A stretch of DNA of 64,000 nucleotides from Amoebidium appalachense (taxonomy: Eukaryota; Protista; Ichthyosporea), in assembly GCA_963693365.1 (NCBI GenBank), contig CAVNZM010000001.1, forward strand, positions 4,666,907 to 4,730,906, written 5' to 3'. Under the pieces are notes generated by a model. That model made no database searches. It had not been told where the DNA came from and saw only the letters and a program-made list of their open reading frames with translations. Each line of letters starts with the position of its first letter. Position 1 is the first letter of the stretch. Position numbers and translations under genes: made by a program. This document shows, one piece after another, positions 1 to 64,000 of the stretch.

Positions 1-128
1 GGGAACAGGCCATGGCCCTGAAAGATTAGTTCAAAGAAAGAAAGTCAGATTTAACCAACTTTCATAAGTGCAAACGTGTAGCAGCGGAAACGACATTATT
101 TTCAAATTGCTAGTAAAGACAAAGGTAT

Positions 129-1189
129 TCATAGCGACTTAATGCCCGGGCAGTCAGCCATCATCTTCACAGGCACGGAAAATTCAAATGAATCCCCCCT
201 GCTGGTGTTCGTTGTGGTTGTTCTCAGGCGGCCAAACCCCAAGTCCTTGCAGTATGAGGCGGCATAGGCCCCACGAGCCCGCGGGTAGGAAGGGTCCGGG
301 GTTGTGTCTGCAAGCCGATTCGAAAATATGTTCGACCCGGGACAAAGCCACTTAACTGTACCTGTAGGCCAGAATGTGATGGGCATGTGTGAGTTCATGT
401 GCGTTTGCATAATGATTACTAAACACATTTAACTGTGTGGAGACACGCGTTCTGCACCCATCAGTATTTTCCTTCTTTTTTCAGTACATGTGTATGATAT
501 AACCTGCATGTGCTTGCGTATATGATACATTATCCGTTATTTTCTTACAACATTGGAGGGTAAAGAATATATAGGTGCAACCTAAACAAAGCAAAGCAGA
601 CAAGAGTGATGAGAGAGGAGGAGGAGGCCCGAAGTGAAGGGACCAGGCAAGCAAAAAGTGAGGAGATAATGAATCTAGAGACTGTCTGATGCTGATGCAG
701 TAGGACCATACCTTGAACAGGACATCTCCATCATATGTACCGGACAAAATTTCCTCGGCCGTCACTCTAAATGTTACCTCTTTTCGTTTAATCCCCTGCC
801 AACTGGAAGTTGTGGATGTTGGTTCACTTATGGTGTTAAGAACCCGATTAACACATGGGTGCCAGAGATCAGTCGTGTAGTATCCCGATTTGCACAAACA
901 AAATGGGGTCTGCCTGCTGTAAATTAGGTAACCGTTCTGCCCGCAATATTCGGCCGCCATTTGTGTCACATTGGCTGAGCATAAGTATGCAAAATAAATG
1001 AAAAGAAACAGGGCTACATGTACAGATAATCTGGAGGCTAGTGATTAGAACTCTTAGGGTGCGTGGGGTGTGATAGTGCAAATTAGACAAATGACGGGGG
1101 GTCTTGGGGCTGTATTTTGCAGCATTCGGGCCCCCAAGGGTAGTGTCCGTTGAGGCAATCTTGGTTCCATGTTTCCAGCGTTCTGGTGC
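129..1189 (-). CDS. Spliced gene or pseudogene for an EGF-like, probably secreted protein; paralog of 2870-7296. Start not resolved; may continue off the left edge
   Basis: Exon at about 713-974 reads NVTQMAAEYCGQNG...FCLCKSGYY...C...GDVLFK followed by donor GTATGG. Exon at about 129-362 contains DSFEFSVPVKMMADCPG, which aligns with DSYLFSVPINRLNGSCG in the + paralog. Confidence 0.55.
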
Positions 1190-2869
1190 CTGACGACAAA
1201 AAAAAAAGAAAAAACATGTCGCTGTCAAGTTACTGAAATATTATCATGCTGTGCAATGATCAAAACAGAGCAAGAGACTAGTCGTCGATGTGGATGGACG
1301 ATGAACTGGCTTGATAAACAGGCCCATAAAGGGTATACTGGCACCAAAGCTTCATTAACTCATTGAAGCGCTTTGAAAGCACTCTTCGCGTACGACAGAA
1401 AAAGTCCACATAAAAGATAGTCAGTATCTCTTCACGGTGCAATCAACGGCGCGCCAGCGGTACGTACGTATACGACTCCTTATAATTATATGTAGCAATG
1501 TTTCAAAAAGGGAACACTGGACGAAGTGATACCAAAACATGCTCTTCCTCTCCGAGTGTTATTTGTGAACAATTTGAAAAGGGTTTAATACACCGTTCGA
1601 TTGTATCAGTGTTCTAGTGTACTTCCAGCGAAGTTGCATGTTCCACGATAAGGTGGGGGTTGATCTGTATAGGCTTCAAGCTTAAGGAGCTCGTAATTAT
1701 TGTTCGTTATGGGTCAACATATACAACTTGTTAAGCAATTTTGAGTTAGCATAAAAAAGTCATTGACTCAAATAGAACAGCCTTGTTATAAGCATGTGTA
1801 AAGATTTGAGATGGGTTCTTTGACTCACATATTACACACGACTGCCATTTGCCATGAGCTGTGGCTGGTATCTACAACCTCGTGCCTCTGGCGGTCGGAC
1901 CTCGTCGGTTCATTGGTCCACACCGCATTATCGGGGAACCATTATTCGGCAAGTGGCAGTGGGCGTATGCTGGTGGCTTCCGTGGCCCATGCATGCCATG
2001 TGAGCTGGCCTGTGGACTGTGGTCACGTGCCGTGGCCCGTGGTTGTGCCGTGGTACCGGTGGGGCGCTGATTGGCTACTGAAAGCAATCTAAATATCAGT
2101 AGCGAAGATCTAAAAAGCTTCCTTTGCATTCCAACCCGATAAAAAAAGATCTAAAAACTTCCTCTGCATTCCGATTGATTGAACTAGCTCAGTCAGTGAT
2201 CAGGGTCAATCAATTCACTCCTCTACTGCGTAACTCCTTATTAATAGGCCTGTATATGCCTTTTATTGTACCTGCGTGAGCTTTGGAAATGTTATGACGA
2301 GTGACACCTCATCGTGCGCTGTTATAGTCAACTTGAAGCCTACATTGCGTGAACCCAGCGGCGGTGTTTTTATCCTGCGAACGACAAAGCCCCCTAGACT
2401 ACTTCATTTTGATTGGCAAACTATGGCAAACCCAATCGTATTTGGCATGTCTTATCAGCCGGGCATTTTGATAAGCCTTACTCGTGTGCCCTCAAGAATC
2501 ATTCGGAAATTTGTAGGATTTGTATAGTTACCGGAGTGTTCACGTGTGTGTGCTAGCATGAGCCAATGCCCTATGTCAGAAGAGTAAAGAGAAAAATACA
2601 TTTGCCTTGTGCTCTTTATGAAAATAGATCATTTTAGGCCTAAAAGTGCATCATTATCTCCCAGATTTGCCCCAGCAAACTGCGCCGTGATGCACTCCAC
2701 CAATCATCACGCCTTACGCTATCAGTTAGGTTTTGGCGTGGTATAAAAACGGAAGCAGTGGGCCCACCACAATACTCGTGCATCTCAAACCTACGATCAA
2801 AGGTCACACCAGAATACTAGAGCAGAAAAGACGACCAAGATAATGTGACAACAAAACTGAAAAGAGAAA

Positions 2870-7296
<4,427 letters not shown>

Positions 7297-8248
7297 GCCA
7301 TCACCATCTCAACCCCTCTCAATCCTCTAATGTTTGAGATCGTTTATTAAGCGACATTGATACCATAACATGCCCCATGTTAGGTAACAGCAGTTGCTTG
7401 TTATTGCCGTACGTGTGCCAATATGCACATATTCGGTAAAACCTAACCTGTACGTGTGCGAAGCCTTACACTTTACGCATTCTGGCATTTATTGGTATCT
7501 TTCGCTACTAGTGGCACTCAGTAGGTTTATGTATAGCCAATGTTCAAAATTAGTGTTATATGTGAGTTCGTTGAAGGCCCCTGGGCGGGTGGGCCGGCAG
7601 GCAGAGGAACACGGGGGAAGGGAGAAGGGAGGAGGGAGGAGGGGTTGGGGGTTGTTGGGGGGGGGGGGGGGGGGTTTGAGGGGGTCGGGCTAATTTAATT
7701 AGGGTTCGAAACAGAAATGGTGATAGGAGGCTTTTTGTTGTTTTGGCACAAGCTAATGGTAGCTATTAGTACGATACAGTATTGTGACTGCAGCCAGTTC
7801 TTTTTGAAGCGAATAGCGCTAATACACCGTTTTTTTTAATCGAGAGATCCGATGATATGAATACGATATTACGGATTCGCATTAGTTATGACATGTTTCC
7901 TGGATTTCGAAACTTTTCTTTTTAATATGATAGTTTGGCCCTTTTGTCCTTCTTTTAAATCTACGTTCTTTCTTTCTCGTTCAAGTTTATGTTTATGTTG
8001 CCTTTGCAGTTTTAAACCTAGGCTTGTGCCTGTTAGAACACAGTGTCTGATGTGTGGGCTGTATGAATGTGTTGTTGGGCAGGGTTACGCTGTTCACTCC
8101 CCTACGTATTAGTGATGTACAGTTCACATGTGACGCGGGCACAAATCTGTAAGTGAACACTCAGCGGAACCGAAAAGCTGGTCAATTAACTTAGAAACGG
8201 GGCCCAGTTTCTTCTACTGGGGCATCTGTAATAGTCGATAGAACCTGT

Positions 8249-8747
8249 TTATGCCTAGCCGGTAAGGCAGAGCCTGAGCAATGTAAGTATTGTTAAATAC
8301 CGAAGCCTGACGCAAGTATTTAGTTTGTGATGTTGGCCTGTGGCCACATGATAGCTGTTTAGTAAACAATGCAGAGTTCCGGAGCGTTCTCGTGTACTAC
8401 GGTGTTGTCGCAAAGCTGCATGGTCAGCCATGTACCTGTTTTCTCCTTTGCTGCATTCTAGCCCACTCGATCCTCCTGTGTGGGTTTGTGCGTGCATACT
8501 CTAATGGGGGTGGGGTGGGGTGGGGGCGAGGGAAGAGATTGTGGGGCAGGTGTGATTGATCGATCTGGTTTTGATGGGGGAGGGAGGGGGGAGGGGAGGG
8601 GGAGGGTGGGGGGGGGAGAAGAGGAGGCTAGCTGCGAAGGAACTGTCACGTTCGTGTGTGCTCGTGTGGGTGTGTGGGCTCTGTAGATGTGCTCACCTGT
8701 GCACACATACACGCGCGCGACCATGTGTGTGTGCGTGAACGATTGTG

Positions 8748-8813
<66 letters not shown>

Positions 8814-8977
8814 CAGGGTGGGTGATTTCGTGCAACATCACAGTGCACCACAATGCGGTTTCATATACATTTATACTCTTTGTTACACCACACGGTGAGC
8901 TCCTGAGGTGGATATTGTGTGTGCGGTGTGTGTGTGTACACGTGTGTGGGCGCCCGTCTGTGGTTGTGTGAATGTGT

Positions 8978-9008
<31 letters not shown>

Positions 9009-9850
9009 TTGTTCTTGTGTCTATGTGTGTGTATGTGTGTGTGTGTGTTTGTGCGCGCGCTTGTGTGTGTGGGGGGGGGGAGGGGAAGGGGGGGGAGGGT
9101 GGGTTAAGGGGGAGCAGGGGCAGGCTGGGCTGATGCAGTGAGCACACCGTAACACTTCAAGGCTCACTTCTGAGCTTGTCCAGGGAAAGAAGATCTACAG
9201 GCGCTTTTTGTCAGGGGAGGGGATGAGGTGGTGTGGGGTAGGTTGTGTGTGTGCGTTTGTGTGTGTGTGTGTGTGTGTGGGGTGACTTTAGCAGAAATGT
9301 TAGTTTCTTCGCAGAGCTGATGTTGTGGGGAAAATGGGGGAAAATGCGTTAGCTCGGAGTGACTGTAGTGACACTTCCAAGTCTCAGCAAACGTATCTAC
9401 GCTATTTTGACCACCGGCCCACCCCCCCCCCCCCAGGAAATGAAACGTCGCATGAGCGCTGATAAAAAAGGATTTCGGTGGCAATGAGGTCTGTAAAGCT
9501 AAATATTACAGTCATGATTTTGCTGTGTTTTATTAGCTGCCGGGTTTCCTTATCGAGTTACTTGATTGTTCCTAATGGCGCTATGCTACTCTTTGCATTC
9601 CAGGTTCGGTGGCTTCATATGTGCTACCCTACCCTCTCCCCATCCCACCCCCCTACTCTCTCTAACCCAACCCCTACGTGTTTATGCACACACCCACACA
9701 CACAACAAACACACCCACATCCACCCATCCACCCACCCGCCCGCCCCCACCCATCCACCCACCCAATCACAAGACACACACAAGCGCGCACACACACACA
9801 CACAACACACACACACACACACAACACACACACACACACACACACAAACA

Positions 9851-9884
<34 letters not shown>

Positions 9885-10730
9885 ACATACACACACACAC
9901 ACAAGAAACACACACACACGCACATACACGCACATACACAGACATACACACAGACAGGCACACACAAGCACCCCCCCCTCCCAAAAAAAAAACAAAACAA
10001 AAACAAAGACATCTCCCTCTCTCGCCCCCCCCCCCCCCCCCCTCCCCCCCCCCCCCCCCCTCACCCCCCCTCACCCCCCCCCCCCCCCCCGGCCCCCTCC
10101 CCCTCCCCCTCCCTAAGGCTTCCCCTCTTTCCTTTTGTTTCTATCACAGGTAAACGAGGTGTCGAATTTAGGCACCGCGTTTGGCTGGCCTACACTTGAA
10201 TTCGACCTACCCATGCATGCAAGTGTGCCGATGGCTGGAAGGGGCCGAAAAGGACGGGGGCGGTGGGGAGGGCGCGGGGGGGGGGGGGGGGGGGGGGAGG
10301 GGGGGTGGTAACTGAGGGGCCGGGGGGGGGTGGTGGGGTGGGGGTTGGGGGGTTTGGGGGGAGGGGGGGAGGAAACATTATAGAAGACTGGTGTGAGGGA
10401 GGGGTGAAGGTGAAAGCGAAAAGCATTGCAGCATGGGAAGTGTGTGCCGATGGGTGCTCAGAGCAGGTCAACCATCAACAAGCGGCAGGAGGGTGAGTTT
10501 TTGAATAAACGGAGGCGGGCGGCAGTGGGTGGAGGCTGGGTTGGAGGGGGGGGGAGGGGGGGGGGGAAGGGGGGGGGAGTGACTTGCAAATGGAGGGAGA
10601 GGGTGCCCGACATAAGGAGATGTTGGGAAGAGGACGGTATATAGGAAGCTGGGGAAGGTAGAGCGTGGGTGAGGTACGCGAGAGATGGAGAAGAGGGGAG
10701 ACGGGAGGATGAGTGGTGTCAGTGCTGGGT

Positions 10731-10766
<36 letters not shown>

Positions 10767-10910
10767 ATGTGTGTGCGCATGTGTTTTGTACATGTGTGCG
10801 TGTGTTTGTGTGTGTCTGCGTGTGTGTGTGTTTATGTGCGGGCATGTGTTTTGTGCGTGTGTGCATGTCTTTGTGTTTTTGTGTGTATTTTTGTGCGTGT
10901 GTGCGAGCGC

Positions 10911-10954
<44 letters not shown>

Positions 10955-11183
10955 GCGCGTGCGCGCGCGTGTGTGTCTGTGTGTGCGTGTGTGCGTGTGT
11001 GTGTGCGTGTCTGTGTGTGTGCGTGCGCCTGCGTGCGGGTGTGCGTGTCTGTGTCTATAAGTTGCAGTTGTATGTTTGTGTGTAGCGAAAAGGGCATGCA
11101 TGTCGGTGTTCATGCACGTGTGTTTCTACGCCTGCAGAGAAATATGGTTCAAGGCTTTGTCCTTGCCATCTCCCTTCTTTTTT
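8249..11183 (-). CDS. Putative 3' exons of an unidentified micro-exon gene
   Basis: Candidate AG/GT-bounded exons 11130-11183, 10156-10206, 9168-9194, 8436-8475, 8249-8254 join in phase to [58 protein letters not shown]. Two donors (GTAGAA, GTTTAC) are weak and no homolog is recognised. Confidence 0.35.
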
Positions 11184-11195
11184 CTGCGCACTTGT

Positions 11196-11226
<31 letters not shown>

Positions 11227-11494
11227 GAGGGAGGGGGAAGGGGGGAGGGGGTGGGTAGCTGGCCGAAGGAGGGACGAAGGATGGGGGTGAGGGGGGAGAA
11301 GTGTGGACCTGGTGGTCCGGTTAGCACATGTGTTTGCGTTGCCATGTGTTAACTCGCATGGTTCTGAAAAAATTATTGAAGTATTTGTGCCGAATTTCCA
11401 TACCTCTCTGCCGAATTGAATTCTCCCTTCTCCCCAACACTACCCCTATGTCCTTGGACTTCGATTGCCTTCCATACGCACATCAAACACACAT

Positions 11495-11558
<64 letters not shown>

Positions 11559-11812
11559 ACGCACACGCACACGCACACACACACACACACACACGAACAC
11601 AAACACACCGTGTGACACACAAATTCAAACATACACACACGCGCGAGACGTGTGGGTGCATCCACACACACACATACAGACACATACAGACACACACGCA
11701 TGCAGGCACACACACAAAAACGAGTATTACACATGCATGTTGAATTTCTCTCTCCCTCTTCTTCGGGTATATATGTCTAAACTAAATGTTTCCTGTTGCA
11801 TGCACTCGCTAC

Positions 11813-11843
<31 letters not shown>

Positions 11844-12587
11844 GTGTGTGTGAGTGAGTGAGTGTGTGTGTGTGCATATGCGCTGTAAAATTCAGCCCAG
11901 AAGTACGTGGCATTCACGTTTTCGTTGCTCGTTGTTCCTTTATTTTTCGAGATTGTTGCTCTTTATTATGACGATCTTACGTATAACTATTATGACACTT
12001 ATTGCAAATAGCCAGATGCATGGATGGCTATGGGTCAGAAAGGGGGGAGGGGGGAGGGGGGGTATGGGGGGGGGGAAGCAGGAGTAGAAAGGGCTCAAAG
12101 GGGACAAGAGGCCGTCTATCTACTCTAGCCGAGATCTCGAGTGTTGAGAAGAAATTTTTCGCTTCCAGAACAATCCATACACCTTCACAGCGTCCCAGAC
12201 CCAAGACCAGATCCGACCCCTTCACTAGGCAAGAAATCTTCGCTCAGGCATCACAGTCAATGCAACTTTGGCTTATCGAACAGTGCACCTATCAAACAAC
12301 ACCACACACAAGACATACATCATTTAGAAGAATCAAGAACTTCGGCAGCTGTAGCCAAATTAAGTGGAGGCTAATGCATCCGGAAGAGCAGTCGGTGTGT
12401 CAGCCACGGAGTCGTAGGTTGAGCCTCACAGCAATATATGTAAAGGGAGAGGCAGAACGTGACGATGCAGAACGCAGGAAGGTTTTTATGTGCCAATTGT
12501 TTGTGAATATATTGGAGGGAGGAGGAGGCGTGTGCGTCGTCTGTGTTTGTGTTGTGTTGGGGGAGAAGGGGGGGGAGGGGCAGCGGG

Positions 12588-12657
<70 letters not shown>

Positions 12658-13281
12658 GTGTGTGTGTTTGGGTGTGTGTGTGTTTTTTTTGGGGGGGGGG
12701 GGGGGAAGAGGGGATGATGGGTCAGCAAGTCATACGTGGGCATCTTGCGAGTATGTGCGCGAACTTGAGTTTCATCTAAACAGGCGAGGGAGGGGGGAAG
12801 AGGGGGGGGGGGGGGGGGAGGGGGGGGGGCGTATTTGTGGGGTTGCTGACAAGGAACGGGACGTGTACGGCCCACGGGGGGCATCAAGAAATAGAGCTCC
12901 AGAGGATGTGCCGCAGACGGCATCCGGGAAGATCCCTACAGTGGAGTGCGGAGGAAAGTAGGTGTCAAGTGAAAAGACATATGAAGTGTCGGAGTTTGTT
13001 ATCGTTATTTTGTTGCCGTATGGGTCAACTAGATAGCACAAGCTTCTTGGGAAGAAAATCGATAACAAACCAGCACTAACAAAGGTATACACACAAAAGC
13101 CTTCGACCGTGTTCTTTCTTTTGAGGTGTAACAACAGATCGAAGGACGTAGTTCCAACGCCTTTTTATACTTGATAGATCTTCGCATGGTACAAAGCCTG
13201 GAATCCGCTCAAGTATGACTGAACATGATTGGTCGAAAAGAATCCGATAGATTCAAAAAATCCTCATGACTTGCTGCACAC

Positions 13282-13289
13282 TATATAAA
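13282..13289 (+). promoter_or_regulatory. TATA box of EEF1G
   Basis: TATATAAA about 50 bp upstream of the ATG at 13338, followed by a pyrimidine tract TTTTCCTT. Confidence 0.55.
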
Positions 13290-13337
13290 CTACGATTTTC
13301 CTTGTGCCAAGGTCCAGTCCACACACATCCCGACACC

Positions 13338-16217
13338 ATGGCAGGGGTACGGTTACAATCTGACAAACGTGAACGTAGGAAAATCGCGTGTAGGCGTTGG
13401 TTTTATAAGCTATCCGGCGCATCCGTCACCTTCCAAGACCCATCCGTTTAGATAAACAGCGCATCTGGAGGTATCATAGAGCTAAGGATGGCTGGGAGCG
13501 CTTGGGGCGCTGTTGGTCAACATAGATCGGTTCAACTAAAGCATCCCTGAAGTAGTGGGTCATAGTCCGGAGTTACATCATAGTTAGGCTCCTGATAGAC
13601 TGAGATCCGCTGAGAGATTTACGGACCTGGATTAGTGTTTTGTGCTGGTTACCAAAGCCGAGCAGTGCAGGAATTTTGCGGACATACAGCACACAGTAAG
13701 AATAATGGTAGGCGGACTTAAATTGTCGGTCGGACTGCAGCAGGCCTCTCGAGTAGCAAGATGAGCCGAGATTGAGCTAGAAGCCTTAGGAACTTATGGC
13801 AACGCGCGACACACCAGGCCGTCTATTTGGATCGGCCCTGTCGGCTTTCTTGCACACGTTTCGCAGGTTATTCTGGACGGAGGGCAGAATCTACGCTCAC
13901 ATCCATGGCACACACATGCACATTCGCAGATACTCACACCCGAGACATCTAAACAGGAGCATATGCACAAGTTCTCCGGTGCATCACTATACTCTCCACT
14001 TGCTGGCGCTTGCAAACATGGGCACACCCACCCACCCAACACACACACACACACACACACACGGACACACACACACACACACACACACGGACACACACAC
14101 TCACACTTTTGCACACACAGTCACAGGTGTACACCAAGAACTTGTGATTCTTTTCTCCCCTTTAATGGTCATGCATCAGTTAGCTCACTATGGGGTTGTG
14201 GGGCAGAAACTGTACACGTACCCCAACAACACTCGGGCCTACAAGGTCCTGATTGCCGCCGAGTATGCCGGCGCCAAGCTGGACGTGCTCCAGGAGCCCC
14301 CCGAGTTCCAGCTTGGCGTCACCAACACGGTAGCCATCCCTTCCCCCCCCCCCCCCCCCAAAGGAAAAACTGTATTCTGGGGAGTGGTGGCCAGTTCGGT
14401 AAAGGGATAAAAAGGGGTGTTGGGCATATAATGGGGGTCGGGGTGGGGTGTGTGTGTGTGTGTGGGGGGGTGAGATCAAGGTGTAGGTGCTTCTTTTTGG
14501 AAGGGAAACACGAATCTTTTTGTAGACACTTTTGTATGCCCCCCTTTTTTTGTGTGTGTGTGGGGGGGGGGGGGGGGGGGGCAGGCAGGAGGGGTGGAGT
14601 TTAACTTTTATGCACACTAAGAAGCATGCGGAAACAGCTGAAGGACAACACACTCCTACAAATCTAAAAGCACGAATAGGTCAAAGTTGGACTGGGAGAA
14701 GCAAGTAGAAGGGAGGAAAGCCTGTGCAAAGAAATTCTGTTGAAGTTGTGTATGTTAACCCCCCCCCTTGAACAAGGGGTTATGTTTCGTATCTGATTGT
14801 ATGCTTCTAATTTTAGCTATATGGTCCACACTGTGGTTTGTTTTGTGTACACTCTAACCTCCTGCCCTCCTTCTCCGCTCCCTCGTCTCCCCCATCATCT
14901 TCTCCAACTACTTCTCCACCCCCCCCCCCCCCCCTGTCTCCTCACCAGACGCCCGAGTTCTTGGAGAAGTTTCCCTCTGGCAAGGTGCCTGCCTTCCTCT
15001 CTGCCGATGGGAAGGCCCTGAACGAGGCCAACGCCATTGCTCAGTTCCGTACGTGCCCTACCATGATCGAGCCCTGTGCATATGTGTGCGCACATAGTTG
15101 CTCCTTATTCGCACAGGGCTTGTGAAGAGCTGGGGGGGGGGGGGGGGAGGTTGTTGGTACTTTTTTGGAAAGAATCTGGCGTACTTCTTGAGTAATGGTG
15201 TAGGAGGGTGGGGTGATCTGGGGTAACCCCCCCCCCCCCCCCCCTTCCCTCCCGTGGGGGGGTTGTGTAGAGGGAATAGAGGGTGGGATATAATGAGACG
15301 GGAAGTGGGAGAAATTGGGAACCAACCACGGGATCGATTCATGGATGGCAGAGATGGAGCAAGTAGTTTAAGACTGCCGAATTGGGTGGGAGTGGCGGTT
15401 GTCATGCGGGCACACGGTGACAGGCATGTGTGCACACAATTGGGCATGTGGGCGTTGGAATCTGGCTTTCCGTGTGTTGTTGCTTGGCTGTACGGGTTTG
15501 GGATGAATGTGCCGGAACCATGAGAGGGGCACACGATCCACGTTTGCACCCCCACTGGCACTGACTATACTTTGCAGTTGCCGGGACCAAGCTCTTTGGC
15601 AGCGACGACTATGAGCGTGCGCTGGTCACACAGTGGATCAACTTTGCCGATGCCGAGCTCACCCCCGCCGTCAGCACATGGGTCTTCCCCACCTTCGGCA
15701 TCATCAAGGCCAAGGACAAGGTGCCCATTTCCTCCGAATGTCTGCTCGTGTGGCCTGGTGGCACATGCTAACTCCTCTTTCCTCCTGGGGTGGCTACGCT
15801 AGTGTAAAAATCTGTAGAACGACATTCACCACAAGCCAGTGTATTTTTCGATCCCATTAGCTCGTTATTTTTTTCCAACTGGGTTGTGTGCATGTGTTCG
15901 TTTCTCCATATCTGTATTGCTTTAGCCGTAGTGCATTTGGGCTCGATACTGTGTACACCGTTTGCCCCCCCCCCCCCCCCCCCCCCCGGGCGCCCTGGAT
16001 GGTGTTAACTGTCGTTCATGTGCCCTTTCCACTCTGTAGCACATGCCCCCCCCCCCCCCCTCCCCCCCCCCTCCCGTCGTCTGTTACTCACTACTCTGTA
16101 ACGTAAACCCTTCGAGCCTCCCTGGTTATTTGAAGCCGCATACATCTCAAAACTATGCAAGTGGTCAAGTTCCATGCACGCAGCTCCAAAAAGTTACTTA
16201 CACAGAGAACACCACTT

Positions 16218-16290
<73 letters not shown>

Positions 16291-18820
16291 CAAAACAGAA
16301 CACCGACAAGGCCAAGGCCGATCTCGCCAAGAGCCTCGCCTACCTGAACACCGTCCTTGCCGTAAGTGCCCTCACACTCTCTCCTCGCTCTGCTTGCATC
16401 ATGCTTGGTTATAATTGAGGAGTATCTGTCGGGGTTTTACTCGCTGATGTTTAGTAGAAAGAATGCCTTTACACTAAATGTGGCCGAAGGACATGTCCCC
16501 ATTGCATGCCGAGTTCTGCTGTGGATCTAGATAGTTTACAAGGTCAACTTACTACGGCAATCTTGAGCTGGTTGTTTGTGCACCTATAACAATCGGAGAA
16601 ATCGAAAATCCACGTGCCAACTGAATTACCTACCCCCCCCCCCCCCCCCCCCCCCCACACACACACACATACCCCCCCCCCCCCCCCCCCCCCCTTCCCC
16701 AATACCGTTTTTGGTGATGTGTTTGCTGACGAATGGTGTGCCATATTCAGACCCGCACCTTCCTGGTTGGCGAGAGGGTGTCCCAGGCCGATATTGCTGT
16801 TGCCGTCGCTCTCCTGCCCGGCTACCAGCGGGTACCATCCCCCCCCCCCCCTCCCCCCCCCCCCCCCCCACCACCACCACCGCTCCACCAGACCCTAGCA
16901 CACACACACACACACACACACGACTACTTCCACCGTATTGGCAAGCATGAGTTTTCTCGCAAATATTTTGACTTTCCGCTTCTATACTCCATTATTTCTG
17001 GATGTATTATGGTGGCAGTCCTGAGGATGGGCCCTGCCTTTTGCATACTATTTCCTTTTGGTTATCGCATACCATGGCTCATCATTTACTTTGCTCATTT
17101 TTGTCTAGTTATGTCCTAATGCTACCACACCTTCACCCCCCTTGCTTTGCGTTGTCAATTGTGTGTACTTTTTGTACTCCAACCCCCCCCCCCCCCCCCC
17201 CGGGCCTCTCCCCCGGGGGGCCGCCCCGCCCAGTGCTTTGTGTTATTCATTGTGAATGTACCTTGCACTCCATAAATGTAACTCCCCCCTCCCCCCCCCA
17301 AAAAAACACACAAGCACGTGCACACACACCAACCTTTTCAATCCAGATCCGCAGATTGTCTGTCGTGAATGTGCACTTTGCACTCCGTGACATAAGTAAC
17401 CCTCCCCACCGTCTTCCCCCCCCCCAGGAGGGCCAAGCATTGTTTTGCATATGCTCTTGTCCTTTCTCATATAACCGCTTTATGATTGTTAATTATACTT
17501 CATACTTCATATTGCCCGTCTCCCCCTTCCCCTCCCCCCCCCTCCCCCCCCCCCCGCGGAAGAATTATCCTTGCCGCATTCTTTCCCTGCCCTTGCCGCC
17601 AGATGCACGACACGTCTCATCGTTTTTCTCACGTGTGCAGGTGTTTGCCCCCGAGTTCCGTTCTGCCTACGGCAACGTCAACCGGTGGTTCACCACGTGT
17701 GTGAACCAGCCCCAGTTCAAGTCCGTGCTGGGTGAGGTGGTCCTGGCTGCTGAGGAGGCCAAGCCCGACAGTACGTGCACCCCCATACATGCATACTTGC
17801 ACCTGCTAAGTGATACTCTGGACAGATGCATGGGCACAGACATTCACATCCACACACATTCACATATTTGCATGCTAGCTCGCTGAACCGTGTGTGGTTT
17901 TAGTCGGATGTCACTTGCTCGCATGGTGTTTGATCCCTGTATGCCACTGGAATAAGGCAGCACGAGTTTGTACATCGACACATGACCACGTGCTTCCCGC
18001 AGACTCTCGAGCACCACACGTGCATGTGACAAAACACACAAGCACACACACAGTGCGTGCTTGCAAGGGTGCGCTCGCGCGCACGCACACACACACAACA
18101 CACACGAGCACGCACACACCATACACATGCATTCATTATGCACACCCATTAGATGGCAGGGGATACTATCCCTGTGGTGGAGCACACACACACACGTATA
18201 CACACACACACACAAACACCCGTATACGTACACGTGCATAAACACACTGACATAAGCCCTGCATCCATAGTAGCAACAAGACGTCATTTCTTGATGGCAC
18301 ACTTTCCCATGTAACGGTTGAGAAGAAATAAACCACGTCTAGGAAAAATTACGTATTTGGTGCTTGGTGACTTTGAGGGACGCCGGCAAGCTTGACTGGT
18401 TATGTAATTAGGAACGTTCACACTCACTACAAATCGACGTCTCACCCGACGCCAATATGATGCCATGCAGCAAGCTGCCGGGTTAGAACCTTACTAACAA
18501 GTCCTCCCATACGCAGAGGACGCATTCGTCCTCTACCACCCCGAGAAGGCCAAGGACAAGAAGGACAAGAAGGACAAGAAGGAAAAGGACGAGAAGAAGG
18601 ACAAGAAGGAGAAGAAGGAAAAGAAGGACGACAAGAAGGATGAGAAGAAGGACAAGAAGAAGGAGGAGAAGAAGGAGGAGAAAAAGGACGAGGAGAAGAA
18701 GGACAAGAAGGACAAGAAGAAGAAGAAGGATGACGATGAAGAGGAGGAGCCACCCCTGTACGAGGAGGAGAAGAAGGAGAAGCCCACAAAGTACCTCATG
18801 GAGCTTCCGCCCACGTTCGT

Positions 18821-18858
<38 letters not shown>

Positions 18859-19494
18859 TACTTCCCTCCAACTCACCTTTGGACACGATCCTGTGTATCA
18901 TTCATTTCTTTGTGACAGGGGATTCTATTGGTTGAATTCTGTAGTAGTCTGCTGTGTATAACCTATCCCTCCCCATACTTCTCCATACACTCGCCCGCCC
19001 GTGTGTGCTTTGCAGGTTATGCATCGTGTGGTCTGTGGTGAATGTGTACGTCCTTCTTTTCACATATTTCAACCCCCCCCCCCCCCCCCCCCTCCCCCGG
19101 GTGTTGTCCTTCGTGAACATCGACTTGGTTATGACACTTTCTGACCTCTGATCTACCCCACCCCCCCCCCCCCCCCTGCTCCTCCCCGTGCAGTCAGTTC
19201 AACCTTGAGGAGTGGAAGCGCGTGTACAGCAACGACGACACGATCAGCAAGGCCATCCCGTGGTTCTGGGAGCACTACGACCCCGAGGGCTTCACCATTG
19301 TGTTTGCCGAGTACATGTACCCGGACGAGCTCACCCAGATCTTCATGACGGCCAACCTTGTCAGCGGCATGTTCCAGCGCCTCGACTCCATCCGCAAGTT
19401 CGTCTTCGGCTCCGTGCTCATCTTCGGCGAGAACAAGAACAACACCATCAAGGGTGTCTGGATCTTCCGCGGCAAGGACTGGATCTTTGACGTA

Positions 19495-19527
<33 letters not shown>

Positions 19528-20068
19528 ACCCATGCACCCACACACACACACACACACACACCACACACACACACACCAAAAAAAGCTGCCCCTTAACCTT
19601 TTTCCTTGCTGTGTTTGTACATTATCACTTGTACTCTGCACCACTTTGCACACTCGCCACCCTTTTGCCGTCCATACAAGCTTACCTTCGACAAACAATC
19701 ACTCCTCGACATGCAGTTACTCCTCCACATACAAAGCACACAACACCATCATCCCTTCTTTTAGCCTGGTGCACAGAATATAACTACTTGTAATTGAGGT
19801 TATGCACACACACACACACAACACATCTGACACACAGTCCCGCACAGAAAACCGAGTGCAACATCGACTCGCCGTCATACAAGTGGACCACGCTTGACCC
19901 CGCTGCGCCGGAGACCAAGGAGCTCGTCAACCAATACTGGTCGTGGGGCGAGACAAAGCCCTTCGATGGCCCCCTGGCCTTCAACCAGGGCAAGGTCCGT
20001 GCCTCTCCGCCCTCTCTTGCTTTTTGCATAGGGCACACTTTCTGTCTTTCAATGCAGTGGTTGTTTAT

Positions 20069-20112
<44 letters not shown>

Positions 20113-20562
20113 AACCAAAAAAAAAAAAAAGAAAAAGAAAAGAAAAGAAAGAAGAAAGCACCAACATAAACAGTAATTTGCAAGCCAACTTTGCTGCTGT
20201 GTGTGGGGACCTAAGGTGAATTAAGTGTTTGTAAGGACGCCGACACTCTGTCTTCTATAGAGGTGTTTATATGCTTGCACCCGAAAATGATAACCCATGT
20301 GGTGTTTCCAGCTCTGCAAATACTTCGACGCATGATAAGGCTCATATTGGTGTTTCATCCTTCCCCCCGTGGGGTGGGGGGGGGGGGGGGGGGAAGATGG
20401 TGTGGGGGTGTGGGGTTAGGTTGTATCTGTGGCCGTAGGCGTGAGTGACTTGCTGGTGGTTTGTGTGGCGGTGGTGGTGATGGTGGTTTTGGGGAAATTT
20501 GCACTTTGGCTCACTTGGGCAACTGCTGACTGTGGGCCTACACACTGCAGGTGTTCAAGTAA
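13338..20562 (+). CDS. EEF1G: Translation elongation factor 1-gamma (eEF1Bgamma), 11 coding exons
   Basis: Exons 13338-13346, 14207-14329, 14949-15048, 15578-15720, 16299-16361, 16751-16831, 17641-17770, 18517-18814, 19194-19491, 19848-19994, 20551-20562, all GT-AG and in phase. [74 protein letters not shown] are diagnostic of the GST-like and C-terminal EF1G domains. Confidence 0.97.
16990..17135 (+). mobile_element. Diverged retroelement end related to families A/B, in EEF1G intron 6
   Basis: CCTGAGGATGGGCCCTGCCTTTTGCATACT matches CCTGAGGATGGGCTCTGCTTATTATGCATACT of family A; ends at a C-run. Confidence 0.5.
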
Positions 20563-21302
20563 GTCTCGGGCCATATTTTGTTGTAGAAGGGTGCACCGGC
20601 GACCGCGGCATGTATGTGGCCTCCTGGCTGGGGCTGTGGCCCAGCCCACCCACCGGCCATATGTATAGAATTTAATAAAAAGGGCATGTCTTGCATAACG
20701 CCTGGCATGCCACGTGATTTTTACAAATTTGCTTACTCATACACGCACGGTCAGTTGGCGAGTGTTCAAACATCCAATTACAGTTGATTTTTGTTGGTCT
20801 GTGTCAGAGATTTCACAAGACAACACTTCCGCCAACGCTGTACCACTGACTGACATAATCATGATCACGGTGTGTGCATCTCTCTATATGCTCATAAGTA
20901 TGCGCGTTGCTGCCCAAATGACTGATATTAGATGTTTTGGTCTCGATAAGTGTTTTCCACTATGCATATGTATGTGTAGCTACAGTGCATGCTGAAGCAT
21001 TCTGATAACAGCGAGCAGCTCTCCGGTGGGATAGAACAGTGACATCGTGATCACGGCTGCGTGTACATCAGATATCGATGTAGTACATCGAAATTCCTAA
21101 TATGTTAGAAACTTTCACAACTGGTTGGGTCTATTGGTGGTGATGAACCCGAACTCTGACTACAGTAATCAACAACACCGTGCGTGACTCGGTGTCGTTA
21201 CGGTATTGTGCCCATTTTTTCAGGCTGGTCGACATGTACAGGCAGGTGTGCATGGCAGCTGTGCTTGGAAAGTTTGCTACTCACGATCTGATCCATGCGA
21301 AT

Positions 21303-22741
21303 CAAGGCCTCCTAAATACCACACCGGGCCGAGGCACGGGGTCGTCACATATGAGACGTGACGTCATCAAGAGTAGGGTTAGCTTCCAGCCGAGATCAGC
21401 GAAATGATTGGCCAACTGAGGAACGCGCGAAACCCAGTAAAGGCGATTTCGATTGGATAGGAGGTTTTTGACTGCCATTTATTGATTGGACAATACAGCA
21501 AATGGCGGGCTTTTGGTGTTCTTTGTATACTCGGGAAATTGTGGGGTACCAACATTAAGGATAAGGCAAAACCAACAATATTAGTATCTAGTCTGTTTTA
21601 ATAGCTTTATGAAATAACAAATACGTCAAAGCGCTCATTTATGTAACATTTAAATGGTTTATGCCGTTTTTTTTGGCGTTTAAAATATTTTAGGGAGTTA
21701 TTTAAGGGGTTAAGACTTTAAGTTGACGTAAGTACAATTATTTCATCAATCCCCATCGATCTCTCGTTGTGATCTAGGGGGCTGTGTGCCGGCCGCTTGT
21801 GTTGCTGCTACACGTGGAAAAGTAACTATTTCTTTGCCACCACTTTACGTGAAGTGCTCCTGCATTATATATAAAAAAGGCTGGGCAGTGCCACTTTGGC
21901 CACGCCCAGCCGCTACGCAGATGCCAAGATCTTGTGCTGTCTACGGCTGCACAACTAATTACAAAGGGCACGAGAGTGCATCTTGTTTTGCTTTTCCTAA
22001 CAAAACTAAAGAGCCGGAGCGTTTTCACAAGTGGGTCAGTTTCTGCAAACGCCAAGACTTAACGGTAAATAGTAACACAAGCTGTATAGGTATTTGTATC
22101 AAACATTTTAGGCCCGAACAACTTGACCTAGGTTTTGACTACAAAGATCCTAAAACAGATATATCTCGGTTTATTAAACATTCCCACCCGAGGTGCAAAG
22201 AGAATCAGATTCCTTGCATTTTCAACACAGAACTGAATATAGTCATAGAGGAAAAGACACCCAGGAGAAACCCAGAGGATAGACGAGAAGAGCAAAACAA
22301 ACGAGCAAAGCTCCAGGAAGAGGCTGAGAAGGCCCGGCTAGAACAACTTGACACCATACACTCGTTCAGCGAGTTGTGCGACAACTTCTTAGACCGTCTA
22401 AATAGCGGAGGTTTATTGGCGGCGCACGCCGCGGACGACGGCCCCAGCGCCAGCGACGACGTGGAGGCTGTGCTCGAGGAGGAGGACTTCGACGTTTTCT
22501 CGTTTTTGAACGACGACGCACTGGGTGCGTTGTGTGAGACTTAGGCAGTTATAGGCAGTGATGATTGCGTTTGGTAGTTTAGCGTAATGTTTGCACAAGT
22601 TTTGCACTAAAATTAGTCTGATGTAGGAGACCCCGGAGGGGCACGTAAGATTTCAGTGTTCGATCACCCTACTCTTTACACGTAATCTGGAGTATTAGTC
22701 TATTGCGTGCCTCGGCCCGGTGTGGTATTTAGGAGGCCTTG
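21303..22741 (+). mobile_element. Non-autonomous P-element superfamily DNA transposon, 1439 bp
   Basis: Perfect 36-bp TIRs CAAGGCCTCCTAAATACCACACCGGGCCGAGGCACG at 21303-21338 and 22706-22741; 8-bp TSD ATGCGAAT at 21295-21302 and 22742-22749; subterminal inverted repeat AAGAGTAGGGT (21369-21379) / ACCCTACTCTT (22666-22676); THAP ORF inside. Confidence 0.93.
21921..22544 (+). CDS. THAP zinc-finger protein (internally deleted P transposase), 207 aa
   Basis: MPRSCAVYGC...FAFP...KW...ICIKHF...IPCIF is the THAP C2CH signature, followed by a coiled-coil-like EEQNKRAKLQEEAEKARLEQL and an acidic tail. TATATAAAA near 21868. No catalytic RNase H-like region. Confidence 0.88.
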   Translation: MPRSCAVYGCTTNYKGHESASCFAFPNKTKEPERFHKWVSFCKRQDLTVNSNTSCIGICIKHFRPEQLDLGFDYKDPKTDISRFIKHSHPRCKENQIPCIFNTELNIVIEEKTPRRNPEDRREEQNKRAKLQEEAEKARLEQLDTIHSFSELCDNFLDRLNSGGLLAAHAADDGPSASDDVEAVLEEEDFDVFSFLNDDALGALCET

Positions 22742-23649
22742 ATGCGAATGCAGCTACAGGGGCTGTTTCGGTCAGTGTGCGTGATCCCTCTTCCGGTAGG
22801 CAGGCATGCCGCCGGCAAGCGACTAGCAATCAGCCGCTATAAATAGCATAGATCACGTGATAGCGCAAAATGATTGGTTAGTGCGGCATTGGTATGTGTC
22901 CCGTAATGTTGCTGGCTGAGATGTGCCGATTGTTGCGATGGACCTGATCGACGATTGCAATTCAGCACCGACGATCGGGAGCCGTCCGCGGCCGGTACTA
23001 ACCCCGTGATCATCCTGGGACGGAGGACGAGCTCGAAAAAAAAAACATGTCGTTTTTGAACATAAGATTCACAATAGACAGCGGCTATGCGATTAAAAAT
23101 AAAAATTAATATATCCCACAAGAGTTTAAAGGTTTAATAAAGGAAACAGAATTTACGTTTCACAAGCTGCCATGAGCAGAACGCCACTACTAACCGCCAA
23201 GGACCACAATGGATACCTCATTTTGAATCGCTTTGCAAGGAATGTCATTGTTATGATCGGGCGCACTTTGGAACACGATCGGCAGTCCAAAAGTGCTACA
23301 TGTATCCCAATTTAAGCGAGATAGATGAACGTTCATCCAATCAAACATTATTGTCAATTTGATTGGCCGGATGGAGAGAGGCAAAAACAATGCCTGCCCT
23401 TTGTGTGCGTAAGGCGTTTGAGGCCACAGTTCCTCTGTTCTTCTGGGTGTAGTTTTCTGAGGTTGGAACTCTATCTTCCCCTCATCTATCACCCCCCCTC
23501 TGTTCCTCTCTTCCGCTAGCACCTGTTCCTTGTGTTCTAACCTCCCACAGGAACAGTTTCAGTAGTTGCTCCAAACACACACACAAGAGAAAGCGCTCAC
23601 CCCAACACACACACACGCAGACACAACGGTTGGACAAGCACCGATGCGC

Positions 23650-23685
<36 letters not shown>

Positions 23686-23692
23686 CCACATG

Positions 23693-23734
<42 letters not shown>

Positions 23735-24104
23735 CGCGCGCGCACGCGCGCTTGGGCACACACACGCACACACACACACGCACGCAAATACACACAATGT
23801 GCTTTTTTTTCACGCACACACGCCCCAAAAAAGACTGGGGTTACAGAAAAAGCGAAAACGCACCGACTTGCCAACGCCGACTGGGCCTCTGTTATGTTCA
23901 GTTTAGACCTAACAATAAATACGCGCGTACAGGCAGGCAGGCACACGAAGTCGCACACTAGCCCTGTATAACCATGTAGGCCCTCGCTTGACTCTTTGGA
24001 GGGGAAGAGCTACTGTAGCGAGGAAATTCCACACCCAGTCGTCTACGTAACAGGACATACACATCGTTTATGCTCTCGTCTGTGCGCCTGCACCTTTTCT
24101 ACAG

Positions 24105-24352
24105 GCACAGAATGGTGCAAGGTAGTCAAGGAAAACGTCTGAAAGTATTGCCGTGTAACCTGTGGTTTGAGGTAGATTGCAAGAAAGAAAACCTGCCGGA
24201 CTGTAATTGATAGAATTTGGGTCTAGGCTAGTATACACAACAACTTTTAAGATCAAGTTTCACACACCCACACAACCACACACGCACCCAAACGTGCCGT
24301 TTCCCACTCACCCACATACACAACCACTCACTTACCTCCCTTCCCCTCACCC

Positions 24353-24419
<67 letters not shown>

Positions 24420-24466
24420 CGCACACACGCGTGCGCGCAACATCCACACACATCCACACACGCAAA

Positions 24467-24537
<71 letters not shown>

Positions 24538-24566
24538 AGCGCAACATCCACACACGAATACACACG

Positions 24567-24622
<56 letters not shown>

Positions 24623-26178
24623 GTTTTGCTGCCACCGTGTTGGCACGAACTCAACCTCCCCCAGCCGAGCACGGGTCCCCGCCACAAAGGGGTCCCAACG
24701 TCGCTAATCTAGAGGCATTCGAAAACATCGTTTTGACCTCCAAGACACCTTCGTGTCCCCGTCTCTGTCTGACGCCGTGTCGCGCTGCCACAGTGTTGGC
24801 ACAGACCGGTGCAGGCTTTGGCAGGATTTGTGGACTTGTGTTGTTCTGTTGCGTGGAAAGAAGGCCAAAATAGATAGGTGGGTGCTGGCGTGCTGCCGGG
24901 TTTGCTGATTGCTTTCTTTGGTTTGGGTATGGCGCATACAAAGACGGAATAGGGTGTGCATGGGGATAAGCATGGCTGACTTCTTTGTATCCAAGCAAAT
25001 TTGTTGAGGTACAGCAACTAGGAAAGTTCAGTTATCAGCAAGGGATATGTAATCTCTTAACGTAGATAATCCCTCCTCCCCCCCCCCCCCCCCCCCCCTC
25101 CCCCCGCAGCCCCTCCTCCCCATTTAAAAGGTCCCCCTACTTCTCCCCTTGCGCAACCAATCAGTTGGGTGTGTGCTTCAAAGTGCATAGCAGGCTTTGT
25201 AGTCTATTCCGCATGAATGCATGTCTTATGGCCCTACATACGGCTGAAGATCACCCTTTTCCAGGAATCAATGTCGAAAAGCAAGAAAAATGCAAGCAGG
25301 TGCGAGGGGTTACTATCAAACTATGCCGGCGGGCCGCCCGACCGCAAACCGGTAACATACCCCCCCCCCCCCCCCCCCCCCCCCCCCTTCCCCCCTTTCC
25401 TTCGAAATTAATGAAAATAATAAAACATAAATGAATGATAATGAGGTGAATATAGATGGCAACACTTTCGTGCTGACACGTACCGACACATCAACACTTC
25501 TGCTATACACGCATTAACCAAACCAACAGGGTACATGACTTTCCGGTCAGATTGTAATAGGTGCATACGTTCTGATGAGCACATGTGTTTTGCAGGTTCT
25601 GGTCGCCGACCGAGTATGAGCAGACACAACAGCACGAGGGGGGTGGGCCAATTCGTGGCTCGACCCGTTACTCCGATTCGAGTCCCACCTATTCGAGTCC
25701 CACCTACGCAAATCCCAACCATCCCTATCCCCACCCCCACCAGGACTATCCACTGCACTCCGCTCCCGTTACCCATTCGAAGAGCCACCTTTCACCGAAC
25801 ACCATCCCGAACCTTGTAACGTCTCCCCCCGGACCGCCGCGACCGATTCGGGCCGGGTCGAGCAGCCCGATTGACATAGCCAACCGCCGTGGGTATTCTC
25901 GTTCCCCTGTCGGGGATCAGAGCCCCACTAGTAATGCATCGGGGAACAATGAGGGCACGGGCAGTGTTGGGCGCTATCGTGACACACACATCATGTCGGA
26001 GCAGAAGAGACGCAACAATATAAAGGATGGTTTTGATGGCCTGCAGCAGCTGGTGCCCGGATGCCCCCCCAATGCTACAAAGGCCGATATCTTGCGCATG
26101 GGTGGGTGGGTGTGTTTTGTGTTGTGTGTGTGTGTGTGAGGGGGGGAGGGGGGGGGGGGGGGGGGAGGGGGGGTGGAT

Positions 26179-26232
<54 letters not shown>

Positions 26233-26956
26233 CGCGCCTGTTTGTATGGGCCTGGTGTGAGATAGTGCTGCATGATATGAGTCGGAATACGGGTGGGCTT
26301 TTGTGTGTTTGTGGGTGGTTGTGGGTGCCTGCTTGTGCCTTTCCTTAATTTTTAAAATGAATGTATGCTCATGCATTGCGGGAATGTGTGCTCATGTAGG
26401 CATGGATGGATGAGTGTTGTTGGACGTGAAAGTGCATGCACCATAGCATACAAACAGCCAGGACACGCACACTTACGTTCTATACGTGCAGCATGGCCCT
26501 ACTCATACGCGTACGTGCACGTGCACACATGTCAAACATGTTAACAGGTGCGCCTGCACAGTGCGTGCTCACTACCCAAACATCACGTATGTGTTTCTTT
26601 TCCTACTGCCCATCTACAGCAATGGATAACAATCACATGCACGCATCCAGCAACCGTACACACCTGCACTAACGTTACCGGCCTCCCTTCATGCACCAGA
26701 TGTCGTAGAGCTCACATTTCACACGCTCTGACATGCCTGTACATTGACATGCACACAAACTGCACACACCGAACCACAAAATCATTCACGTCCTCCCCCC
26801 CCCCCCCCCCCCTTCCCTAAGGGCACTACTCCGTAGATTGGGGCCCCATTGAGAATGGTCTACCTATAATGCATACTCCTGGTGTTTGCCTTTTAGCAAA
26901 CCGGGTTGTGTTTTCGGTCGTGGATGTATACCTCGTACTCTTTGTAACACATTCTT

Positions 26957-26993
<37 letters not shown>

Positions 26994-27545
26994 AAGTATC
27001 GACTTAGGTATCGACGGGGGAGCTTCCTAGAAGCCCCGTCTCCTGAGTTCCTATCTATATTTTTCTTGCTTCTGCTTACTGCTGCAACTTTAACCCCCGG
27101 CCTTTCCCACTGCCCTTGCCTGCATAAGCAACCCTGCTCGTCTCTGATCAAGACGGGTGACCTACTCATGTTCAAGTGAAACAGTATCTGAGTTGGGTTT
27201 CGTTAACGAGGGGAATAGGTCGAAACTCGGGTACTGTGGATGACGTGGGCCCCCCCTGAGGATGGGCTCTGCTTATTATGCATACTCTTTATGTATGGCT
27301 TGCATTCTGCATCGTGTTATCCGTTTGTTCTTGTGTACTTCGTACTTTTTGACGCATTCAAAACCCCCCCCCTTGCAGCACGGGACCACATCACGCACCT
27401 GCAGGCCGGGGAGACTGGGCGCAGCAATGACAGTGAGCAGGTGGAGGAGCTGAGGCGCAAACTGGCCGTGGCCAATGGCCTGGTGGACTCACTGACCAGG
27501 CAGAAGGCTCAGCTGGCCGGCCAGAAGGATATGCTGGCTATGCAG

Positions 27546-27613
<68 letters not shown>

Positions 27614-27878
27614 GTGTCTATGTTTGGGGGGGGGGGGGGGGGGGGGGGGAGGGGGAAGGGGGGGGGGAAGGGGGTGGGTGGATGGATGTGTGTATGGGGG
27701 GAAAGGGGCTGGGTTGTGGGTGGACGGGTGTTGGATGTGGCAGTTTGTGTGTTTGTGTATGTGCCTGGGTGGGTTTGTGCCTGTGTGTGTGTGGTGTGTG
27801 CGCTTGTGTGTGCTTTGTACAGGCAGGCGGGCGTGTGTGTGTGCGTGTGTAGGGGCTGACATGCGTGTGTTCGTTCGT

Positions 27879-27925
<47 letters not shown>

Positions 27926-28130
27926 GGGGGGGGGGTCTTATTGGTTTTTTTTTCTTTCTTTCTTTCTCTTTTTCTTCTTCTTCTTCTTTTTTTTTTTTTT
28001 TTTTGGGAGAAGGGGGGGGGGGGGGGGGTTGTATTTGCGGCCGGGGTTGGGTTTGCAGGGCTAGGTGGTGGTTTTTGTTTGTTGGTAGTGTGGTGGGAAA
28101 GAGATGCGATCGTGGACGTGACGGTGGTGG

Positions 28131-28204
<74 letters not shown>

Positions 28205-28514
28205 TTTCTCTGGCGTGTGTTTGTGGGTGGGGGGGGGGGGGGGGGGGGAGGGAGGGGGGATGGTGGGATGGAGGGGGGCAAAGGAGAGTCAGATACGGGG
28301 GGTTGTCTGTGTGGTTGGGGGTATTTTGGCAGGCCTAGGTGGTGGCCTTTGTTTTGTGGTGATGTGGTGGCTAAAGGAATGGGATCGTGCACATGACGGT
28401 GGTCGTGGTGGTGATGTGTTTCTGTCGGCTTGTGTATCTGTCCATGTCTGCATGTGTGTGAGTGTGCGTGCGTGTGTGCGTGTGTTCGTGCGTTCTTGCG
28501 TGCGTGTACCCCCC

Positions 28515-28549
<35 letters not shown>

Positions 28550-28630
28550 AGATTTCTTTCTTTTCTTTTCTCTTTTTTTTTTTTTTTTCCTTTTTTTCTT
28601 TTCTTTTTTTTTTTGTTGTTGTTGTTGTTG

Positions 28631-28663
<33 letters not shown>

Positions 28664-28912
28664 ATTGTGGGCTTGTTTGTGGGTGTTGCCGGGAGGTTAC
28701 ACGGTCTATATTTTACCGGGCGTTTGAGGTGGGGGGACACGAAAGACTATTTTAATGTTTGGGTGGTGGTAGTCGAAGGTGGGGGAGAGACACCATATGC
28801 TCTTGCAGGCCTTCCTGGGTCATGTACCTCAAGATCATGCAAGGACACAGGTGGATGTGGTGGGTGAAAACGTTTTTTTGTCGTTTGGGGTAATATTGGA
28901 CCCCCCGTTCCC

Positions 28913-28949
<37 letters not shown>

Positions 28950-28952
28950 AAC

Positions 28953-28999
<47 letters not shown>

Positions 29000-29300
29000 C
29001 GCGCGCGCGCGCGTATGTGTTAGGTGCCAAAGAACCGGGAAGTTTTTATAACTGGGATGTGTCGCCCTGGGGATGATATCAGCCCAAGGTCAATTATCCT
29101 GTGTGCTCACACGTGGTCCATTCTCTCAGGTCGAACAGCTGCGCCGTGAAAACGAGGAGCTCCTTCGCCGGTTTGGCATCAAGACCCCTTCGCCTGCTTG
29201 GGCCGAAGCACACAGCCGTCCCGACAGCCCGGATAAGGATAGCTCCAGAGATACCGGTGACCACAACTCTTTCCACTATGGCAATGTCAACGAGGGAGAG
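24105..29300 (+). CDS. bHLH-leucine zipper transcription factor, Mlx/Mondo/Max-like; first and last exons uncertain
   Basis: Firm exons 25596-26101, 27379-27545, 29130-29300; possible upstream exons 24105-24121 and 24624-24752. [27 protein letters not shown]...[16 protein letters not shown] is a class B (H-E-R) bHLH, followed by heptad repeats ([14 protein letters not shown]). Confidence 0.85.
26817..26957 (+). mobile_element. Short retroelement 3' end between C-runs (family C)
   Basis: GGGGCCCCATTGAGAATGGTCTACCTATAATGCATACTC and terminal CCTCGTACTCTTTGTAACACATTCTTA(C)n parallel the family A/B 3' ends. Confidence 0.55.
26993..27363 (+). mobile_element. Family A repeat (putative Penelope-like pLTR/3' region) flanked by poly(C)
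   Basis: Near-identical inverted copy at 56959-57317 and partial copy at 59077-59216; C-runs at 26958-26992 and 27364-27372. Confidence 0.85.
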
Positions 29301-30669
29301 GTGCGCAGGGAGACCGGGCAAGGGGGTGGTGAGATTGGGAAAGCGTCGGGAAATGGGATGGGGGGGAGTCGTGGGAAGCGTGTTGCTGTGGGTAGCTACA
29401 TGCATTATTACCAACTGTCTCCGGTGTCTACGGGGGTGGTGGGTGAGTGAGTTTTCATGGGCTGTGAAGTTGTGTCTGTGGCCGCCCCTCGCACCATGTT
29501 ACATCCCGCTAAAAGAAAAAAGAAAAAGAAGGATGGAAAAGAAGGTAGCAGATTGTGGGCATGAAATATTGGCATGCCACTGTGTAGAGAAGTAAAATGT
29601 TTTTTTAGAAGTGTTGGAGGAGAGTGAGAGTTGAGCGACTTAGATGTGTTGCATGACGTTGTAAATTTTTTTGTGTCGTTTTTCAGATACCACTGTTCTT
29701 TATGCCTTGTTTTTTTTGCTCCTTTGGAAATAATTCCCCTCTCCCTTTACGATTACTATTGGTCCCGCGGCTGGGGACAAAGTGTGTTTTGCACAAGCAC
29801 ACTGCTTGAGAAGTGTGAAAAGGCATGTTATATCTCGGCGGGTGAGGTAGCCTAATATGCAACATTTTAGCAGCAATCAGGGATAAGAGGTGTGTACATT
29901 GGCTTTCTGGTGCGCGTAGGGGTTATTTTCTCGTCCCCGTAAGTTATTTTCATTGTGGCGTCACCAAAGCACATCCGGTCCAGGCGGCTGTATGTGCCGC
30001 CATAAATCGGTGCTGGTCAATCCCACAAACGACATATCTCCTTTACGAAAAAATTGCTTCCCGGGCTTTGACGCTTTGCCATGTGGCCACCTTCAGAGTG
30101 TTCATGCATACAAGAATTGTCCCCTCGAGGCTCCCTTTTCCCCCGCCCCTCTTCCTCCTCCTCCGCCTGCTCCTCAACCATCCATATACCCACCCACCCG
30201 GTTGAACATCCACCACGCATTGATTGACTCAGCCGCGGCAGTCAATCAACTGAGAAAGACTATGCTCCCCTGGCTGTAAAGCTCTAACGTTGATGGCGAA
30301 CTCGAACAGGCACGTGCACGACACTGCCTGGGGAATCTGTGCACCTTTCCCGCCAGTGTCCGTCATGCGCATGCCCGACCTGTCACCGTGTACATAATCG
30401 TAAGCCAATTAAAAGAAGTCATACTTAAACATAAACCCCTTAACCATACGGATGATGTAACCTTATAAAGCAACCGCGCGCTTTGAAGTTTGGAGCCAGC
30501 GCTGGCCCATACTTGAAAGCACGCTGCCGGCCCCGGATCCGGAAGTTGGAACCTTGCAGAATTCGTAGCTAGCTTGTTCAACCTCAGAAACCGAAACCTT
30601 GCTTTGACCTGAAACGAAGCCTGAGCACTCTGATAATACACGGGGCAATTTCTATTTTCAAACAGCACA

Positions 30670-31393
30670 ATGCAGGGGCTTGCAAGGGCAGGGCAACAGT
30701 TGCTCACACACACCACAGCCTGCTTGAAGCAGACCCTCCCTCGCACCCTTGCAAGGAGCCTTTACACAAACAGCCATGTGGCAACTCAGTTATCACGTTG
30801 CTTGGGAACGGGTAGCCTAAGAGCAGCCAGACTAAGCAGTGTAAATGCATGCCAAAGCACACAGGCTACAGTCTCTTTTAGAGGGTTTTCCACCAGTGGG
30901 AGTAGTAGAGACACAGAGAAAGCAGGGGTGGATGGAGAAAAAGAAGTACAAGCTAAGGATGAGGATGTTGTGGTACAAGCTAAGGAGGAGAATGTTGTCA
31001 TACAAGTGAAGGAGGAGGATGCCGACACGGAGGCAGCGCTTGGCAGTGCTGTAATAGAAGAACGCAAACCTGAAGGTGCGTGTGTGAACAGAGCTTATCT
31101 TGTGGAATAAGTGCTTTATTCGTGCTTGTCTTAGTGCTGTTTTTGGCTTGGAACACAAAACGGAACCGGGTTACCCCCCCCCACGATTATTAGAACAACA
31201 CAAAAAAACCAACAGGTGTTGCCTGCCATTTTTCTTCGCTTGAACACACACCTGAGCGTGTGCACATGTCTACATACACACACACAGGCGCACTCACCAA
31301 AGCTCATGTCTGCCATCCCTACCTCGCTCCCTCCCTCCGTCCCTCCCCCGCTACCCCCTCCTTCCCTTCCCGTCACCCTCACGCTCTTCCTTC

Positions 31394-31466
<73 letters not shown>

Positions 31467-32901
31467 CCCCCCCCCCCCCTCCCCCCTCCCGCCCACCCTT
31501 CCCGGCTTCTCCCTTTCCGTCTCCCTCCCTCCCTCCCTCCCTCCCTCCCTCCCTCCCTCCGTCTCTCCCTCGCCGCCTCCTTCCCTTGCTCCCTCCCTCC
31601 CTCCCTTTCTCCCTTTCTCCCATTCTCTCTCCCTCCCTCCCTCTCTCTCCTCTCTCTCTCGCTTCTCTCTCTCTCTTTCTTCCCTCCCCCTCTCTTCCCC
31701 TTCCCCTCTCTCCCCCTAGCCCCCCCCCCCCCCTTTCTCTCCCTCCTCTCCCGCTCCCCCTCTTCTCTCCTTCTCTCCCTTCCTTCCTTCCCACCGCTCC
31801 CCCCTCCCTCCCTCCTTCCCCCCCCCCCCCCCCCCCCCCCCCGCCCCTTCCCATCCTCAACCGTCCCTCCCTCCCTCTCCCTCCGTCCGTCCGTCCGTCC
31901 TCCGTCCCTCCCCCTCTCCCCCCTTCCTTTCTCCCCCCTTCAGCCCCTTTGTCCCTCCCTCTTTTTCCCGCCCCCCCCCCCCCCACCCCCCACCCCTTGC
32001 TCCTCTTTCTAAAAAAAAGACTTCGTTTCTTTTCGCAGTTGGCGGCAGGCTTTGTCTCTCTGTCCCTCAATGTGCCTTAATACCTCGCCAACTCGGATGG
32101 GTGCACATTATCTCATCTCCACCGGTGACTTTTTTCTCTCGATATATCCCCCCCCCCCCCCCCCCCCTCCCCCGTCCCTCCCCCTCCCCCCCCCCCCCTC
32201 CGCTCCTCTCCCTTTCTTGCCCTGCGTTCTTCCCTCCTGCCTGCCTATTCCCCCTCCAGCGATTGTGTTCTGGCCCAGCTTTTCTCCTTCTCTATTTTCA
32301 TTGGTCACCCATAACACCCTCACATCTCTTATCCCCCCCCCCCCTCTCCGGCCTTCCTCTCTCTCTCTCTCTCACTCTCTTCCATTTCTCACCTTCTCAA
32401 CACCCCCACCCCGGCCTCCCTCGCCGCCAAACCACCGAATTCACCACCAACACCACCACCCAAAGCCTCTTGCAAAGACACATGCAGATATTTGCATGCA
32501 CCTTCTTTGTTCTTTATTTGCGATAGGATAGCCTGATGTGTTATGTTTCTAGGTGCTTCTCTGTTTCCCCCCTTTTCCCCCCCCCCCCCCCCCCCCCCCC
32601 CCCTCCCCCCCCCCCCAAAAAAAAACCCGTCCATCCCTCTTTTTCCCAGTCTGTAAAGCTTTTAATACTGTTATGGTCTGTGGGTTCTTACACATCTCTG
32701 TGCTGGTGTTTGCACCCAGTAAAGCATCCCCCCCCCCCCCCCCCCCCCCCTTTGGGCGCTGGCGTCTTCCCACTCCCGATATCCTTTCTTTCACGTTACA
32801 ACTAGTGGTACCATGCTCGTCCGGCACGCTTTCCCTTACACCGGTAGGACTGGCGAGTATGATGCAGAGGGAGAGGAACCTACACATCGAACATGCACAC
32901 A

Positions 32902-32978
<77 letters not shown>

Positions 32979-33433
32979 CAAGTTCTCATGCACCATCCAC
33001 GCATGTGCAGATGAGTTTCAGATTCTGGAGTGTGGGCAGCCTGAGACGGTGGATGGTTTGTGGCCGCTGAGAGATGTGAGGCTGGAGGCACCAAACGATG
33101 TCAAGGTGCCTAGTTATTTTCCTCCGGAGGGTGGAGGGGGGTTTGGGGGGGGGGGGGGGGGGGGAGGGGGGGGGAGGTGGGAGGAAGGGAGGGACCCTGT
33201 CGTGTGCACGTGTGTCAGTTCAGTGTTATAAAATATAGCCAGTAGGGGGAGGGGAACGGAAAGAACCGTGTGTGTGTGTGTGTGTGTGTGTGTTGGGGGG
33301 GGGGGGGGGGGGGGGGGGGGGTGTTTGCAGGGCTAGACGATCTTTCTTGGTCTTGGCAGGAGACTGTGTTGTGGTCGATACGGTCGGCACCAGTCCTGCT
33401 ACTTTGCTGTCCCTATCTTTTTTTGCCTTTTAG

Positions 33434-33465
<32 letters not shown>

Positions 33466-33849
33466 TGCCCGCCGCCGCCCGGGGGCCTCTGGAGATGCAT
33501 GGGCACGTGAAAGTCGGGTCTGCTTACGACTTGTTCTCTTCTATTTCTGCCGCTCCATACACCGATCTTCCTTGTGCGTCGTTATGTTTCGTGTTGGGTG
33601 GTGCATTCTAATTCTATCACCCGTTGGTGTTGGTGTATGCTAACTATATTCCTCTAGTTGAGTTTACCTTAGACGTTGCTGCACGTTACTCCCGCCCTCC
33701 ACCTGGGCTCCACTCCTTCCCACACCTTGTAACGAATCCCCCCCCCCCCCCCCCCCCCCCCCCCCCAGCAAACACACACACAAACAGGTACTTGCACACA
33801 TACACACATACACACACACAAACACACACACACTCACACACACTCTCTC

Positions 33850-33884
<35 letters not shown>

Positions 33885-34844
33885 ATATACGTACATACAT
33901 ACATACATTCATATTTATATATATATATATCTGCTTCAGTTCTCTCTCTCTCTCTCTCTCTCTCTTCCTCTCTCTCCACCCCCCCCCCCCCCCCCCCCAC
34001 ATCTTTACTTCCATGCAACCGGGCATGGTTGCTCTGTGTCGTGCATCTGTAAGCACACGCGTTTGTCGCTGCACTGCATTAGTTTGCACACACATCTTCA
34101 CCGTTTTGCTCACCTTGCTTGCATAAGCAACCCTGCTCGTCTTTGATCAAGACGGGTTGACCCACCCAAGTTCAGTTGATGCTGCTGTCTGAGTTGGAGC
34201 GTCGTATATACGCGGGCTAAGGGGTCGAAACTCAGACGCAATTGATGACTTGGGCCCTCCCTGAGGATGGGCTCTGCTTATGACGCATACTGTGCGCATG
34301 GCTGATGCTGCATAGTTGAATGTTTGCCTTTGCATGTGTCCTGCACCATGCTTCTCATCGTGTATGCGTACTTCGTACTGTGTTCCGCATTCAAACCCCC
34401 CTGTCTTCTTTCAGAGGTGTCCTTTCAGGACAGACCACTGTGTGGAGACATCTTTACTTCCATGCAACCGGGCATGGTTGCTCTGTGTCGTGCATCTGTA
34501 AGCACACGCGTTTGTCGCTGCACTGCATTAGTTTGCACACACATCTTCACCGTTTTGCTCACCTTGCTTGCATAAGCAACCCTGCTCGTCTTTGATCAAG
34601 ACGGGTTGACCCACCCAAGTTCAGTTGATGCTGCTGTCTGAGTTGGAGCGTCGTATATACGCGGGCTAAGGGGTCGAAACTCAGACGCAATTGATGACTT
34701 GGGCCCTCCCTGAGGATGGGCTCTGCTTATGACGCATACTGTGCGCATGGCTGATGCTGCATAGTTGAATGTTTGCCTTTGCATGTGTCCTGCACCATGC
34801 TTCTCATCGTGTATGCGTACTTCGTACTGTGTTCCGCATTCAAA

Positions 34845-34875
<31 letters not shown>

Positions 34876-34948
34876 TCTCCCTCTCTCTCTCTCTCTCTCT
34901 CTGGGGGGGGGGGGCACCTTCATCAGGTCCCTGAGCTCTGAAGCTGTC

Positions 34949-35042
<94 letters not shown>

Positions 35043-35142
35043 CCCTCCCTTTCTCTCTCTCTCCCTCCCTTTCTCCCTCCCTCCCTCCCTCTCTCCCTCC
35101 CTCCCTCCCTCCCTCCCTCCCTCTCTCTCTCTCCTTCCCTCT

Positions 35143-35219
<77 letters not shown>

Positions 35220-36092
35220 GCTTTTTCTCTGTGTGTGTCTGTGTGCAGCTGTTTGTACCTTCCACCACCTCTCCCTGCTCCTCCTCTCTCGTGCCCATTT
35301 TGCTACACGATAATCCCCCCATCATCCATTTTCCTTGCCCCCCCCCCCCCCCCCCCCCCTCCTCTCTCCCCCCCCCCCCCCTCCCCACACACACCTCACC
35401 CCCACCGCACCCACCCATCCTCATCTTTTGAACCTTCATCTTCTGCTCTTTCCACCCCTTCACCCCCGTTTCATGTTTCCCTTTCCTCACCGCATCCCCT
35501 CTCCCCTACAGGCTGTATGGGACCTCATCCGTTCAGAAAACTGCAGTGACCTAGTGGCCATTGATGTTCGTCGGCGCACCAACCACACCGACTACTTTGT
35601 CATTGCCACATGCAGGTCGGCACGCCATGCAAAGGCCGTGGCTACAGAGATAGTGCGCCAGGTAGGGGGGGTTTTGTCTTGTTTGGGTGGTGCATGGTGG
35701 GGAGAGGGGGGGGGAGGGGCGGGGGATTAAGGGTTTTACCCGGACAAATGGACGATCCTTGCACATTGTAGATGCATTCCACGCTGTGGCCCTGAGCAAC
35801 CCTTCTGATTTTGTTAAAGCGTTGACAATATTGTGTATGTGATCAATGCGGCATGCACAACTATACAAAAGGCATGTTTCTTAGTGCAGAGCTACCATGC
35901 AAAAGGAATCCTCTTTGGCACAATCGAGAAATACCGATTCAGACTCTAATCGATTATTCTGTTATAAATCCCTGCAGTTTAAGGGGAGCCGGCGCAAGGG
36001 GCTAGATCTGACTGTGGAGGGAGGGGGGTCCGACGGCTGGATGGTTGTCAACATGTCCGATATCCACGTGCATATCCCCCCCCCCACCCCCC

Positions 36093-36126
<34 letters not shown>

Positions 36127-36261
36127 CAAACACACATACACACACGCACGCACACACCCTCCCCTCCCCTGCGCATGCTGTTTGTGTGTTTTTGCACAAA
36201 ATCTGTGTTTGATTGCCCGTTGGAATGTGTGCACTTCGTTTTCTGTAACACATCCTAAACC

Positions 36262-36296
<35 letters not shown>

Positions 36297-36651
36297 TCTC
36301 TCTCTCCCTCCCTCCCTCCCTCCCTCCCTCCCTCCCTCCCTCCCTCCCTCCCTCCCTCGCTCCCTCCCTTTCTCCCTCCCTCCCTCCCTCCCTCCCTCCC
36401 TCCCTCCCCCCTCCCTCCCTCCCTCCCTCCCTGCCTCCCTCCCTCCCTCCCTCCCTCCCTCCCTCTCTCTCTCTCTGTCTCTGTCTCTGTCTCCCCGAGT
36501 GTGCCATTTTTCCTCAACTCTCCCACCATTTGGTTCATCGGCGGACCCATTAAGTGCCATCCTAACCGCACCCATAAACACCGATCTCTTCATCTCCCTT
36601 TCTTTCACTTCCTTGAGCCTCCCACATCCAAACACCTGCTCGTCTGTTCAA

Positions 36652-36715
<64 letters not shown>

Positions 36716-36903
36716 ACACACCACACACACACACTCTCTCTCTCTCTCTCTCTCACTCTCTCACACCCGCCCCCCTCCTCACCCCTCCCCTGCGCTCTTG
36801 CGCAGCTCGGCTGATGTCCACATATCTGTTTTATGGCACACACGTGAATATTCCTACATGTCTGTATGTGTTGCACGGTGTTTGCGCGTGTTATTTTCTG
36901 CAA

Positions 36904-36960
<57 letters not shown>

Positions 36961-37413
36961 ATAAATAAATAAATAAATAAATAAAAAATAAATAAATAAA
37001 TAACTAAAATAAAAAATAAATTAAAAAAAAAAACTCCATATCCACCTCCCTGCCCTCCCAACGGCCATGCACGGCTCCTGTTTTCTGCGGGCATGTGTGC
37101 ACACAATGTATGCCCAAGGGTTGGGCACCACACACTGGCCCCGGCTGTGTGTGTATCCATTTTGGTGTGTTGGTGATAGGCTGTGTCTACAACTTGTGAC
37201 GTATTATTGAGTGCTTGCACGTAGATGTGGGGTCCTTTGGTGTCGTCGGCACTATAGACCCCTCATGCTGGTTTCCTTCTTAGTCTTAGGGTTTCTGCAG
37301 CCGCTTGCTCTTCCCCTCCCCATCCCCTGCTGTTGGCAATCATTTCTTTTTAACAGCTTGTGTTGCCAATAAGCCCTCCACCCTAGACCCCCCCCCCCTC
37401 CCCCCCCCCCTCC

Positions 37414-37444
<31 letters not shown>

Positions 37445-37698
37445 ACCACCACCACCACACACACACACACAATGATCACCCACCCACACCCATTCCCCTC
37501 CCCGCCCCCCCCCCCTTCCCCCACAAACACACGCGTGTACACACACACGTAAAAACACATGCCAGTTTCACCACCATTGCCCGCAGCACCACCACCACCG
37601 GGTACCTTGCCTCTTCCGGGTACATAGTAGCATGCACCATAGACACAAACTCTCATATCAATGCACTGAGCACTCCCATCCATGCATGCATACACACA

Positions 37699-37745
<47 letters not shown>

Positions 37746-37803
37746 CCCCCTCTCCTTCAAGACACACATTGCGCGCACGCATGCACGCACGTACACATGC
37801 ACA

Positions 37804-37867
<64 letters not shown>

Positions 37868-38028
37868 AACAGATATACGTGGGCACATTCTGACCAACCC
37901 ACCTATCGCAGGTGCACCTTATGGAGCTGTCGGCACGCAAAACCTACGAACTTGAGAAACTGTGGCTGTTGGGCAACCAAGACGACCAGCTCAAGGCTGC
38001 ACGTGAGGCCGACAGAAGGGCTTTCTAG
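30670..38028 (+). CDS. MALSU1: Mitochondrial ribosome silencing factor RsfS/Iojap family
   Basis: Exons 30670-31075, 33011-33105, 35512-35661, 35978-36067, 37912-38028 in phase. Arg/Ser-rich presequence-like N-terminus; DLVAIDV...DYFVIATCRSARHAKAVA, VEGGGSDGWMVVNMSDIHVHLM...RKTYELEKLW are RsfS motifs. Confidence 0.92.
33465..33737 (+). mobile_element. Retroelement-like segment between C-runs (family D)
   Basis: Complex sequence bounded by long C-runs on both sides; contains GGGTCTGCTTACGAC, similar to GGGCTCTGCTTATGAC of family B. Confidence 0.45.
33999..34844 (+). mobile_element. Family B: head-to-tail partial tandem of a 449-bp non-coding unit (pLTR/retrozyme-like) between C-runs
   Basis: 33999-34395 is repeated at 34448-34844 (offset 449, matching duplicated ORFs at 34147 and 34596); core homologous to family A; ends CGCATTCAAA(C)n; another 3' end at 58464-58576. 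Confidence 0.88.
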
Positions 38029-38188
38029 AAGGTGTATGCAAGCACGTGGACGGGCACGTAGATGTGTAGATGGAGAGAGATGGTGTGATGCATGGTGGTT
38101 TGATGTGCGTGTGTGCGTGTGTTCGTCAAGTGGATGATAAAATTAGGAGGGCAGTCTGGATGATACAGGTTGTTGTTGGTAGTGTGCC

Positions 38189-38224
<36 letters not shown>

Positions 38225-38897
38225 GTTGGACCAGGTTTGTTTGTTTGTTTGTTTGTATTGTGTTTTGATTGTGTGTTTGTTTGTTTGTTTGTTTAGGGTG
38301 GATATCTCTCCTTTCCATACTGCAATGGTGTTATAGTGTCGTGGGTCACTGGCATCGGATTCCCCGTAAGATATGCAGCACGAAAAGCATCTTTGTGTGT
38401 GCCGATATTCTGGTTTTGGGTTGTTCCGATCTTTGTGTTGATAACAACAGATATTCTCAGGGGCCCTCTTTTATGCAAAGCCCTTTTTTTCCGGTTTTTT
38501 GCTTCTTTATTTTCGTTCTCTCTCTCTTTCATCTTGTTCTTGTTCTTTCCCTCTTGTCCGTTCTTTATTGTCTCATCCCTTGTTCCTTCCTTGTTTTCAG
38601 CCTCTTTGCCCGGGAAGGTCTGTATCAGTTTATTGTTTTGGTTTTGCTTGGTAGCACTACGGTATGAATGACTGGATTCCAAGTTGGCATATGGCATCTT
38701 ATTATACTCGTGTGGAACACATTGGCTAGGCCGTTCTTTCTTTAGTTGGCAATAAATTGCAAATGCACGTGCACGTGTTTTATTATGACATTTGTGTCGC
38801 TTTATGCTCAGAACTCGAGAGCATGCGCACGTGTACACTCACTAAACATATATAAATCATGCATTCATTCATGAGCAAAAAGAAGCCTCGGGGGTCT

Positions 38898-38963
<66 letters not shown>

Positions 38964-39399
38964 CCGTGTGTGCATGCGTGTGTGCGTGCGTCTGTGAGTG
39001 TGTCTATGTGTGTGAGTGCGTGTGTGCTGCTGTCTGTACACATGTGTGGTGCACGTGTACATGTGGGTATGTGCACGTGCCAGCCACACTGCCGTGCATA
39101 CATGGTGGCAGCGCGTGTCACAGTGCGTAAAGAAAGTTACGGTGCTGTTAACGGTTCCTGACGTCAGGAACCGTTGGGGTCTCCTGAGAGAAATTTGACG
39201 GGATAAAACGTGTACTGAAAAACAGAGGTTCTTCTAGGTCTGGCTCTATTATGCTTGTTTGTGCTCACGTGTGTGCTCGAGCCCCTGCCGCAAGGATTAC
39301 GACGGTCGACATATGCACCATGGAGGCTGTCGACTCCCTGACGGTTTCACTCAAAAAGCACGCACATCCGATGGACCACTGCATGTACAACACGCACAC

Positions 39400-39906
<507 letters not shown>

Positions 39907-40657
39907 ATTTGTTCAGCTCCAAGTTTGCGTCACGAATTGTATCGACCCAAAATACGGTTTAGAAAACCCCGCAATACGGGGGCATCCAATTTGTAAATAC
40001 GACTCTGAAGGGTGTCAAATTGCTCGGAATTTGCCTAAATACGATTAAGAGCGCCAACCCCATGGCAACCCCTGGCTCCAAGCATCCAACACTGAACAGC
40101 TCCCCAAACAGCCTGGATGCACGGTGCGTTTTTGTCCAATGATGATTTCCTTCAGAAATCACAGGCCCCGAACCGGCTGGGGGGCTTGTGAAGGATTTCT
40201 TCAATTATTAAAAAAGTACACACTTCCCAAGGCCCTAGGGCCAATTGCAAGGCTTAAGCTTGGTCAATAGATGACAGAAGAAGAAAAATCGGCTATTGTT
40301 ATTGTTTATTTTATGTAAATAATAGGCTTTTTTTGTGTATATTTTTGGTTTTCACGAGCATCCTCTAGCGGCGTTCGCCGCCGAAGTCCTGGACCTATGT
40401 GTCGTAGATAATTTCAAAATCCGGCAGCAGAAGCAGGGTTCAGGCAAGCAGGGAGGCCTCCTATCCTTTTTCTTTTGACTCGGGTTTATTGATCCGTTAA
40501 TGAAGGCAACGTGCAGCCACAGGCTACATAACCACCAATAGAACTGAAAAAGCCAAAGCTACGAAATGAAAATAAAGCGACAAGTGACAAAGGACACCAG
40601 CGGGCAAAACCGTAAGTGTACGTGTATGCGTGAAACTAGTTTGCTCCAACTAGTCAT

Positions 40658-42826
40658 ATGTATCCTAAGGAGGGGGTTTACACACTTTTTATTGCGTGGA
40701 CATTGCCGGAGGCCCAGCCACATTTGACGGCCTACTGCGTTTTCCAGCACAGCCAATCAAATGCAGCCAGTGACATCCCCTTTTTCAGTCCCGATGCCAT
40801 ATGGTCTGTGATATCTAGTTATAGCTCTAGTAAGTCTTGTGGACCTGATGGACTCCCTGCTGGGTTTCTTAAAATCCTTGTTCCCTCCTACCCACAAAAG
40901 GAAAGTGATCGTGCTATTAAACCTGATCTTACTATCATGTTAAGCTCTCTCTTTTCTTGGTGTGTTAAATGTGGACATGTCCCGTCATCTTGGTTAGATA
41001 CCTTAGTGATCCCCATAGTTAAGAAGGACTCTGAGGGCCCCATATCATCCTTTCGCCCCATTACACTAACCCAGGTTGTTCGTAGATTCTTTGAAGCTTG
41101 CTTACTTAGGTTATTTGCACATCACCCTAGGTTTCAATCTATTCTTCACATACACCCATGCCAATCCGCTTTTCGTAAAAACAATTCATGTTATGTTCAA
41201 ATAATGGCACTGCACGATTCTATGCAAGTTGGTGCACAATATGTTGGCTTTATTGATTGGAAAACTGCTTACGATTCTGTCTCCCCTGGTCTCCTATGGG
41301 AAAAGCTTGCTGCACGGGGTGTACCACACTGCATTGGTGTTCTGTTAGAAGCACTCTTGTCTCAAACCTATGGTAGAGCTGTGGTTAATGGGCATCTTTC
41401 ATATGGTTTTGCTCGTACTAGAGGTCTCTTGCAGGGTTCATTGCTTAGCCCCTTTTTGTTTAACCTATTTATAGATGATTTGGCTGTCAAGATTTACGCC
41501 GAAAACGATGACCCTATTAATAACTTTCCGCCTGCACTTCTCTATGCTGATGATCTGTCCCTCCTTGCCCGTACCCCTAGACGCCTGCAAAGATTGTTCG
41601 ATGTAGTGTCAGAGTGGTGCAAGGCAAACCTTATGATCCTTAACATAGACAAATGTGGTGTTCTTGTACCTGATATAGCTAACAATTTACACACATTTAC
41701 ATTATCATCTAAACCTGTACCTATAGTTCCAGAATACAAATATCTTGGTGTTCCGGTTGATTCTGTTGGTGTTATGTTTCCCCATATGGTCGAAAAGAGG
41801 GTAGAGTTGGCTCGTAAGCGGTTAGCTTTCTTCTCGGCTAATATTTTTAAAGACACACCCCTCCATCCTTCTATTAGACTTACATTTATTCGCACTTTTG
41901 TCTTCCCGGCATGTGAATATGGTTTACCCCTTCTCGCCGCTTGGATCAAGAAAGAGAGAACTAGAGCGCTTAAACCCTTGGCAAATTTCCTTGAAGCAGA
42001 AGTTGCCTCCTTTCTATCTAACAACTGTTGTAAACCTGGGCCTGTAACGCTCTCGATATATGGTCTGGTCCCAATAGCTGCTAGAGTATCCTATCTCGCG
42101 CTGAAATTCAATAAGCACATAAGCCGCTTAAAGAAGTATTTGCCCTCCCACCCTCTCTTCTCTATCCGACCTGTCCCCTCCTCACCTCTCCCCTCTTTCC
42201 TCCCCTCTCTCTCCCCTTCTCCCCTGGGCACAAATACAAATAAACCCCGCAATAGTGTGTGTGTGACTTTGGACTGCCACTTACTTATTAAACATGTACA
42301 CAATCACAAGATAATCACGCAATATAACAAATGGAAAAAGATACCACACGACACTAGACCCGATGAAAGCATACACCTTGAAAAACTAAGCCTTATGTCT
42401 CGTTTTATATATACTGACCGCCTCAACCATATTGCCAAATATGGCACTCGCAAGTGTATAACACCTAAATACATATTACCTTCCTGTAGAACTGGTCTTT
42501 CTCTAGCTGATGGTATTATTGATCAATTACCACGCTTTTACTGTACACGTGCTATACAGTGGAGATCTAATAAGTATAAGGTGGCATCATTTGCATGCCC
42601 AAACAACACACACACACACCAGTTTAACCGGTCATGTATCGCCAAATGTAGTTTGATAGACCACATAATACCGCAACACACACACGTCACATTCACAACA
42701 GACACCCAGAAAGATAGCCTACCTGTAAATTACAACATCCTTGATTTTATACTAAACACGCGTAACTACGACCTGTTTATTAGATGTATTGATTGGCTTG
42801 AGAAACACATCACTACAAAATTATAG
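40658..42826 (+). CDS. LINE reverse transcriptase ORF, 5'-truncated (no endonuclease domain seen)
   Basis: KSCGPDGLP, FRPITLT, QSAFRK, FIDWKTAYDSV, RGLLQGSLLSPFLFNLFIDDL, LYADDL, YKYLGV motifs; Cys/His-containing C-terminus; poly(A) at 42924-42978. Confidence 0.95.
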   Translation: MYPKEGVYTLFIAWTLPEAQPHLTAYCVFQHSQSNAASDIPFFSPDAIWSVISSYSSSKSCGPDGLPAGFLKILVPSYPQKESDRAIKPDLTIMLSSLFSWCVKCGHVPSSWLDTLVIPIVKKDSEGPISSFRPITLTQVVRRFFEACLLRLFAHHPRFQSILHIHPCQSAFRKNNSCYVQIMALHDSMQVGAQYVGFIDWKTAYDSVSPGLLWEKLAARGVPHCIGVLLEALLSQTYGRAVVNGHLSYGFARTRGLLQGSLLSPFLFNLFIDDLAVKIYAENDDPINNFPPALLYADDLSLLARTPRRLQRLFDVVSEWCKANLMILNIDKCGVLVPDIANNLHTFTLSSKPVPIVPEYKYLGVPVDSVGVMFPHMVEKRVELARKRLAFFSANIFKDTPLHPSIRLTFIRTFVFPACEYGLPLLAAWIKKERTRALKPLANFLEAEVASFLSNNCCKPGPVTLSIYGLVPIAARVSYLALKFNKHISRLKKYLPSHPLFSIRPVPSSPLPSFLPSLSPSPLGTNTNKPRNSVCVTLDCHLLIKHVHNHKIITQYNKWKKIPHDTRPDESIHLEKLSLMSRFIYTDRLNHIAKYGTRKCITPKYILPSCRTGLSLADGIIDQLPRFYCTRAIQWRSNKYKVASFACPNNTHTHQFNRSCIAKCSLIDHIIPQHTHVTFTTDTQKDSLPVNYNILDFILNTRNYDLFIRCIDWLEKHITTKL

Positions 42827-42846
42827 CGCACGCGCACACACACACA

Positions 42847-42887
<41 letters not shown>

Positions 42888-42919
42888 CCAGCTGATACCG
42901 AGTGTCCCGAGGGGAGCCC

Positions 42920-42978
<59 letters not shown>
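40658..42978 (+). mobile_element. Non-LTR retrotransposon (LINE) with poly(A) tail; 5' boundary approximate
   Basis: Uninterrupted RT ORF, short 3'UTR containing (CA)n, long A tail. No convincing TSD found. Confidence 0.9.
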
Positions 42979-42979
<1 letters not shown>

Positions 42980-43242
42980 GGGGAACCCCAACTAATTGAT
43001 TTCTCCTTGTAGTCTTTATGGTGTCTCGTAGAGAAAGTAAACCCTGATATATAGTCACCACCCGACATCTATGTACGTGATCATGATATACCGCTGAGGG
43101 GATATTCCGAGCAAACCCCCCCCCCCCCCATACCTGAGACTGGTTCTCTTTGCCTCGAGTAAACAGCGTAAACCCCCCCTGACATATGTACATGCTAGGC
43201 AACAATGAGCGCCATCGTAGGATCTGACACCCCTATTACATA

Positions 43243-43800
43243 TTATGGGTAAGCAGATGCTAGCATCGGTAGCTCCGACAGAAAGTTAAGGCACCGGATC
43301 ACAATATCATACTGTGCAGCATTAATAAGGTGATCTAGGATAGTCATCTTAAAACGGATATATTGAGGAAGAGATGAAGAAAAGAGAATAAAACCGCCAA
43401 TAACCTCCGGTTCTAATACATTAGCTAACAGGTTGCATTTATTGATAGATATGCAGCCGCGAGTAAACCGCCCCCCACACATATTACACATACGAGCAGG
43501 AGACACCAGAAACCGATTACACCGCCAAGCCATAATCATCTTTGCGTTTTTCTACCACACAACATTACGAATAAACGAATCTATGTATGAACGAGACTCT
43601 CTAACCGTATCCGCCATATAGGCTACTAGTAGTTGGTGTTTGTGCGGTCCTAACACCGGAAGGGACTCAACACGTAGGGTAAAAAAGATATCCATGGGTT
43701 TCGGGGGACATTTGTTGTCCCCGGGTAAGCCAATCAAATACATGCGCGCCAAAATTCACAAATTCCTTCAACATCTGGTGAGCCACCTGCTTGGTCCTGG
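43243..43800 (-). pseudogene. Degenerate C-terminal fragment of a related LINE ORF
   Basis: MAWRCNRF...CNMCGGRFTRGCI...C...TILDHLINAAQYDIVIRCLNFL aligns with IQWRSNKY...CPNN...FNRSCIAKC...NILDFILNTRNYDLFIRCIDWL of the 40658 ORF; in-frame stop at 43552-43554. Confidence 0.75.
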
Positions 43801-44091
43801 TCATGACATGGTGACTGTGACAAAATTGCAGAGTTCTTTCGTTCTCGTTCATACGCAAACGACTCACGCAAACTCAACGACTCTTAATTATAAACCAGTC
43901 CCAACCATTTATGTTTCCCTTATAGTCGAGAAAAACCGAGCTCGATTGAAAGGTTGACTCCGTACAATAACAACCCCACGCGTGGTTTTGTGCTCCCATG
44001 CCAACCACCATTCTCGAGCTCTCCTGCCTTCCAAAATCATTAGAACGCATACAGCTCTATAAACGATATAGTCTAGAGCCTATCGTGTAAA

Positions 44092-48919
<4,828 letters not shown>

Positions 48920-49312
48920 ATTGTGATAGCACATGTTGTAGATATGGGTGGTTGTACTTAGAATAGATGAAGGGAACAAATAAGCTTGAAAGGCAGTGAC
49001 ATCATGACATGTATGCAGGTTACATCGGATCCGTTTGGTTGCTGTATGCATGATACCCTCAGAGGCTCCCGGGGATGATAAATGGATGCCTCTGAGGGTA
49101 CATAGGTCAACTCCATTCACCGAGCAGATCAAAATAGGCTTTGCTCGCTTGTATTTCGAAACCACATTAGAGCAAGGCTTTACACTACTAGCCTTACGCT
49201 GGTATCTTCTCATTATAGCATACAGTATATTGACCGAGTCTGGCACAGTGATGTTGTAAATGTCAAAAGCCATCACGCATTGAATATCAGGTTAATCCAA
49301 TCGATGTTGTGC

Positions 49313-50400
49313 ATTTTTTTATTTTTTATTTTTTTTCACGTTTTGTTCCCGGAGAGCCTTTGCAGGCCCTCTAGACTAGGGAAACGACCGTCTACCACGC
49401 AGCACCGACAGTACACTAGTTAAGGTGCTATCTATGAGTTCAGCTAAGCTATACCATCCTTCACAACCTAACTATAAGTACATACTTTGCCCAGGGCAAC
49501 TACCCCAGCCACGCCGGCAGGAGGCTCCAGTCCTCCCCTCCACTCAAAACCTAATAAGTAAACGTTAACTGAGGGCTCTCATTGGTCGATCTACAGTAGT
49601 GGGAAATCCTAAGTCTTGTGTATAGTAACGGTGGGTATGGGTGGATGATGGGGTGTGGTGGTGGTGGTGGTGGGGTGTTGCTACCTAACATTATGTGTTG
49701 TTGTTCGTATGTTGTGGCACTTTTTTTTGTCAACTAGAAGGTGGGTTTTGCAGGGCACACCGGGTCTGTGTGTGTTCCGGCAGTCAGGGCAGGCTGGCCG
49801 GGTGTGTGTGGGGGGTGTATTTGTGTGTGTCTTGGGTTTTTTTGGTGCCGTGCCTTTCATTCTACGGGGGGTGGTTGTATGGTGGTGTTTTTGCATCTTG
49901 GGGTGGGTGGGGAGGAGTGTGGTGTTCGGTGGGTGCCAAATTTTGGAAAAGAAAAAAGACTGCCGCTTCTACTGTGATTTTTCCTAAGATCTGGCCCGGG
50001 TGGTGGTCTTGGTGGTGCCGGTGGCTGCTAGTAGTGGGCCCACCGATCGTGGGCAGAACCCTCGTTCAACCCACTTGATGTCCTCGGTGTCTGGTGGGTC
50101 TCCGTTGCGTCCTATCCAGTTTATCCATGCACATTGGTCTACGAGACTACCGAGATCACCCCACCGTCGTTACACAGCCCACATGCCCCCGGTGCAGCCA
50201 GCACCCAGAGACCACCACCCACCTCTGGGCCTGCCCGCCCCACGCCGGGGAAGTCCCGGCCCTGACCACGGCCATCACAGCCTGCATCCATAACGTCCTG
50301 CACACTCGTCACCCAAATACCCCCACGGCACAGCATCAACACACGGCAGCCACGATGGAAAATCGCGAAGGTCCGTCAACTTCCCACATTACACCCCTTG
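49313..50400 (-). mobile_element. Degenerate LINE 3' end (49313-50095, minus) with an adjoining inverted zinc-finger segment (about 50100-50400, plus)
   Basis: A-rich tail at 49313-49336; 3'UTR shared with 3561-3790; minus frames give KWVERGFCP and CPDCRNTHRPGVPC; plus frame gives CPRCSQHPETTTHLWAC, a typical LINE ORF2 CCHC finger. Confidence 0.65.
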
Positions 50401-52492
50401 GCCTCCTCGCCCATCCCCCTCTCCCTCTCCCCCCTCCCCCTCCCCACCCCCTCGACCCCCCCCCCCCCCCCCCCCCCCTTCCTCCTGTGCCGCACCTTTC
50501 CTCCCCCTCCCATTCTCCCTGTGACACTCCGACCCCCCTGCCCTCCCCCTCCGCCCCGGATCCTCCTCCCGCCCCTCCCCCCTAGTAGGCCTTCCGCCCC
50601 TCCCCTCCCCACCCCAGCTCCCTCGAGCCCCTTCTATTTCACTCCTTTCGACACTGCCCACAAGTACTATACGGCACTCCTACCAAACTCAAGCCACCCG
50701 CGAGGCCTCCCATCATTACTTCACCAGCGTGCACAAGCCTGGGATGCGACTGTTGCGAGGCATGAGTGCGAGGCGGCAGAATCGATCACAGTCCCGGGAA
50801 TCAACAGCACCCTCTTTATATACCTGCTGCAGTGAGCCACCTACTGACCATTGGATAGGCAATATCCAATCAACAGTCAGTAATTATTCAACCAATCATA
50901 TTTCATAGACTAATATCTTCAATGGTTTATGATCATGTTAGCTATCGACCGGTTTGAATCTGACCAACCAGAATGTCCTTCTTGAATCTCCTCACGACCA
51001 ATCAGATGAGCAGCAGTTAGAATAGCCAATCGCCGGACCAGACACCCACAGGGATCCGTGGTCACTTTGAGGATGACAACAATGGTTATTAACTTACATT
51101 TTCCAAGTTAGTTAAGGGGAAATTGTGTTTTTTCATATTATTATATTTGCATTTCCAAGAAGAAGTGAATTTATACATTTTTACTCTCCCGAGTACCGAC
51201 TGCCGTCACTTCCCGCGCCGGTTATTTGATTCCCATGCTTTTAGATCCCATTATCAGTTGCCTGGCAGATCGATTGGTGGATCTGTTTGCTGTGAAGTTT
51301 AAGTGCACGAATCAGAATATTGCTAGACCTACATAGCCCATTCCATTGTCACACATGCAGCGGCACAAGATAGGCAGCTGTTCTTCATCTCCACCCGGAT
51401 CTGCAACTTCCAAGTTCCGTATGCATGGTTTGGGAGCACACTGTCCACACGCCCTCCATGGCCAACCCATGCTATTACACCTTATGTCATTTGATCTTGA
51501 CGTGAGGTCCGCTAGGGTTATAAGCGCAAATATTGGCATGAAAAAGTGTTGTCTGAACGCCCGTTTGTGCATGTTCATGTGCGAGAATGCGTGCAGTCAC
51601 GTCATATGATGGCCTGAACATCGAAGAATGTCTGTTACGACTCGCGTACATGTGCAAGGTGTTGCTGCTGTACACTGCCAGTGCTGGCAGCACGGTAACG
51701 ACAAGTGTCCGTTGAGTTTCGTTTCACGATCTGAACTGTTTGAACATGTCGGTCAGTATGCTGCCTGATGCCGGCTCCTGTTGATTGCTTCTGAGCACAT
51801 CACTTTAGATTATCGAGCTCTTCATATATCAGTGTGCTGAAGACACCGTGACACCGCATCATGTTCTTCCGTAGTTACACACGGCGGTGCATGCCTGGGT
51901 CATGGCCGGCCGTCAACGGAATGTTTGGCGGCCGGCACGGTGGCCAATATCTGAGGCATCGATATGTGCACAGATACCAGAGCAACCACTCGTTTTCCTG
52001 TGTACGGGTAGAGACAGTATCGTGATAGAGATAGCCCTTTGTGCTACTGTACAACAGATTTGTCTCTTGCTTCCTGCTCACCTGGAGGTGTTGATCTATT
52101 TTGCCTTTATCCCGATCGATAGCAGGCCAACCATAGCCAGATGGTACCAAAGCACCAGCTCTGAATCATCGAGGTGTCGCAATTTGATTGGTGTGTCAAT
52201 ATCTACCCCATTTTGCTTCCCATTCGCTCATCATGCCTCGCAAGTATCCATTGGCTCTAGGTCACGGATTTAGAATTTACGTAACCAACCAAGTCAGTCA
52301 CTCGCCGGTACTTCCCAGATCTAGATCTGCGAGACCCAATCTATATGAAGTCGTTTCAGCCTAAAGAGAGGGCAGTCAAGCTCAGATGCCGCTTGTGCTG
52401 AGGCGACATTAATCGAGTCGTTTGCTTCATGATCCATGTTATCTCGCGTAATAGTTTGAGCGTGAACAGTAGTAAACACGCATTCAAAGAAA

Positions 52493-53635
52493 ATGGAAGT
52501 TTACCTTCCCTACCCATGTGCACAGGAGCCCGTTACCTCTTGCTACGCTAATGTCAACATCACAGCACCAAGAAAGCAGTCGGTTGACTATGTATACGGC
52601 AGCATTCAAACACCATTTGGATCGTTGGGCGAAGTAGTGGTTGGGCAGAAGGGTAGGAGTCTGCGCGATTATGTGCGCATGGTACTAGAGAACGGCAGGG
52701 TGTCTCATGTTGAGTATCTGTTGGCAATAGTCTACATGAACAGACTAGCGTCGGCCCTGGAGCGTTCACAGGGGCTTGACACAAGCAAGTTCTCATTCGA
52801 GGTGCCCAGCGATTTGGATCTGCAAACCATTTTTCTTGCCTGTGTCATGCTGGCAACAAAGTACGCAAAAGACACGGACAGGTGCTACAGCAACCGTGTG
52901 TGGGCAAAATTCGGCGAAACGACGCTCCAGAGGCTCAACAGTGCAGAGAGACTGATCCTCGTGACCATCGACTACCGTTTGCACTTGACTGAGCAGCAGT
53001 GGGAGGTGTGGACGGACCTCTACACAGGGAAGCGCCTCCGTCATTCAACAACCAACACCACCGGAACAACCGACACACACGGCAACATCAGTGCACCCCA
53101 GAAGCTTGTTCTCGTCGTGTTTCTCCGCCTTGTCAAGTCCGCTACACGGAAACCAAGCACCTACAGTACTGTGCAACAACCAAGCTCCCCCACGGTGTTC
53201 ACCAGCCAGCCAGCTGTCAGTGGATGGCCCACACCCACCAGTATCACCCGCGGGTCACCGGAATATTCGGGGTTTAGCTCCCCCTCCGGGCCGCAAACCT
53301 TCACCATGGTACCCACCCCGTCGGAAATTCCACAGGGAGCGTGGCCCCTGAATACGCAAGTGCAAAACACTTGCTTTGTCCCCACACCTCCCTCGATGAG
53401 CGTGAGTGGTGGATTGAAACGTGGATATGACGCAGCATTTACATATACATATGTTTCCGACCAGGAATACCGCGCAGGTTTTGTGAATATCGTCGGGCCA
53501 ATTCGCCAGCACGACATGAATTCTAAGCGGGTTAAACTGGAATACGAACAGATGAGAGAGAATAACAACCACGGCACCGTAGCGAGCTTTTTGATTGGTG
53601 CGTGGGAGGGTACAGGCATGGCTCGACGAATGTAA
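52493..53635 (+). CDS. Pho80/Pcl-type cyclin, intronless, 380 aa
   Basis: Cyclin box LLAIVYMNRL...IFLACVMLATKYAKD...YSNRVWAKF...LQRLNSAERLILVTIDYRL followed by a Ser/Thr/Pro-rich tail. Confidence 0.88.
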   Translation: MEVYLPYPCAQEPVTSCYANVNITAPRKQSVDYVYGSIQTPFGSLGEVVVGQKGRSLRDYVRMVLENGRVSHVEYLLAIVYMNRLASALERSQGLDTSKFSFEVPSDLDLQTIFLACVMLATKYAKDTDRCYSNRVWAKFGETTLQRLNSAERLILVTIDYRLHLTEQQWEVWTDLYTGKRLRHSTTNTTGTTDTHGNISAPQKLVLVVFLRLVKSATRKPSTYSTVQQPSSPTVFTSQPAVSGWPTPTSITRGSPEYSGFSSPSGPQTFTMVPTPSEIPQGAWPLNTQVQNTCFVPTPPSMSVSGGLKRGYDAAFTYTYVSDQEYRAGFVNIVGPIRQHDMNSKRVKLEYEQMRENNNHGTVASFLIGAWEGTGMARRM

Positions 53636-54469
53636 ATATCAAGTCAGGACCCATACTCTTTTGATGAATCGTCCATAGCACGAAATCTGTTTTTTTATTT
53701 TTTATTTTAAAAAAAAGGTGGGTCCTTTTTTACGGCTTTTGGCTTTGCAGTATATGTGCGGTTCACGATTTTCTCAGCTTTGCCGTTTCTTTTTATGTTT
53801 TAAAACGGCATGCTGTATACATAGGTTTTCCCAGGTCGTGCATCAGTCTGCAGAAAATAGCAGATATTGGTTTGAAGTTGTGTAATTGTGAATATTGCAA
53901 ACTGTACAGTTTACTGAATGTTTGTATTCAATTGCACCGATGTGCTGATGTTGCTGAAAATTTGAACACTGCATCTATTTTTGTGAATATCTCGTGTATG
54001 CACCTAATGCCACTTGTAAAAAATAAGTGTTCGTCACATGATGTACGTATAACATGAAAATTTTGCATTTTTTTTAAGTTCGTATAGAAAATGATGATGA
54101 TGCCGCTGTTAAGTTTGATATCCATGAATCACCAAATAAACCCTGCCAAATCATAAGAAGTATGCAACACCAACCAAAGCAAGCGCTCAATGGATTAGCC
54201 TCTAACTGCTCCTTTGATCCTTAAACCCCTCCCCTCCCCCCCCCCCCCCTCCTCCCCCCCCCTCCCCCCTCCCCCCCCTCCCCCCTCCCCCCCCCCCCCC
54301 CCCCCTCCCCCCGCGCGATCTCACAACTTTGCCATCAGTTATCCCCGCGCATGCACACCTACACATCGCCACAAAAACAAATGCTGGTTTCAACGCATGG
54401 TTCACACCATAAGTGTGTTGATCCCCCCACTAGTAAGCGAAAAAACTCGGCTAGTACTGTCTAAGGAAC

Positions 54470-54600
54470 GGTAGCGGTGTGTTAGCTTGGCTGATTGCAC
54501 CACTTAGCCTAATTAGAGTGACTAATATAGCACCCTGGGGCGGTAGTTCCTATGCGGGAACCCAATGAGTTTTAACCGGTGAAAAACGAAAAAAATAAAG
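54470..54600 (+). mobile_element. Diverged LINE 3' end (same family type as 3561 and 49313)
   Basis: GTGTGTTAGCTTGGCTGA...TAGCACCCT...CGGTAGTTCC...CCGG...AAAAACGAAAAAAATAAA matches the reverse complement of 3561-3695. Confidence 0.55.
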
Positions 54601-54649
54601 TTCCATGATTGATTCATGGGCCCTTTGCCCCTTCTGGAAATTCAACACT

Positions 54650-54733
54650 GGTGACTATCTATTTGTGTGTATCTTGAGTTGTGTTTCGAGACTGCGAGTG
54701 AATAGACCGAAACTCGGAAACTGTAAACGAGTC
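54650..54733 (+). mobile_element. Diverged fragment of the family A structured core
   Basis: GAGTTGTGTTTCG...CGAGTGAATAGACCGAAACTCGGAAACTGT versus family A GAGTTGGGTTTCG...CGAGG(G/T)GAATAGGTCGAAACTCGGGTACTGT; followed by a C-run. Confidence 0.55.
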
Positions 54734-54736
54734 CCC

Positions 54737-54787
<51 letters not shown>

Positions 54788-54902
54788 TCCCCCCACCCAT
54801 CCCCCCTCCCCCCGCGGGCAACCGGCATGTTGGGGTGTGGCATACTGTGTACATATTTGTCCTTTTACGCTACCTTTATAACTTACCTGTTGTGGAGTTC
54901 AC

Positions 54903-54942
<40 letters not shown>

Positions 54943-55696
54943 TTATGTATGTGTTTTCGTATGTGTGTGTGTGTTTGTGTGTGTCTGTGTGTTTATGACC
55001 GTGTGTCCGTCTATTGCCCGTGTAGTTGTGCAGGCGCGCGCGTGGGCGCAGGCGTGTAGCTAGCGTGCGCTAGTGTGTGCTTGAACATGCCCGCACGCTG
55101 GGGGGCGGGGCGGCGGCAGGGGGGGGGGGGGGGGGGGGGGATGGGGAAGATCATTCGGACATACAGTGATTGCACAGGTCTATGTACGTCCCTAAAGAAA
55201 CAGCGTCCATATCAATGTACGAGTCTCTGTTGTTGCAAAGTGTGTTTGGGCTTCACACGCTCCTTAATCTTTCATAGTTGGGAAGGTCTGTTGCGGTTCT
55301 ATTTCTCATCCAACCTATTAACTAGTTAGTTAGTTAATTAGTTACATGTCCTGCTGCTATTAGGAGCACAAAGACACTACCAATGAATCACGCATGACCA
55401 GATAATGCAAATCTCACCCGGGCCCAGATGTGTGCTATTTCACTTTCGGACGTACATGTCTTAGCCAAACATACCAACGAAGGCCTGACCTATGATACTG
55501 ATACACACATTCAGTCAATTTGTGTGCGCGCGCACACACATACATACCTACATCCCCCCCCCCACCCCTCTTCCCTACCGTGATGCCTACCTACACACAC
55601 ACGTGCATGCGCACACCCACACCCAGCCACTTAAGGATGTACACAAAACCATGCAAATCAATTGCAAACCATACTGTACGCAAGCACACAATATTA

Positions 55697-55730
<34 letters not shown>

Positions 55731-56166
55731 ATACACACACACACACACACTCTCTCACACACACCCCCACTCACACCCATGTGCAAGCAACCTTTCACAA
55801 ACCGTATGCCACTCCACACCATTCCTTGACTCAATCTGACTGTATTTGTCCTTTTGTATTTAACACGAACACGATCAATGGTCGTATGTACACGGAAGAG
55901 TCATATACCTTGTCCTATTAAAATTCGCGTATTCGCTTCCATGTAGGCACGGTATTGAACAGTAGTTTTTACAAGGTGAACTTTGATTGTTTCCATAGTG
56001 CAGTGTATCCTTCATACCAAACAGCCATCTAGACCACCATACACCTGAATCGAACTAGCAGCCGAATCAGGAAAATCCCCCCCCCCCCCCCCCCCCCCCC
56101 CCCGGGGCGGAAATTCCAGCGATTACAAGAGAAAAGCGAGAAGCGGGAAGAAATGAGAGAGCAGGG

Positions 56167-56203
<37 letters not shown>

Positions 56204-56283
56204 ACCGAGTAGTGAAATTGGTAAAACAATCACTAAAACACCGGCTGCCATGTAAAATCAATCAGGCACTTAAAGAAGCACCA

Positions 56284-63848
<7,565 letters not shown>

Positions 63849-64000
63849 GTTGAGGTTGGAAGGGGTATCTAGCTGCACTGGAGTGGATCTTTAGATCAGT
63901 GGCAGGTTTTCAACAAAAGACTGCGACCCCAAACCTTGTTGGTATGTATATGCCAGCCTGTAAGCCAACGAATGTATGCCTTGCTTTTAAAGTGCTCGGC

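Follow-up and report, generated by a model that had tools for sequence, protein, structure and literature searches.

A predicted hammerhead ribozyme with rearranged core strands in repeats near a Penelope-like element of Amoebidium appalachense

Two repeat families of Amoebidium appalachense, A and B, found in the 64-kb stretch of genomic DNA analysed here (the window), carry a complete hammerhead core, predicted to fold from four strands in a new order and likely to cut the RNA of the element. Judging from the sequence pattern, we consider it probable that the fold works and that cleavage is real, the two taken together, and we are highly confident that the core fold is derived from a hammerhead. 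The first-pass annotation of this DNA had proposed an undescribed ribozyme or a recognition RNA for the reverse transcriptase (RT). A processing ribozyme is the best reading, given the complete hammerhead core and the presence of the same wiring behind related RTs, cleavage itself being predicted; the idea of a ribozyme other than a hammerhead had to be given up, since all hammerhead core parts are present and the fold is a rewired hammerhead.

Repeat families and the proposed arrangement of the hammerhead core

Copy A1 (26993..27365, plus strand), which is truncated at its 5' end and finishes at a C run, holds its core at 27115-27290 and matches copy A2 (56947..57317, minus strand, inverted core at 57195-57031) by BLAST with 95% identity over 382 nt. 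Related sequence extends further upstream of A2, a copy predicted to be dead, in which an 11-nt deletion runs through the 3' strand of stem I and C3. Copy A3 (59067..59216, minus strand) is partial and comprises the 3' part from the GAAA block onward. Family B forms a partial tandem (33999..34850, plus strand) with a period of 449 nt and two cores, B1 (34114-34290) and B2 (34563-34739), and has a further partial copy, B3 (58576-58457, minus strand); the longest open reading frame in the 449-nt unit encodes 91 aa. The four cores lie where they had first been placed, and the claim that both families keep the core is true of A1, B1 and B2 but fails for A2 on account of its deletion. The A and B cores are 81% identical, and B1 and B2 are identical to each other over 403 nt; as these two are the same and A2 is without an intact fold, the window provides two independent full sequences.

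Fragments of sister families were also detected on the plus strand: fragment C (26818..26967) is a 3' part in which the paired C3-G8 is swapped for U3-A8, and fragment D (54640..54730) retains a worn site block and the GAAA block. A third fragment, E (17005..17055, plus strand), consists of a CUGAGGA block whose flanks fit, by eye against the HRIMA-1 alignment, the plain wiring of type SGC hammerheads. Every copy with its 3' end present (A1 to A3, B1 to B3 and C) ends with a C run and a similar tail, and many insertions in the window (A3, B3 and C) begin at a point that leaves out most of the fold on the 5' side. Additional related families are represented by short 3' tails that terminate in C runs, at 36244-36293 and 33727-33766, and the surrounding genome is rich in microsatellites and C runs. 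Other features of the window are a 728-aa open frame (40640-42826, plus strand) with an RVT_1 domain (E 3e-28), belonging to a non-LTR element unrelated to the hammerhead fold; host genes recognised by a THAP domain (21732-22544), a cyclin (52466-53635) and a helix-loop-helix exon (25579-26139); and exons of EF1-gamma (14180-19600; 3 matches, 60-65%).

All 15 hammerhead core positions are present in families A and B (CUGAGGA, GAAA and a GUU site); A1, B1 and B2 carry the core letters CUGAnGA, GAAA and UH, and A2 is without C3. In A1 the site block (27181..27197, plus strand) runs from a stem III strand to U16.1 (27193), followed by H17, which is a U (27194), and by the 5' strand of stem I (27195-27197); the predicted cut falls at 27194^27195 in this copy and after 34195 and 34644 in family B. 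The GAAA block (27216..27237, plus strand) contains the 3' strand of stem II, C11.1 (27221), G12 to A15.1 (27222-27225) and the other stem III strand, and the CUGA block (27253..27276, plus strand) contains the 3' strand of stem I (27253-27255), CUGAGGA (27256-27262), a U (27263) and the 3' strands of the clamp helices. The order site, GAAA, CUGA is the same in both families. The core is flanked by stem I (3 bp in A, 4 bp in B), stem II (5-6 bp) and stem III (13 bp in A and 9 bp in B, with A15.1-U16.1), and the G10.1-C11.1 pair is present. The core positions are identical between A and B in 15 of 15 cases while 39 of 174 columns differ, giving a p of ~0.02 for random columns in what is a post hoc comparison. 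The "invariant words" that had been taken for parts of an undescribed ribozyme are the hammerhead core itself. Its weak features are the GUU site, a suboptimal cleavage triplet, and the 3-bp stem I of A. The linker between stems I and II holds a self-complementary 10-mer in A (27200..27209, plus strand) and a different palindrome in B (34203-34212), with energies of -14.8 and -17.8 kcal/mol respectively for the self-duplex with flanks and of -1.2 and -2.6 kcal/mol for the hairpin.

The distinctive part of the arrangement lies in stem II, whose 5' strand (27159..27164, plus strand) starts at G10.1 and pairs with 27216-27221 through 6 Watson-Crick pairs. It is followed by the 5' strand of helix IV (27165..27172, plus strand), pairing over 8 bp in both A and B with the strand before stem I (27242-27249 in A1). 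Upstream are the 5' strands of the clamp (27124..27134, plus strand), with an outer helix 27124-27130/27270-27276 and helix V 27132-27134/27264-27266, and the 8-bp hairpin VI (27136..27158, plus strand), the end of which adjoins G10.1. From 5' to 3' the order is clamp V, hairpin VI, stem II 5' strand, helix IV, site block, GAAA block, helix IV partner, stem I partner with CUGAGGA, and clamp V partner. The pairing suggests that the chain opens inside the catalytic core, between A9 and G10.1, leaving a core that is predicted to be split between two strands; this opening would be clamped by hairpin VI and by helix V plus its extension, to judge from pairing potential and covariation.

All the helices named by the first-pass annotation can be drawn in the window copies, and its conserved, covarying fold is borne out by four two-sided changes between A and B, located in stem II pair 5 (U-A/C-G), helix IV pair 5 (U-G/A-U), stem I pair 3 (G-C/A-U) and stem III pair 8 (A-U/G-C). 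The "possible pseudoknot" GACCTA/TAGGTC stands as a pairing, with its U-A/C-G change, and its nature, which had not been recognised, is that of hammerhead stem II. The clamp helices are identical in A and B and hence give no covariation inside the window; helix V reaches a low mean pair probability, 0.18-0.32, under a nested-only model. Stem II and helix IV were noticed in the window first and then in the outside loci described below, clamp V and hairpin VI in the outside loci first and then in the window. Tandem G-A/A-G pairs and a U-U in the B arm (34172-34186 with 34238-34248) fit the kink-turn consensus; the A arm, which keeps the GA words without the bulge, does not fit, and no kink-turn is claimed.

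Against shuffled sequences the folding energy of A does not stand out (z -0.74) and that of B does so moderately (z -2.53), by a measure in which two pseudoknotted stems cannot be scored. A core descriptor, written after seeing the sequences, was passed by 0 of 5000 dinucleotide shuffles of each core, and the full descriptor, equally post hoc, matched only A1, B1 and B2 in the window and nothing in 30 shuffled windows. The Rfam search returned 0 matches at gathering score, which bears out the first-pass annotation on this point; one partial Hammerhead_1 match was obtained in A, starting at 27159 (E 4.8, 14 bits versus a cut-off of 34), and no Hammerhead match for B. The strand order falls outside hammerhead types I, II and III as represented by the Rfam models, circularly permuted.

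The variant rows reported from public contigs number 15 for A and 8 for the B core (cut-offs of 3% and 1%, respectively), none of them at a core position, and these contig runs may be the window's own source. T27163C and A27217G, the two sides of the U-A/C-G change in stem II, are both listed within A, in unphased data; their depths are 1419 and 1434 in X20 and 23,423 and 37,020 in X1. Contigs of two runs guessed to be RNA also cover the stretch, a coverage that is not evidence of expression, and contigs cannot show RNA ends. Two X16 contigs ending at 27196, adjacent to the predicted cut, were considered as a sign of cleavage and discarded, as the variant at 27166 together with the 31-letter word length gives the same end. 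One X1 contig joins 27162 to 27259 and seems to come from a variant copy without the arm between the two stem II strands, which looks as though it had been jumped over at the foot of this helix. Among the window copies and contigs, no 5' truncation at the predicted cut was seen.

Reverse transcriptases of the window and of metagenome loci

A broken C-terminal part of a Penelope-like RT is located at 59257..60158 (minus strand) and is 96-97% identical to P0001, a 938-aa protein from a public transcriptome set. P0001 carries an N-terminal GIY-YIG domain before the RT (PF01541, residues 27-79, E 3e-4, a score narrowly below the curated cut-off) and the CxC and DKA motifs, features that agree with the first-pass description of the nearby Penelope-like element as one of the N-terminal-endonuclease kind. 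A CCHH finger is absent in P0001 and present in the metagenome loci L012, L016 and L017, and P0001 lies outside the clade (support 1.0) holding the CCHH loci in a midpoint-rooted tree without named references. By the N-terminal endonuclease (EN+) and the lack of CCHH in P0001, a combination that Craig et al. 2021 give for Chlamys, the window's element is classed as Chlamys-like. Copy A3 shares its strand with the RT and starts ~40 nt past the stop codon of the latter; since C runs are also the insertion target and one such run lies at the junction, A3 could be a separate insertion. We infer from this one adjacency that A and B belong to, or are moved by, the Chlamys-like RT.

An alignment of 13 RT proteins led to the outside set, the best 80 of at least 362 confirmed metagenome relatives. 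When the three blocks were searched without regard to their order, in the 72 loci whose sequence extends far enough past the RT, the order site, GAAA, CUGA (S-G-C) appeared in 7 loci in sense, 1 in antisense and 0 in shuffled sequence. A strict descriptor including helices IV, V and VI matched 5 of 80 loci in sense, 0 in antisense and nothing in 2.9 Mb of shuffled sequence, the matches (L012, L016, L017, L026 and L049) lying 1113-1203 nt behind the RT match. A wider descriptor, drawn up once L062 had been noticed by eye, gave 6 of 80 loci in sense, 0 in antisense and 2 matches in 2.9 Mb of shuffled sequence; a looser one was noisy (13 sense, 6 antisense and 3 shuffled of 80 loci). The split wiring sits 1.1-1.7 kb behind the RT in 6 of the best 80 loci. 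L062 (5140-5310) belongs to another branch and displays the split-core wiring and clamp V, no hairpin VI, and a long insert between GAAA and CUGA.

In the five strict loci 212 of 220 cells pair (96.4%), a level attained by 0 of 500 shuffles; slid controls pair at 35-45%. Two-sided changes occur in five of the six stem II pairs, and no pairing with stem II is open to the strand after CUGAUGA. These loci come from one RT clade and are 82% alike, thus not independent; three of them have the Naiad CCHH finger. A hairpin stands at the position of hairpin VI in 5 Naiad-type loci, helix IV measures 9-12 bp in the six outside loci, and the linker of the Naiad-type loci has 1-3 nt and no palindrome. 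No BLAST match was found between the A/B cores and 82 loci (best E 1.6), so the likeness of A and B to the outside loci is one of topology only. The stem I letters and the 1-3 nt linker of L012, L016, L017 and L049 resemble one SGC-variant row in the available part of the supplement of Eckert et al. 2023.

A second S-G-C form was found on the Chlamys-like side (L006, L008, L009, L013, L018 and L019), at a distance of 133-361 nt behind the RT match; its stem III has 8 bp and its stem I 5 bp, and the partner for stem II is uncertain. Its strand after CUGAUGA pairs with the insert before stem I (e.g. L006 3760-3890); the form is worn in L005, L020 and L081, and several loci show a further CUGAGGA ~160-180 nt downstream. 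Among the 23 loci with at least 1200 nt behind the RT match, 6 carry the split wiring, 6 the second form and 2 a worn version of it, and the other 9, which include L004, a near neighbour of P0001, show nothing. A CUGACGA word recurs with a 300-nt period behind the RT of L010 (1530-1560 and 1830-1860), outside the descriptors. Pattern scans of viral contigs yielded 2 and 4 matches, all without the rest of the fold, and no RT relative was found there.

Known hammerheads and alternative readings

The closest known arrangement is the non-circular type SGC described by Eckert et al. 2023 (PMC10085705), in which the 5' strand of stem II follows CUGAnGA. As set out in the accessible sections of that paper, the block formed by CUGAnGA and stem II is assumed not to be interruptible, an interaction helix of stems I and II was found necessary, and no SGC RNA was found in genomes of known organisms. 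The search pattern used there demands CUGAUGA exactly, linkers of at most 8 and 15 nt and a downstream stem II, so the wiring of A and B cannot match it. A and B share with type SGC (HRIMA-1) the S-G-C order, the core letters, the U after A9 and a helix that connects stems I and II at their distal ends. In contrast to the type as presented there, the 5' strand of stem II and the interaction strand of A and B lie upstream of the site, which splits block C, and the two families have extra clamp helices, are ~170 nt long versus 56-104 nt, and are found in eukaryotic genomic retroelements. Helix IV takes the place of the SGC interaction helix, but is built from an upstream strand. A stem II 5' strand placed directly after CUGAnGA (0-1 nt), by which type SGC is tested, is not what the preferred pairing gives, with some residual doubt for A and B. 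The fold is best read as a type SGC hammerhead whose two ends have been connected and whose chain has been opened anew between A9 and G10.1.

Hammerheads of Penelope-like elements (PLEs) usually have a base between 9 and 10.1 and act as dimers, according to the available text of Cervera and de la Pena 2014 (PMC4209133); a viroid hammerhead also tolerates a base at this place (PMC1636495). A and B resemble the PLE hammerheads of that text in their location in PLE repeats, the extra base at 9/10.1, the G10.1-C11.1 pair and the proposed cutting of tandem precursors, whereas the hammerheads of that text are circular permutations of the minimal or canonical kind, their stem III being short or absent, and A and B have a long stem III and crossed strands. 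For the hammerhead of a Poseidon element, cleavage is reported to have needed protein and to be dispensable for insertion in vitro (PMC11167929, in its accessible part).

The same wiring might then be active only as a strand-swapped dimer or when bound by the RT, a variant that we hold possible though doubtful and that would modify the main explanation without excluding it. The two different perfect palindromes of A and B, with their strong self-duplexes, and the tandem character of family B point in this direction, as would a stem III that seems long for a one-molecule ring of helices IV, III and II; the dimers of PMC4209133 and the protein-dependent case of PMC11167929, as far as those texts go, are in line with it. 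Against it, the Naiad-type loci have a linker of 1-3 nt and no palindrome, and the hairpin found there in fragment D is non-palindromic.

Unlikely, in our view, is that A and B are plain type SGC, with stem II formed by the strand after CUGAGGA-U and the upstream domain serving as an off-switch that sequesters the core. Both families retain U-GG after A9, a feature typical of SGC and PLE hammerheads and partly complementary to the 3' strand of stem II, and this U-G matches HRIMA-1 in the available alignment; the downstream pairing comprises 5 of 7 positions in A and 6 of 7 in B; fragments C (26849-26862) and D (54703-54715) show 6 bp of complementarity of the plain SGC kind; and the flanks of E fit the HRIMA-1 wiring. 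However, in A as in B the downstream option is interrupted after two pairs by a G-G mismatch at pair 3, and its energy (-2.2 kcal/mol in A, -5.4 in B) is weaker than that of the upstream option with its 5-6 Watson-Crick pairs (-6.7 in A, -8.5 in B). Moreover, the strand before stem I has its partner in the upstream strand of helix IV and none downstream, so that the interaction helix that the accessible part of Eckert et al. gives as necessary would be missing, and the Naiad-type loci offer no downstream option. Fragments C and D disagree with each other in stem I and so may not be one family. The SGC-like pairing of C, D and E may be the ancestral state of sister families, or A and B may switch.

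The rewired hammerhead also has to be weighed against a non-catalytic structure for RT docking or packaging, built on a hammerhead remnant, which appears to us quite improbable. The position near the 3' end of the element, the GUU triplet, the copies and contigs free of 5' truncation at the predicted cut, and the dispensability of cleavage in vitro in another PLE (PMC11167929, accessible part) would suit such a role. On the other hand, the catalytic letters are kept across families and distant RT clades, together with the C3-G8/U3-A8 swap; the insertions starting 3' of most of the fold fit ordinary 5' truncation and are silent on docking. That the fold is HDV-like, or represents a new class of ribozyme with no relation to hammerheads, is hardly credible: it could appeal to the empty Rfam result at gathering score and, in B alone, to a word before the 3' strand of stem II that we take by eye to be HDV-like, but every hammerhead core element stands in the right pairing context, the cytosine of the HDV-like word is missing from A, and inspection by eye yielded no P3/L3.

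Further systems resemble the rewired hammerhead in part. Family B, with its 449-nt unit, shares with the non-LTR retrozymes (bioRxiv 10.64898/2026.07.22.740005, as far as that text is available) a short non-coding tandem unit, one ribozyme per unit and kinship to PLE repeats; it differs from them in the wiring of the ribozyme, and its RNA circle is a prediction. The pseudoknot-containing hammerhead of Zhan et al. 2024 (PMC11300833, available part) also has an extra helix and a long-range pairing that replaces stem II; there A9 and G10.1 close one short loop stem, whereas in A and B they are predicted to lie on different strands. Other hammerhead variants are described in the accessible parts of PMC13725137, PMC10162972 and PMC11300833. 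In the openly readable literature, no description of a hammerhead opened at A9/G10.1 was found, and the literature search met the term "Type-SGC" in one paper only.

Regarding the host elements, the available text of Craig et al. 2021 (bioRxiv 10.1101/2021.04.23.441226) reports no hammerhead in Naiads and most Chlamys, using RNAmotif with canonical and relaxed descriptors, which for these groups agrees with the earlier statement that N-terminal-endonuclease PLEs are reported to lack canonical hammerheads. Beyond two cases given by Craig et al., no described hammerhead in Naiad or Chlamys repeats was found in the openly readable literature. The N-terminal GIY-YIG, the CxC and DK motifs, 5' truncation, partial tandems and simple-repeat insertion are common to the elements in that text and to ours, in which the insertion target differs, being C runs.

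Proposed processing and its meaning

We propose that a transcript through tandem copies would fold the core and be cut after GUU, ~170 nt from the 3' end of the element, and that transcripts of the family B tandem would be released as 449-nt units. Helices III, IV and V would hold both ends of the product together and could thereby promote their ligation into circles, and the Chlamys-like RT/endonuclease would copy such RNAs into C runs, regenerating partial tandems. A scheme of RNA copying and partial tandems has been proposed for PLE hammerheads, as presented in the accessible text of PMC4209133. The steps beyond the sequence pattern are of our own deduction, and the cleavage is predicted; by analogy with the Poseidon result (PMC11167929, in the part available), its role in the element may be smaller.

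The wider reading, which we regard as evenly balanced, is that of an active hammerhead whose chain ends would lie inside the catalytic core, outside the six permutations thought possible; it would be the hidden processing ribozyme of N-terminal-endonuclease PLEs, Naiad as well as Chlamys, derived from type SGC by tandem duplication, and sister families of this genome would still be plain SGC. The window contributes a long version, found beside a Chlamys-like element and having a palindrome in its linker, as well as a tandem resembling a retrozyme and sister fragments possibly in the plain SGC state.

If this is true, the rule that CUGAnGA and stem II form one uninterrupted block would be broken, and there would be a larger set of hammerheads missed by all current descriptors. 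The failure to find hammerheads in Naiads and most Chlamys, as reported, would then be a search artefact in at least part of the clade, and SGC-like ribozymes, so far metatranscriptomic and with unknown hosts, would be placed in eukaryotic retroelements.
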